From positions 434,001-498,000 of the forward strand of contig OW569361.1 in assembly GCA_937625935.1 (NCBI GenBank): a stretch of 64,000 bases of DNA, given 5' to 3'. The stretch comes from Tetramitus jugosus. Its lineage: Eukaryota; Protista; Heterolobosea. Every line of letters starts with the position of its first letter. Position 1 is the first letter of the stretch. A program made the position numbers and the translations under genes. The notes under the pieces were generated by a model, which made no database searches, was not told the DNA's origin, and saw only the letters and a program-made list of their open reading frames with translations. Below, piece by piece: positions 1 through 64,000 of this stretch.

Positions 1-730
1 CTTTTTCTGCTGCTGCTGCTGCTACTACTGTTGTTGGTTTGTTTCTTCTAATCATAATCGATTCATCAAAATATTCACCATCAGCATCACTCTCATCCGA
101 TGCAGCATCACTGTCATAATTGTTGTCATCACCTTCGTCACCTTCATCATTTGACTCGTATTGATTTCGGTTCTTTTCCGACTCTACTTGATTCAAACTT
201 CTCATCCGATCAATCGTCTTCTTGATTCGTTTCATGGCAGAAGCAGTGGCCGAGTTTGATGATGATTTTTGTGAAATGGAAACGACTACTGGGTCCTTGT
301 TTCGATTCAATCGATCTCTTGACATTCGTTCCTTTTCCTTCTGAAGTAACATGTCATCTCTTTCTTGTTGTTTTCTCAATGAACGATCATCATGTGAGAC
401 AAAGTGTTCAATATCATTCTTTTTTGATGATGATGATTTTATTGTTGTTGTTGTTGTTGTTGGAATAGTGGATGGTGGTACAATGATGGGCCTCAACTGT
501 TGTTGTTGTTGTTGGTCATCAAATAATGTTGGTTGTTGAATCATAGGATCAGTATGACCAATCACTGGTGACGATGAAGATGACTGTTGATCAATCGTTA
601 TTTTTTGTTTGGAATTCATCTTGTTCTTTTGTGTGTATAAAATGTTACTGCGAATAAATAAAATGGCAGTCGCAGTGAATATGATGAATAGGAAGAGAAG
701 AAAGCATAGTGCATATCTCTTGGGCAACAT
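1..730 (-). CDS. 5' part of a type II membrane protein (N-terminal TM anchor + low-complexity stem); runs off the left edge
   Basis: Manual translation from ATG at 728-730: MLPKRYALCFLLFLFIIFTATAILFIRSN... stays open to base 1, with Q/T/S/D-rich tracts. Missing from the ORF track because it has no stop in the window. Confidence 0.7.
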   Translation of the reverse strand, partial: MLPKRYALCFLLFLFIIFTATAILFIRSNILYTQKNKMNSKQKITIDQQSSSSSPVIGHTDPMIQQPTLFDDQQQQQQLRPIIVPPSTIPTTTTTTIKSSSSKKNDIEHFVSHDDRSLRKQQERDDMLLQKEKERMSRDRLNRNKDPVVVSISQKSSSNSATASAMKRIKKTIDRMRSLNQVESEKNRNQYESNDEGDEGDDNNYDSDAASDESDADGEYFDESIMIRRNKPTTVVAAAAAEK

Positions 731-1124
731 GTTATCAACTACTGCAATATGGTTGTTGTTGTTGTGAAAAGATTTTTTTCACCCGAAAAAAAAATATGAT
801 ATTATCAATGATTTTTTTTGTTGTTGCTGTTGCTGTTGTTGATGTTTGTTGATGTTGACACACAACACAATTTCTGAATCGGGAAGATGTTGGGTGTATT
901 TATTTTTTTTGTTTCGTCGTGTGAGCGAATGATGTGTGAGTCGTCGTAGTTGTTGGTAAGTGTGTCGTGCTTGCTTTTTTTTATCGATTCTCGAAACACG
1001 AAATTTCAATTTTGAATAGCGATGCATATGGCTTCGAGTCGGGAGAGAAAATCTCCCCAACACTCAAAACAGGGATGACCAAAACAACAAATTTGGCGAA
1101 GAGGGTTTCGAGTTGCGTTACGAT

Positions 1125-2345
1125 TTATTTCACTTCGGCACCCTTATACTGTGAGAAGAGAATGGCTCCGGACTGAGTCTTGAAACGGTGTGTGCCATTG
1201 AAGACAACCTCTCCCTTGTCATTGGTGGAGAAGAGTGGCAAGATCTTGGAAAGTTTCTTGCTGACTTGGTTTGCTGGTGCAGGCTCTCCTTCGTGACCGT
1301 CAACAACAATTCTCTCACCAACCTTGTAAGAGTTTTCAGGAATCTTGACCAACTCGACAGCTCCAGATTGCTTATCAGTGGAGCAAACAACCATACCATT
1401 GGATGCAACACCAACCATGTTGCTTGGCTTCAAGTTGCACATGACAAGGACATCCTTGCCCAAAATGTCTTCCATGGCAATCTTGCCAACGAGACCAGAG
1501 CAAATGGTTCTTGGTTGCTCCTCACCGACATCAATCTCTTCAATCAACAACTTTTCAGCTGCTTCGTGCTTCTTGACAGACAAAACTCTGCCGATTCTCA
1601 TGTCGAGGATGGATGGACTGACTTCAGCTGGCTTCTGGTCACCTGATGCAGCAGCTGGTGCCTTCTTGGTGTCAGCCTTTTTATCATCACCACCCTTCTT
1701 GTTGTTTGCAGGAGTTGCTTGAGCAGCTGGAGCAGCGCCACCCTTTGCTTGTTGCTCAACAGCAGCAACAGGAGCAAGTGCCTTGAAAGCAAATGGCTTG
1801 TTGTTGAATGGCAATGGTTGGACCTTGTCAAACAATCCATCAATTGGCAGAGTGTGTTGCATGAAATCGAACCATCTCAACAATGCTTGATACTTGGCAA
1901 CAGTTCTGCTACTCTTGATATGGGAGTGTAGGTAGGAAAACAGGAACAAATCAGCCAATGACAGAGTCAGACCAACAAAGAAGGTATTGGCAAGGACAAT
2001 CTTGTTAAAGTATTCGAGGTGAGAAGCAGAGTCAACCTTGACTGACAAATCGCGTTGACACAAGCTGATCAATTGAGACAATTGACAGTTTTCAATAGCA
2101 GTTGGTCTTGAGACAATAGAGGCACCACTTGAGGTGATTTGTCTGTCAATGTATTGAGCAATAGTAGATGCACCAAAGAGCTTGAAAGAAGCACTGACAT
2201 TCAATTGAGCACCAGCATTGTCGTTTTGAGATGTAACTTGAACAGAAATGTTGCTCTTCTCCAATGAGGAGCGAACAAGGGAGACGTAGAGTCTGAGTGC
2301 GTTGGAAGAAGCAGAGTTATCGAGTGCAAGTTCTAATTGAGACAT
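1125..2345 (-). CDS. ARC1: Arc1p/AIMP1-like aminoacyl-tRNA synthetase cofactor (GST-C-like domain + OB-fold tRNA-binding domain)
   Basis: N-terminal GST-like (FFVGLTLSLADL, LLRWFDFMQH), Ala/Lys linker, C-terminal EMAPII/Trbp111-like LDMRIGRVLSVKKHEAAEKLLIEEIDVGEEQPRTICSGL...CNLKPSNMVGVASNGMV. Confidence 0.9.
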   Translation of the reverse strand: MSQLELALDNSASSNALRLYVSLVRSSLEKSNISVQVTSQNDNAGAQLNVSASFKLFGASTIAQYIDRQITSSGASIVSRPTAIENCQLSQLISLCQRDLSVKVDSASHLEYFNKIVLANTFFVGLTLSLADLFLFSYLHSHIKSSRTVAKYQALLRWFDFMQHTLPIDGLFDKVQPLPFNNKPFAFKALAPVAAVEQQAKGGAAPAAQATPANNKKGGDDKKADTKKAPAAASGDQKPAEVSPSILDMRIGRVLSVKKHEAAEKLLIEEIDVGEEQPRTICSGLVGKIAMEDILGKDVLVMCNLKPSNMVGVASNGMVVCSTDKQSGAVELVKIPENSYKVGERIVVDGHEGEPAPANQVSKKLSKILPLFSTNDKGEVVFNGTHRFKTQSGAILFSQYKGAEVK

Positions 2346-2456
2346 GTTTGTTTCTTGAAGCGTTGTTTGTGTGCGTTTTTAATTGCTTGTGGAGATCAAA
2401 AAGTCGGATATATTTTACAAAATTGAATGTTCATTTTGGAAGAACGGGATGGATGT

Positions 2457-3293
2457 TTACAGATACAATGAGGAGGTTGTGTTCTTGGGTAATGAACTGA
2501 CATAGTCAAACTGACCCTTCTTCTTTTTCAAGTAGGGAATACCAACAATTGGAAGGACGTACTTCTCGTAGGCAGCAACAGCAGAAACATCTAATGCGTG
2601 ATTCTCTTCCAGCGTCACGAACGAAATGGCACTCTTGTTCAACATTTGGCAATCAGACAAAACAGCAGCAGCTGCGCCGGACAACAAGTTTGGACAAGGT
2701 AGGTAACTTGGCAACACGAGCCCATTCTCATTCTTTGCGTGCTTGGATCGATCCAATTGAGTTTGAATGCAGGTGACATGAGGCACAGCAGGTATCTCAT
2801 CTGATCTATATTGGAACACTTTGAGGGAGTCAAGTACAATGACTCTTTCGCTCACATTCATGTGCTCTGACAGTAGCATACTGAACCAATTGGCATGCTT
2901 ATCATGTATCGTTTGAGTCATCTCGACAAAAACTGTTGTTTTTCCACCAGCCAAAATTGAGTAAATATTGGCAATAACAGCATTCTTCTTTCTTTCTTCA
3001 CCATTGGCATCGTATCCACTCGTGTCTTCAACAATTGTTGCTCTCAATTGTTGATGTTGCTCATTTTGCTTGCTTTGGATCAATGATTTGACAAATGTTG
3101 ATCCAGCATGATGCACTCCAATGACCAAAAAGTCACAATCAATCTTTTCATCAGGAGTGCTGCTAGATGATGATGATACATAGTGAAATGGCGTGATAGA
3201 TTCGGCATCGTTCAGAAATGCATCTTCTTCGTCGTCATATTGCTCAGCTCTGCTCCAGTCAGAGGGTATCAAGTTCATTAATCGAAAGTCCAT
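2457..3293 (-). CDS. PSMG1: Proteasome assembly chaperone 1 (PAC1/PSMG1)-like
   Basis: Acidic N-terminus (SRAEQYDDEED), VIVLDS, LPCPNLLSGAAAAVLSDCQ and C-terminal SSLYL. Start placed at ATG 3291-3293. Confidence 0.7.
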   Translation of the reverse strand: MDFRLMNLIPSDWSRAEQYDDEEDAFLNDAESITPFHYVSSSSSSTPDEKIDCDFLVIGVHHAGSTFVKSLIQSKQNEQHQQLRATIVEDTSGYDANGEERKKNAVIANIYSILAGGKTTVFVEMTQTIHDKHANWFSMLLSEHMNVSERVIVLDSLKVFQYRSDEIPAVPHVTCIQTQLDRSKHAKNENGLVLPSYLPCPNLLSGAAAAVLSDCQMLNKSAISFVTLEENHALDVSAVAAYEKYVLPIVGIPYLKKKKGQFDYVSSLPKNTTSSLYL

Positions 3294-3681
3294 GGTAATC
3301 TTTGTCTTTTGTTGTTGCTGGGTTGTTGTGTTCTCAGTGTTGTTGTTTGTGTTTTCGGTTCGCACAGAAGCTGGAGATCAGTATTTTTAGTCTCAGAATT
3401 CGCACTTTTTTTTTTACAATGAAGAACATTCAACAGACAAAAGTGTCCTGGACCTCAAAGAGCGTTCGCCCAATGAACAATTTTTTCAATTGTGGAGCAC
3501 AAGCTTTGACAATAGACTACACTCGCACGCGTGAGGTCCATTCACACTCATATCACACGAACACATAGGTTGTGTCCTTGATCATAATAGATTTTCCAAC
3601 AACAACTGTGTGACTCATTCAGCTCCAAGAGCTCAACAACAATCATAACAACAACCATCATCAAACAATCACCATAGCATC

Positions 3682-6600
3682 ATGTCGTGGCCCAATATGA
3701 ACCAACAACAACAACAACAACAGCAACAAGGGATGCTGAACAAAACTCCCATCATGTCTCCACTGTCTCCCAATCAACTGCAACAACAACAATTATTGAC
3801 TCCATCACAACAACAACAACACAATCAGAACCTTGTTCTCACATCAAAGCTATTGCGTTTGACAGTGATTGATCAAGCAAATGAGATAGACAAACAATGG
3901 ACAGCATGTCTAAAGACAGTTGATGACTTGATTGCCAATTGTACAGAAATAGAGGCAGCAAATAAGCTGCATGAGAGACTGAGCCTTGAATTCAGGAATA
4001 AGCAGGTTCATGCAGATACCTGTCTTGGATTAATGTTTGGATTCTTAATTACACCAGATTTGACCAAGGCCATATTTGTATGTTGTTTTTTTTATGTGAA
4101 ACCGTTTTTTTGTAATGGTTTTGATTGTGAGGTATACAACCATGGTTGTGATGACTGACCAATTTTTTTTTTCTGGTGTGAAACTCATTGGTGTGTTGGC
4201 CAAATGTTGCTTAGTACTGGAAATTATTGAATCATTGTGCCAGAGACGGATTTCAACTCATTTCCAATAATTTAAATCGGTTGATTCATGAAAAATTTCA
4301 CAAGTTATTGGATCTTCCATTGGAAAGAATGCTGTGGATAGTGGGTGAACTAATCAAAACAAATGCAGCTGAGGTTGAGAATGTTTGTTTGCTTTTGACG
4401 CGACAAATCTTAACCGTAAGTATATTCTTTGACATATGTGTTTTCTTGTTCTGTTGTCTTGATGATTATTCACACATGATGGTTTTTGTTGCTTGACTTG
4501 AATAGGGTGATTTTTCAAAGAGGAATATGACACTTGCTAATTCCATGCTATCCATCTTGCACGGGAATAAGAAATGGACCTACGCACACCAAAAAATACT
4601 ATGCTCCTCGGTTTATACATATTTAAGACTGATTGAAGATCAATCAACCCTCCTTAACAAGAATAGTGCGATTGTTAGCTTACGACAATGGGGAATTCAG
4701 TTTTGTACAGAAGCGATTAGAGAACGATTTTTCGATATCATAACAGTGGGCAGAGACCTCGTTCGTGTGGTATTTCAACTAGCGTTTAAGCACAAGATAC
4801 CTGAAATGGAAAGTGTTTGGAAGGAATTATTTATTAAGCCTCAACAGGCGCCAGCAGATCTCTCACCAGCTGTTCCTGAGGAGCAAAAGGTACAGGCATA
4901 CACTGGATTGCATCAAGTATTGTCTGTTCCAACTCGAGCTCGCTGTTTATCTTCGCGAGTTTCGACCGAAATGGAGAGAGAACTCAGTTTTATCATGACA
5001 AATGTCAAGATGGGAAATCAGAGACGGTATCAATTATGGTTCCAACAGAGATTTTTAAATACGCCAGAGAGTGACATGTTGATTGTTGATTTGATACGAT
5101 ACATTTGTTGTGTGTTCCATCCACCGAATCATATTCTGGCAGGAAACTTTACCACGAGGTGGGCAATGGTTGGATGGCTATTGAAGAGTCTCAAATCGCA
5201 ACAAATTGATGAGAATGCAAAATTTGCTCTGATATTCGATTGGCTCTTCTGTAACAAGAAGGAGAATGTGATGAATTTAGAACCTGCATTGCTTCTCATG
5301 GTTCACAGTATTCCAAAGTACATGGATATTACGAGTACGATACTTGAAACTATTATGCATTTCGATACAACGTCCATTATGGGTGTTCCCAAAGAGAATA
5401 TTGCTCAAAACGTGCATAGAGCCGTGGAAATATTAGTCACATCCGGTGTTGTACAATCTTTGGCGATGCTTTCTGATTGTACGAAGCTGGATCAATCATT
5501 GCGGGATAAGCTCAAGAAGCATTTCCCTCGGTTTACTCAACCACCAGCGAGTCATCCTCAGCCTCAACAAGGAGCACATCCTGTTCATTCCCCTGTGCAA
5601 CAGCCACCTAGTCCTGTGAAAGGACCACAAGTGAGAAGATTATCTGATCCACATCCAGTGAAGCCGACAGCTCCCTCCGGTTCTGTTATTCAACCACCAA
5701 CTCAACCGCAGGTCATGCACAGGCAGCCACCAATTAATCCTGTAGTTCATCATATTAAGTCTAGTACTAGCGAAGAATCTCCTCCCTATGCAAAACCTGC
5801 TTTCGAAGCTCCGACATCCCCTGTGGTAAAAGCACCACAACCAGAGGAGAGTGCTCCGAAGACAGAGGAGATACCAAAGCCTGAAATTCGCACAGAAAGT
5901 GAACAAAAGTCGACTGCTGGTGAAGGAGGTTCCATAACATCAGATATGATCGACGATAGTGAAAATTATGATGTATCAGACGATGAATCGGATAACTCTG
6001 TCCGTAATTTGCTAGACGCACTCATTCAATCTTCAACTGCTTCCAAAGGAAAATTTACAGAATTGTTTGAACAACCTTTGAAAAAGCTGGCGAGTCAACT
6101 CCTTGGAAATGTTGGAAAGAGATTCGTCGGTGATGAGCCTTCTGTTCAAACTCTGACAACAATCATGGAAACACTTGAGAAGAATTCATCTGTCAACGAA
6201 CAGATTATTCAACAATTGGCCACTGTATTAATGAAGCTATTTTCGATAGAACTTTCAGCTTCAATGTCGAGTGCTGATGTCACACCTATCAGTATTCATA
6301 ACAACATCCATGATCAACAATTTGCTCACATGCAAAGAGTTCTTCTTTTTGCAGATCAATCTCTCTTCTATATCCTGTTCGATCACATATTTAAGGTGGT
6401 GATGAGCGTGCTTTCAAACAAGGAAGAAAAGCCAGCTGCAGCGGACAGTAAGCAACCACCTACACCAAAGAAACGAATATCAAAGGAGAGTAAGCAAGCC
6501 AAGGATGTGTTAACATCATTTGTCAAACATGCCTGCATAGCAGATCCTTCTTGTGGTTATCGTGCCTTGTGCTATTGTATTCGAAAGTTATACAGCAAAA

Positions 6601-8381
6601 CTCTAGATGATGAGTCACTTCGGGAGTGTACACCAGTTACATCTTTCTACGTGTCTACCTTGCTCAACTCGTCTGTTACTCAATCGAAGGGATCTATTCT
6701 CACATTTTATGAATGGCTTCTGCATGTGAGACGGCCTGATGCAACACAAAACTCTGAACCTGTATTTATAACTGATATCAAGGCATGTATTATAGAGAAC
6801 CCACTGTTGCTGGTGAATATTTTACCCATTCTGTCTCGGGAGATGTCACAACATATTAGACGATCAAGGCTGCAGTTGTATAGATTATTGGTGAAGAATA
6901 TGTATCCTTCGTATATGCAGAATATGCTTTCTCATTTCAGGAATGGAAGAATTCAGATATTGTTCTCGAAGCAAAAACCTAAAAAACAAACAGGGACCAC
7001 TCCAGCCAACTCAACTAATTCTACTGCTTCTCCAACGTCAAACAAATTACCAAGCGTGGCTGATGCTGTAGCACTGATGGAAAAGAGTCTTCAATGGGAA
7101 GATCACTACGAACAAGACATCTTCTGGGATATACTTCACACAGAGATTTTCTATCAACAAAAGCAACAAATGCAGTTCGCATTCACTGGAGAACTCGATG
7201 TAGAGAATAAGAACACTGACAACAAAAACGAGAAGCAGAACGAAGGAAAAGTTCCATTTCAGATATTCAGCATGTCTGATTATATTGTCGGGCTCTTCTC
7301 AATTCCTGGTTTCGATGTCGGTGGTCGAAATGCACTCGATAAGGTGCAGAGACTTGTGGTTGGTGTTGCTAGTCTTTTCGATTATTTGCAGACAGTACAG
7401 GATGATGATCCTGTTCAATCATTCGAGATACTAAATTATGATGCGATCAAGACGATTCTTTCCTTGTCTCCTGCTCAATACTCCCAGTTTCCATCGAACC
7501 TCCTATTTGAATATGTTCAAGCTGTGGGAACATCTGTGTCAAGTATGCTCATTCATATTCTCAAGTTGATGGAGGATGATCAGCAAACACAAGTTAAAAA
7601 TCGAGATGATATATTAGTTCACTTGTTGAATGTGAAGTATTTGGAAATGAGCAGCGAGGGCATATTAGTGTTAAGACTATTTCAGACTGAGGACTTTATG
7701 AGACAACTGCATCACTTGACAGAGAAGTGGAAGAACAAGAAACAACAGTTCTTCATTCTATCTCAATTGATAGAGGGCCATACCCTGAAAGAAAAGCAAG
7801 AAAAAACTGCAAAAACAACGAGATCTCGTGTTGTCAAGTCTACCAATGCTGGTACCAGGAAATCAACCCGCAAGAGACGTCCAGCCTCCCGAAAGCTTCC
7901 TTGGGATGACGACGAAAGTTCTGGTGAGGAAGATTTTATAGTAAAGGACGAGGAAGTTGATGAGCCTGCTCAAGAGAGTAATGATGATGAGAATCAAGAA
8001 GAGGAAAACGAAGGAGAGAATGATGAGGAGGACAATAAGACCACGAAGAGAGGTACCACCACCTCTGTCAGACGCAGACGCATCAGAAGAAACATTGAGG
8101 ATGATGAAGATGAGGAAGAGAATGAGGAGTCCGATGACGATGAGAAAGAATCGAATGACAAGGAGCGCAACAATGGCAGTGATTCAGAAACGGAGAAGGA
8201 CAATAAGAAGAAAGCCCCGAAGAGACGGCGCACGAGAGACGAAGAGCAAGAGAATGAAGATGAAGAAGACGAGAATGGAGAAGGAGGAGACGAGGAGGAA
8301 GAGGAAGAGAGTGAAGAAGACCTCGAATCTAAATATCTCAAGAATCAATCCAGAAAGAGACGAAGGATCACAAAAAAATGA
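3682..8381 (+). CDS. INTS3: Integrator complex subunit 3 / SOSS-A
   Basis: Exons 3682-4077, 4215-4415, 4506-8381; both GT..AG introns keep frame. Motifs CARDG, VYTYLRLIEDQ, GRDLVR, VKMGNQRRYQLWFQ, DLIRYICCVFHPPN, ALIFDWL, MNLEPA, SLQWEDHYEQ; acidic/NLS tail. Confidence 0.93.
3703..3822 (+). repeat. CAA (poly-Gln) microsatellite tracts in the INTS3 N-terminus
   Basis: (CAA)n runs; similar CAA/TTG tracts recur in several genes of the window. Confidence 0.75.
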
Positions 8382-8386
8382 GCCAC

Positions 8387-8401
8387 TTTTCGGCGCGCAA
8401 A
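8387..8401 (+). promoter_or_regulatory. E2F-like motif TTTTCGGCGCGCAAA about 80 bp upstream of the AK7-like gene
   Basis: GGCGC core flanked by A/T tracts; similar motifs lie upstream of IFT144 and C2orf81-like. Confidence 0.45.
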
Positions 8402-8480
8402 TAAAAGACGACAACCGTCGCTTACGACAACTGGCATTTCTAGCAAGACTTTCTGTTTCATTGCGGCACTGTTGAACAAA

Positions 8481-10264
8481 ATGGCGAGAGTTTTTATCAA
8501 TCATGTGAATCATCTCCTCGAGGGTTATCTAGTTGAACAATTGTTGAGCCATAACGTCCAGGCAGAGAACAAGAAAAACCATGTTTACCAACAGGTCAAT
8601 GACGCTGTAGCACCAATTATGGTTGAGACTCGAACTGAAGAAGTTTTGAGTACAGATGAGACCCAACATGAGCAGTACAATTCCATTCCATTGAAAAGGT
8701 ATCGAATTATGGGCACGTTATCGAGCCAAGAACGCTTCTCTGTTGATCACTTAATGGAGTATGTCAGTTTTGTTCCTCAAAAAGATCATAAACTCTTGAA
8801 GCAATCATTACTAGATTCCGATATTGTGATCTATCGACTGTTCCAAGAATCAGATATAGAAGAGGTTCACTATGCTTTAAACTTGATTGAGAGTGCGTCG
8901 ATTGGATCACAGGTATTCATCTTGGTATCGAGTGTGGCAACCTGGTCTAATACGACTAGATTCATGCAAGAGGACAACACTTATGAACCCTATCATGAGG
9001 AATCAGCGATCACTAGGCAAGCTCTGCCCAAATTTCAAAAGTTTTTGGACCTTGAGAAGCGAGTGAGGAGAATGAATACAGACTTTTTACGTACTTTTGT
9101 TGTCTGCTCAGGAATACTTTATGGTGAAGGAGAGGAGTATCTCCATCAATTCTTTCAGGTATTGATCGTGTTGTGTATTTTCGATTTGCTAAGCAGATTA
9201 TTTGTCGGCTAACTCTCCTGTTGTAGATGGCTTCGTCACTGGATTGCCAAAAGTTACCCTGTTTTTTGAATGGAGACAATTTCTTACCTTTGGTTCATGT
9301 GCATGACGTTTGTAATGTCATCAGATTTATTATGGATCGAGTGAATACTGAGTACGAACCCCAGATTACTCAAAAATATGTATTAGCGATTGATGACTCG
9401 ATAATTACTCTTAGAGAGTTGTTATCTTCCCTCAACAAAGGGTATGGCGGCGAGGGAGAGGTGGAACATTTGACGGCAGATGAGATGTTACTTTACGATC
9501 ACGTAGACTACTTAACGTTGGACATGAAGTTCACTACTGTAACAGTCAAGAGTTGGGGAATACAATTCGAGTACACATCAGGGTTGTTGAGTCACATGGC
9601 CAGTGTTAGCGAAAAATATGAGAAGAGAAGATGCACTTTTCCATTAAGAGAAGCGTTTTCTTCTTCTCCCTTGTCTCTAAAGACGATGAGAATGATTGCA
9701 GAACGAGTAGGCACTGAACATCGGGACCAATTTATTCACCGACTTCAAGAGGAGACAGAAGAAGTAGACCCAGAATCCTTACTGAGGTTTCTAGCTCACT
9801 TAATAACCGACAAAGAATCACAATCACACAACCCTAATCCCGTTGAACAACCGATTGAGCAAGTGTACGCTCGAATTGCTGAATTTATAGGGTTACCGGC
9901 CAGCAATTACATAGAGGAGGTATTAACAGAGGAAGAGATGGAAAGGAGGCAAGAGAAAGAGCGCTTAAGGTTGGAGATAGAGAGAGTTGAACTAGAGAGA
10001 AGGGAGAACATGGAGAGACTTGAGCTTGAACGGCAGTTGGAAGAAGAGCGAGTGGATGAAATTCACCGAGAGGAGAACGAAGTTTTAAAGGTTCGATCAA
10101 AGCCATTACAACGTTACTTACTGGACAGTGTTGTACCAACTGTAATGAGGGGATTAGTGGACGTCGCACTCGTGAGACCCGATGACCCAGTGTCTCATCT
10201 AGCAAGATATATACGACAACATAATCCGATGAAAGATGTATCAAGAGATCATTTGACCGATTGA
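8481..10264 (+). CDS. AK7-like axonemal protein (extended-SDR Rossmann domain + coiled coil + Dpy-30), adenylate kinase core degenerate/deleted
   Basis: Exons 8481-9158 and 9227-10264 (intron with GCTAAC branch point). FILVSSVATWSNT, VVCSGILYGEGE, NFLPLVHVHD, YVLAIDDS, C-terminal RSKPLQRYLLDSVVPTVMRGL..RPDDPVSHLARYI. Confidence 0.85.
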
Positions 10265-10302
10265 TTTGCTTATTTACAAACAAGTTTATTTCTACCTATA
10301 GT

Positions 10303-11841
10303 TTACAAAACCAAATATCCTATCACAGCAGACAAGGCCAAAACAACAAGAGATATTGCCACAGCATTTTTGTTGCTATCATTTGGCTTTGGTGAGTGAG
10401 AGTGAGATGTACCGGGGGTAGAGCTTGGAGTGGGAGATGGACTTGAACTTGTACTTCCCGATGTTCGTGGTTGAACTGTGACTGTTGTCTGTTCTCTGTT
10501 GAGCAAAGTGAAGACATTAGCATTATAGTTGTACTTTGTGTAACTTCCCGCTTCTCCCTCTGCAATAGCCTTGTAAATATGATTCTTCTGGGTCAGAGTA
10601 TCTGGAATAAAGTTGTTCATCTCGACAGAGCTGAGACCATCTCTAATAGTGACTTCTGGAGCAAAGATACCCATTGTCTTTTGCAATTCGGGTTTGTTCA
10701 CTTCATCAAGGTACTCGAAGAAACATGTACCAATACAGCCATCAGCAACATGACTCACAATCTGCTTGTATTGCTCATTGAACCAATCAGGTGTTGCGTC
10801 TGTGATTACACTGCCCTTTTGATGCATTCCCATCTCACCAATGAACAATGGTTTGCCATACTTTTGGGAAAGTACCTTCCATCCGGGAACAGAGACGATT
10901 TCACCTTGGTCGTTCTGATAGTTTTCACCTACCCACAATGGATCAAGGATCGTGTCACGATAACCGGCATTGGTCGTGAACACGTCGACATCCAACTCCT
11001 GGGCCCACTTTTCATAGTAATCAGGATAATCAATGACAGCGTGAGTTACTGGGATCATTCTGTTGTGGAGAGCCTTTGTTCTCGTTCTGACCAACTTGAT
11101 CTTTTCATTCACCAAATTCAACAGAGTCTCGTTTGTCTTAATCTCCATCTCATTACCCAAACACCACATGAGCAGTGCCGGATGATCACCAAGCTCTGTA
11201 ACAGCAGCTTCAATGTGCTTGTTGATTCTGTCGTCGCTGCTCGTCTGAAGGAAGGTTTGATCCGTTACAATAGGAAGAATCACTTTGAATCCTGCGGCAT
11301 GTGCTGCATCGAGGAATGGAACGTGTTGAGCAGCAACATTCTTATCAATAATCGTATACTCGTTAGGGTACATGTCCAAGAAGGTCTTTGTAATCATGTT
11401 CAGATTGTAGATACGAATGGTATTGACACCCAAATCCTTCATATTCTTGAGATCTCTATCCCAAATTTCGGACCACCATGCGCGAGCGGCACCAGACGCA
11501 GTCTGAGGACCAGGTGGGAATCTAGTCTTATCAATCACACCATCAAAATAGTCACTTCCGAAGCAACCAGACTTGTACTCGCCGAACACAGTCTTCTTTG
11601 GAGAGCAGTAACCTGTTCCTTCAAAACCAGTGGATGTCATGTTCAAAATACCTAGAGGTACTGGGTTGTAAGCCACAGCCTTGATGAAAAATTCTTTGCC
11701 TTCGACATAGAGCTTCAAGTTCTTCACGAAAACATCATCAGTATAGTATGTTTGTTGGGTGGAAAAGGAGACGAATGACAAGAGAAGTACTAATGCTACA
11801 AGCACGAGTGGGAGCAGTGTTGTTTTAAGTTTTATCACCAT
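10303..11841 (-). CDS. GPI-anchored clan GH-A glycoside hydrolase, GH72 (Gas1)/GH2-TIM-barrel-like
   Basis: Signal peptide; FFIKAVAYNP, RDLKNMKDLGVNTIRIY, acid/base WCLGNE, nucleophile PLFIGEMG, FFEYLDE; Ser/Thr/Pro stalk and hydrophobic C-terminus. Confidence 0.8.
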   Translation of the reverse strand: MVIKLKTTLLPLVLVALVLLLSFVSFSTQQTYYTDDVFVKNLKLYVEGKEFFIKAVAYNPVPLGILNMTSTGFEGTGYCSPKKTVFGEYKSGCFGSDYFDGVIDKTRFPPGPQTASGAARAWWSEIWDRDLKNMKDLGVNTIRIYNLNMITKTFLDMYPNEYTIIDKNVAAQHVPFLDAAHAAGFKVILPIVTDQTFLQTSSDDRINKHIEAAVTELGDHPALLMWCLGNEMEIKTNETLLNLVNEKIKLVRTRTKALHNRMIPVTHAVIDYPDYYEKWAQELDVDVFTTNAGYRDTILDPLWVGENYQNDQGEIVSVPGWKVLSQKYGKPLFIGEMGMHQKGSVITDATPDWFNEQYKQIVSHVADGCIGTCFFEYLDEVNKPELQKTMGIFAPEVTIRDGLSSVEMNNFIPDTLTQKNHIYKAIAEGEAGSYTKYNYNANVFTLLNREQTTVTVQPRTSGSTSSSPSPTPSSTPGTSHSHSPKPNDSNKNAVAISLVVLALSAVIGYLVL

Positions 11842-12653
11842 CTCAAATGTATTTTAATGTTGTTTCTGCTGAACCTAACGAATGCTTGTTTGTTGTTTTG
11901 TTTATGTGGATGATGATATCTTTCTCAATTAAATAGTGGTCCTGGTTGGAATGGACAATGTCACATCAAAAATATAAAAAGTGCTTGGCGCAGCTCCAAC
12001 ATGACAACCAGAGTCATAAATTTAGCGACATGAACGAAGCGAAGTCCTATTTTTTGGCAACAAGGTATTTTTTGTAAAGTGCTTGATTTTTATTGTTGTT
12101 CACCTGATTTTGCTCTCTTCGTGAGTGTGTCACTCTTCGTGGTGTGTTTTTCATCCTTGTTCTCAGGTTGAGATGGATATCCTTGTTCTTGTTTCACAGG
12201 TTGTAATCTCGTCATGTGGTCGAAGAGCAAGTCTCTTTCAAATTTAACGTTTTTATGCATCTTGGTTGTCTGGTGGTGATTGGATTGCTACACTTCGTGA
12301 GTTATTTCCTTCAATTTCCAACGAAAGGGTTTCTTCGAATTTCGGTAATTTTGCCCTGCGAACAAGGCTCTCTATTAACGATCTCGTTGATAGTGGACTA
12401 TTTACCTACTTACTGTTTTCAATGCGTGGCTAGGGGAAAGGACTGTTCTGAACACTGGTCAGACCAAGAATGGAAACGAGGAAAGGAGTATTTGTTATTT
12501 CTGACCTAAGACCCGATTCCTTTTCATCTATAATACCTCTTTATGTGAGGAGTGTTTACAATTGTTTGTGATATAAATCTCAACCTTGTTTGTTGTTAGT
12601 TGGCTTCTGGTTTCCAGGAACAAAACAAAGAAACCATAAAACAACACTTCAGA

Positions 12654-14027
12654 ATGACCTCTTCTCACCTGACTGGCTCTAAACGAACCACTCTGGTTCT
12701 CCTGTCGGTTGCCTTACTACTGGTAACCCTTCTCACCAACTCGGCTGTTCTCGGAGATCCTGCCTCTCCGGCAATGCTCCAACGACTTCTCGCAAATATG
12801 AAGCCTAGCAAAGACTCTTGGGGTTGCATCAATTTTACTCCCTATGTCCATGGTTACAATCCTGACTATGGTCCTCATCCGCCACCAGAGTTAATTGATG
12901 AATTGCTCAACATTCTGGTCGAACAAACCAACTTTCGATGTATTCAAACATATGGAGTTTTGAACAATCTGACATACACTTTTGAAGCAGCCAAGAAGAG
13001 AAATCTCAAAGTAATTGCAGTGATTTGGTTAGAACCGGAAGTAGCCGCTGATGGAGCTCTTACAACGACCAATTCTCCTTCGATTGAACTTGGAATCGAA
13101 ATGGCCAAGAAGTACGTTGACACTATTATTGGTATTAGTTGCGGATCTGAGATGCGTGTCAGAAATCCCTTGGCAATTGCCAATCCTCCCATCCTTCACT
13201 GCATTGAACAAGTTAAGGCTGCAAAAGTAGAACAACCATTGACTTCCAATGACTACTACTGGTTCTGGTGCGATGCGGCTACTCCTTGTCGTCCGTGGAG
13301 TGCAGTAGCCAACTTGGTTGACTATGTAGCCATCAATGCGTTCCCTTGGTGGGAAAACAAACATGCTCCTCAGTGTGTACCTGCTACTGCTGCCCCTCAG
13401 ATGCACCTCGACATGTACAACCAAGTCGTGAATACATATCCTGGTAAACCAGTGATTATCAGCGAATTTGGATGGCCTGGTGGCCCTGAAGGATACAGTG
13501 AGATTAACGAGTTCACGAGTCAACCTTGCACTGGTGTTGCAAGCGAGGGCAATCAAAACTATGTGATGGAACAGTCCATGATCCAGTTCAAACAACATGA
13601 TGTGCATGCTATTGCTTTCTGTGCCTTCAGAGAAACTTGGAAGGTAGAAGAAGGAGATATGGCTGCTTATTGGGGCATATGCACCAACGCACCTCCCTAC
13701 AAGTGTAAACGCTTGTTCGATTACAATGGAATGCCCTCGACTGTTCCCGATAGCTACAATGGAAATTCTACTTGGTGGGGAGAGATTCCTGCACATTCAG
13801 AGTCTTCTGGTCCTCCTCCTACCTTGTCAACGAACCCAACGACATCCTCACCAGCAGTGTCGTCATCATCTGATACGAAACCCCAAGTATCAAGCAAAGA
13901 AAGTAGTAAGCACGGAGGAACGATAGAGCCACATGTATCCACGAGCACAGCTCACAGAAAAGAAGTGAAGACGCTATTGGTTTCCCTTTTTGTGGCTCTT
14001 GTGTCATTTATCTATCATTTATTCTAG
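12654..14027 (+). CDS. GPI-anchored GH17 beta-1,3-glucanase/transglucosylase (Bgl2-like)
   Basis: Signal peptide from ATG 12654; INFTPY, CIQTYG, GISCGSE, INAFPWWE, KPVIISEFGWP, AFRETWK, YWGI; Ser/Thr stalk and hydrophobic tail. Confidence 0.85.
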   Translation: MTSSHLTGSKRTTLVLLSVALLLVTLLTNSAVLGDPASPAMLQRLLANMKPSKDSWGCINFTPYVHGYNPDYGPHPPPELIDELLNILVEQTNFRCIQTYGVLNNLTYTFEAAKKRNLKVIAVIWLEPEVAADGALTTTNSPSIELGIEMAKKYVDTIIGISCGSEMRVRNPLAIANPPILHCIEQVKAAKVEQPLTSNDYYWFWCDAATPCRPWSAVANLVDYVAINAFPWWENKHAPQCVPATAAPQMHLDMYNQVVNTYPGKPVIISEFGWPGGPEGYSEINEFTSQPCTGVASEGNQNYVMEQSMIQFKQHDVHAIAFCAFRETWKVEEGDMAAYWGICTNAPPYKCKRLFDYNGMPSTVPDSYNGNSTWWGEIPAHSESSGPPPTLSTNPTTSSPAVSSSSDTKPQVSSKESSKHGGTIEPHVSTSTAHRKEVKTLLVSLFVALVSFIYHLF

Positions 14028-14074
14028 ATAGACATCGCTGTCAATTGATTGGCATTGAATAAAACCAAAATGAT

Positions 14075-17000
14075 TTAGTCAGATTCTATCCATTTCTGCA
14101 AGTCTAACTTTGCTTCGGAGAGGGTCAACCGATTCAATTTGGATGATTCGAGCTTGTTCTTGCACATTGGACATTGGGAATTGTTCCTCTCGAGTAGTTG
14201 GATCATGTAGGAGTGTATGGCTGGGAATTCGCAACTTGGGCAGTTACACCAATCGTCAAGTACCATGTGTTGAGCTGTAGCAATGCAGTATGGAATATCT
14301 TCCTTACAGTTCGTGCAAGTTGTTTCCCAGCAATCCATGTCAGCTCCACAATTAGGACAAGGAGAGGTTTGGACAGGTTCATTCTCATCGACACCTTTTC
14401 GTTTTCGCACAATAATAGTCATCATCTTCTTGTGCTTCTCTTCAATTTGAGATCGATACTCAGGACGGCAGAGCACACTTGCGTATTCAAAAGCTGATCT
14501 TTTCAGATCCGCTTTATAGCACTGAACCACAGTTGATGTCAAGATTCGCACAATGTGTTTAGGGAATTTGGAAGCATTCTTGGCTATCCGAAGCAACACT
14601 CTTGCCGATAAAAGTTGTGGTTGAAGCTGTGTTAAATCCTTAACACAAATGTACGAGTGAAGCAGCATCAATGAATTCTTCAAATCTGAAGGTATATGAA
14701 TTTGCCTCTTCAATAACTGCCTGATTACATCAAACACAATCGAATGAGCTACTTGATAGTTTCCAATTTCCCATTGTTGTTTGCATATGTCAGAGGCAGT
14801 CCGACTGGCTTGTTCAAAATTTCCGAGAGCCATGTACATCCTGAATATGTGTTTCGAGTTTTTGGCGACACCATCAACATTGCCCATCAAGTAATCAACC
14901 ATTTGATGAATGAGTTGATCCTTGTCATTTTGACCAACCAGATCAATTGCCTTGTTAATAGAATCCTCTGTTCCACTCTGCAAGTATAAATTGACTGCCC
15001 GTTCAGGATCTTCGCTCTGCGCATAGTAATCGCCCGCCTTGTCGAATTGCCCTCTTCCTTCAAAGTGAGACGCTATTAACCGCAATTGCTCTCTTGAAGG
15101 ATTCGTGGTACACATTGCATAGGTGTCCATCTCATCTTGTGTTTGTGCTATTTGGAATGCTTCTTTCGGTTTATCTGCAAGTACCAAAAACTCCACAGCT
15201 CTCTTGAAATTCTTCCTCTCGATACAATATTGGGCGATGAGAGCAGCACCCTCTGTTGATTTGGAGTTTCTGACGATTTCGATAGCTAAACCGGCATTTC
15301 CTAGATGACTTAAGTTTAACCGCACAACCGATATCCAATCACCTGCTCTTTGATAGGCTTCAGCCGCTTCTGTATATTTTCCTTCCTTTTCTCTTGATTG
15401 GGCAAACAACGTGAGGAGTTTCGGATTTTGAATTTGTTTCATTAATGGAGCAGCCTTCGAGAAATTCTTGATATTAATCAGAATTTCAGCAGCTTTCTCA
15501 AACATCTCGGCTTTCTTATAAAGTTCTGCTGCCTCGACCCAACTCTTGGATTCAACCAAAATGGCAGCACATTCTCTACAGAGTCTTTTTGATCCGTTCT
15601 CCATCGCCATCTTGAATCCTTGGGAAATATTTCCCATTCTGATCAAGCATCGCGAAAGTCCATCATATGCAGTGGGTGTTGAGAGAGACTCGTACAACTC
15701 CATTGCTTTCCTAAATTCGCCCTTAAGTTCGAGTTGGGATGCATATTCCTGCGAAATAATTGATATCTGATCCTCTTTGCCCAACTTTTTAGCTAGTTCC
15801 AAGGCTCGGTCCCAATTCATCAAGTCTCTTCTCATTTCAAGGGCTAAGTGTTGTTGACTAGAAAGCAAAAATCTGGATTCTGCTTCCGAGAAATTCTTGT
15901 CGATAACTGCTAAATGACCCAGTATTAAATTGAGTTCATCCACGTTGAGCAACTTTTCTAGAGTCATAACCATTCTAGCATCCTCCAGAACTCTAAAAAC
16001 TCTAATGGCCATCTCTAAATCCAGTAGCTCTAATGCTTTTTGAGAGACCTTGATCCATGATTCTCGCTTATTGATTAAGTTGGCTAGTGCCCAAGCCTCT
16101 TCAAAATTATGTAGTGAAAGAGAAACATCTAGCTTATCATTCAACAAAGTTGGTGTTGATGCCTTTCTTGCCATCAATTCATTTGTCGAAAGCACGAAGG
16201 TAACGGGTGTTCCGCTTGGTTGATGGCATGTTACTCGTCCATCGTTCAAGAGAACTGGTAAGTATCTCTCGGGAATCTCTGTTTTAAAAAGGAGATCTGG
16301 ATTGCGAACATCTCTAATAGAGAAACATTTTGGACCATATCTAGTGTCGGCATACTTGTATTCAGTCACCATCCCTGGTGAGCATGCAATAAATCGAGAT
16401 TGATCAGCACTGTCCCACAAAATCTTGTCTACGTTACCTGTCAATTTTTCTACTAATATTACATGGTCATTGACAGGATTGTAAACATAGGCTTGATGAG
16501 TTTCATCAAACACGACAAGCTTTGTACCCAACATATTAGGGAAGATGTGAGTGATTGGAAGTTCTCCATCAAGTCTGCTTTCACTCACAAATACTTGATC
16601 AAATAGAGAGTAATAGTGTATAGACCCTCTATTGGTGCCGTAGATTAAAAAGTCAGGGGTAATACTGAAGGAATTAATAATATCGTCGTCAATTTCGGGG
16701 AAGCCACGATCCTCAGTTTTTGTGCCATTCGCATCTTTTGGTTCGATCTCAATTAAGATAACTCTTCCTCCTGTCATAATTGCGGCGAATTCGTATCCAA
16801 CTTCTACCTTCTCTACAGTACCTCTCACTTCTCTCTCGGCAATCAACTTTCCCTCGAGATCATAAAACCAGACACGATTGTTCATACCAACTGCACAATA
16901 ACGATCTCCCATGCTACAAAGAGTGGGTTCGATCTCAGTTTCAAACTTTGTGATACATTTGTTGGTAGTTGTGTCGGTGATAGAAAACTCTCTCAAACCT

Positions 17001-18103
17001 GTGAGATGAAGTATCTTGGTGTAGTGGGCATCGCATAACATAGGTATGGAAGTTAAAAAGTTGTAAACATTTCCGTTGGCCGATGCTACTGTTAATATTT
17101 GTCCATCAGGAGTCCATTGAAGATCTATTAAAGTTCCATATTCATTATTCAAATCAACTTTTTCGCTCTTTGACATATCGAGAGTCATATTGTACATATC
17201 AAATATTCGAACCTCACTGCCTCCAATACAAGCACCCTTGTTGAGGGCATCGCAGTATGCAACCTTTGTTACATCCTCAATCATCTTAGAAGTACTGAGC
17301 TCATTACCAATCTCATCCATGTGTGTACTGATCACAACCACATGTCCTGAACGAAAGCCAATCAAAATATACCCATCTCCAAACCAAGTGTGACTAGAGA
17401 TTGTTCCAAATTCAGCCCTAAACTCCAACTCTAATGGATGTTCATCCGGTGTATCGGAATCAAAAATCCATAGTGACTTTCCATCCAAGATAGCAGAGAG
17501 TGTCGTGTCTACAGATTTCAATGAATCTGATCGCTTGATCCTTGAAAATTTGATATCTTGTGGTGATCTAGATGTTGGCTTTTGACTCAAGGTTTCTCCT
17601 TGCTCATTACTCAGGGTAATATTTAAATCATCAGAGCATAGGGCTAGAATATTCTTCGAGTTCCATGCTCCATCCGTAATTTTCTTTGAATGCTTTCCCT
17701 TGATAGGCAACATTTTCATTGTTTTTAGATTGTATAAGACGAGGGAACCCTTGGAACTACCTAGAGCTAGAATCTGTCCTTCAAGTGACCATTTCATAAA
17801 TGAAAGATCCTTCAAGTTGGTCTCGATGGAATCTATTTTTCTCGTGTTCAAGTCAAAGAAGAACACCTCTGAAGAATTCTTCTGTATCACAGCTAGAACC
17901 TCTCCTAAAGAGTCCCACTCCATGCCAATAACTTGACCAGAAGCTTGCAGAGATAGGGTAGACATAATTTTTCCTTGTCTTGTGTAGATTAGAACTCTCC
18001 TGTTCGCACCCACCATGGCCAAGTGAGTAGCAGGAGCGTTCCAGCCAATGTACACTTGACCTCTGCCCAAAGTGGTTGCCTGAATCGTAAATAGAGACTT
18101 CAT
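14075..18103 (-). CDS. IFT144: Intraflagellar transport protein 144 (WDR19)
   Basis: 1342 aa, intronless; WD40 (IKGKHSKKITDGAW, WFGDGYILIGFRSG), TPR region (ALEMRRDLMNWDRALELA), LMLLHSY, SKFPKHIVRILTSTVVQC, C-terminal Zn-finger CPNC..PYCIATAQHM..CPSC. Confidence 0.97.
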   Translation of the reverse strand: MKSLFTIQATTLGRGQVYIGWNAPATHLAMVGANRRVLIYTRQGKIMSTLSLQASGQVIGMEWDSLGEVLAVIQKNSSEVFFFDLNTRKIDSIETNLKDLSFMKWSLEGQILALGSSKGSLVLYNLKTMKMLPIKGKHSKKITDGAWNSKNILALCSDDLNITLSNEQGETLSQKPTSRSPQDIKFSRIKRSDSLKSVDTTLSAILDGKSLWIFDSDTPDEHPLELEFRAEFGTISSHTWFGDGYILIGFRSGHVVVISTHMDEIGNELSTSKMIEDVTKVAYCDALNKGACIGGSEVRIFDMYNMTLDMSKSEKVDLNNEYGTLIDLQWTPDGQILTVASANGNVYNFLTSIPMLCDAHYTKILHLTGLREFSITDTTTNKCITKFETEIEPTLCSMGDRYCAVGMNNRVWFYDLEGKLIAEREVRGTVEKVEVGYEFAAIMTGGRVILIEIEPKDANGTKTEDRGFPEIDDDIINSFSITPDFLIYGTNRGSIHYYSLFDQVFVSESRLDGELPITHIFPNMLGTKLVVFDETHQAYVYNPVNDHVILVEKLTGNVDKILWDSADQSRFIACSPGMVTEYKYADTRYGPKCFSIRDVRNPDLLFKTEIPERYLPVLLNDGRVTCHQPSGTPVTFVLSTNELMARKASTPTLLNDKLDVSLSLHNFEEAWALANLINKRESWIKVSQKALELLDLEMAIRVFRVLEDARMVMTLEKLLNVDELNLILGHLAVIDKNFSEAESRFLLSSQQHLALEMRRDLMNWDRALELAKKLGKEDQISIISQEYASQLELKGEFRKAMELYESLSTPTAYDGLSRCLIRMGNISQGFKMAMENGSKRLCRECAAILVESKSWVEAAELYKKAEMFEKAAEILINIKNFSKAAPLMKQIQNPKLLTLFAQSREKEGKYTEAAEAYQRAGDWISVVRLNLSHLGNAGLAIEIVRNSKSTEGAALIAQYCIERKNFKRAVEFLVLADKPKEAFQIAQTQDEMDTYAMCTTNPSREQLRLIASHFEGRGQFDKAGDYYAQSEDPERAVNLYLQSGTEDSINKAIDLVGQNDKDQLIHQMVDYLMGNVDGVAKNSKHIFRMYMALGNFEQASRTASDICKQQWEIGNYQVAHSIVFDVIRQLLKRQIHIPSDLKNSLMLLHSYICVKDLTQLQPQLLSARVLLRIAKNASKFPKHIVRILTSTVVQCYKADLKRSAFEYASVLCRPEYRSQIEEKHKKMMTIIVRKRKGVDENEPVQTSPCPNCGADMDCWETTCTNCKEDIPYCIATAQHMVLDDWCNCPSCEFPAIHSYMIQLLERNNSQCPMCKNKLESSKLNRLTLSEAKLDLQKWIESD

Positions 18104-18199
18104 TTTTGATCAAGGTTCTATGGTTCTTTCAAACAAGAGGAAGGTGAAAAGTGTTTGAGTGATTAGAGCGACAAACTACTTGCAGTAAATTTGGCTGAT

Positions 18200-18213
18200 C
18201 GGCGCCAAATTTT
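18200..18213 (-). promoter_or_regulatory. E2F-like motif AAAATTTGGCGCCG about 100 bp upstream of IFT144
   Basis: Same core as at 8387 and 32254; part of a 9-bp inverted repeat (AAATTTGGC 18187-18195 / GCCAAATTT 18204-18212). Confidence 0.45.
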
Positions 18214-18224
18214 CATCCCCGACA

Positions 18225-18495
18225 ATCCCATGGTTGCATGCTGATAATGAACGAATCCGTCCATCTGAGCACTCAGCGTTGGCATTCTAGCTTTCGTTTC
18301 TGGGTTGAATAGATATGTCGGTTTCTGGAATAGTAGCTCTGCATCAGGTTTTCTGGGTTCGTTAGTGCCACCTAAGTTCATCTGGACGAATTAGAATAGA
18401 TAACCACCTTCTCAAACAATCTTTATCATCGATGTTGTCAATATTTGATACTTCTTTCCACCAAGCTAGCTTCAATGTCCAAGTCATGCAGCTTG
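18225..18495 (-). pseudogene. Internally deleted remnant of a paralogue of the CYTH-like gene at 36387-37283
   Basis: Four collinear blocks match the intact gene: HDLDIE/PDLNID, KEVSNID/KEVPNIE, ATCTATT..ATGAACTTAGGTGG (MNLGG), MDGFVHYQHAT/MDKYIYYQHAT. Frameshifts and large gaps lie between the blocks. Confidence 0.7.
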
Positions 18496-18610
18496 TTTCG
18501 TGTTTCTAAATGTTTTGTAATCGTGTTTGGCGATCTTCCAATGTTTATTCAAGTGTTACGAACACACATGGGAACCTGGGATGTTGAACAGAATTGCTTC
18601 CTTTACTAGA

Positions 18611-19397
18611 TTAACAACTGTTGTATTGTCTATCACCAGCATCACCCAATCCAGGTACAATATAGCCCTTTTCATTCAATGCCTCATCAATTCCAGCGCA
18701 ATAAATCTCAACATCGTCATAAGTGTTCACAATCTTCTCAATTCCGACGTGACTGGCCAAAATGCACATAAATTTGACGTGCTTGACACCCCATTCCTTC
18801 ATTCTTCGAATAGTAGCAATCGCAGTACCACCAGTGGCCAACATTGGATCCAAAATAAGTGCAATATCACAGTCACATGTGCATGGAAGCTTCTTGTAAT
18901 ACTCCACAGGCTCCAACGTCTCTTCATCTCTTGCCAAACCAACATGTATCACTCTTGCTTCTGGCAAAACACTCAAAAATCCCTCAACCATGCCCAATCC
19001 AGCTCTCAACACTGGAACGAGAGCCAATTTTGGCTTAATTCTCTGCACTTGACAGGAGCACAATGGAGTTTCAATAGACTTGGTCTCCAACTCCAAGTTG
19101 CGTGTGCATTCATAGGACAGCAACACACCAATCTCAGAAATGAGCTTTCTAAACTCCTTTGGACTAGTGTTCTATCATCATTATCATACAACATGCATAT
19201 ATCAATATTTATCAATATTTTGTTGTTTCGAATGTGTGGAGAGGGAAAACTCCAAAAAAAACTCAAAAGAAAGCTTTGATATCATGATAGCTACTTACAG
19301 TGTTACGCAACTGAGCCACCTTATCAGCAATGAGTGGGTGCTTGCTGTAGTGAACATTTGGGAATTGAGCGACAAAGTCGTCAGTCTTTTGAGTCAT
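18611..19397 (-). CDS. upp: Uracil phosphoribosyltransferase (bacterial Upp-type)
   Basis: Exons 19299-19397 and 18611-19171 (intron GTAAGT..TAG). HPLIADK, PKEFRKL, LVPVLRAGLGM, RDEETLEPVEYY, LDPMLATGGT, YIVPGLGDAGDR. Confidence 0.93.
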
Positions 19398-19689
19398 TGT
19401 AGGTAGGGAGCACATGTTGTCGACTAGAGAGAGAGATGAACGAAAGAGAATCCTGGTTTGTTGCTTTGCTTTTTGAACCACACAAGTGCAACCTTGAAGA
19501 GACCCAGGTTGCAATTTGAGCGGGTCGGGTTATCGGTGAAAATTATTTGGCCGCTTCGAGGCGAAAAAAAGATAATATTCTCTATTATTCTCCCAGCACT
19601 TTCAGACGAAAACCGCCGCTGCAAAACACAATTTGAACAGACTTGTTTGAACTCACGGTTGACCATCTCTGTTTGTCTCTCAAGCCAAC

Positions 19690-21480
19690 ATGGATAGCCA
19701 CAATGAAAGCTTAACACAGACTCTGTCGAGAGCTCTGTCTCAAGAAGTTCACGAGTGTGCCATCTGCATTGACCCTATTCTCCAGAAGCAACAGATCTGG
19801 AGTTGCTCCGTCTGCTATGGCGTCATGCACTTGCCTTGCGTCAACAGGTGGGCCATTGCTCAAGTTGAAGCTTCCTCTTCCAAGCACATTCATCATCTTC
19901 GAACCAATGTTGTTGAATATAGTTGGAAGTGTCCTCTGTGCATGAGTGAGTGCAATGATCCCTTGCCTCTTGTTTCTCGTTGCTATTGTGGTAGTCAGAT
20001 GATTCAAGAAGTCCATAGCAATAAGACTCACCAGCATCATCGTCACCACCAACAGCAACAACAGCAACATGATCGCAAAGAGTTCAAGGGTCACAGTTGC
20101 ATGCAAGCTTGTCAACGACGTAAAAAGTGCGGCCACTTGTGTATTCATGAGTGCCATCCAGGTCCATGCCCCAGTTGCGACACTGTTCTCATCAAGTCGT
20201 GTCACTGTGGTAGAACAAGTGTTCAAGTCAAGTGCGGTGATGAAGAAAAAGATTCACAGAGCGATCAGATCAACGGCAGTGAGAAACAGAGCACTTCCTG
20301 GGCTTGTTGCGACCAAGTTTGTGACAAGGTGTTGATATGCGGCAGACACAGGTGCACTACAGTTTGTCACAGTGGATCCTGCAAGAGATGCAATCAAAAA
20401 TTTGAACAAATGTGCTTCTGTGGCAAGAAGCGCGAGGTTCGATTTTGCCCCAAGAATCAACATGCTTGCGTGGATCGTGATACCAACTTGTTGCGATCCT
20501 TTTGTTGCAAAACTGTTTGTGGGAAGCAACTACAATGTGGACATGTTTGTCGAAGACTCTGTCACTCAGATCCTTGCGTCAGGGGTCAAGCAAGAAGCTT
20601 GGAATTGCTATCTGAGTATGACACTGAACAGACTGTTGTTGACCACGATCATGCAGCTGATAGTCAGAGAATACCTGGTTGTAAAATCATTTGTGATCGT
20701 ATTCGATCCAAATGCGGTCACAAGTGTGGTCACAGGTGCCATCCTAACGAGTCCAACTGCAATAAGCTTCATTGTGAGCAGTACGTTGAAGTGTTTTGTG
20801 ACTGTGAGAGAAGAAGCTGTTCAGTCAGATGTTCCGTATTCGAGAGCAAACAAAGAATAGCATCTCTTTTTGTTCAATGCGATGAAACATGTCACAAGAT
20901 TAAGCATATCAAGGAAATGGCCGCCAGTCGAAATGGCACTGTACCTGTACTACCACAGTACTCGGCCGATTTGCTATCCTTTGGCAAATTGAACCTAAAG
21001 TTCATCCATGAAATTGAGTCTGTGTTTGACAAGATTGTGGTTAATAGTCTGGATAGTTATCCATTTGATCCCATGCCACTGTGGAAGAGAATGTTTTTGT
21101 ATGAGTATGCCTCCCATTTTGAGTTGGAGCACTATGGGATCAAGTCCATATCAGCCTCTCTAAACATTCCATGTGTCTATAGAAAAGACACCTCGCACGT
21201 ACCTCTACTTCTACTGAGTGACTTTGTCACTGAATCAGAAGAGTATTTAATTGCCCAAGAACAAGTGAAACTGGCAAAGAAGCAAAAGAAACAAGAAACT
21301 CTCGACAATTATGCCAGGACCAAGAGAGAAAAGGTATCCATCACCATCCAGCCCACTGATCATACATACAAGAAGAATAGCAAAAAGGATGAACTGTGGA
21401 TCAGAAGAAACAACGTTCCAAAGACCCCACCACCAGAAGAACATTCGACATTCAATGTGTGGACTCTGCTGCAAGAATAA
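19690..21480 (+). CDS. NFX1: NF-X1-type zinc-finger protein (RING + NF-X1 repeats + R3H-like)
   Basis: CAIC..IWSCSVCYGVMHLPC..W..WKCPLC; repeated CGHxCxxxCHxGxC; FDPMPLWKRMFLYEYA. Confidence 0.85.
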   Translation: MDSHNESLTQTLSRALSQEVHECAICIDPILQKQQIWSCSVCYGVMHLPCVNRWAIAQVEASSSKHIHHLRTNVVEYSWKCPLCMSECNDPLPLVSRCYCGSQMIQEVHSNKTHQHHRHHQQQQQQHDRKEFKGHSCMQACQRRKKCGHLCIHECHPGPCPSCDTVLIKSCHCGRTSVQVKCGDEEKDSQSDQINGSEKQSTSWACCDQVCDKVLICGRHRCTTVCHSGSCKRCNQKFEQMCFCGKKREVRFCPKNQHACVDRDTNLLRSFCCKTVCGKQLQCGHVCRRLCHSDPCVRGQARSLELLSEYDTEQTVVDHDHAADSQRIPGCKIICDRIRSKCGHKCGHRCHPNESNCNKLHCEQYVEVFCDCERRSCSVRCSVFESKQRIASLFVQCDETCHKIKHIKEMAASRNGTVPVLPQYSADLLSFGKLNLKFIHEIESVFDKIVVNSLDSYPFDPMPLWKRMFLYEYASHFELEHYGIKSISASLNIPCVYRKDTSHVPLLLLSDFVTESEEYLIAQEQVKLAKKQKKQETLDNYARTKREKVSITIQPTDHTYKKNSKKDELWIRRNNVPKTPPPEEHSTFNVWTLLQE

Positions 21481-21504
21481 CTCCAGTTTCTTAATGTTAA
21501 TAAT

Positions 21505-23565
21505 TTATTCTGTAATTTTGATAATGTCGTATTGCTTCAAAGCACTTTCTTCCATAGTTGAGAGGGGTTTCTTGACCAATATTCTCTGATCTCCTCTACC
21601 ACTGATAAACTTGCATGAAGCAGACTTTCTCAATGAAACATTATCGCGACAAATATGAATATGATGCTTCCTATTCTTGGAGGCATCCTGAGATAAATTT
21701 AATCTCACAACAAAGTAAGCGTAGCTCAAGATGCCACGGTCTGGCGTGTGACATTGATAAATGTGTGTACAATCCACTTTGATTTTTTCGTCGGCTTCAA
21801 ACACCTCGTTTGAAATATCATACGCCCTTACACTTAATTGTGAAATCAGGCAATCATTAGGAACTGGGGAGAATAGGGCATACTTGATACGAGCGGTAGT
21901 AAATCCACCCTTGTTACCAGTTCTGATTACTCTTGGGCCTGTCTTTTGAGTTTCAATGTCCTCGTATTCAAAGTAGGTTTTGGTCACTGATCTACCACTG
22001 CTCTCAGCCTTTCCGTGCTTGACGTCGGGTTTGATCTTTGTAAGTGCTACAACAATTTTCTGAATGTTCTCCTGAGCCATGTACCTGACCATATGGAGAG
22101 GATTGGTTGAGGAGACCATCGTAGTATTGGATGGCTCTCTCTTAGTTCTCTTTGAAGGTGGCGAACGCTTTTGGGATGATGATACTGCTACTGCTGCCTT
22201 TCTCTTTCCTCTCCTTGATGCCCTCATTGGTGTTTTCAATTGTTCTGTCTGAGGATCATCCTCTGTCTTGACTGATCTTGAATCTTCTTCTTCGCATGAA
22301 CTGACTGGAGAAACAACGATTGCTTCCTTGGTTTCTTGTTGTGATGATGGCTGTTCACAATAGTTGTTGTTGTTGCTGTTGATGGAGCCTTGAGATAGAA
22401 CAATGACTTGTTCTTGAGGTAACTCGTGATATGGAACTCTTGGTGATGTCCTTGGTTCTTCTTCATTGAATGGTGGTAGCTCAACTACTCCAATGTGCAA
22501 ATGTTGTGGCTCTGGTTGTGGGAAAGATGTATACTGAGGAAAAGTATCGAACAACTTGTTGTACAACAATGGAGAAGCACTGGGAGAGATACAATTGGAT
22601 GACACGGATGAGATTGGAGATCCTGATAGAGATTCATCACGAGTGCTACCACCCACAGACAAGTCAGTCAAATCTTCAAAGTGATCATCTTGATAATGAT
22701 TATTGCTCTTGATAATATGATCATAATCACAGATGTAATCCTCTGGCAAGTGGTTAAAATGTTCAAACAAGGGTTGTTGTGGCTCAACGGTTGTTGTCAT
22801 GGTAGCTCTATGATGAGAATGATGGTGATGATCACCACTACCACTACCACCAGCACCAGCACCACATGGAATCGTGGACATGAAATCACTGGCCAAAGGC
22901 GAGAGATGATTGGCTTGTTCATTGTAGATGGGTAGCATACCCATTTGGCTTGTTCCTCCACAACCACCACAACCACCAGCACAACCACCAGTAGTTGAAC
23001 TATAGCTATAGCTATAGCTTTGATGATGATGGTTGTTATGGTTATAACTTTGACCTTGATAACTTGTTGGAGCTACAACTTGTTGTTGTTGTTGAGCTAG
23101 AGCTTGAACTTGAGCTTGAACTTGAACTTGTTGTGGAAAATGACCTTGATGATAGAAATTGTTCTGTAGTTGTGGTTGTGTCTGAACTTGTTGAACGTAT
23201 GGAAAAGGTGCTTGTGCTTGTTGTTGTTGTTGAGGTGACACAACAACAACAGGTGCATTCAACAAACCAAGTAGAGATGAAGATGAACAGGCAGTAGTAG
23301 TAGCAGCAGCAGCAGAAGGATGATGATCAAAGCTACTATTGTTACTACTGTTCATGATCGACGAGTAGTGTTGTTGTTGTTGTTGTTGTTGGTGAGTGTG
23401 AGTCGTGTTATTGTAGTGAACCATAGTGGAAGAAGAACTATGGTAGTGATGTTGATCATGATAATTGTTGTTATGATGATGGAACGAATTATCATACATG
23501 GTGGTAGAATGATGAGATGAATGAGGAAGTTGTGAATGCAGCTGATGATTGTGGATCATTGTCAT
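21505..23565 (-). CDS. Uncharacterised protein: His/Gln/Ser-rich N-terminus, NLS, globular C-terminal domain (possible transcription factor)
   Basis: 686-aa ORF; RRGKRK..KRSPPSKRTKR NLS; about 190-aa beta-rich basic C-terminal domain with no recognised family. Confidence 0.65.
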   Translation of the reverse strand: MTMIHNHQLHSQLPHSSHHSTTMYDNSFHHHNNNYHDQHHYHSSSSTMVHYNNTTHTHQQQQQQQHYSSIMNSSNNSSFDHHPSAAAATTTACSSSSLLGLLNAPVVVVSPQQQQQAQAPFPYVQQVQTQPQLQNNFYHQGHFPQQVQVQAQVQALAQQQQQVVAPTSYQGQSYNHNNHHHQSYSYSYSSTTGGCAGGCGGCGGTSQMGMLPIYNEQANHLSPLASDFMSTIPCGAGAGGSGSGDHHHHSHHRATMTTTVEPQQPLFEHFNHLPEDYICDYDHIIKSNNHYQDDHFEDLTDLSVGGSTRDESLSGSPISSVSSNCISPSASPLLYNKLFDTFPQYTSFPQPEPQHLHIGVVELPPFNEEEPRTSPRVPYHELPQEQVIVLSQGSINSNNNNYCEQPSSQQETKEAIVVSPVSSCEEEDSRSVKTEDDPQTEQLKTPMRASRRGKRKAAVAVSSSQKRSPPSKRTKREPSNTTMVSSTNPLHMVRYMAQENIQKIVVALTKIKPDVKHGKAESSGRSVTKTYFEYEDIETQKTGPRVIRTGNKGGFTTARIKYALFSPVPNDCLISQLSVRAYDISNEVFEADEKIKVDCTHIYQCHTPDRGILSYAYFVVRLNLSQDASKNRKHHIHICRDNVSLRKSASCKFISGRGDQRILVKKPLSTMEESALKQYDIIKITE

Positions 23566-24770
23566 AATAAATTAAGAGAGTGGAAATAGTTTGTAGTTTG
23601 ACTGTCACAGTGTTGTAGTGTCTGTGACTGTTATTATTATGATTATATAGTTAATTTAGAGGGTGGGTGTAGTGGTGAGTTTTAGTTTTTGGAGGAATGG
23701 GTTCTCTTTTTCTGAGGAATGTAGAGAGAGACGCAACCCAATGGACATGAAGTTCATGACACCCCACTTCACGCACGCACGATGTTAACAATTAAAGTAT
23801 GTTTGGGCCCACTTGTACGTGTTACAACAAGTTGGGATCCCAAACGAGAAACAACATGCCGACACACGCTTAAATGGTTATTTTGTTTCGGTAATCCACG
23901 AAAAGAGAAAATCCATTTGGCAAGTTTTTCACTCCGCATCCATTACTCCTTTACTGCTTTTGTTCAGGTTGGGCGATCTATGGCAGTTAAATTTCTGATA
24001 AGTGACAAGGACCACTGATTTTGGTGCACCTGTCATTATTCACATCCAGGATAACTATTAAGCCTTGACACGGATATTTCTTTGAGCCCCTAAGCTCGCC
24101 CTGCTTCGCTCGAGTCTGCTTCTCCTGCATCTCCAAACTAAAAGACGCTGACTGGGCAGTTTTACCATTTCGAAACCTTTTAGGAGTGTTTCCCAGGCGG
24201 GTAAGTGGGAATTTCCCATCGGAGTAGTTGCGATAAAACATTATCAGTCGGGAAGTGAAAAGTTTGGACAGTTGCAAACTCGAAAAAATCTTGAGAATGG
24301 CAACGGAGGTTTTCCCAAGAATGGTTTGACGGAAAGCCAAACAAGCAATTCATGAGGAGGTTGGGAAACGAGGAGCGTGACACGAAAAGTCTACTCACTA
24401 GATATGGAACCACTCCTCTGACAGACGAATGATTCCTGTTAGGTAACTATACCGTATGCAACAAATGGAGTCAGAAAAAGAGATTAGAGTTTTGGATGAA
24501 AGAAAACAACAGTTAAACCGATGTATCAGCCACCATTTTACAGGTTTCCTCGACGACCTTATTAGAGCAACATTTCTCCTCCTTCAGAAAATAATTTCAA
24601 AGAGGAGAAAAAGAAGGTACGAAGACAACCTTGAAACATAAAGGAGTTGATTTCTTTGAGTTGACTGAACTCCCACCCGTAGAAAAAAGTTTGTCTGCAG
24701 AGTTCCTTTTTTTGGGTTGACGTTCAACAAAACATCAGAAAACTTGCACAAACAACGACAACAAACAAGA

Positions 24771-25952
24771 ATGGATTTAATCAAGAAGGCACTTCAATCA
24801 ACAAAGCAACAGAGAGACACGCTACTGACCTCCAATAATCAACAAACTGAACGCTCAACGAACAACACTGACGAGAAGAATGATCATAATAAGAACAATC
24901 AGACAAAGAAGCGAAAATGGGTGAAGAGAGGTGATTTGGAAGCCGAAAGGGAGAGACAGTATCTGGAGGAAATGAATGCGCAGAAGCGAATGAAAAAATC
25001 CTCTGCTGAAAACGTTGTCTCTTCAACCGACGCTTCAACGAAAAATGGCGCCAAAAATCAAACAAACAACCATTCGAGCACGGGGGATGAAATTGAGGTT
25101 GATTTGACCAATATTTTGCCTAGAGAACTGGTGATCAAAGCATTGAGAGAGTATGGACAACCGATTACTCTGTTTGGTGAGACTGATACCGATCGATACA
25201 AGAGACTTCGAGTCTTTGAGATTACAACGCACGATGATCAATTACTCCGATTGAAGCATCAAAATGATTTCGCGCAGCATCTACGGAAACAGCAACAAGA
25301 TTTGCTGAACAAGCAGGCAGTTGGTGATGGCGGCCAAGATGACTCATTGATACAAGACCATTCACTCTCTGCAGAGACAATAGTTGCTGATATCAATAGG
25401 GATTTGGAATCAAGAGAAGATGAGAGCAATCTATTGGTGGACAGCACTCCATTACAACCAGAGCCAAGACAAGGTCAATCAGACTGTGACTATGTTCGAT
25501 CTTTTTGGCGCCGTATTCTGAAGCTATGGGACATGTATTTGCAAAACGAGCGATCAGAAGATGAAAAAAGATCGACTCAAGGCAGAATCGAAGTTTCCAT
25601 TTACAAGCAATCCAAGGATCACTTGCGGCCTCTATTGAAGCTTTTGAAGAAGCAGAGCTTGCAATCTGACATTCTCATTCCATTGAAAAAGATTTGCATG
25701 AATGTTGCACAGAGAGAATATGTGAAGGCTCACGGTATTTACCTAGAATTGAGCATTGGCAATGCACCTTGGCCTATGGGTGTGACCATGGTTGGTATCC
25801 ATGAGAGAAGTGCAAGAGAGAGGATTGAAACTGGTCAGATTGCTCACATATTGAATGATGAACAGCAGAGAAAGTACATTCAGAGCATCAAACGAATGAT
25901 TACCTTTTGTCAAAAGAAATATCCAACAGATCCTAGTCGCATGGTGCTATAA
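24771..25952 (+). CDS. PRPF18: Pre-mRNA splicing factor Prp18
   Basis: KRKWVKRGDL, SFM motif LREYGQPITLFGE, LSIGNAPWPMGVTMVGIHERSARERI, HILNDEQQRKYIQSIKR. Confidence 0.95.
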   Translation: MDLIKKALQSTKQQRDTLLTSNNQQTERSTNNTDEKNDHNKNNQTKKRKWVKRGDLEAERERQYLEEMNAQKRMKKSSAENVVSSTDASTKNGAKNQTNNHSSTGDEIEVDLTNILPRELVIKALREYGQPITLFGETDTDRYKRLRVFEITTHDDQLLRLKHQNDFAQHLRKQQQDLLNKQAVGDGGQDDSLIQDHSLSAETIVADINRDLESREDESNLLVDSTPLQPEPRQGQSDCDYVRSFWRRILKLWDMYLQNERSEDEKRSTQGRIEVSIYKQSKDHLRPLLKLLKKQSLQSDILIPLKKICMNVAQREYVKAHGIYLELSIGNAPWPMGVTMVGIHERSARERIETGQIAHILNDEQQRKYIQSIKRMITFCQKKYPTDPSRMVL

Positions 25953-26025
25953 AGGATCGCCTATCGTATATTTTTTGATAAATCATTGATTTTCTAGCTC
26001 GAAAGAACAATAGCAAATAAAATTG

Positions 26026-27828
26026 ATGCAAAAAATGGACAAGGAAGAGATTTTGGATCGAATCGAACAGTTTTGTTTATCGATGAACAGTTTTCTCAGC
26101 AATGATTTTGGTTTGTTGGCCAGGGAGAGTGATCTGGAATGCTGTGATTACTTTAAAGTGGTGAATTCAAAGTTTGTTGATGGGCAACTGTGTTGCAATG
26201 CTCATTTTTACCTACAAGAGCTATCTCTTCGTGATCCATTTAAGATCCTTGTGAGACAATTCGTTCAGCAACAATACGAACAAGTTGGAACAGTATGTAG
26301 CCCATTCAAAGTTGTTTTATCTATAGATTGGATATTCAAGTCTGATTTTTGTATCTGGAAGGGTGTGAATGACTTGGTCTCATTGATTGCAGTGTATAGC
26401 GCGACTGCAAAATATTTGCGTTATCAAATGCAGCTCTCATCGTATGTGATTCATCAATTAAATCTAATACGTTCGATGTTAACATGATCGCTGAACAGGT
26501 ATGAAACGCTAGTTGTATTGCAACACTTAACAGAAGTGTGCTGTGAAGCTTGTCGTATGGCTCCTACACCCGGGAATGATCTCGAATCTCTGTTCATAAA
26601 GCTATCGATGGATAAACATGTTCAAATTGATATGAGCGCCGAAGAGGAACTGACGTGGGCTTCTCAGGTGTGGCGATACTTGAAAGATCCAGACATCGTG
26701 AATGATAAAACTATCAATATTCAAGTGACGGGTAGTTCTAAAGGATCTCAATGTTGCGTTGGAGGAGTAATCTTGGAGAGTAATCCTTCTCAAATATACA
26801 TCGAACGATGCCATGAGAAGATTTTGAAGTAAGTGGATGGTTCTTTCTTTTTTTGTATTTGTTCTATCCCATTCACCAAGGTAATTTGAAGGAGGGCTCT
26901 ATTGGTTCAAGGAGATGTTCGGATTGTTTCTCCGTATTCTTCCGTACGTTTAGAAGGCAATCAATACTTTGAGTACACTCAAGATTTGGATCGAATCAAG
27001 GAGGATGTCATGAAACAATTTGTGAACCAACTTATCGAAGCCAGAATAGGAATCGTACTTGCCTCGGGAACAGTACCAACTTATTGTCAACAATTGTTGA
27101 CCGAACATTCCATTAGTTTTGTCCAAGCGATCTCAAGCGTGGAGTTCTACCATTTGTCCACTGTGTGCAATTCATTGCCCCTGGTCGTAAAACTCATCCC
27201 AGGAGTACAAATAGAATTGAACGATATTTTTGTCGGTTACGCAGCATGTATCGATGTTTCATTTCTTGGACTGTAACGACCAACCGTTCCTAACTAACAT
27301 CCTTTGTTTACTTAACAGAAGATAGAGCTACTAACAAAAGAAGAAAAGAAGAACAGAGTGATTTCAGTGGAAGGTGCTGAAGACTCAAACTCGATTGGCA
27401 AGATTGCCTATCTGTCAATAGCTTGTCACACTGAAGCTCAATTTCGAACGAAATCTCAAGTATTCTGGTCCACGATTCACGCTCTGAAAAACATTGAAAC
27501 TCACAATCTAATGAGAGTTGATGGCCTTGTAGGTCTAGAAATCCTCAAGCAAGTGGAACACAGCCAGAAAAACTCTTCACCACAACAACAAGAGTATTCC
27601 ATTGCCTTCTCCCGTTTCATTCAGAATTACTTTGTTCTTCCTCGACTTTCTGGCATTGAAATGGACCATCATTGTTCAGAAATATCTACAAAGGAGCAAT
27701 TAGAGACCCAGTTGAAGGAGATGAACTTCCCTTGTGATGCATATGGTTTGCTAAGCGCATTTGTGAATGCCAATGAGTTTATTCGATTGTGTTTGCTTTC
27801 AAGTACCATATTGCATCACGATAAATAA
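26026..27828 (+). CDS. Divergent chaperonin-like BBS protein (BBS12-like), about 5 exons
   Basis: Putative introns 26293-26361, 26442-26498, 26829-26891 and ~27256-27318. Spliced LQELSLRDP..QQQYEQVGT|GVNDLVSLIAVYS resembles the BBS12 equatorial segment; apical-like LIEARIGIVLASGTV..ISFVQAIS. Confidence 0.55.
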
Positions 27829-27919
27829 CAATGCCAGCATGGTTGAGTCATTGTATTCCGTGCTTCAACCACAATACTATTTCCACGATCGACTTCTCCG
27901 ATTCCGGATCAAAAAACGA

Positions 27920-28978
27920 ATGATCTCTTTTGTCTCTACCAGATCCAAACAACACATTTTTCGCTTTCTCTGTTCGGCCAACAATAAAAACATATCGACC
28001 AAAATGCAACAATCACAACAAGGTACACTGAGTCAATACTATCATACATTTGATCAGGTAACGGATCAAAATTTCGCGCCATTTTCGGCCAAAAAGTTTC
28101 AAGCGGAGTGTCTACGAACGGAGCATGTCGGGCGCCATTTTTATCATGTGAACGAAACGAGCAGCACCATGGATTTAATGGATGCACTCTGTCAGCCATC
28201 ACTTCCCGCCGCACAATCCAATAGTCCGCTCTCCACTACAGGAGCACCCACAGGATTTTTAGTGTTGGCTGATGTACAAACTGCTGGCAAAGGTCGAAAG
28301 GGCAGAGTTTGGCAGAGCTCTGCTTCTCAAAATCTTTACTTTTCACTGCTGTTTCGCTTGCAGAGCAGTCAGTTTGAGCAATTGATTAAATTGAACCTTG
28401 GTCTCTCGTTAGCTACGGTTAAAGCTTGTCATGAGCTTGGTGCAACTGGTGCAAGGATCAAGTGGCCTAATGATATTTGGGTGCCTCTATCCAATGAAGC
28501 ACAACCATCGGCATCACAACCCTATGGCCACTATAGAAAGCTAAGTGGTATGTTGATTAATTCAAGTCAGATGGGTGATGAGATGAGGGCCAATTGTGGT
28601 ATTGGTATCAATGTGAATCAACCGATTCAGTCATTGAAAGAACAAGGCAAGGATGTGGACGAGCTCAAGAATACTGGTATTTCACTGAGTGATATTGTGG
28701 GAAAGACCTTATCGCGTGAATTGGTGCTTGCAACCATCTGTAATCAATTGGAAGATGTTTTGAGTCTAAGTCTCGATAATTTATTGGCACAATACACAAA
28801 GTATGATTTGTTGACTGGAAAGCAGGTGTATGTCCATGAGAGCAGAACTGGTGGAGCTGTCGAGACTCGTGAAGGTCTCGCAGTCGGCTACAGCAAATTT
28901 GGTAATCTGAGAGTCCAATTCTCGGATGGTTCAGGAACCAAGGAACTACTGTCAGAAGAAGTCAGTATTCGATTGTAA
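27920..28978 (+). CDS. birA: Biotin-protein ligase (BPL/BirA catalytic + C-terminal domain), possible mitochondrial presequence
   Basis: ETSSTM, LADVQTAGKGRKGRVWQS, NLYFSL, IKWPNDI, RKLSGML, GIGINVN; no N-terminal HTH. In-frame ATGs at 27920 and 28004. Confidence 0.9.
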   Translation: MISFVSTRSKQHIFRFLCSANNKNISTKMQQSQQGTLSQYYHTFDQVTDQNFAPFSAKKFQAECLRTEHVGRHFYHVNETSSTMDLMDALCQPSLPAAQSNSPLSTTGAPTGFLVLADVQTAGKGRKGRVWQSSASQNLYFSLLFRLQSSQFEQLIKLNLGLSLATVKACHELGATGARIKWPNDIWVPLSNEAQPSASQPYGHYRKLSGMLINSSQMGDEMRANCGIGINVNQPIQSLKEQGKDVDELKNTGISLSDIVGKTLSRELVLATICNQLEDVLSLSLDNLLAQYTKYDLLTGKQVYVHESRTGGAVETREGLAVGYSKFGNLRVQFSDGSGTKELLSEEVSIRL

Positions 28979-29239
28979 GCATTAAAAAAAAGTGAACCAA
29001 TGAAAGTGATCCTGAAGCTTCGAATCGCTTGGTTGTAGACCATTCACCGCGTCTGTGATGTCTGACGGTCGCTTTTTTGCGCAGCAGCGGGAACTTCCAA
29101 TTCCTGTGTGATCTCAACGTGACCCCCCAAAAACATCAATCATCCAGCCACTCTCTTTTTGGCCAAAAGCTTTTTGTTGTGACGTGCAAACAGGAATTTG
29201 TCATAATTATCCTTCCACACACACAACATAAGAACAAGA

Positions 29240-30922
29240 ATGAGGAGACAACAAATTTCTGTATTTTCAAGATTGCTCATCTTAGCCTTCCTTGTGCTAT
29301 CTTTTGCCAGCGTGCTCGTCCACGCTTCCAAGTCAAGATCCCACTCCAAAGCGAGAGCTCATGCAAGATCCAGAGCTCGTGCAGCTACTGCTACTACTAC
29401 CAACAACGCTCAGAATTTCATGATCTGGAACAATGAGAATGGAACTCCCATGATTATCCTTCCACAGGGTATTACAAAGCCAATTGAAACCATTTGGGCG
29501 TGCTATGGTGCATGGGATGATATGAACGGTGTCTCTGCTGCTATTAGAGCCATGATCCAGAGAGGTGTCGTCCCATACATTCAATCCTATTGTTTCGGAG
29601 ACAATGGATTGAGAGGTAACTTTGAAAAGGCGGTTCAATTTGATACTGCGATTGCACGGGCCATTGGTTCCTCTATTGCCTTTGTCAATATTGATACAGA
29701 GTGGGATGATGGAGCTGTGTTGGATATCTTGAGCAGTCCTGCTGGTATTCAGAGCTTCAAGAACAGAATTCAAGTCTATCGTCAATTTGCTCCAATGACC
29801 AAATTGTTGTCCAGTCCAGGTCTATGGAAGACAGATGCTCAATATGCTTGGTTCGCTCAGATTGATGCCTTGTTGGATATGAGAAGTAACATTTTCTTTG
29901 CGACGAGCAATGAACGTAGTTGCTTGTTGAAGCCAGACGGTGTTTCGATTGGTGTGACTGGAAAGTCATTGAACGAAGCGCTTGCCATGGGAGATAAGAT
30001 CAATGCTGATCGATTGAGATTCAATCGTCTGTGGGGCTCTTCTGCAACCAAGTACATCATCACTGGTGATGCTGCAGTGACTAGCTGTGGATGGGGTGAA
30101 ACCAATCAAGCTGCTATTATTAACAAGTTGGTCGATCGTATGGATTGCTTGTATAGCGATGGATGGAGAGGTGCCAACATCAGAAACGCTGGTCCTGATA
30201 ATTTGTGGGAGCGCGCCATGGGTGTTCAAAACGAAGGTCAATTTGTTTATTCCAATGGAGTGAATGCAAGAAATGCCATGAAGCGTGGATTGGACAGAGC
30301 TATCCATATTATGAAGAATGGTGCAACTTGTGTGCCACCACCTCCAACACCTTTCACTGTTTCTCACATGAAGAGTTCCAGTCAAAATTGGGCTCAATTG
30401 ACTGCTGATCCATCATTTGATGTTGCTGGTATTGTGTTGAACTACAATGGTCAAAGCACAAGATTGAGCAAGGCATCTTGGGGAGAAGAATGGGTTGGAG
30501 CCGCTAACATTGCAAGTGGAACAAGCGTTCAAGTCGTGATTGAAAAAACTTCTGGCGGATCCACCACTGTTCAAATCGCCTGGTTGCAATCTGACTCTGC
30601 ACCAACTCCTTCTCCAACTCCTACACCTGCACCTGCACCTGCACCTACTCCAGCACCAGCACCTGGTCCAGCCCCAGCTGGTTCTTTGACTGTAACTAAC
30701 ACTGGTAGCAATGAATGGTGGGCACAAGTTCAATTGAGTCCAAAAACAGGCATCACCAGTGTAACCATTTCTTACTTGGGTGTTATCCAACCACTCAAGT
30801 TGGAGAGTTATGGTGACTGGACCTCTGGTTTGAGCTCCAGAATCCCATCTGGAACCAGAGTCACTGTCACCTATGTGAAGTCAGGATCTTCATTTAGCCA
30901 GGCCATTATTTGGGCTGTATAA
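29240..30922 (+). CDS. Secreted TIM-barrel (GH-A-like) protein with two C-terminal expansin/CBM63-like modules
   Basis: Signal peptide; GVVPYIQSYCFGD, NIDTEWD, ITGDAAVTS; two repeats (SSQNWAQL..LSKASWGEEW; SNEWWAQV..LKLESYGDW) separated by a Pro-Thr/Ala linker. Confidence 0.65.
   Translation: MRRQQISVFSRLLILAFLVLSFASVLVHASKSRSHSKARAHARSRARAATATTTNNAQNFMIWNNENGTPMIILPQGITKPIETIWACYGAWDDMNGVSAAIRAMIQRGVVPYIQSYCFGDNGLRGNFEKAVQFDTAIARAIGSSIAFVNIDTEWDDGAVLDILSSPAGIQSFKNRIQVYRQFAPMTKLLSSPGLWKTDAQYAWFAQIDALLDMRSNIFFATSNERSCLLKPDGVSIGVTGKSLNEALAMGDKINADRLRFNRLWGSSATKYIITGDAAVTSCGWGETNQAAIINKLVDRMDCLYSDGWRGANIRNAGPDNLWERAMGVQNEGQFVYSNGVNARNAMKRGLDRAIHIMKNGATCVPPPPTPFTVSHMKSSSQNWAQLTADPSFDVAGIVLNYNGQSTRLSKASWGEEWVGAANIASGTSVQVVIEKTSGGSTTVQIAWLQSDSAPTPSPTPTPAPAPAPTPAPAPGPAPAGSLTVTNTGSNEWWAQVQLSPKTGITSVTISYLGVIQPLKLESYGDWTSGLSSRIPSGTRVTVTYVKSGSSFSQAIIWAV
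30598..30679 (+). repeat. Pro-Thr/Pro-Ala hexamer repeat linker
   Basis: (CCTGCA/CCAGCA/CCTACT)n encoding APTPSPTPTPAPAPAPTPAPAPGPAPA. Confidence 0.8.
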
Positions 30923-30954
30923 ACGCTGAACATGATTCACTGAGCACCTCAACT

Positions 30955-32193
30955 TTATGATTGTTTTGATTTATTCGGTGTTTTTATCACTACACCTTTC
31001 ATGGGTTTCAACCGATCAATCATTGGTTGGGCTGGTGTTACACTCGTTATGTGTTCCATCATATCCTTTAACTTTAACATCTGCTTCTCTTCCTGCTTCA
31101 CTAGTTTCCTCTTATCTTTGCTTGGTAAGATGATGGACCCCTTGGATGTGCTCCTTGTCATCTTCTTATGTAATTGTTCGTCCTCTCCTGGAGAATCGTC
31201 TCCACTACCTGTCGTTCCATTTACTGCATACTTCATTTTGACATGGATTGCTGGTAGTCGATTCGGGTCAACCTTCTTGATTAGTAGAATATCTCCATTC
31301 TTTGTGTAAGTGTAATCTTTTCCTCTCACCTGAGAGAGAGCTTTCTCCATCTTCCTTTTCTCCTCCTCGTCTTCTCTTCTCTTTAATGTCTCCCATTGTT
31401 TCTCGAGTAAGAGTTTGGCCTGATTTGTATCTGACACCTTCTTTCCGTTCGTTAACCCAGATGATGTCGAGGATACATCTGTACTTGCTTTTGAAACTCG
31501 ACCTGATGGTATCGTTTTCGAAAGTGTATTTCCATTGGAATGTTTCGGTTTTAAGGAAGATCTCAAAGAGCTTGAAGAATGACTATTAATTGAAAGTTTG
31601 TTGCTCGCTGTTCTCGATGGTGTAACCGCTACCCCCGACGTATTTCCTAGTGTTCCTGAGTGATTCTTCGTCTTATCATTTACTTTGATGGGAGACGATG
31701 TTGACGAGAGCACATTCATTGTGGACGGTCGTTTTTCTCTTCGTCCATGTTCCATCTTTCCAAGTAGAGATGATTGTTTCTCTAGCCTCTTCTTCACAAT
31801 TATTGGTACACTACTTCTGGCCCATGAATCCGTTGGTATTCTCTCTGGTTCCTCTTCTATTGACCAACAAGGATCATCTCTCGTCTCTCCAGTGTCTCGA
31901 TTTACGAACAACATGTCCAGCATGTGATTCATTTGAGCCATGACTGCATTCACCGCATAGGGAACACTCTTTTCATCATAGAAATTGTCTTCAATGCACT
32001 GTAACGTGTGCCGTAACAGGTCTTGAGTCAAGAAATAGCAATACTGCTCTCCAGATTCGATCACATGAGTCAGATCTTTCAATTCCTTCTCGAGTCGCTT
32101 CTCCTCTAGCGCAGCCACATCAACCACAATTGAAGATGAGGATTCTGTGACAATCTTCACAGGAGGATGAGATGATAGCGTTTGTGAGCTCAT
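30955..32193 (-). CDS. C2orf81/DUF4639-like protein (cilia-associated, uncharacterised)
   Basis: SVPYAV..MLFVNRDTGE..WSIEEEPERIPTDSWARSSVPI resembles the conserved C2orf81 motif. Confidence 0.65.
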   Translation of the reverse strand: MSSQTLSSHPPVKIVTESSSSIVVDVAALEEKRLEKELKDLTHVIESGEQYCYFLTQDLLRHTLQCIEDNFYDEKSVPYAVNAVMAQMNHMLDMLFVNRDTGETRDDPCWSIEEEPERIPTDSWARSSVPIIVKKRLEKQSSLLGKMEHGRREKRPSTMNVLSSTSSPIKVNDKTKNHSGTLGNTSGVAVTPSRTASNKLSINSHSSSSLRSSLKPKHSNGNTLSKTIPSGRVSKASTDVSSTSSGLTNGKKVSDTNQAKLLLEKQWETLKRREDEEEKRKMEKALSQVRGKDYTYTKNGDILLIKKVDPNRLPAIHVKMKYAVNGTTGSGDDSPGEDEQLHKKMTRSTSKGSIILPSKDKRKLVKQEEKQMLKLKDMMEHITSVTPAQPMIDRLKPMKGVVIKTPNKSKQS

Positions 32194-32253
32194 GACATTT
32201 AAATTTTCGTTACACCAGAATGCACTCTACACCTGTAAACAATTGACCGACAG

Positions 32254-32270
32254 AAAATGGCGCGCAAAAA
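32254..32270 (-). promoter_or_regulatory. E2F-like motif TTTTTGCGCGCCATTTT about 60 bp upstream of the C2orf81-like gene
   Basis: GGCGCGCAAA is identical to the motif upstream of the AK7-like gene. Confidence 0.45.
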
Positions 32271-32370
32271 TTCGGAAAATCGTCAGGCAACAACCAACAA
32301 AATGACCCACAATAAAGACAACAATAAAAGCTTTTGCAACACAATGAAAAGAACGAATGGGAACAAAATT

Positions 32371-32928
32371 TTACAACAATTTTCCAGAGCCTTCTTCTCT
32401 CAGATACTCACCCACATCTGCTTGATGGAAACAAACAACATCAGTTGGATGCAATTGTCTGCATTCTTCTGTGCTTCTTGCCACAACACCAAATCCAAGT
32501 GGTGTGTCATTCATACTCATGACAACAACTCCTTGATATTGTGGTGTGTCTTCTGTCATTCTTCCTAGACCAGTCTTGACAACGTGAGAACCATACAAGA
32601 AGCTTAGCTCAGCGTTTGGTTTGACCCAGATTTTGTATGGAGCAAATTGCGCCAAATAATCCAAACAAGTGACCTGTAGTTGGAATTTTCCCGTCTTTGT
32701 AAAACTTCCGAAACAAATTCCAGCGGACAATAAACGATCAAATGATATGTTGGAGGCTAGTTTGAGCATGCTTGTAGAGAGATAGTAGACTTTGTTCTTG
32801 TGCAACCGAAACACATATTCTTCTCCTTCTTTCGTCTTCGATTGGAGCATGAGCTTAATGTTTCTACCCACGTATTTTGCTAATTTTTCAAAAAAAATTC
32901 GTGTTTCTTCTTCGGATAGTGGTCTCAT
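32371..32928 (-). CDS. NIP7: 60S ribosome biogenesis protein NIP7
   Basis: [51 protein letters not shown] domain, [13 protein letters not shown]. Confidence 0.97.
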
Positions 32929-33134
32929 TTTTTATAATGTGTGTGTGCGTGTGCGTGGAGTTGTTTTGTTGTGGTGTGGAGTGCTGATTGTCGATTTTGT
33001 TGCTAATTTTTTTTTTGTGGGCGTCTGTGGAAAAATTATTGTTTGTTGCAAGTAGTTTGTGCACCATGTGAAATTTGCTTGAACATTCAACGAAAGAAAG
33101 AAAAATAATTTATTCCGCCTTGATCGGAGCGTAC

Positions 33135-34329
33135 TTACTGAGATCCGATAAAGGGCAATCGATTGAACAAGGAGAGGAATCGAGTGGCAAGTTTGGAGAC
33201 TAGCGATTCCTTGGGCCGTATAGATACAATGTATGGTTCATACTGGACATGATTACTCAACCGATTGGTTCGCTTGACCAGCAGAATGCGCTCTTGTTTC
33301 TTTGTCACAAATGATCCTCCAAAAAACTTTCTCGTTTCAAAGAAGTAGTACTTTTGACCAGAGTAATCTTTTCCATTCGCATCAAAATAATCACTCTGTG
33401 GTGCAATAATGGGTCTCACTGATTGCATCTTTTTTCCAAAGTATCCATGCTTCACATAGGCATTCAAACTCACAACATTATGAGCATTGAACAATGTTGT
33501 CGGCGTGGATGAAAACACCATGGGTATCAGATCAATGGTTTCCTCTTCTTCTTCTTGTTGTGCATTACTGTATGGTATTGGCAATGCAAATGTGGTTGCA
33601 TCAGATTCAATCACGTGTCGATGAACGCGTGTCGTTGGTTGTGGTGGTGTAGACTTGATCCTAATGTCACCACCAGAGTAAGCTTGTGCCAGAATGGCTG
33701 CATTGGAAATGTTTTGTGAAAATGTCATGACAGATATGAAATAAACAGCTGGTTTGAATGGTGGATTCGATGTCGCTGTAATCAATTCACCAGGGTAGGA
33801 TGTGTTCTCTTTCTTGGACCAAGTGGATTGAAATTGCTCCATTTGAACAGGCGTAGTTCTATCATCATTATTATTTTGTCCATTCATCATGTAAAATTCA
33901 AATTCGCGCCATGATTATACACACACACACACACACACACATATATCCAATGAATTATTCAATCAATTGATTATGTGAGTCACAAAATGATAAAAATGAA
34001 GCAGAAAAAACAAAAAAAGCTAAAGCTAAAACATACGTAATGTTGATTTGAGTGGTCGTGACGCATCCTGTGGATGAATCTTGATTGCACAGCAATGAAA
34101 CACTGAGTGCATTGTAGTTGACACCAGACACATTGACAAAAAAGTATTGTGGCTTCAGAGGATCAAGTGTCGATTTGAGCGTAAACGGTGTTTCGAGAGC
34201 TAATGGTATAAATTGAATTTTTTGAGCCGTACTTGATTTTGGCGCGAGTTTTGAGCTAGAAAGCGGAGCGGAGAATATAAGGAGAAGCGAAAGGAGGAGG
34301 AGAAGGAAAAAGGGTGAACGTCGACTCAT
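33135..34329 (-). CDS. Uncharacterised secreted protein, 2 exons
   Basis: Exons 34037-34329 and 33135-33858 (intron GTATGT..TAG, phase 2 consistent); hydrophobic signal peptide; beta-rich body. Confidence 0.7.
33919..33940 (+). repeat. (AC)11 intronic microsatellite
   Basis: Perfect dinucleotide run. Confidence 0.9.
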
Positions 34330-34849
34330 GATCACTGTAGTGTGGTGGTGATGAGAACCTTTGGTGTGAATTTTGTTGATGTTCTTGTTGATGTTGTTGT
34401 TATCGATGGATATTGTTTTCTCTCTTTTTTTTTATGGTGCCATAAAACACGTTCTGTTTCGTTCATGGAAAGCTTCTTGGGCAGAAAATCGCATCAAGAT
34501 TTTCCGATAAGAGCTTTCGACGACCTATTTTTTTTGAACTTGGGGTTTCGAATGTGGGGTTGGTGGATCCACATCCGATAACTTCTCACTGGTTTTAGCT
34601 CTAACTTACGGATAAAGAACGTTTTGTTCCGGTTTGATTAATGTGGGGGCATAAAAGAGCGAAAATAAATCATTATTGGCACTGGTACTTGGCGAGTCGA
34701 AAATATCAAAGACCTTTCCGGTCTTGCATACCCGTGTGTAGGGTGGATGATCTGTGATAACAATACTCTGCACAACAACAATCCACAACAAAAGTACAGC
34801 GAACCGATTTTACTATACACTCATTGTTCAAATAGTATTTCTTCAGAAG

Positions 34850-36185
34850 ATGGCACCGAATAGCATGAATGAGCTGAAACAATCGATTGTCAACACTCCG
34901 CTGAGACAATTGTATTATGAATTGATGAATTATAGTGACTCAAAGAGGGAAGGTGAGAATCGATTCTCGAAGGAAGCCGAGAGAGCAACTTCTCAGTTTC
35001 TAAAGCAGATGTTGACTATTTGTGACTCGAAATTAGAACAGATAATGTTTGAGTACTCTCCGAGAGCGCTCGATCGGTTCATTATGAGAAACTATGAAGG
35101 AACAATGGACTCCTATCAGAAGAACAAGAAAAATCCTTCTTACAACAAACACAATGCAAGACATTACCTTTTGCAACAAGCACCTGGAAAGTTAATCGAT
35201 GGTTTATGGTTACAAAACACTGGTCAGTTGATTCGTGAGCAGTCAATATCGGAGGAAGAGAAACAAATGTGGACAATTTTGAATGAAATTTTTGAGGAAG
35301 AGATGGGTGAAGGAGATGAGAAAAAGAATCACATTAATATTTATAGAAACTTATTGAATCAAGCTGGCATGAACTTACCTGAAACAAAATCCAGGGAATT
35401 TGCTTTTCATGATTCATTCCAAACTGAATCGTTCTTATCACCTGTCGTACAGTTAGCACTATCACTGTTTCAGGAAGAGTATACTCCAGAGTTGATTCAC
35501 TCTGAACTTTGAAGAAGCAGCGCTGTCAGTTTTGCAAATGGTTGATGCTGTCAAGGAAATTGGGTTGGACAATTATTACTACGTATTGCATGTTACAATT
35601 GATAATCCTTGTACAGGTCATTCTGCTCAAGCGAAAGAAGCGGTCAACCTTTACATGAAACTTTTCAAGGATGGAAATCGAGGCTTGATATGGAGGAGGA
35701 TATTGCGAGGTTACTTGTTGGCAACAATGATGGACTTTGAAAGTTTAAGCGAACAGATTCAACGAAAATCCGACCATATGGTAAGAGAATTGATGATTGA
35801 TTTGATTGAGAGGTATAAACCTTATGCTGCATGTCCAGTTCATTCCAGAGTTAGAATGAACGGAACCTCATTAGAGAGTCAGATGAAAACCCGAACGGCT
35901 GAAGAGTTTCTTCTGGAGCTGCAAGAGTCTGCATGGATTGTTCACGGAGATCCTGACAAGAGCTTACTCTGTAAATCCATGTCGTTTGGACATAAAATGT
36001 ACAAGGTATTCTCTGAAGAAGATGAGACGATCGTTCGAAACTGGATATCGAGTCTAAAGGGAAGAAGAACATATCATGATTTTTCATCTGTGGAATTGAG
36101 ATCTAACTATCTGAAGTCTGCGTACACACTGATTGCGTTGGTCAGTTTATTGTTCACATTGATACCTATATGTTTGATGAAGTAG
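34850..36185 (+). pseudogene. Heme-oxygenase-like diiron oxidase (iron-containing redox enzyme family) split by a frameshift at ~35497
   Basis: QQAPGKLIDGLWLQ, EEMGEGDEKKNH..YRNLL, then in the second frame TLNFEE, YYVLHVTIDN..GHS, IVHGDPDKS..MYKVFSEED..NWISSL. No GT-AG intron fits the junction; it may be an assembly error. Confidence 0.75.
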
Positions 36186-36386
36186 GATGGATTTCTGAAA
36201 AATCGACCATAGTTTGACTCTGTACAAGTCAAGTTTAAGCTTCTCCGCTACTAATCTTGTATGGCATCGCCCTATAAAATTGTCCCCAAAAATATTGAGC
36301 CCAAAGTAATTTCTTCATTATTCATTACGTGTATCCAAATCATATATCTGGACCAAACTTGAAGGAACGCCACAAAAAATAGAAGA

Positions 36387-37283
36387 ATGATAATTAACAT
36401 GAACCCTGACTTGAACATAGATTTGATTAGAGTAGTTCTAAGCGGGAAAGAAGTACCGAACATTGAGAAAAAGATTAACCAAGACAATGAAAATCTTGCT
36501 ACCTGGCGTTCCTATCACTATGGTTTTACAAACCTAAAACGTTCTTCCTTATCAACTGCCGAATTTGAAAAAGTTGGTGAAAGAACTACAGAGCAGGCGA
36601 CCATCTATTTGATTCCTCACAAAATGAACCTAGGTGGTATCTGGCTCAAGAAGACTCAAAATGAAAAAACAACTCAAGTTTCCTATGCCTTAACATTTGT
36701 TTTTGTTGTGAGCAAGGACCATATTGTTATTGGCCAATATTCAAGAAAGAATCCAGGTGAATTAACTCAATATCTAAACAAAATTGGCTTCGATGATCTC
36801 TGTAGTATTGAGGAATTGGAACAACATAGCTACACAACACAAAAGCAAATTTTTAAAAGGAAGGATGGAGTGGAATGCCAGATTTGTGTTTCAGAGATGG
36901 ACAAGTATATCTATTATCAACATGCAACCTTGAAGTTTAACTCAACCTGCTTTGATCAACCCTTATCCAGTGTGATGGCTGAGGATCTAAGACAACAATT
37001 TAACTTTCAAAAAGGGAGAAGCAGTGTTCTTGAATGCCTTCGTCTCGATTTTCCAGAAGAGTATAAACTGATCAAGCAAGTGGATTACGAGGGAGATGTT
37101 CTGGATTGTTACTCAGGATTCAATTACTTTGAAGACCATGATGAAGAGGAAGAGGAAGAGGAAGAAGAGATAGAACATGAATTTCCTCCAAGTAAGATTC
37201 CTTGGTCTCTGGAGGTAACCATTAATGAACTAATCAAGAAGATGAACATCCATATGAACAGCAAGAAGAGTGAGAATCAATAA
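36387..37283 (+). CDS. Degenerate CYTH (thiamine-triphosphatase-like) domain protein
   Basis: Intronless 298 aa; IYLIPHKMNLGGIWLKK, SYTTQKQIF, YYQHATLKF, KGRSSVLECLRLDFPEEYKLI parallel THTPA blocks; ExExK motif absent. Confidence 0.55.
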   Translation: MIINMNPDLNIDLIRVVLSGKEVPNIEKKINQDNENLATWRSYHYGFTNLKRSSLSTAEFEKVGERTTEQATIYLIPHKMNLGGIWLKKTQNEKTTQVSYALTFVFVVSKDHIVIGQYSRKNPGELTQYLNKIGFDDLCSIEELEQHSYTTQKQIFKRKDGVECQICVSEMDKYIYYQHATLKFNSTCFDQPLSSVMAEDLRQQFNFQKGRSSVLECLRLDFPEEYKLIKQVDYEGDVLDCYSGFNYFEDHDEEEEEEEEEIEHEFPPSKIPWSLEVTINELIKKMNIHMNSKKSENQ

Positions 37284-37315
37284 TATTAATAAATGTTGTT
37301 CTTGTCCTAAGACAA

Positions 37316-37454
37316 TATTAAGAATTTTCTTTGTCTCTTGCTTGGATGAGTGAATAGAGGAGAGGACGATGAGGCGATTTGATTTGATTTCAACTTATTA
37401 GGAATGAATTCAGCTCGGTCATCGATTGATAAACATCAACATAATGTTGAATTC
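37316..37454. repeat. Scrambled duplicate of pieces of the neighbouring RWP-RK locus
   Basis: 37316-37359 resembles 38057-38106; 37376-37412 matches 38890-38926 (33/37 identical); 37410-37454 matches the reverse complement of 38920-38967. Confidence 0.8.
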
Positions 37455-37961
37455 CTCATTGTTGCCATCATTTTCTATTATCACTTTAGAATCTTCCATT
37501 GCTCTCCTTTTCATGATGATGAATGGTGTGAGAATGGGGTTGGTGTTGATAGGAGAGATGGTATTCTTGTTGTTCAACTCTAATTGTTTTAATAATCCTT
37601 GTTCACTCGGTTTCTTGCTAAACAACCAAAATCTCGTAACTATCTTGGTTGTTATTAAAAACAACCAAAAAATTGCTCTGCCTATGTTGAGAAAAGACAG
37701 CTAGGAGTATACGCTGGGGATGCTCGGAATCGAAACACAAGCGATCAAGCAAGTAGCGAAGGGTTTGAAGAAGAGTGGTGTAAATGAGGAGCTCAACACT
37801 AAACGGAGGTGTTTAGAGGTGATACATCATCTCTTCACAAACGCCAAAGAACTTGATGGTTGTTGCGAACATTAACGACCCCGTAGTGAGCAATTAAGTA
37901 CCGCAAGTACAATCAACAAAAAACTAAATGCGCAACGTTGGTTGTATTAGAGTTATTGCTT

Positions 37962-38798
37962 CTAACACATTTTTTGATGTTTTCTGTTGGTTTCTCCCTC
38001 CATAGATCCATCACTGGTAGATGTACCACCATCTAGTTGCAAGAATCTTCTCTCTCTATTGAGAATTTTCTTTGTTCCTTGCTTGGACGAAGATGAGTGA
38101 ATGGAGCACTGGTTTGGAGATTGCGTTGATGTTCCACCCCTTGGCACATACCTGAAGAATTTAATATTACGAGGTCCTTTTCCATTGATCGAGGAATTTC
38201 TTTGTGAATCATATTGGATAGCTAACAGCTGTTGTTCTTGGATACTCATGGAAAAGAGACGAGTCAGAGTTTGTACAGTATTAGGGCAGAGTTCCTTCTC
38301 ACTCCTTGACTCCTCTTCATTGACCAAATGCCAAACACTTCTTCTCCTTTTATCTTGTGTCAGTTGGTACGGCCATCGACCGATATCCAATTGATAAAAT
38401 CTCCTTTTCAGTGTTGACAAGGAAACACCCAACTTCTGGGCTGCCAGTCGCTGAGGGAAATAGAAGTACTGTTCCATCTCATCTCTCTGGATTTGAATTT
38501 TGTTTCGAAATGAGGTTGGTTTGAATGGGTTCATGACCCTACAGCAAGTGCCTGTTGCATTGTTTCTTTCAGTTTGAGAGGAAGAGAATTCTTCAGTGGA
38601 ATTCATCCTAGACTTGGTTACTCGTTGTTGATGAGCTTCTGTTGCCATATGAAGAGATGAGACCATTGTTTTCAAGGTTCGATTAAGAGAGAGTGTCTGA
38701 GTAGTTTTGTTAGTTGCTACATCGATATGAAGGGATGCAGGACTATAAATCTCTGAGCAAAACAACAAGAATTTACTTCGACACATGGACTTCATCAT
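37962..38798 (-). CDS. RWP-RK domain transcription factor (start could be 38666)
   Basis: EMEQYFYFPQRLAAQKLGVSLSTLKRRFYQLDIGRWPY. Confidence 0.85.
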   Translation of the reverse strand: MMKSMCRSKFLLFCSEIYSPASLHIDVATNKTTQTLSLNRTLKTMVSSLHMATEAHQQRVTKSRMNSTEEFSSSQTERNNATGTCCRVMNPFKPTSFRNKIQIQRDEMEQYFYFPQRLAAQKLGVSLSTLKRRFYQLDIGRWPYQLTQDKRRRSVWHLVNEEESRSEKELCPNTVQTLTRLFSMSIQEQQLLAIQYDSQRNSSINGKGPRNIKFFRYVPRGGTSTQSPNQCSIHSSSSKQGTKKILNRERRFLQLDGGTSTSDGSMEGETNRKHQKMC

Positions 38799-40262
38799 AG
38801 TCGAAGGAGAAAATGAGGGCTAAGCGAAAGGGGCATTGACAACGAAACGAGAAACATCGAAGGTAATCGATGATGAGCTTTCACGAAGTGATTTGATTTG
38901 ATTTCGACTGATTAGGGATGAACTCAACATACGTATGTTGATGTTTGTTTATCGATGACCGATCTGAGGATGCGTTATTCTTCGATACAATGCGAGACTG
39001 GGAATCGAAGAATGAAATTGCTGATCTTTATTTGAGAATGAAGCGAAAGGATCATATGTATTACACTTTGGGATAACAGATAGCGCCCTCACTCCTATAC
39101 TTGACTACATCTAAAACGAGTCAAAGGGTATGAAATAGAGTCGTTCGATTCATTTGGTTACCCCTTTAGTTGGACAGGACGATTCTTCCTACTTGGCTTG
39201 TGACTATCTTTTGATAGGTGATACGCATCAGAGTATGAAAGGTTCCAATGTTTGGATACACCCAAGATTGAGAAAACCCTTGAATAGACAACAATAATTG
39301 TGTAACTATTGCATCTTTCCCCGGATACGTGTTACTATGACTACTTATCCCTGGGATAGTTAGTCCTTGCCACCTTTGGTTTACCCATGAACACTTAAAC
39401 TGGGTATCACCAGTTAAAATGGTTCTGCGGAAATATTTTTCCATAGGTGTATGTTCCAGCAAGCATGATTGTTCATTTATTGTCTTTCTATGGGAGTGGT
39501 CGTCACTCACGCAGCTTCTCTTGTGTCCCGACGGTACAACGTATACTACTTCACGATTATTGAAACAAAGGACGCTTCCCTTCTCCTTCTGTAGTTCCGC
39601 TTCCACATTTAGTCTCCATCGGATCCAATCGACATCTATCTCGTGCAAAATGTTCCGCATTTGTGGCAGTAGCGTTGGTACAGTCCTATGTTTAGCCCAG
39701 GAGTTGTCTCCATACTAGCAGTGGCTTTGGCAACTTCTTTCTCCGTATGGGAACCTGTTTGTTGTCTACTTGTTAATTTATTGTTGAATGCCTTGATGAT
39801 CATGTGATCTCTCGATGTATCTTGAGAGTGGCCGTGGTCTTTACCTTGTTCTCTCCGCTGAGCACTGCTCGTGCATAGGTTTCATCACCCATAACCACGA
39901 AAGCAGAGTTTCGCTTCTTGAGCTCAGTGGAGACCTTATCAGGTTCCAGCAGCTTATTGATGTCGTCAACTGGCATGTTCTTTATTTCATCGGCAATCTC
40001 TTTTCTTGTCCAATCAACATGTCGCAGCTGCCTTGCCAAAGATGACAGAGTGGACGCCATCATCGTTGCCAGCAATGACGATCTCTCTGTCACTTGGGGC
40101 TGAGTCTTTCTGTGCAGTGGCAGTGGTCTTCTTAAAGGCAGCTTATACAACCATTGGTTACTTACATCTTTTTCTTGCAGTAAAATTTCTTTAACTCATT
40201 TCCCCGGTTCATTTACAGAAAAATCAACACAGAATTTTTTTGCAGCTTGCCGTCCAACAAAA

Positions 40263-41312
40263 ATGCACAGTCCAAATTCAAGTGGTAGTTTTTTGGGATC
40301 ACCAGTGTCCAGTGGTAGTGCTGTGATCCTTCAAAAATTTGACTTGAAAAACAAGGAACTAAAGAGAATAACAGAAGAATTAACAAGTGAATTACTAGGG
40401 TCTCAAAATGTTTGTTTCTTTCACACATGTTGTTGTGTTTAGTTAGAGATGAAGTAGGTGTGAAAGTGTGATACTAACGAGTCTGCTGTACAGGAGAATC
40501 GATTATTGAAACAAAGGATTGAAGCTCTGCTCAAGGTTCAAGAAGAGAATACGAAGTTTCAGAATCAAGTTAAGATGATGAATGACAAGAATGATATTCT
40601 GTTGAAAGATAAGAAAATTGTGGAGGAAAGAGTGGATTATCTCTTGTCAAGACTGGGACAAACTGATTCTTCTTCAGAGGGTGCAGAGAGAAACACTTTG
40701 GCCAAGTTAGATGAGATATCCAGTTTGATTGATCACCAGGTGGCTCAGAATGGTGATGTAGCTTCATTGTTGAGAAACGCGGAGCACTTGAATGAAGTTT
40801 ACAAACAAGATTTAGTGAAGAAGGAAACTGAGATGAAGAAATTGGTGGAGGAACACGATAAACGAGTACACGAGATGCAAGAGAAGTATGAAAGGGAAAT
40901 GGAATCGATTGAGCAGAGAGGAACCGATTTAACGAACCTCTTTGAAGAAGAAAAGGAGAAACTAGCTTCGAGAATGGAGGAATTGAAGGAGGAGTTTGAG
41001 GCTACCGAGTCGAAACTAATGTCAGATATTGAAGCCCTAAAGGCAACTGTCAACGAACAAAGCAGCCTCATCCAGGAGTTTGAAGCCAACAACAGTGAAC
41101 TGAACACTAGATTGATAGAAACAGAGGACAGGGCAAGAGTCAGAGAGGCAGAATTGCTTGCTGATATCGAGTCGATGAATCAGAATACTGAAAATCTAAT
41201 GAACGAAATTGTCTTGCTGCAACAAGCAATCGAAGAGCAAACAACTGACGCAGACTCAGAAATCATCAAACTGAAGGACCTCATCGAAACGAGAGACGAA
41301 AACTCGTTCTAA
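40263..41312 (+). CDS. Coiled-coil protein, 2 exons
   Basis: Exon 1 40263-40409 (MHSPNSS..GSQN), intron 40410-40493 (GTTTGT..ACTAAC..CAG), exon 2 40494-41312; heptad-rich E/K/L. Confidence 0.75.
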
Positions 41313-41367
41313 TTGCAAACAACATCGCTTGTCGTTGTATTATGTATAAATATCGTTGTTCCATAGT

Positions 41368-44300
41368 TTATTGCATAATGGCTTGCAACTTTTGTTTCTG
41401 TTCGTTGGTGAGGGCACTTGTTGCCTGTTGGAAGAACTGTGGCTGTTGGCTCATTTGCTTTAGCAATTGAACAATGACAGTCTGTGTCTCTGCGCTGACG
41501 GCTTGGGTGTTCACGATATCAGCAAACACTTGAAGGATTTTAGGGATGTTGGAGTGATTTTGTCCCAAAATGACAGCATTGTTCTGTTGGACTTGAGCGA
41601 CCAAGTGGTTGTGAACAATCTTGGCTTCAATCATGTCACCGCCAACAGGAAGTGCACCTAACCAGGTTTGGGTCACTTGTGGCATGTGTGCTGATATGTA
41701 TGGGTTGTTGCTTCTATATAGAATAAACTTGAACAACGCCGACACAGCATTAGCAGTTGCAGCCTTGGCTTCTCTCTTCTTGGCATCAGCACGCAGAATG
41801 ACTGATCCTAGAACTTCAACAGCCTTTTGTACAACTTGCTCGAAAGGTTCTCCAGCGAATTGGGCGCAAGCACCAATACCGTAAACAGCAGCTTGTCTGA
41901 CTTCGTGGTTGTTATGGACAGCATAAGTTAGCAGAGCAGGAATCATACGATCAAAGAATTGGTGGCTCAAGTTTCCACCATTTTCAACAAAATCGCAAAC
42001 GATGCAGAGAGCAACTCTGTGTTCATCGTCACCAAAGTCGTTTCCTAGCAGATTGTTGAACAATGGCCACAAACCATTGATAAAGTATGGGATAAAGTTC
42101 TTGTTGGTCTTCATCAATTGACCAATAGATTCAGCAATAATGGTCAAGAAACGCTCCTCCTCCAATGCGTCGTCATCCAAACGAGCTTGTTCTTCTTCAT
42201 CCTCCTCGGTTTGCATGCTCTTGATCACTTCTTGTCTTCTCTCAATACTTGCCAAGATTGAGGTCTTGTAGATCTCAATAATGGTCAAAATTTGAGCTTC
42301 GGTCAAGCTGTTCTCTCCCATAATCTTCACTGAATCAGTCAATGACTCAATCATGACGAGAGAAGTGTGAACTTCACTCTCCTCCTTCAATGCGTCCAAT
42401 AGGTTTGTCATGATGGAATCATACAAGGCACGCAATTGAGCAGGTTCACACATGTTCTTCTCAATGGCAGCCTTGACAGCAACCAAGAATTGTGGAAGAA
42501 TAGCAGCGGCGTTCTCACGAACGTCTTCCATGTAGGCGAATTCAAGCAATGGAACCATAACCTTGTAGACAGAGTCAATGTATGGAAGGAAGAGCTCCTT
42601 CAAGTCAGTCACATACGAGTGCAACAAGTGGCATGCAAGAGACTTCTCTTCCAGTGTGGAAGTACGGATGCTGATTCTCTTTCCACCCAATCCCTTAAGA
42701 TTGAATGTAATAGACTCCATACCTTCTTGTTCGCCTTCATCTTCCTCATCAACGTCAGTGTAGACAACTTCAGGTTCAACACCAGCAGCATTCAACAAGT
42801 ATGGCATGATAAAGTTCAAGTATGGCACAAAGTCAGCACCCAAGCACTTGGCAATACGAGCATAAGCTTGCAAGATTTGGTATTGTTGTGGATCGTCATT
42901 TTCGAATCCTTGTTGTTGAGTTCTCATCAACAATTCCATCGTATCACGTGCATCATTACCGAAAATTTCCTTTCCGACAGCAACACCAATCAAACTGATG
43001 GCTTCAATGGCTCTTGCCTTCAATTGTCTGTCTTCCTTTCCGTTGGCTTGCAATAGAATTTGCTTCAACAGAGGAACAAAGTCATTGTAGTACTTCATGA
43101 ACAACTTTTCAGCGCAGTCAGCAACAGCAGAGATGGCAGACAAGGATTGTTCTTGGCAGTATCTGTGTCCACTCTTCAACAAGTTCAACAATCGGAACAA
43201 CAACTGATCCATGTATGGTTGAATGAATTGTTTGTCGCACTCTTCAACAAAGTTGACAATGGCAGTAGCTGCGTGAGCCTTCACCTTTGGCAATGCGTCA
43301 TCCATTCCCTTCATCAATGCAGGGATAATCAAATGATGATACTTTTCTTGGAAAATGCCTTGGAAATCAGTGGACAATTGAGCAGAACAGTGAATGGCAG
43401 CATATCTGACTCTTGGGTGAGGATCGTTGAACAAACTGACAACCATTTGAATAATTTGATCCAAATGATTCTCATATTGTTCATAGCAGCCTTCAGCAGT
43501 CTGTGAAATGGTCATCAAACCAGTGTGTCTGTGTTTCCATTCAGCATTGCTCAAGAATTGAGGAATGTACTTGAATGCGACAGGTTGAACCAAATCACCA
43601 CCCAGTGCCAATGACATTCTGTCCAAACTCTCCAGACCGACATCATAATTGGTCAAATCCATCTCGTCCTCCACAAAAGTAGATGCCCATTCTTCGTCAT
43701 CGTGCTCCAAATCAAGCATCAGTGTCATGCAGAATGGGAACAAACTGTCGACAAAGCTTGGAATCTTTTGAATCGTCTTTGGAATGCTCTCAGTGGTCGA
43801 GATGATAAACTCGACAGCCAAATGCCGGATTGCATCATCCAAATCAGCAGTCTTTGCAATTTGGAACATGGCAGAGATGACTGGATTAATTTGTTTTTGC
43901 AAAAAGGATGCCTTGTGAACTGCAATCTCGATAAAGTTTTCAATGGCAGTGGATGCTCCTTCTTCGTCCTTGTTATTCAACAATTGTGCAATCGTCTGCA
44001 ACATATGTCCAATCAATTCCTGGAAGGCAGCAAAGTGCTTCTTCTCCAATGACAAAATAACGGAGCAGGTTGCTTCCAAAGCAGCCAAACGAACCATTGG
44101 GTTCTTGTCGTCTTGCAAATTTGCTGCAAAAATGTCTCTGAATCCAACCATATATGAATCGGAATTGGCGTTTGACAACATGACTGAAGACAAATGATTA
44201 AAGATACCAAGAGCATTTTCTCTGAGCATTGGAGATGGGCTCTTTGCCCAGTTGAACATGGTTGGAATGAATTCAGGGAATGAATCTGAGATAAAGTCAA

Positions 44301-44873
44301 TTAGGAGTAGTAGTGGAAAGAAAGACGTTAGCTCACTGAAAAAAAAAATCACTTCGACCATCACAAAATGGAAAAAAAAAAAGCAAGAGAGAGAGACACA
44401 CATACTTTCTTCCAACAAACCAGCAACAAAGTTGGAAACAGTGTAAACCAACTTGGAGCGAATGTGACCAACCTTCTCTTCCTGTAGAGCACCCAACAAA
44501 TCAGCCTTCACTGCCTGCTTTGAGTTGTCTGAAAGCTTTGGGAAGATTGAATCCTCAGAAGAGATACATTTACGCAACAAAACAATGGCCAAACTTCTCA
44601 ACTAAGAAACATTAGCAAAAAAAATTTCAATTTTTTGTAATGTCGGCGGCGCAAAATAAAATGCCGACAAAAAGAATTTCACACGCAAGGTGCGATCAAA
44701 CGTACCTCTTCTTGTGTAGAAAAACGCAAAACTGATATCAAGGCGCTAACACAGTTGTCTGGTTGTTCTTGTTTCAGTTTGTTGAATGTAGCTTCGGCTT
44801 GGTTTCTAATCTCATTGTTGGTGTGGAGAATGGCAACAAGCAAATTTTCAAAGTCTTTGTTTGGGGCTGACAT
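41368..44873 (-). CDS. IPO5: Importin-5 / karyopherin beta-3 (Kap121)
   Basis: Exons 44706-44873, 44406-44601, 41368-44285. HEAT repeats; WKHRHTGLMTISQTAEGC, DPHPRVRYAA, ARAIEAISLIGVAVGKEIF, ISIRTSTLEEKSLAC, VRQAAVYGIG. Confidence 0.95.
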
Positions 44874-45417
44874 TATTGTTTTGTGTGAAAAATGTTGTTT
44901 TTTGAGTGATGTTTTTTTTTCGTTTTGTTTTGTCGATTTGTCAAGATGAGAATTGAAGGGGAAATAAAAATGTTGTGTGATAAAAGTGAAAGGCACAAAA
45001 CTTTTGAGCGACACGACAATAATTCGCCGCATGAAAGTTCAAGGTCAACCATTTTTGTTGAACTCAAAATGTTCGTTGAAGTGAAGAAAACTGTAAATGC
45101 AGCTGACGAGGAAAATGGAAAATGGAATATGCTATTGCCCACCCTTGGGATTTCCTTGAATGAAAACAATGGAAAGGAGTCGAAGTCGAACCTCCTCACC
45201 AACAAGCCGTTGTGTCCTATCAACCTCATCTGTCATTCTGATCCGAATGGAGTGACGTGGGAGCGTTCGACGGACTTTTGGTAAATGCGGCCAAATTGAC
45301 GACGTCTAACAGGGATTTGGATGCTGGACCGGGCGACGTCTGCAGAAATCTGAAGGTGTGGTGAACTCTTCAGCACGGAACACCCCTCTCTGCCTTGCTC
45401 TACAACTCTCCACTCTT

Positions 45418-45423
45418 TATAAA
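45418..45423 (+). promoter_or_regulatory. TATA box of the beta-trefoil gene
   Basis: TATAAA about 85 bp upstream of the ATG, followed by an A/C-rich leader. Confidence 0.45.
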
Positions 45424-45506
45424 GCTGACACCATTTTCCACACAGGGATAAACAACAAAAACCAAAACACATTAGACCTACAATCTACACACACATAACA
45501 TTCAAC

Positions 45507-46466
45507 ATGGGCATCAAATCACAAAGAAGATACATTCTCGTTAACAAGGCCAACGGTAAGGCTCTTGACTGGAACTTTGCAGCAGCAGCTCAACTCTCCT
45601 CCAGCCACCCAAGAATCTTCCTGTACAATGAGTCTCCAAACTCTGCCAACCATCACTGGCACATTGAGAAGCAACCGAACGGCAACTACTTGATCAAGAC
45701 TGGTAATGGTCAATATGCACTCGATGGTAACACTGGTGTTCCTCAAGCTGATCCATCTCATCCAGCTCCATTCCTCTACACTCCTGTTCCATCCGCTGCC
45801 AACCACAGATGGAGATTTGAAAAGGTCGGAAACAAGACTTTTGTCATTGTGAATGAGTCGACTGGACTTGCTTTGGACGGTAATGTCGACGCAACTCGTT
45901 CCCATGACCACAACTTGAAGACTCCATTCTTCTACACTCCAGTTCACTCTGCACCTAACCATCAATGGGTTCTCAAGAAGGCCAACACCCCTCACGGCCA
46001 TCAAGAAAGATATCACATTGTCAATGTTGCCACCCAAAAGGCATTGGATTGGAACACTGGTGCAGCAGCTCAATTGTCTCATGGTCACCCAAGAGTCTTT
46101 GTCTATCACCCATCTCCACAATCTCAGAACCATCATTGGATCATTGAGAAGCAATCCAATGGAAACTACTTGATCAAGACTGGTGACAACAGATTGGCAC
46201 TTGATGGTAACACTGGTGTACCAAACGTTTCACCTTCTCACCCAGCTCCATTCCTGTACACTCCAGTACCTTCTGCTGCCAATCACAGATGGAGAATTGA
46301 GAAGGTTGCCAAGAAGCGTTACATTATCATCAATGAAGCTAACGGTTTGGCTTTGGACGGTAATGTCGATGGTGCTCCACAACACGATCACAACTTGAAG
46401 ACTCCATTCTTGTGGTCCCCTGTTCCATCTGCACCAAATCACTTGTGGGAATTGAGAGAGTTGTAA
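45507..46466 (+). CDS. Tandem ricin-B-like beta-trefoil protein (2 x 3 subdomains), no signal peptide
   Basis: Six repeats of Y/F-x-I-x-N/K..ALD..NHxW; 480-nt internal duplication (GCTCTTGACTGGAAC at 45561 vs GCATTGGATTGGAAC at 46041). Confidence 0.85.
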   Translation: MGIKSQRRYILVNKANGKALDWNFAAAAQLSSSHPRIFLYNESPNSANHHWHIEKQPNGNYLIKTGNGQYALDGNTGVPQADPSHPAPFLYTPVPSAANHRWRFEKVGNKTFVIVNESTGLALDGNVDATRSHDHNLKTPFFYTPVHSAPNHQWVLKKANTPHGHQERYHIVNVATQKALDWNTGAAAQLSHGHPRVFVYHPSPQSQNHHWIIEKQSNGNYLIKTGDNRLALDGNTGVPNVSPSHPAPFLYTPVPSAANHRWRIEKVAKKRYIIINEANGLALDGNVDGAPQHDHNLKTPFLWSPVPSAPNHLWELREL

Positions 46467-46756
46467 GCGATGAAGCGCTTGCCTTTGCTTTCTTGTTCCA
46501 TTTTTTTTCTTACAAAAAAGTGCAAAATCTTTTTTGTGTGAAAATGTATTTGCTATATGTATGGTGTAATTCTATGGAAAATGAATAAATGAAGATCGAT
46601 AGAGCTCTTTTGTTCACATAACAAGTTCTTTATTGTTGTATTGTTTCTTCTAGCTTTTTTGTCTTTGGTTCGTTCTGGTGAGTGCACCAACCAGGAGTTC
46701 ACAACAAAGTCGAACACAACCAACCAAAATCTGAAAAACAAACATAAAAAGAAGAA

Positions 46757-49024
46757 ATGAACAACCATACGAATCATATGATAGATGAAAAAGCTTTGAT
46801 ATCGAAATCTCCTCCTACGTTGGAGGACATCTATGAGCTCGTGATACGAAGCACTTGTGTCACGAGCTCTTCTTCAACTGAGACATGCAAACTGAATGGC
46901 GAGAACGAAGGTGATGGTGGTGCTGTGTTGATGGAACAAGATGATACATATTCAATGGATTTAGGACCAGATGTAGTTTCCCAGATTTTGAATGTCTATT
47001 TGTTTGGATCTCGTTTGTATCAATGTCACAGCGAAGACAGTGACTATGATTTCATTTGTATTGTCGGAGGCAAGTACTTTGATGGGAGCAAGTTGATTGA
47101 CAATGGGATTTTCAATGTGAATGTGTACCACTGGGATTATTGGCTGCACTTGATGCATGAGAATATGATTTGGGCAGTGATGGTTCTGTTTATGCCATCG
47201 GATATGATCTGGAAACAGACGAGAGACCTGAAATTGCACTTCTCGTTGGATGGTTATCGACTCAGGAATGCTTGTTTACAAGATGCGTCGCATAATTGGG
47301 CAAAAGCAAAGAGACTTTGTACGCATGCATCATTGAGGAGTGAAAAGGTGGCAAAGAAGAATATTGTCCATGGATTCAGATATTTGAATTTGACGCTCCA
47401 AGTACTGCAGACTGGAGAAATCTATGATTTTACTCAAGGGAATGACATATGGGAGGAATTATTTGTAGCTGATGCGAATACACAGTATTCTACGTTTATA
47501 GAACAGTGGCAGTGTTATGAATCAAGATACAAAGTCAAATTTCAAGACTTAATGTCCACAGTGAAGCACTTTGCTCATGTGCAGGAGTCACTTGAAACAG
47601 AGGAGATTTCCACTTCAAAGAATGCCAAAAAGAGAAAGGCAATGAGTCCCTACATGTCCAGTCCGACCAAAAAGTTGCATGTGATGGATTACATTTCAAA
47701 GCATACACTGAACAGTTTGAAGAGAGATTTTTCAATCGAAGTAACTCGTCCCTATTCAACTATCGGATATCCTGAATTGGTTGTATGTACTCTGAGTAAT
47801 GAATTTACTCCACGATGGACATGTCCCTCACCAGTTTCGAGAGAATGCACCACTATCGTTTTAGTTGAGAAGGGCGAAGGGTATTCAGTGCTTGCTTCAT
47901 CCAGTTTGCCAATTTTTGATAAGTTTGATGAGGATACTGGTATCGATAGCGACTTCATGAGTGATCTAGTGAACATCGATTGGGATCATATCGCCTTATC
48001 TGAGAGAATAGATGGAATCCCATTCTTATTATTTTGGTACATGGATAGATGGCTAGTTTATACTCCTACGATCAACAGCTCAAAGTACAAGCAATACACT
48101 CACGTGCACATTGTGCAGTACAAGCGGATATTTCAAGGAACTGAAGAGGATGCATTGAATCAGCTGACTAAGGCTTTCTGGGAAACATGGAATCAGAGCA
48201 ATTATGTGTTACCAGAGGTGGGTCTTGAGCAAATCTCATACACATTTCAATTATGCCTCTCTTTGGAGCATGACTTGGATTGTTATGGTGGTAGAGCTTT
48301 CATCTCTGATGGACATACCGTACAGCATTCCCAAAACAAGCTAATATGCTTCAGCATGATTCAGGTAGACTCTATCAATCAACTCGTAACAGAACTACCT
48401 ATCGAAAACATAACTGAAAGATACAATTGGGAAACGCCTCAGCGGTTAGACCATATTTTGGAAGGGTATTCAATCGGAGCAGATGTCTTGGGAGCAGAGC
48501 GAATTCTTCGATCATATGTCAGAAAATTGAATCCTATGTATTCGATAGGAGTGGTTGTGACAGATCAATTCATGAATAGGGTGCAGTACGTTACACCACA
48601 GTATTATGCTTTGGATCAGTTGCAGATAGCAGATCTTGTCGAACCGAACACCAACAACAGAAACGTGGAGATTATCGCTCGAACAAACGATTACTGTTCC
48701 TTCCTAGAATATTATCCATGGAACAATCAAGAAGTATTGAAGGAGCTTTACAACAAGTATCATGCCACAGTTGTTACGTTTTGTTCATTTATTCAGGATC
48801 TGTTTGACGAGAATAGAAAAAAGTATGAGTATGACGTGAAGAATTGGATATCATTTGGACGACAATTTACATTCTATTATGTGCTATTCGATATGCAGAA
48901 ACTAGGAATCACTGCCAGAGAATTTTATTCTTCGATCAATCCCAGAAAGGTGTCAAAGGCAGTGAGAGACGTGCAAGACTACTTAGAGTCAGTCAAGAGC
49001 AAGGATGACAATAGTGAAAAGTAA
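46757..49024 (+). CDS. Pol-beta-superfamily (RlaP/MNT-like) nucleotidyltransferase fused to an inactive T4 Rnl1-like RNA ligase domain
   Basis: YLFGSRLYQCHSEDSDYDF, KKNIVHGFRYL..QVLQTGEIYDF; then PVSRECTTIVL, IDWDHIALSERIDG, YTFQL, IGVVVTDQFMNRVQYVTPQY. Confidence 0.75.
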   Translation: MNNHTNHMIDEKALISKSPPTLEDIYELVIRSTCVTSSSSTETCKLNGENEGDGGAVLMEQDDTYSMDLGPDVVSQILNVYLFGSRLYQCHSEDSDYDFICIVGGKYFDGSKLIDNGIFNVNVYHWDYWLHLMHENMIWAVMVLFMPSDMIWKQTRDLKLHFSLDGYRLRNACLQDASHNWAKAKRLCTHASLRSEKVAKKNIVHGFRYLNLTLQVLQTGEIYDFTQGNDIWEELFVADANTQYSTFIEQWQCYESRYKVKFQDLMSTVKHFAHVQESLETEEISTSKNAKKRKAMSPYMSSPTKKLHVMDYISKHTLNSLKRDFSIEVTRPYSTIGYPELVVCTLSNEFTPRWTCPSPVSRECTTIVLVEKGEGYSVLASSSLPIFDKFDEDTGIDSDFMSDLVNIDWDHIALSERIDGIPFLLFWYMDRWLVYTPTINSSKYKQYTHVHIVQYKRIFQGTEEDALNQLTKAFWETWNQSNYVLPEVGLEQISYTFQLCLSLEHDLDCYGGRAFISDGHTVQHSQNKLICFSMIQVDSINQLVTELPIENITERYNWETPQRLDHILEGYSIGADVLGAERILRSYVRKLNPMYSIGVVVTDQFMNRVQYVTPQYYALDQLQIADLVEPNTNNRNVEIIARTNDYCSFLEYYPWNNQEVLKELYNKYHATVVTFCSFIQDLFDENRKKYEYDVKNWISFGRQFTFYYVLFDMQKLGITAREFYSSINPRKVSKAVRDVQDYLESVKSKDDNSEK

Positions 49025-49053
49025 TGATATTTTACACAGTGATTGAATTGTAT

Positions 49054-49863
49054 TTACAGTTTTCTTACAGTGTGAGCATTTGTATCAATCACTGCATCGA
49101 CATGAGGATAGGGTTCATTTTCTGCCTTTTCAATGATTACATTTTGAATTTGTGGTACAACGGTTTGCACATAAACGGTAGCAGGGGCTAGAGGCGGTGC
49201 TGGAGCAACACGAACAGTGTCAGACGCCACGATGCGTTCAGTTACAGGAGCTTCTCTTACGACGGAGACTCGAGGGGATTCATAGATTGTCTTATTAATC
49301 AATTGTTCATGAACTTCAGTGATTGGTTGATGGTGAACTTCAGTTACAATCGGTTTCTCAATCACTTCTCTTGTCACTTCCTTCTGCCAGTAGACGGAAG
49401 GTTGCATTTGGGTGACATTGACATCTTGTCTCTCTGCTACGGTGATATTATGTCTCCTATTGCTCTCTTCCAATTCTCTCAAAACTCTTTGTCTCTCTGC
49501 GTCGGCTTGCTCTCTGCCTTGCTCTTGATACAGTGTTTGTTCCTGGACAAACATTTGTTGAGGTGCGTGCTGGACGACTCTCTCGATAGGCCTCTCATGA
49601 ACTTCAATCATATCCTGAATATGTCTCTCGCGAATATTCTGCTCTTGAATCACATCGATATGTTCCAACTTTTCAACACGATCCAGAATTGGTTGTTCCT
49701 GGATGAATCTCGTGGTTCCTTGCTGGTTGTACACGGGAGATGTTGCAGTTTGGAATCCTTGGTTGATTACTGGAGCAGGAGGAAGAACAGTCTGTTTAGG
49801 TGCCACAGACTGAGCAGGGAGGGGTGCTGTTGTAATAGTTGTCGTTCTCTTGGCTTCTACCAT
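49054..49863 (-). CDS. Uncharacterised V/E/Q/P-rich repeat protein
   Basis: Two related blocks (EQPILDRVEK..IEVHERPIERVVQH; EKPIVTEVHHQPITEVHEQ) around a short coiled coil. Start placed at ATG 49861-49863. Confidence 0.7.
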   Translation of the reverse strand: MVEAKRTTTITTAPLPAQSVAPKQTVLPPAPVINQGFQTATSPVYNQQGTTRFIQEQPILDRVEKLEHIDVIQEQNIRERHIQDMIEVHERPIERVVQHAPQQMFVQEQTLYQEQGREQADAERQRVLRELEESNRRHNITVAERQDVNVTQMQPSVYWQKEVTREVIEKPIVTEVHHQPITEVHEQLINKTIYESPRVSVVREAPVTERIVASDTVRVAPAPPLAPATVYVQTVVPQIQNVIIEKAENEPYPHVDAVIDTNAHTVRKL

Positions 49864-50136
49864 CTTGTATGCTGTAGTTGTTGTTGAGCAGTTACTGTTG
49901 TGTGTTGTGTGGTTCCAAAGGAACACTGATCCGTTAAAAAGGTGTGACCATATTGATGGTTGACTTGATGTTCTCTATTTTTGCGCGGATTTAACCATTT
50001 TGTATTCCAGGTGATCAACTCAACCTTTACAAAAACTCAATTCGAATCATCAAACTCGAGAGTCGGCCAAATAAACATCAAAGAGCCAAAAACAATTTTT
50101 CATCAAACAACAACAAAAAACAATCAGTCAAATCAC

Positions 50137-52752
50137 ATGTGGAACAAAATTTCATCTCTTGGTAACGTGGTTGCTGATTTCACCAAGGAAGTCATCACGG
50201 CCAACTCTGACAACGAGGAAGAAGATGAAGAGTTCTACGACGGAGAATCTGTTACTCCGAGAACACCCCGAAAAACACCGAATCATGTCCATGAAGAGCA
50301 CAATCGCAACAACAATTCATTGTTTCAAACCGAGCCGATCTCCCATACTTCATCTTCCTCGGATAATATTGATCCGTTTTTCTCTGATGATTTTGATCAA
50401 ATCTCCTCCAATCATCATGATCATCTGAAGAACAATGAATCATCATCTTTGATGAGCCATCATCAAGTAGGATCCATCCTCTCTTCAGCAGAAACGGAAA
50501 CTGAAGAAGCTTTTTGGAAACAAATGGAAAAAAAATATGCGGAGGAACATCGCGAAAACGAACAAAAAGTTTTACAGCTCGAAAATCGAGTGCGCGAAAA
50601 GGAATTTTTAATTTCGCGGTTAGAGCGACAATTACTGGAGCGAAATAAGTCAAGTACAGTAACATCTCCACTTGTTGAAGTTGATATCAACAGTGATCAC
50701 TCGTCTGAAAAAATTCAAGAGTGTACTCAAGTGGTATATGATCAACTTCAACAACAACTTTTTTCATTGTTAAAGTTGGATGATCAAATAGAGAAGGAAA
50801 ATGATGTAAGTGTGTTGTTGATGGACCAGTCAGAGTTGATGATCAAGTGGTGTGAGTTGTTTGATGACTCTGTAAGTCAATTGAATGAAAAATTGTCTCA
50901 TTCATTGTTGGTGGATGGTTCAAGTGACAGTGAGAGGAAGAAGAATGGTGAAAATGGTGATGAAAATGGCATGTTTGTTTCTAATAAGAATGAAACTTCA
51001 TTTGCAAGTGATTTGTTGAATGGTAATGAGAGTCAGGAATTGAATCAATTGTGTAATGATTTTCGGATCATGTTATCTAATTATAATAATCATGCTGTGC
51101 CATCATCACCATTGTCCACAAGTGTAGGTAACGGTGGTGATGATGATGTCAAGAATCAATTGATTGAAATTATGATGTCGAGTAAGACGTTGTTATCAGA
51201 GCAACAACAGAGGCTATTAGAGCACGAGTCTTCTCAGAGAAAGATGCAAAGAGTTACAAAGGACTCTGTTGAAAAATTCCGTCTCCTGTACAATTCCATT
51301 GTTCAATTATGCAAGTCCAATCACATTGGAAATCATGAAACATTTGTGACACTTGGTGATGTTGATACCAAGGACCAGCAACATCATTTAGACTCGGTTA
51401 AACTAAAGGACATTATGCAAATGAGTAAATCATTGGAAGCACATGTGAAAGCAAGTGGATCATCGCTCGATGCATGCTCCCAGGCATCAGCATCACTCCA
51501 TCAATTGCTTGTGAATGGAAAGGAGAAGCTTCCAAGAGTTTCATCAGACATGAGTGCTCCACAGAGTTTGCTCATCTATGTTTCTGCAGTTGAACACTAC
51601 ACAAAGAAGCTGTTCGATACAAATAATCAAGTCATTTCTCGGTTACAGCATTTGCAACAGAAACAGATGGAAGACATGGACAAGAGCGCTGCAAAGGACA
51701 GTGATCTCAAGAAAAAGTTGAACCAAATGACGCAGCAACACGAGCAACAAATGAGAAAGAGCACTGAAAAAATTGATAGTTTGAATCGTGAAATGCTACA
51801 ATTGGATCGAGAGAACAAACGATTGAAGAGTGAGCTTCACTCATTGAGCTCCAATGCTAAAATGTCAACAGAAGAGTTGGAATATCACAAAGAGGAGCAT
51901 GATTATGAGAAGAAGGAGTTGGAGAGTAGAATCGCAGAGTTGGAGAACGAACTTTATTTGATACGAGAGAGGGACAATGAGCATGAAGCGAAACAGAAAC
52001 AACTCACGAACGAAATATCGATCTTAAACAGCAAATCGAGCAGTTATCTTGAGGAGTTGCGACAAAAAGAAGAAGCGCTATCAAATTTGGAGTTGGCACT
52101 CGAGTCTTTACAGTCTGAATCGACGCGCAATGTTCGAAAGCTGAAAGTGAAACTCTCCGAGGCTGAAACGGCCACGAAGAAGGCTGAAGAACAAGCAATC
52201 AAAGCATTAGCAGAAAAAGAGGAAATACAGAAACTGAAAGATCAGAGCGATGCAATGATTGCAGAAATGAAACAAGATAATACGCGGTCTGACACATTGC
52301 GAACTCAGTATGATGCTATGCGGACAATGCTCGAAGACGCCATTGGCAGGGCAAACGATGAAAATTTAGTTGATCGAAGAGTAATCAATCGTTTGTTGAT
52401 GACACTGTTTGATCCTTCACCCTCCGAGTCCAACCACGCTAATTCATTACTCGGATCTGAGCCAATATCAGACAAACGAGACAACAAGGTTATTGCATTG
52501 CTGTGCAGCACGCTAAGAATGGATGCAGAGCAGCAACGAATCACAACGACGACATTACGAAGCATGGTCCGAGGTCATCATGAAACACCAATCGCAAACA
52601 CCAACTCTGGATTGGGTGGCTGGTTCCGTAGTAGGAGTCCGAACACCCACCTGTCAGAGAGCAGCTACGAGAACAAAGGAGCTGAAAAGTCATTATCCAA
52701 ACTCTGGGTTCAATTTTTGATCGAGGAATCGAGTAAGCAACCAAATGTATAA
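50137..52752 (+). CDS. GRAB-domain golgin (GMAP-210/Rud3/GC4-like)
   Basis: Amphipathic N-terminus MWNKISSLGNVVADF, long coiled coil (ALSNLELALESLQSE), GRAB ENLVDRRVINRLL, GA1 motif SLSKLWVQFLIEES. Confidence 0.8.
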   Translation: MWNKISSLGNVVADFTKEVITANSDNEEEDEEFYDGESVTPRTPRKTPNHVHEEHNRNNNSLFQTEPISHTSSSSDNIDPFFSDDFDQISSNHHDHLKNNESSSLMSHHQVGSILSSAETETEEAFWKQMEKKYAEEHRENEQKVLQLENRVREKEFLISRLERQLLERNKSSTVTSPLVEVDINSDHSSEKIQECTQVVYDQLQQQLFSLLKLDDQIEKENDVSVLLMDQSELMIKWCELFDDSVSQLNEKLSHSLLVDGSSDSERKKNGENGDENGMFVSNKNETSFASDLLNGNESQELNQLCNDFRIMLSNYNNHAVPSSPLSTSVGNGGDDDVKNQLIEIMMSSKTLLSEQQQRLLEHESSQRKMQRVTKDSVEKFRLLYNSIVQLCKSNHIGNHETFVTLGDVDTKDQQHHLDSVKLKDIMQMSKSLEAHVKASGSSLDACSQASASLHQLLVNGKEKLPRVSSDMSAPQSLLIYVSAVEHYTKKLFDTNNQVISRLQHLQQKQMEDMDKSAAKDSDLKKKLNQMTQQHEQQMRKSTEKIDSLNREMLQLDRENKRLKSELHSLSSNAKMSTEELEYHKEEHDYEKKELESRIAELENELYLIRERDNEHEAKQKQLTNEISILNSKSSSYLEELRQKEEALSNLELALESLQSESTRNVRKLKVKLSEAETATKKAEEQAIKALAEKEEIQKLKDQSDAMIAEMKQDNTRSDTLRTQYDAMRTMLEDAIGRANDENLVDRRVINRLLMTLFDPSPSESNHANSLLGSEPISDKRDNKVIALLCSTLRMDAEQQRITTTTLRSMVRGHHETPIANTNSGLGGWFRSRSPNTHLSESSYENKGAEKSLSKLWVQFLIEESSKQPNV

Positions 52753-52806
52753 AGAAAAGTGGTTGTTGCACATTGTAAAATAATAGTGTATGGAACTGCA
52801 GTAGTT

Positions 52807-54186
52807 TTATGTTTCCTCTTTTGATTGATTTGCCTCCAACAGTTGCATCATGAATTCCCTGAGATAATCTCCATCACCAGCGAGGAACGAATCAGGATTA
52901 GAGCATTCGCTGTTCGTTCTCAGATCTTTGACCAGTTTGTACGGATGGAAAACATAGGATCGAATTTGGCTGCCAAATGCCACATCGTCCAAACTATCCA
53001 ACCGATCCTTCTTAATCTGTTGTCTCTTATTCAACTCGAGTGCATACAGCTTCGACTCCAAAGTCTTTAGTGCCTTCTTCTTATTCTGATGCTGTTCGCG
53101 ATTCTCTTGGCAACTCACAACAATTCCCGTCGGTTCATGCGTGATGCGCACAGCAGAATCCGTCTTATTCACATGTTGTCCACCAGCTCCTGAAGCCCTC
53201 ATTGTTTCAATCTTCAAATCCTTTGGATTCACTTCCACAGTGCCAATCGAATCATCCACTTCAGGGTACACATTGACACCCACAAACGACGTGTGTCGCT
53301 TATTGTTATCATACGGAGAGCATCGAACGAACCGATGAACACCATGTTCATTCTTCAACCAACCATATGCTCTCTGACCACTCACACTCAACAGAGCATG
53401 CTTAATTCCAACTTGTTTCGCACTTGTCACATCTTGAACCTTTGCAACGAGTCCATTATTGCTGCACCAATTGACATACATGTTCATGACACTCTCTGCC
53501 CAATCATTCGTGTCCATTCCACCTGCACCTGCATAAATTTCAATAAAACAATTAAAATTGTCTTCTCGCTCACAAAACAATGTTTCCAAATCTTTTTCAT
53601 CCAACGAGTGACTCATTTTTCGCAACTGAACTCGTAATTCATTCAAAATTTGCTTATTTTCTTCTAGTTCTTCTTCTTGTTGAAGCATCAACAACAATTC
53701 TTGATGATTTTGCAATTGTAGCAATGCACTCTCCAAGAATTGAATTTGATTTTGAAGAAAACTTTGTCGTTTGATGGTCAGTTGAGCTCCCTTTGTATCA
53801 TCCCAAAAATCTTCCATGTTGATTTTTGATTGAATGACTTGTAGCTCTTGCTTGAGTAGAGGTAGGTGAATGCGATGAGAGATGATTGAGATGCGAGATT
53901 TCAAGTTTTGAATCATAGAGTCAATCTCATGAATGTGTTCATGGTTGTATGAGTGGTTATTGTTGTTGTTGTTATTGTTGAAGGAGGAGTAGTGGTGGTG
54001 GTAGAGACGAAAATTGTAATGTTGTTGAGTGATAATGGAGGAGTGGTGGTGAATGGATATTGTTGTTGTTGATGCTCCATTGGAGGAAAAGCAAAGTGGA
54101 AAATTGTGGTGGTGGTGAAGAGAGCGAGGGAGAGCTTGGCCACCGTAGACAAAATGGCGCAATTTTGAGATGGCGGGTTTTCTCAT
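52807..54186 (-). CDS. prfB: Organellar (mitochondrial) peptide chain release factor 2
   Basis: Presequence-like N-terminus; FWDD, AGAGG, AYGWLKNEHGVHRFVRCSPYD..RHTSF, RASGAGGQHVNKTDSAVRITH, FGSQIRSYVFHPYKLVKDLRT. Confidence 0.92.
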   Translation of the reverse strand: MRKPAISKLRHFVYGGQALPRSLHHHHNFPLCFSSNGASTTTISIHHHSSIITQQHYNFRLYHHHYSSFNNNNNNNNHSYNHEHIHEIDSMIQNLKSRISIISHRIHLPLLKQELQVIQSKINMEDFWDDTKGAQLTIKRQSFLQNQIQFLESALLQLQNHQELLLMLQQEEELEENKQILNELRVQLRKMSHSLDEKDLETLFCEREDNFNCFIEIYAGAGGMDTNDWAESVMNMYVNWCSNNGLVAKVQDVTSAKQVGIKHALLSVSGQRAYGWLKNEHGVHRFVRCSPYDNNKRHTSFVGVNVYPEVDDSIGTVEVNPKDLKIETMRASGAGGQHVNKTDSAVRITHEPTGIVVSCQENREQHQNKKKALKTLESKLYALELNKRQQIKKDRLDSLDDVAFGSQIRSYVFHPYKLVKDLRTNSECSNPDSFLAGDGDYLREFMMQLLEANQSKEET

Positions 54187-54237
54187 TGTTTTTCACATGC
54201 GTTTTTTGCTTTTTCCTTCAAGCGGAAAAACTCTTGC

Positions 54238-56253
54238 ATGAAAAAAATATCAAACAATTCAAAAATGATTTTCCCTCGCAAAGGATCATCTACTGTATTG
54301 CCATGCATGCTCCGAAAACTTTCCCACCAACACCATCATCATCATCACCAATGCATCAATCATTTTTTCACCCAAAGCTTTTCACATCTCACCTCTAACC
54401 ACAAAGCTAACAACAACAACAATGCTCATCAAACAAAAACTCAAATTATCACAACACCAATCTTCTACGTCAATGGACCACCACACATTGGTCACTTGTA
54501 CACTACTCTATTGGCTGATACCATGAAACATTGGTACACTATCCAATCAAAACAACAACAACAAGTTCAAAAATCAAGTTGGCTCATTACAGGCACTGAT
54601 GAACATGGTAGTAAAGTTCAAAAATCAGTCATGAGTGTTAACGCCTCAACAACAACAACCTCATCATCACTGACTTCTGCAGAAGAAATAATGTATGACT
54701 ATTGTACGAACATTAGTCTACAATTTCAAAAATTGTGTTCTGATTTTCAAATAGAGTATGATAGCTATGTGAGAACTACACATGATTTTCATAAACGAGT
54801 GGTTTGTTGTTTGTGGAATCGTCTCATGAAGAATGATGCCATCTATATGGGAGAGTACAATGGATGGTACTGCATGAGTGATGAGTGTTTTCAAACAGAT
54901 GTCATTTCAGTGGTTGATCCAGTGACTGGTGAAGAAAAAATGGTGTCAAAATTGAGTGGACACACGTGTGAATGGCTCACTGAAAAGAATTACAAGTTTC
55001 GATTGTCAAAATATAGACCATTGGTGTTGCAATGGCTCCATGACAATGCAAATCATCATTTGGTGACACCTGTGGAGAGATTTAGAGAAGTGGTGAGTGC
55101 GCTCAGTCGACACGAAGAAGATCAAGATTTGTCTGTGAGTAGAACACGTGAACGAGTGCAATGGGGCATTCCTGTGCCTGGTGATTCTTCTCAGACAATT
55201 TATGTGTGGTTGGATGCGTTGGCCAACTATATTACTGGATCGTTGAAAGAGTCGGATTTTCCAGTTCGAAAAGATGGGAGCAGAGACATTGATTTTGATG
55301 ATTTGAAGAACAAGTTGTTGGAGGGTGGAATGTGGCCACCAAGAGTGCAGATTCTGGGCAAGGACATTATCAAGTTTCATGCGTTTTATTGGCCTGCATT
55401 CTTGATGGCTCTCGATTTGCCATTGCCTCAACAATTCATTGTTCATCCCTATTGGACAGTGGATCGAGTCAAGATGAGTAAATCGTTGGGTAATGTGTTG
55501 AATCCGAGTCAATTGGTGGCTGACATTATTCAACAACAAGAGCAGCAACAGTTGCTGAGACAACAAGGAAACAAGTCTGCTAGCTCGAACAAGATCGCGA
55601 AACCTACTCTTTCAGTAGAGGATGCTCGAGACTATGTGCGATACTACTTGTTGAGAGAGGGCAATTTGAAAGATGATTCCAATTTCAGTACAGCCGAGTT
55701 CGCGGACCGTGTCAACGAATTGGCCAACGCATTTGGTAACTTGTGGAATCGAATGTTTAACAAGAGATTTGTGCCCGGCCCACGCACCATCACCTATCAT
55801 CAATCTCATGTTGGTGCAGCAGGTGAGTTGATTGAACGAATTAATAAGCTACAAACCACACTGAGAGAGTGTTATCAATCAGGTGATGTGAAACCAAGCA
55901 TCGTTCATACTTTTGTCGTCTTGCACAGATGCAATGAACTGTTTGATGAGTTGAAGCCATGGTTATGGCTGAAGGAGGCGACTAATCCTGAGCGATCAGA
56001 GAGTGAAAGGGCGGAGATTGAGAAACAAATTGAATCTCTCATGTTCGTTGTTGCAGAAACGCTTCGATGCTGTGCCATTGCGCTCTATCCTATCATGCCT
56101 CGCCGAATGTCCAAACTCCTGCAATACTTTAACGTCGAGCGAGTAGACATTGCTGATCTACAGTTTGCTGTGAGAGGAGAACAACTTCATTTGAAGGGGC
56201 ATGCATCTGATATTCTTTTCCCAAAGTTATTTGGATCTATCAACAACAAGTAA
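54238..56253 (+). CDS. MARS2: Mitochondrial methionyl-tRNA synthetase
   Basis: ITTPIFYVNGPPHIGH, TGTDEHGSK, WGIPVP..TIYVWLDALANY, GKDIIKFHAFYWPAFL, KMSKSLGN; presequence-like N-terminus. Confidence 0.93.
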   Translation: MKKISNNSKMIFPRKGSSTVLPCMLRKLSHQHHHHHHQCINHFFTQSFSHLTSNHKANNNNNAHQTKTQIITTPIFYVNGPPHIGHLYTTLLADTMKHWYTIQSKQQQQVQKSSWLITGTDEHGSKVQKSVMSVNASTTTTSSSLTSAEEIMYDYCTNISLQFQKLCSDFQIEYDSYVRTTHDFHKRVVCCLWNRLMKNDAIYMGEYNGWYCMSDECFQTDVISVVDPVTGEEKMVSKLSGHTCEWLTEKNYKFRLSKYRPLVLQWLHDNANHHLVTPVERFREVVSALSRHEEDQDLSVSRTRERVQWGIPVPGDSSQTIYVWLDALANYITGSLKESDFPVRKDGSRDIDFDDLKNKLLEGGMWPPRVQILGKDIIKFHAFYWPAFLMALDLPLPQQFIVHPYWTVDRVKMSKSLGNVLNPSQLVADIIQQQEQQQLLRQQGNKSASSNKIAKPTLSVEDARDYVRYYLLREGNLKDDSNFSTAEFADRVNELANAFGNLWNRMFNKRFVPGPRTITYHQSHVGAAGELIERINKLQTTLRECYQSGDVKPSIVHTFVVLHRCNELFDELKPWLWLKEATNPERSESERAEIEKQIESLMFVVAETLRCCAIALYPIMPRRMSKLLQYFNVERVDIADLQFAVRGEQLHLKGHASDILFPKLFGSINNK

Positions 56254-56469
56254 AGTTTCATGTTTTGTCTTGTCACCCCAACAAAGTAATTGAACAAAGC
56301 GAGTCCAGAAGCTCACTCAACCAACCACCATCAGATATGGAGAACAAAATTTAAACAACACTGAGATGCTAATAATTATACTGTACATTTATTGTGTTGG
56401 TTCTTGCTCATCTTACGCAGAAAAGGAATGTGAATTTCCTCTTGTCGTTGATTGCAACGTGATGGCTGT

Positions 56470-58545
56470 TTATGCAGCTGAGTGTAACTCTGTGTTCAGC
56501 TGATCTGCCACTTCCTCTTTCATAAAACCATACTGTGGATGCTTCTTGAACCTCATCAACGTATCCAACAGGCATGTCTTGCACTCGGACAGCAAACTAT
56601 TGAAGAATGACTGTTCTTTCTGCACCAAACGCTCATACTGATCCGGATCTTCCTTGCATTTCAGAAGCAATTGACGATCTCTCAGTAAATCTGACTTGTA
56701 CAAGCTTTCAATGTCGTGTCTCGCGTTCGATGCCAAATTCAACTCAAACTGACTCCCGTTCGCCACAAATGTCTCCATGACAAAATCCTTCTTGGCCAGT
56801 AGAACATCTAGATTCTTCTCAGTCTTGTATTGCGTCGTGATATAAATGTAGAACTTGCAGCTCTCTTCAGCTCTCTCAGAGTACGAATACAGGATAAAGT
56901 GCTTGAATGGGAGTGGCAGTGATAGGACATCGTCCAAATCTACACCGTCCTTGTCTAATACGATGCGATGCAACGTTTTTTGTTCAGGTGTCATGCGATT
57001 CCGCAAACTATCATCCACAACGAGCTTTGTCGTTGTATTGGAGGTCATGCCTCCAACGCGAGACATTTGATTCATGTTCAACAATGAACAATGAGTGATA
57101 CATTCGGACAAGTAGTCCATGGCTTCCGTTTGGTGCGACGTAGTCGCAATCATTTTCATATTTTGTGCTTCCATTTTGGCAATCTTGTGCATCAAGTGTT
57201 CTGTTTTGGTCTTGAATGGATCCAAAAAGGAGCTCGTGATATCGGAGAGCACACACTCTAGCTTTTGCAAGTTTGATTGCAAGTTGTTCAGTGAGCTCTG
57301 GTGCTCCGACTCATCTTCACCACTAGTCGTAGACCATTTGCTTGGAGAGGCATCAGAGTGCAGTGAAGCAACGTCATGTTCACTGGCCGTATCCATACTG
57401 TCAACATCGCTCGTTGCACTAGACAAGAACGAGTTTTGATGTTGAGGGTAGCTACCGCCGTGTGGGGAGATTGCGGATGGATTGTGAGGTGCCTCTAGTT
57501 GAGTCTTGACTGATTTCATGACAGCCAAGAACCGATTCTTGTCCGAGTTGGTGCTTCCGGGTATCTCACCCAGTGAGAGCACGACGTATTGAGTCTTGCC
57601 ACCGCGGACAATAATAGGAAGCGTCCGAGGGAGACCAATAAGCTTCTTCTCACCAGATTTTCGGAAACGGTCCATGTATGCATCGTGCTTTTCAGCAATG
57701 TACGAAGGTATGAGATCCTTGACGTTCATTCGCAGCATTTCACCGTGCATGTAACCAAAGAGTTGAGTCAATGAAGAGTTGACACATTGTATATCACCAA
57801 ATGCATCTGTAATCACAGCTGCATCAATCATTGCCTCTACAGCGGAGTGAATATTGAGCGAACCGCCATTCACGTTTCGGTCGACATCAGAGCTGCTGTC
57901 ACCTTCCATTAGTCCGCAATTGGCTTGATTCCTAGAGATGGTCCCAGAAAGCACCCGTATCCAATCTTCCTGCGTTTCCGAGTCATTTGCTCTGAGCACC
58001 AACGGAGCTCTCTTGTCAAAGAAGAGACCAATCGTGCATTTTTTTCCGGTAATGGGCTCCCCATCCACTGCCTTTACAATAATTGCGCGCTCTTGTCGGT
58101 TCGGAGAGGTTTGTTCCGATGCCGCGGCGCCCACCCAAAATTTTTCCGTGACCTGGTAATGCTTCTGTTGACTTTTGAGCGGGTTTTCAAGTTGGCTTGC
58201 TGTAGCTCTTGTTGCCGTTGATGTAATCTGAGGAGAGCTTGACGAGGCAATACCACCACGATGCACGGGTGATAATGATGATCCGAGAGGTGATGAAACA
58301 GGTGAAACAGGAGATGAAGAGACTTGAGTAGGTGGTTTCACTCTCATCAAGCATGAGCCATCCATGACAAAATATCCAACTTTCCACGAAGAAAACACGA
58401 GTCTTTGTTTCACTTGGAGAGAACCTTCCTTGACGACCATGTCTTCATGGATGGAAAGAGAATCTTCAGTTTCGATTCTACGTGACATGCTGCCGCCGCT
58501 CTTGTGATGATGATGACTGGTGGAGAATGGTGATGATGAGCTCAT
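56470..58545 (-). CDS. PH + FixL-type PAS + coiled coil + RGS domain signalling protein
   Basis: PH: VVKEGSLQVK..SWKVGYFV..LRANDSETQEDWIRVL. PAS: DAAVITDAFGDI..LFGY..NVKDLIP..KHDAYMDRFR..LIGLPR. RGS: LDDVL..HFILYSYSERAEESCKFY..FVANGSQFELNL..LLDTLMRFK. Confidence 0.88.
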   Translation of the reverse strand: MSSSSPFSTSHHHHKSGGSMSRRIETEDSLSIHEDMVVKEGSLQVKQRLVFSSWKVGYFVMDGSCLMRVKPPTQVSSSPVSPVSSPLGSSLSPVHRGGIASSSSPQITSTATRATASQLENPLKSQQKHYQVTEKFWVGAAASEQTSPNRQERAIIVKAVDGEPITGKKCTIGLFFDKRAPLVLRANDSETQEDWIRVLSGTISRNQANCGLMEGDSSSDVDRNVNGGSLNIHSAVEAMIDAAVITDAFGDIQCVNSSLTQLFGYMHGEMLRMNVKDLIPSYIAEKHDAYMDRFRKSGEKKLIGLPRTLPIIVRGGKTQYVVLSLGEIPGSTNSDKNRFLAVMKSVKTQLEAPHNPSAISPHGGSYPQHQNSFLSSATSDVDSMDTASEHDVASLHSDASPSKWSTTSGEDESEHQSSLNNLQSNLQKLECVLSDITSSFLDPFKTKTEHLMHKIAKMEAQNMKMIATTSHQTEAMDYLSECITHCSLLNMNQMSRVGGMTSNTTTKLVVDDSLRNRMTPEQKTLHRIVLDKDGVDLDDVLSLPLPFKHFILYSYSERAEESCKFYIYITTQYKTEKNLDVLLAKKDFVMETFVANGSQFELNLASNARHDIESLYKSDLLRDRQLLLKCKEDPDQYERLVQKEQSFFNSLLSECKTCLLDTLMRFKKHPQYGFMKEEVADQLNTELHSAA

Positions 58546-58771
58546 ATAAATAATATAATTGTTTGTGTTGGTGTTTTGTTGTTTTGTTGTGTGTGATTGT
58601 TGATGGCACTGGTTATTTGTTTTTGGTAAAATAAATAATGGGGAGAAGTTAGCTCTATCCGGAGAAATAATTCAGTGACTTGCTGATGGACTTGTGTGCT
58701 GATGGATTTTGGCTGTTGTTGGGGTTGTTGTTTCGAATTCCTTCGAGCAACTATAAGAGAAAACAAAAAGC

Positions 58772-59085
58772 GATGGGATTCCAGAGGAGGAATATTTTTT
58801 GGGCTGCACGTTCAAGTTTTACGTGAATCATGAATTCGGTGAAGAGAAACGTGATTGCCTAAGACGGGACGAGTGACCCCAGAAGAGTTCGCTAATCACA
58901 TTGTTCGGGGCGAACATGTCATTGCTGATCGGAGCTGGATTGATCCAATCGGATTTGCCTTCAAAAGTGATACAGTTCCGATCAACAAAAACAGTTTTGG
59001 AGTTGCAACTCTTTTCTTTAACGTTCATATTCCAAATTGAGGAACCCTGTAGAATACGCATTAAGGAGGACGAGAATTACCTGGG
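58772..59085 (+). pseudogene. Frameshifted coding-like segment upstream of the CYTH ORF (possibly a first, decayed CYTH repeat)
   Basis: Short frames IPEEEYFLGCTFKFY, FAFKSDTVPINKNSFGVATL and LRNPVEYALRR, in three different frames. Confidence 0.35.
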
Positions 59086-59168
59086 TTGGTAGGTGTCTTC
59101 TACAATTTAACGTTTCAAGAAATATTGTTGTAGTGGTTGATTTCTCAAAATCAAGTTGCAACAAATTC

Positions 59169-59930
59169 ATGAAGACCACTCGACACCACGTAGCAATGGG
59201 GCTTCCTGTGGGACAACCAACAAAGAATTTTCAACACAATTCGCCGAATGAATTACGATATCGAATCGGTCTCCATGATAGTGGGATTGAGATGCTGTGC
59301 CAATCTCCTCTGATCTCTCGCCAGGAGCGTTCAAAACACAAGGAACAATATTGGAACACTGATGACAGTTCGTTGGTAATGTCTAACAAATGGTGCAAGT
59401 TAATTGTTGATAGAAACGATAGAACTGAGGTCAGGTACAAGGAAGTGACGAACTGCCCACAAACTATTGAATACAACTTGACCGTCGCTTCTCACTTCTC
59501 AGATGTTGAGGAGTTGATAGATTTACGATTGAAACCTTTAACGATTATGGACGTGGAAAGCGTTATCCTCGATTCACAGTTGGGCTTTTCTGTGCGCATT
59601 GACTATGCAACATTTGAAGATGGAGATCCGCATTGCATTTGTAGCTTGGAGGGTATTGAGAATATACCAAGTGATCTGTATCAAGAGTTGCAAGCTCATT
59701 GCATTTCCCCAATAAGAAATAAGATTTGTGAGTACCTTTTTCGTTACAAGCCAGAATTGTACCAAATCTTGGTAGATAGACAGTATGTGGAAGAGATCTA
59801 TGAGACCAGTGTTTTAGATTCTCAGTGGAACGACCTCCAATCCCACCCAGAGCTTGATTTAATTATTGCGAGGATAGAAGGAAGAAATCCTGAAGGAATT
59901 GACCCGTGGGAGGAACATTTTGAGCTCTAA
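59169..59930 (+). CDS. Degenerate CYTH (thiamine-triphosphatase-like) domain protein
   Basis: EQYWNTDDSSLVMSNKWCK vs THTPA DTYYDTPELSLMQADHWLR; FSVRIDYATF; SPIRNKICEYLFRYKPELYQIL vs PAKLIVYLQRFRPQDYQRL. Confidence 0.65.
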   Translation: MKTTRHHVAMGLPVGQPTKNFQHNSPNELRYRIGLHDSGIEMLCQSPLISRQERSKHKEQYWNTDDSSLVMSNKWCKLIVDRNDRTEVRYKEVTNCPQTIEYNLTVASHFSDVEELIDLRLKPLTIMDVESVILDSQLGFSVRIDYATFEDGDPHCICSLEGIENIPSDLYQELQAHCISPIRNKICEYLFRYKPELYQILVDRQYVEEIYETSVLDSQWNDLQSHPELDLIIARIEGRNPEGIDPWEEHFEL

Positions 59931-60091
59931 TCTCCTTTTTGTTATCTAATATCCCCGCATCAACGAAAAGACACAGAAAAAATCCCTCCAACTAAGATTG
60001 AAGTTTCGTTTTCACACCGGCGGACAAAATCACACGGACGAATTACCCACACAAACAAAAAAACATTTGTGCGAAAAAAAAGCGACTAAAA

Positions 60092-62815
60092 ATGACGTCA
60101 ACAACATGTTGTGTTGATGTTGCTTCTTCTCACTCACCCTACAAAACAATGATGATCAAAAGAACGCCCAAATGGCACCTCATCAAATCCCTCGTCGTTC
60201 TCATTGTGATTGCTTTTGCTGTTCTTTCACTGTACTTGAGACAATCAACAACAACAACAATGACATCCAAATCGAAATTTTTCAAAAAAGCAATCATTAG
60301 CTCCAGAGGGTCCACTAGCTTGAACAATCATCATTCACTCTACTTGTTCATCAATAGCACAAAAAATCAACAAAGAGGATTCATGACAACATCATCTACA
60401 TTAATAACAGCAAGTGAAAATGTGCTAGGTGATGGTGGTGATGGTGATGATGAAGATGATGGAAATTCAAACATTTGCCACAAGGTGGCTCGTTTCAGAG
60501 AATCAAAGTGTGAATTTGTCAAAAAGAATTGTCCAGAGCCATTGGCTGGTGGATTGATCAATTATTTGCGAATTCGTTATTGTGGATTTGAAAAAGTTCC
60601 TTTTCTCTTCTTTGTTTGTGGTGTATGTGTTGTCAAGATCTTGTTTTTTTTGTATTCGCTTTTTGTTTTTTGTGTTTTTGTTGTTTGTTTTTATTGTAAA
60701 AAAAATTGCATTTTTGTAATTTTTTTTGAATTGGTTATGGTGTTTGATCGTGTGAAACTGACAAGAGCTTTTTGATGTGTCATTGGATGTGTATGTGTGT
60801 GCACGCGAATTCATACTGATACTATACTGTAGTTCCTCTGGATTCTACTCCTGTTTTATTTATTGTCCGACACGGCAGAAACATACTTTTGTCCGTCGTT
60901 GACTGAAATTTCTAGCTACTTGAAATTGTCGCCGAATGTAGCTGGTGTGACTTTTCTGGCACTGGGCAATGGTGCACCTGATATTGCAAGTATCGTAGCT
61001 GGTGTCCTATCAGGTAGTACTGGATTTGGTGTGGGTGAACCAATTGGTGCTGGATTGTTTGTCACGACATGTGTCATGGCAGCTGTCACTCTATTCAGTG
61101 ATGTCAAGGTGGATGGAGTACCTTTTTTGAGAGATATTGGAACCTACTTGTTCAGTGTGGTGTTTGTGTTTATTATCTGCGTATGGCAAGGTGAGATTCG
61201 ATTGTGGCACGCACTTGCTTGCTTGTCCATTTACTTTGTCTATGTATCGGTGGTTGTGGTTGGTAGAGCTATTCACGTATGGATCAAATCACGTCAATTG
61301 GCAAAGGAAAAACTGTTGATTGAAGCACAAAAGGAGAACGCTTTTCCATCTGGACCCAATGTCGGTACGGCATCCGTGATTAATAATGATGAATCCGAGT
61401 CGACGTCACTGTTGGGCAACAGCGTGTTGCACAAGAAGATTGGAAAGGAAAGTTCTGTTTATTATGAATCGGTGGTGGATGAGAATGATGCACAGATTGA
61501 AACCAAGTGGATCAAGGAACCTCTTTTGATTCATTATGCCGAACAAAAGGAAAAAACTGCGAACCGAGTATCGAAGAAGCAGAAGAAGAACAAGAGCAAG
61601 AAGAATGCAAGTTCTTCCAATGCGCGAGAATCTTCCGAAAAGTTGATTGAGGAGTCTACAGTTGTTGAATCTTCATCTGACGATAGTGATTTGGAAGAGA
61701 ACGAGTCTTCTCCTCCACAAATGGCATCGCAGCATCATGATGATGAATTCCAGAAGTGGGGTAATTTGAAGGTGCAAACCATTCACAATCGACAAAAGTT
61801 CGCTCACAGTTTGAAGCGTCATCACGGCAGTGGATTCTTCTTCCCAAAGGTTGGTCTCGTGTACAATAGTCCCGATTCGCCACAACCATCTCCCGAAGAT
61901 GAGTTAGTACGCGACAAGTCATTCATATTTGAGGATCATTTTGACATGAGCAAGAGCACAATGGATGGAGATGAAGGAAGTGACATTGAAACGGAAGACG
62001 GTTATATTCAACAGTTCTTGCATTGGATTGAATGGGATGAAAAGAGTTGGTTCGATCGACTCTTCTACCTCCTTGTCTCGCCTGCTATTCTCGCACGTAA
62101 TTTGACTATTCCACAAGCTGATCCAGTCTGTTGGAGCAAAGTGTTTGCAGTGTTGTGTCCATTGTTCATGGGACCATTTGTATTATTTGCCACGGGAGGA
62201 TTGAATGTGAAGCTTGGACCTGCTCAGGTATTTCCTCTGTGGGCTCTCATCCTCATCATCACTGTATTTATCAGTTTATTTATTCTGTTGACAACTGTTC
62301 GATCAAGAGCACCGCTCTATCACTTTGTATTCGTGTTTACTGCATTTGCAAGCAGTGTCATTTGGATTTATTTGGTCGCCAATGAACTGGTTGCTATTTT
62401 GCAGAGTTGTGGTATTATGTGGCAAATCAGTGATGGTATTTTAGCTCTCACTGTTTTGGCTTGGGGTAACTCATTAGGTGATATGGTTGCGAATGTTGTT
62501 GTTGCGAGACAAGGCTATCCAGAAATGGCTATTGGAGCTTGTTACGGAGGTCCATGCATGAACTTGTTGATCGGTTTGGGATTGAGCATGACTGCTCATT
62601 GTCTCAAATTTGAGTCGTTCCCAGTAGTTTTGGAACCCAATGTGTTCATGTCATTCGTTTTCCTTCTAGCGAGCATTATCTCAGCTGTGTTAGTCGTGTC
62701 TGTGAATGGATTCCGAGCACCAAAGGTATTTGGTGTCTTTTTGCTCAGCATCTACGTTGTATTTATGGTAATGAGTATCATGATTGAAAGTGGCTTGATA
62801 TTCAGACAAGTATAA
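60092..62815 (+). CDS. Cation/Ca2+ exchanger (CCX/NCLX-like)
   Basis: Exons 60092-60622 and 60833-62815; alpha-1 GVTFLALGNGAPD, alpha-2 LTVLAWGNSLGD, GYPEMAIGACYGGP. Confidence 0.92.
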
Positions 62816-62879
62816 CTTCAAAAATATATCTCCTGATTGCTTTATTTCTTGTTCTAATAAATACTGCCCAGTATATTAT

Positions 62880-63983
62880 TTACAACCGATACAGCAGCCA
62901 TGATAAGTCCAAGTACTTGCAATTTTTGCAAGTCCACACTCCTTTGGCCACAATAGTGTAGAACAAGGCGAAGAAGAGAGCAAAGTAAGCCAGGAGTGCA
63001 AGGAATGAGATGATACGAGATAAGATTACGATCTTCCGGAGAGCACTTTCCCAATTCACCTTTCTCAACGTCTTACTCTCCCCATTTACTTGCATCAGGT
63101 CTGTCAACGATCCTTGAGGTGGTACATTGTTCTGGAAATCACTCAGGGATAGATTCGTAGGCAAGAGTTGTTCCGTATCTCCAATGTCATTGATCTCCTT
63201 TGCTGCTTGCGACTTTGCAACGGAATCACGAGGTAGAATAACCAATGCAAGGAGGAAGCCAACAACTAATCCACCTATATGTCCCCAATTGTCAATCAAA
63301 GGGACAATACCCACAGCTAGGAAGAGTACTAGTTGGATGATGAGAGTCACTGTCGAGAATATTGGATTGGGAATTGTGATTCGATTGTTCCAGTTGTACA
63401 TTAAATCAGCAAACATTGCAGAGAAGAGACCACTCAAGCAACTGGACGCTCCCACACTAATCAATCCAGAGTTCATTACACAACTTAGTAAGTTTCCTCC
63501 GACTCCGCTCACTAGATAGATGAGAAACACTCTCCACATTCCCCAATACACTTCACATCGACTTCCTAGAAACAATTGCCACATGACATTGACTCCGAGA
63601 TGTATGAGCCCACTGTGTAGAATGCAAGGGGAAAGGAATCTGTAGACCTGTGTTTCATCATAAATCTTCTGGGTATCCTTGGCGCCCCAGTCGCGCAGTA
63701 CCTTAATCGATGGGCCAATCGAAGGATTCACTGCAAGGTTCTCCACTCCATTTATACTCATCATTATTATTAATATTACTACTTGAGAGAAAGTCATGCA
63801 GTAGATGAAGATAGGAAAAGGTATCTTTCTCTTGCTGGATTGAACTGGACCAAAAGCGAGAAATGAAATAATGGTTGTCCAGCAGGAAGAAGAAGGAGCT
63901 TTTTCATTGATGCCCGAAGGTGAACGAGGAGGTGGAGGAGGAGAACGAGGATAACCAATGGAATTTCGAATCTTATACTTCAT
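62880..63983 (-). CDS. Rhomboid intramembrane serine protease
   Basis: NPSIGPS, YRFLSPCILHSGLIHLGVN, IYLVSGVGGNL, catalytic VGASS and DNWGHIGG, C-terminal CKNCKYL. Confidence 0.92.
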   Translation of the reverse strand: MKYKIRNSIGYPRSPPPPPRSPSGINEKAPSSSCWTTIISFLAFGPVQSSKRKIPFPIFIYCMTFSQVVILIIMMSINGVENLAVNPSIGPSIKVLRDWGAKDTQKIYDETQVYRFLSPCILHSGLIHLGVNVMWQLFLGSRCEVYWGMWRVFLIYLVSGVGGNLLSCVMNSGLISVGASSCLSGLFSAMFADLMYNWNNRITIPNPIFSTVTLIIQLVLFLAVGIVPLIDNWGHIGGLVVGFLLALVILPRDSVAKSQAAKEINDIGDTEQLLPTNLSLSDFQNNVPPQGSLTDLMQVNGESKTLRKVNWESALRKIVILSRIISFLALLAYFALFFALFYTIVAKGVWTCKNCKYLDLSWLLYRL

Positions 63984-64000
63984 TGTTCAATTGTTTTAGT

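What the first reader, a model, noticed from the sequence alone, without database searches (positions are those of the whole stretch)
56470..58545. PH - FixL-type heme-PAS - RGS: candidate oxygen/gas-gated regulator of G-protein signalling
Seen: the PAS segment KHDAYMDRFRKSGEKKLIGLPR..VVLSLGE aligns without gaps to rhizobial FixL RHDSYISRYRTTSDPHIIGIGR..MHLSIGE. It keeps the proximal heme His (codon 57685-57687), the Arg at +6 and the distal O2-stabilising Arg at +20. It sits between a PH domain and a coiled coil plus an RGS domain retaining E..EE...F and ELNL. Established: FixL PAS binds heme and senses O2; RGS domains are G-alpha GAPs; PH domains often bind phosphoinositides or G-beta-gamma. 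Inference: a one-component, receptor-independent link from O2/NO/CO to heterotrimeric G proteins, e.g. for aerotaxis or encystment.
Basis: partly seen in the sequence, partly recalled or inferred. Interest (0 to 1): 0.8.

Follow-up and report, generated by a model that had tools for sequence, protein, structure and literature searches.

The report
Heme-PAS gas sensor fused to RGS
A soil amoeba gene joins a bacterial-style heme oxygen-sensing module to a domain that switches G proteins off, so oxygen or another gas could control G-protein signalling without a surface receptor; this is untested at the bench and I found no paper describing it.

Summary
Window 56470-58545 (minus) is one intact 691-aa ORF with four parts: a PH domain split by a serine-rich insert, a FixL-type PAS domain, a coiled coil, and a divergent RGS domain.

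- **PAS:** the PAS profile hits FixL heme domains at E 2.8e-27, then DosP. The first PAS not known to bind heme appears only at 4.6e-4. The AF2 model overlays FixL at 1.6-2.0 Å. The proximal His287 and the Arg at +20 (R307) are invariant in 17 homologous PAS domains. The Arg at +6 is not conserved.
- **RGS:** all 50 best fold matches are RGS domains. The Gα-contact residues are kept: E557, N603 (RGS4 N128), D661, T662 and R665. A predicted complex with a Gα of the same genome scored 0.75, against 0.00 for the best control.
- **Family:** the genome, probably Tetramitus jugosus, has five such genes and two FixL-type PAS-cyclases. Members in Naegleria gruberi and N. lovaniensis are unnamed database entries. 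I found no paper on this architecture.
- **Closest analogues:** fungal RGS-LOV photoreceptors and 7TM-RGS receptor-GAPs.
- **Earlier scan notes:** first readers flagged three paralogues elsewhere in this genome; none was followed up.
- **Not shown:** heme binding, gas gating and GAP activity. An 75-residue low-complexity linker argues against FixL-style helical signal transmission.

The parts
56470..58545 (-). Whole gene: 691-aa intronless ORF (stop codon included). A second in-frame ATG at residue 20 is an alternative start.
   Evidence: co-linear with homologues P0001-P0004 over 94-96% of its length
57931..58458 (-). PH domain (residues 30-205), split by a Ser/Pro-rich insert (about residues 72-135, 58141-58332) in the beta3-beta4 region. 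The C-terminal helix Trp195 is invariant.
   Evidence: Pfam PH 1e-4 in the window copy, 2e-7 in paralogue L003, 1.8e-14 in P0134. PH profile A7 against PDB returns PH-domain proteins among the rows shown (PLEKHM2 9.7e-7, myosin X 3.5e-6).
57511..57864 (-). FixL-type (heme) PAS domain, residues 228-345
   Evidence: phmmer FixL 2.5e-11; profile FixL 2.8e-27; AF2 pLDDT 88.8; Foldseek 1d06 E 7e-12, TM 0.85, rmsd 2.0
57685..57687 (-). His287, candidate proximal heme ligand on the F-alpha helix (= BjFixL H200)
   Evidence: aligned; invariant in 17 of 17 PAS domains; lies in the helix spanning residues 57-73 of the model
57625..57627 (-). Arg307 at His+20, first residue of the G-beta strand (= BjFixL R220, EcDosP R97), the O2-stabilising arginine
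   Evidence: invariant; strand starts at model residue 83
57286..57510 (-). Low-complexity Ser-rich linker, residues 346-420, variable in length among homologues
   Evidence: 19 Ser in the 85-residue stretch 346-430 that was counted
57076..57285 (-). Coiled-coil region, residues 421-490. Heptad a/d positions are I455, M458, N462, M465, T469, Q472, M476, L479 and I483. Of these, I455, N462, T469, Q472, L479 and I483 are invariant among the five proteins of alignment A1; only Q472 stays invariant across all nine of A2.
   Evidence: invariant columns (A1; A2); profile matches to coiled-coil proteins; heptad reading is my own inspection
56476..56937 (-). Divergent RGS domain, residues 537-690, with about 23 extra residues that lengthen the alpha6/alpha7 helices
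   Evidence: profile A5 against RGS4 1.5e-5 plus 21 other RGS chains; AF2 pLDDT 88.2; all 50 best Foldseek hits are RGS domains, RGS16 TMt 0.78, rmsd 3.0
56737..56739 (-). Asn603 (= RGS4 Asn128), the residue that contacts Gα switch I/II in RGS4-type GAPs
   Evidence: alignment to 1agr RGS4. In the predicted complex it touches Gα T356, G357, Q378, N380 and E381.
56551..56565 (-). D661-T662-L-M-R665 (= RGS4 D163-S164-Y-R-R167), Gα-contact segment of helix alpha7/8
   Evidence: invariant among the five proteins of A1; in the predicted interface

Best explanation
The gene encodes a soluble one-component sensor of a heterolobosean amoeba, probably Tetramitus jugosus.

- **Input.** A FixL-type PAS domain holds heme b through His287. 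When O2 (or possibly NO or CO) binds, Arg307 swings onto the ligand, as in FixL.
- **Oligomer.** The protein is probably a parallel dimer held by the PAS domains and a coiled coil.
- **Output.** The output is a C-terminal RGS domain that accelerates GTP hydrolysis on one or more of the amoeba's many Gα subunits.
- **Why this matters here.** In the related Naegleria fowleri some Gα subunits activate themselves and are controlled by GAPs. A gas-controlled GAP would therefore set G-protein activity without a GPCR.
- **Coupling.** PAS and coiled coil are separated by a flexible low-complexity linker. The most likely coupling is therefore a ligand-dependent change in domain docking, or in PH-assisted membrane recruitment, that exposes the RGS. 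This resembles light-driven membrane binding of fungal RGS-LOV proteins. A rigid helical relay is less likely.

Shown here: domain identities, conserved pocket and interface residues, family conservation, and the presence of Gα partners. Inferred: heme binding, the ligand, GAP activity, and the coupling between them.
For: - **PAS identity.** The closest solved relatives are all heme sensors. A single-sequence search gives FixL at 2.5e-11. The family profile gives FixL at 2.8e-27, DosP at 5e-16 and the FG214 heme-PAS at 2.8e-8; the first PAS not known to bind heme is at 4.6e-4. The AF2 model (pLDDT 88.8) overlays FixL heme domains at rmsd 1.6-2.0 Å with TM up to 0.85.
- **Pocket residues.** His287 and Arg307 are invariant in 17 PAS domains from Tetramitus, Naegleria and uncultured relatives. 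Pocket positions map conservatively by the gapless alignment: V188/V275, L191/L278, M192/I279, Y203/Y290, I215/L302, I216/I303, L236/L323 and I238/L325. There is no Met at His+18, so a DosP-type six-coordinate heme is not expected. Xing et al. [quoted passage not shown]
- **RGS.** The profile hits RGS4 at 1.5e-5 and 21 more RGS chains. All 5 proteins of alignment A1 match Pfam RGS, and paralogue L006 scores 5.5e-14. All 50 best fold hits are RGS domains. E557, N603, D661, T662 and R665 match RGS4 E87, N128, D163, S164 and R167.
- **Predicted complex.** With a Gα of the same genome the score was 0.75, against 0.00 for the best of 3 controls. That mark was reached by 51 of 78 solved complexes and 2 of 108 mismatched pairs. 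Runs agree in at least 84% of contacts and the partner pLDDT is at least 83. The interface lies on switches I-III.
- **Partners.** The genome has roughly 25-30 Gα genes (49 exon-level Pfam matches, my estimate) and at least 130 RGS matches.
- **Family.** There are five paralogues in this genome. Two ancient subfamilies each contain a Naegleria and a Tetramitus member.
- **GAP-level control.** Self-activating Gα subunits regulated by GAPs are documented in N. fowleri (PMC9283941).
- **Precedent.** RGS-LOV proteins join a PAS-superfamily sensor to an RGS (PMC6099885).
Against: - No experiment shows heme binding, gas response or GAP activity for any family member.
- The window copy alone is below the Pfam cut-offs for RGS (15.4 against 23.9 bits) and PH (23.2 against 25.1).
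- Foldseek E-values for the RGS model are only about 1e-3.
- The complex prediction may score from memory of solved RGS-Gα complexes. It does not say which Gα binds.
- About 40% of PAS domains in the FixL/DosP cluster lack the His, so the cluster as such is not always heme-binding. This family does keep the His.
- A 75-residue serine-rich linker (346-420) lies between PAS and coiled coil. No known heme-PAS sensor signals across such a linker.
- Arg293 (+6) is not conserved.
Confidence: 0.55

Rival explanations
1. The PAS binds heme, but the protein senses NO, CO or redox state (ferric/ferrous) rather than O2. Alternatively the heme is a constitutive structural or dimerisation cofactor with no gating role.
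For: Heme-PAS domains respond to different ligands: DosP also reports redox state, and FG214 is redox-regulated (its abstract; PDB 10jx). FixL itself binds CO and NO, as shown by the PDB entries listed. The flexible linker weakens the case for tight allosteric coupling.
Against: The invariant Arg at His+20 is the residue that makes FixL and DosP respond to O2 (established knowledge of FixL R220 and DosP R97). The Leu at +18 in place of Met argues against a DosP-like redox switch. Conservation of a full sensor pocket across two ancient subfamilies is hard to explain for a passive cofactor.
Confidence: 0.2
2. The PAS does not bind heme. It is a ligand-free or other-ligand dimerisation module, and the protein is simply a PH-targeted RGS, one of more than 100 in this genome.
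For: Some eukaryotic PAS domains derived from the FixL/DosP cluster, such as human PASK PAS-A, have lost heme binding (PMC10468136). No experimental data exist for this family.
Against: PASK lost the His, whereas here His287 and Arg307 are invariant in 17 of 17 domains, including the cyclase-linked ones. All PDB matches below E 1e-7 are heme-PAS domains. The hydrophobic pocket residues are conservatively kept.
Confidence: 0.15
3. The RGS-like domain binds Gα but is not a GAP. It would act as an effector or scaffold interface, as RGS-homology domains do in RhoGEFs or GRK2. Information might then flow from Gα to the protein rather than the reverse.
For: The domain is divergent, with a roughly 23-residue insertion and a sub-threshold Pfam score. 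N. fowleri has an RGS-RhoGEF that acts as a Gα effector. Some paralogues appear to lack the Asn (L004 and L006, by my reading of alignment A3, in which L006 is poorly aligned).
Against: This copy and the four other proteins of A1 keep the GAP-type residues N603, E557, D661, T662 and R665. The best fold matches are R4, RZ and R7 GAP-type RGS domains; the RhoGEF rgRGS appears only at rank 32 with TM 0.40. The predicted interface is the canonical switch I-III one. No effector domain such as DH or a kinase is attached.
Confidence: 0.08
4. The gene is an unexpressed or decaying paralogue of the family.
For: Expression could not be checked. There are five paralogues, so redundancy is possible.
Against: The 691-codon frame is intact. 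All functional residues are conserved. Close relatives at 39-45% identity are co-linear over the full length.
Confidence: 0.02

Closest known systems
FixL (Bradyrhizobium japonicum / Sinorhizobium meliloti) heme-PAS oxygen sensor
   Same: Same PAS subfamily: profile E 2.8e-27 and model rmsd 1.6-2.0 Å. It shares the proximal His on F-alpha, the Arg at His+20 on G-beta, a hydrophobic distal pocket and no distal Met.
   Different: The output is an RGS domain, not a HisKA/HATPase kinase. The host is a eukaryote. An N-terminal PH domain is present. The PAS is not joined directly to the coiled coil but through a 75-residue low-complexity linker. Identity is only 25-29%.
E. coli DosP (EcDOS) heme-PAS phosphodiesterase and other heme-PAS one-component proteins (FG214)
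   Same: A heme-PAS of the same cluster is fused directly to an enzymatic or regulatory output in one polypeptide (profile E 5e-16).
   Different: DosP has a distal Met at His+18, giving a six-coordinate heme; here that position is Leu. DosP's output is c-di-GMP turnover, which is absent here.
Fungal RGS-LOV photoreceptors (BcLOV4, MoRgs5; PMC6099885)
   Same: Eukaryotic, soluble, single-chain fusion of an RGS domain with a PAS-superfamily sensor and a lipid-binding element. It shows that a sensor can control an RGS protein through membrane recruitment.
   Different: The sensor there is an FMN-binding LOV domain responding to blue light, not a heme-PAS. The domain order is reversed (RGS N-terminal). 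The lipid-binding element is a polybasic helix, not a PH domain. The families are not homologous beyond the domain level.
Seven-transmembrane RGS receptor-GAPs (Arabidopsis AtRGS1; N. fowleri 7TM-RGS, PMC9283941)
   Same: The logic is the same: the signal enters G-protein signalling at the GAP step, acting on self-activating Gα subunits, and no GPCR-GEF is needed.
   Different: Those are membrane receptors for extracellular cues. This protein is cytosolic and has a cofactor-based gas sensor.
Uncharacterised database entries: Naegleria gruberi XP_002678421.1 (D2VC34, 'predicted protein') and N. lovaniensis XP_044551203.1 ('PH domain-containing protein')
   Same: Members of the same PH-PAS-coiled coil-RGS family with His and Arg conserved.
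   Different: They are not orthologues of the window gene (different branches or subfamily). They carry no functional annotation, and I found no publication on them.

Membership tests
FixL/DosP-type heme-PAS (cluster 3 of Xing et al. 2023) | PAS fold with closest sequence and structure similarity to FixL/DosP heme domains | tested here: met
   Profile FixL 2.8e-27, DosP 5e-16. Foldseek 1d06 E 7e-12, TM 0.85; the top 24 hits are heme-PAS structures.
FixL/DosP-type heme-PAS (cluster 3 of Xing et al. 2023) | Proximal histidine on helix F-alpha | tested here: met
   His287 aligns to BjFixL H200 and RmFixL H194. It is invariant in 17 of 17 homologues and lies in the model helix 57-73.
FixL/DosP-type heme-PAS (cluster 3 of Xing et al. 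2023) | Arg at His+20 on G-beta that stabilises bound O2 | tested here: met
   Arg307 is invariant.
FixL/DosP-type heme-PAS (cluster 3 of Xing et al. 2023) | Arg at His+6 contacting a heme propionate (BjFixL R206) | tested here: inconclusive
   It is present in the window copy (R293) but replaced by V, H, N or K in relatives. R295 (+8) is invariant among the five proteins of A1.
FixL/DosP-type heme-PAS (cluster 3 of Xing et al. 2023) | Actual heme b binding and ligand-dependent switching | not testable with these tools
   This needs spectroscopy of the purified protein.
FixL sensor histidine kinase (two-component system) | HisKA + HATPase_c kinase output | tested here: not met
   Pfam finds no kinase domains. 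The protein is a relative of FixL's sensor domain only.
RGS domain (GAP-type, R4-like) | Pfam PF00615 match above the gathering score | tested here: inconclusive
   The window copy scores 15.4 bits against a cut-off of 23.9. Family members are above it: L005 32.8, L006 53.0, P0023 32.9, P0051 34.8, P0069 29.8. The profile hits RGS4 at 1.5e-5.
RGS domain (GAP-type, R4-like) | Nine-helix RGS fold | tested here: met
   AF2 pLDDT 88.2. All 50 best Foldseek hits are RGS domains, with TMt up to 0.78 and rmsd 3.0-3.5 Å. The alpha6/alpha7 helices are elongated.
RGS domain (GAP-type, R4-like) | Gα-contact residues (RGS4 E87, N128, D163, S164, R167) | tested here: met
   E557, N603, D661, T662 and R665 are invariant among the five proteins of A1. 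RGS4 N88 is Ser562 here.
RGS domain (GAP-type, R4-like) | Binding to the switch regions of an activated Gα | tested here: inconclusive
   The predicted complex scored 0.75 against 0.00 for the best control, with a canonical switch I-III interface. This supports binding but does not show it, and it may reflect memory of solved complexes.
RGS domain (GAP-type, R4-like) | GTPase-accelerating activity | not testable with these tools
   This needs single-turnover GTPase assays.
PH domain | PH fold / profile match | tested here: met
   The window copy scores 23.2 bits (cut-off 25.1). Paralogue L003 scores 31.9 and P0134 54.6. The family profile against PDB returns PH-domain proteins among the rows shown, the best at 9.7e-7. 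The conserved C-terminal helix Trp195 is present.
PH domain | Basic K-Xn-(K/R)-X-R phosphoinositide-binding motif in beta1-beta2 | tested here: not met
   Strand beta2 reads W-K-V-G-Y-F, so the second basic residue is missing. High-affinity 3-phosphoinositide binding is therefore not predicted. The motif itself is recalled from established knowledge.
Fungal RGS-LOV photoreceptors | N-terminal RGS followed by an FMN-binding LOV domain with the adduct-forming Cys | tested here: not met
   The domain order is reversed and the PAS is of the heme type. LOV structures rank far below FixL. This is an analogue, not a member.

The most novel reading that the evidence does not exclude
Heterolobosean amoebae (Tetramitus, Naegleria) have an ancient family of cytosolic, heme-based gas sensors that are ligand-gated GAPs for self-activating Gα subunits. 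Together with FixL-type PAS-cyclases, these would form a direct O2-to-G-protein/cAMP input that needs no GPCR. It could drive oxygen-dependent behaviour such as aerotaxis or the amoeba-to-flagellate switch, which from memory is favoured by low oxygen in Tetramitus.
Probability: 0.35. Interest if true: 0.85.

Novelty: new variant of a known kind. Interest (0 to 1): 0.68.

Why it matters
Known direct heme-based gas sensors in eukaryotes are few: soluble guanylate cyclase, some nuclear receptors and bHLH-PAS factors, HRI, and a globin-coupled cyclase in Leishmania. I know of none that feeds into heterotrimeric G proteins, and my searches found none.

If this family binds heme and gates its RGS domain, it would show three things:
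- The bacterial FixL sensor module was re-used in a eukaryote with an exclusively eukaryotic output.
- G-protein signalling can take a dissolved gas as a direct input at the GAP step.
- Oxygen-dependent behaviour and differentiation of free-living amoebae would gain a testable molecular handle. The genus Naegleria belongs to this group.

It could also give a compact, gas-switchable module for controlling Gα signalling, as RGS-LOV did for light.

Tried and rejected
- **Word-index search.** Two searches, with the single protein and with a 9-sequence profile, returned only the same four full-length relatives because candidate lists were capped at 8000. The exhaustive profile search was needed to find the Naegleria members. 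Its top ranks were swamped by giant multi-PAS proteins with 13 PAS repeats, which are not family members.
- **Literature.** Searches for heme-PAS plus RGS, Naegleria plus PAS/RGS/heme, and the assembly accession of homologue P0002 found no description of this architecture.
- **Earlier findings.** Word searches of this scan's earlier findings gave nothing. Place searches gave paralogue notes and the organism lead.
- **ESM Atlas.** The feature search scored below 0.9 for all hits. It gave only a lead: haptophyte LOV-RGS clusters.
- **DosP-type six-coordinate sensor.** Considered and rejected, because there is no Met at His+18.
- **PASK-type eukaryotic PAS.** Considered and rejected. No PASK chain appeared among PDB hits at E 1e-3, and PASK lacks the His.
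- **rgRGS effector-type domain.** Considered and rejected. It ranks 32nd with TM 0.40.
- **Operon-like link to neighbours.** A mitochondrial MetRS and a CYTH-like gene are adjacent. This is a eukaryote and the genes are unrelated in function.
Full report
**Gene and organism**

The window is eukaryotic DNA with about 41% G+C and few introns. The feature is a single open frame on the minus strand, 56470-58545, encoding 691 residues.

The window's assembly has 26.35 Mb in 56 contigs. This matches the published genome note for the heterolobosean amoeboflagellate Tetramitus jugosus CCAP 1588/3C: 26.3 Mb and 52 chromosomes (PMC11106597). An earlier agent of this scan also named that species. I checked this only by size and contig number, so the identification is probable, not proven. 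The exact protein is not in the public protein collection.

**Observation**

- A phmmer search of the whole protein against PDB gives FixL heme domains as the best hits: 1d06 at 2.5e-11, 8js5 at 6.9e-11 and 1dp6 at 8.7e-10. The alignment over residues 227-329 has no gap. E. coli DosP/YddU heme-PAS domains follow.
- Codon 57685-57687 is His287, aligned with BjFixL His200. Arg293 is at +6 and Arg307 at +20.
- Pfam reports PAS at 4.7e-6, a partial PH at 1e-4 and RGS at 0.025.

**PAS domain**

I built a profile from eleven PAS domains of the family. It hits FixL at 2.8e-27, DosP at 5e-16 and the recently solved heme-PAS of FG214 at 2.8e-8. The next match, a sensory-box PAS not known to bind heme, is at 4.6e-4.

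An AlphaFold2 model (pLDDT 88.8) has the PAS topology, with His287 on the long F-alpha helix and Arg307 at the start of G-beta. Its best structural matches are RmFixL (E 7e-12, TM 0.85, rmsd 2.0 Å) and about twenty BjFixL entries (rmsd 1.6-2.0 Å), then FG214 and EcDOS.

In an alignment of 17 PAS domains, only four columns are invariant. The set comprises the window gene, four paralogues, eight homologues from other organisms including Naegleria gruberi and N. lovaniensis, and two cyclase-linked PAS domains from this genome. Two of the four invariant columns are His287 and Arg307.

By the gapless alignment, the FixL pocket residues are conservatively kept:

| BjFixL | Window protein |
|---|---|
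| V188 | V275 |
| L191 | L278 |
| M192 | I279 |
| Y203 | Y290 |
| I215 | L302 |
| I216 | I303 |
| L236 | L323 |
| I238 | L325 |

The FixL numbering is from established knowledge of BjFixL; the mapping is. Position +18 is Leu, not the Met that ligates the iron in DosP, so a five-coordinate FixL-like heme is expected. The +6 Arg is not conserved in the family.

Xing et al. 2023 place FixL and DosP in one PAS cluster. [quoted passage not shown] I put heme binding at about 0.8.

**RGS domain**

The window copy alone is sub-threshold, but several lines agree.
- All five proteins of alignment A1 match Pfam RGS, the best at 1.3e-5.
- Paralogue L006 scores 5.5e-14 and L005 9.8e-8.
- A profile of eight C-terminal regions hits RGS4 (1agr) at 1.5e-5 and 21 other RGS chains.
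- The AF2 model (pLDDT 88.2) is all-helical. Its 50 best Foldseek matches are all RGS domains, with RGS16 and RGS8 at TMt 0.74-0.78 and rmsd 3.0-4.3 Å. The E-values are only about 1e-3.

The domain carries about 23 extra residues that lengthen helices alpha6/alpha7. The alignment to RGS4 places E557 at E87, N603 at N128, and D661, T662 and R665 at D163, S164 and R167. These positions are invariant among the five proteins of A1.

**Partner test**

The genome has 49 exon-level Gα Pfam matches, which I estimate to be roughly 25-30 genes, and at least 130 RGS matches.

I co-folded the RGS domain with the GTPase domain of one complete Gα (L011, residues 195-528). The score was 0.75, against 0.00 for the best of three controls. 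That mark was reached by 51 of 78 solved complexes and 2 of 108 mismatched pairs. Runs agree in at least 84% of contacts and the partner pLDDT is at least 83.

The interface is the canonical one. N603 touches switch I (T356, G357) and switch II (Q378, N380, E381), and E557, D661, T662 and R665 line the pocket.

Many RGS-Gα complexes are solved, so this result shows likeness. It does not prove that this copy binds, and it does not say which Gα it would bind.

**PH domain, linker and coiled coil**

A family PH profile matches PH-domain proteins among the PDB rows shown: PLEKHM2 at 9.7e-7, myosin X at 3.5e-6, and Akt. The domain is interrupted by a Ser/Pro-rich insert, and its beta2 strand lacks the second basic residue of the phosphoinositide motif. 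Specific lipid binding is therefore not predicted.

Residues 346-420 are low-complexity and vary in length among homologues.

Residues about 421-490 show a heptad pattern. Its core positions include an Asn (N462) that is invariant among the five proteins of A1, a feature typical of parallel dimers. This is my own reading of the alignment. Profile matches to coiled-coil proteins appear.

**Family and distribution**

The genome has five PH-PAS-coiled coil-RGS genes: this one plus copies on contigs C35 and C12 and two on C46. It also has two PAS-PAS-cyclase genes whose second PAS keeps the His and Arg.

An exhaustive profile search found further members. They include N. gruberi XP_002678421.1 ('predicted protein') and N. 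lovaniensis XP_044551203.1 ('PH domain-containing protein').

A maximum-likelihood tree of 16 members splits them into two subfamilies with 100/100 support, rooted at the midpoint for drawing only. Each subfamily contains a Naegleria and a Tetramitus sequence, so the duplication probably predates the split of those genera.

One member of each subfamily lies about 8 kb apart on contig C46. One of each is also adjacent on a metagenome contig.

**Mechanism**

In N. fowleri some Gα subunits exchange nucleotide faster than they hydrolyse it, and 7TM-RGS proteins accelerate their hydrolysis (PMC9283941). In such a system the regulated step is the GAP, so a ligand-controlled RGS is a plausible primary input.

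The flexible linker makes a continuous helical relay, as in FixL, unlikely. The fungal RGS-LOV proteins offer the best precedent. There light exposes a lipid-binding helix that the RGS domain masks in the dark, and membrane arrival is thought to enable GAP action (PMC6099885).

I therefore favour ligand-dependent inter-domain docking or membrane recruitment, but this step is pure inference.

**Novelty**

I found no paper that describes a heme-PAS joined to an RGS domain. The family members in public databases are unnamed.

PAS-superfamily sensors fused to RGS are known (RGS-LOV), and heme-PAS sensors fused to kinases, phosphodiesterases and transcription factors are known. This is therefore a new variant of a known kind.

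First readers of this scan flagged three paralogues in the same genome, and none was followed up.

**Limits**

Noticed in passing
L007:790-2559 (G000:C7) and L008:694-2547 (G000:C39): Two PAS-PAS-adenylate/guanylate cyclase genes. Their second PAS is FixL-type and keeps the proximal His and the +20 Arg. They are candidate heme-gated cyclases, a second output for the same sensor module in this genome.
   Followed up: partly
G000:C46:149750-150109 (L005) and G000:C46:158132-158476 (L006); also L014:78-1805 and L014:1864-3462: One member of each of the two PH-PAS-RGS subfamilies lies about 8 kb apart on contig C46. One of each is also adjacent (convergent) on an unrelated metagenome contig. This suggests a retained ancient tandem pair.
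   Followed up: partly
whole genome G000: There is a very large G-protein toolkit for a 26-Mb genome: at least 130 Pfam RGS matches and 49 exon-level Gα matches, roughly 25-30 genes by my estimate. Several RGS matches lie in open frames longer than 2000 aa.
   Followed up: no
proteins P0013-P0050; P0052 = Bodo saltans CUG33156.1; P0083 = Odontella aurita transcript: Giant proteins (up to about 4500 aa among those listed) carry up to 13 tandem FixL-like PAS repeats. They occur in protist and unassigned metagenome data, including a Bodo saltans 'methyl-accepting chemotaxis protein, putative' and a diatom transcript. I did not check whether these repeats keep the heme His.
   Followed up: no
window 54238-56253 (+) and 59037-59930 (+): The neighbours are a methionyl-tRNA synthetase with a His/Asn-rich N-terminal extension and an ORF that earlier readers called CYTH-like. 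Neither has an evident functional link to the sensor gene.
   Followed up: no
ESM Atlas cluster, row 5: A eukaryotic (haptophyte-labelled) cluster of about 660-aa 'LOV domain-containing' proteins, in which 46% of members also carry an RGS domain. PAS/LOV-RGS fusions therefore seem to have arisen repeatedly outside fungi.
   Followed up: no
Expression and read-level checks were therefore impossible.
   Followed up: no
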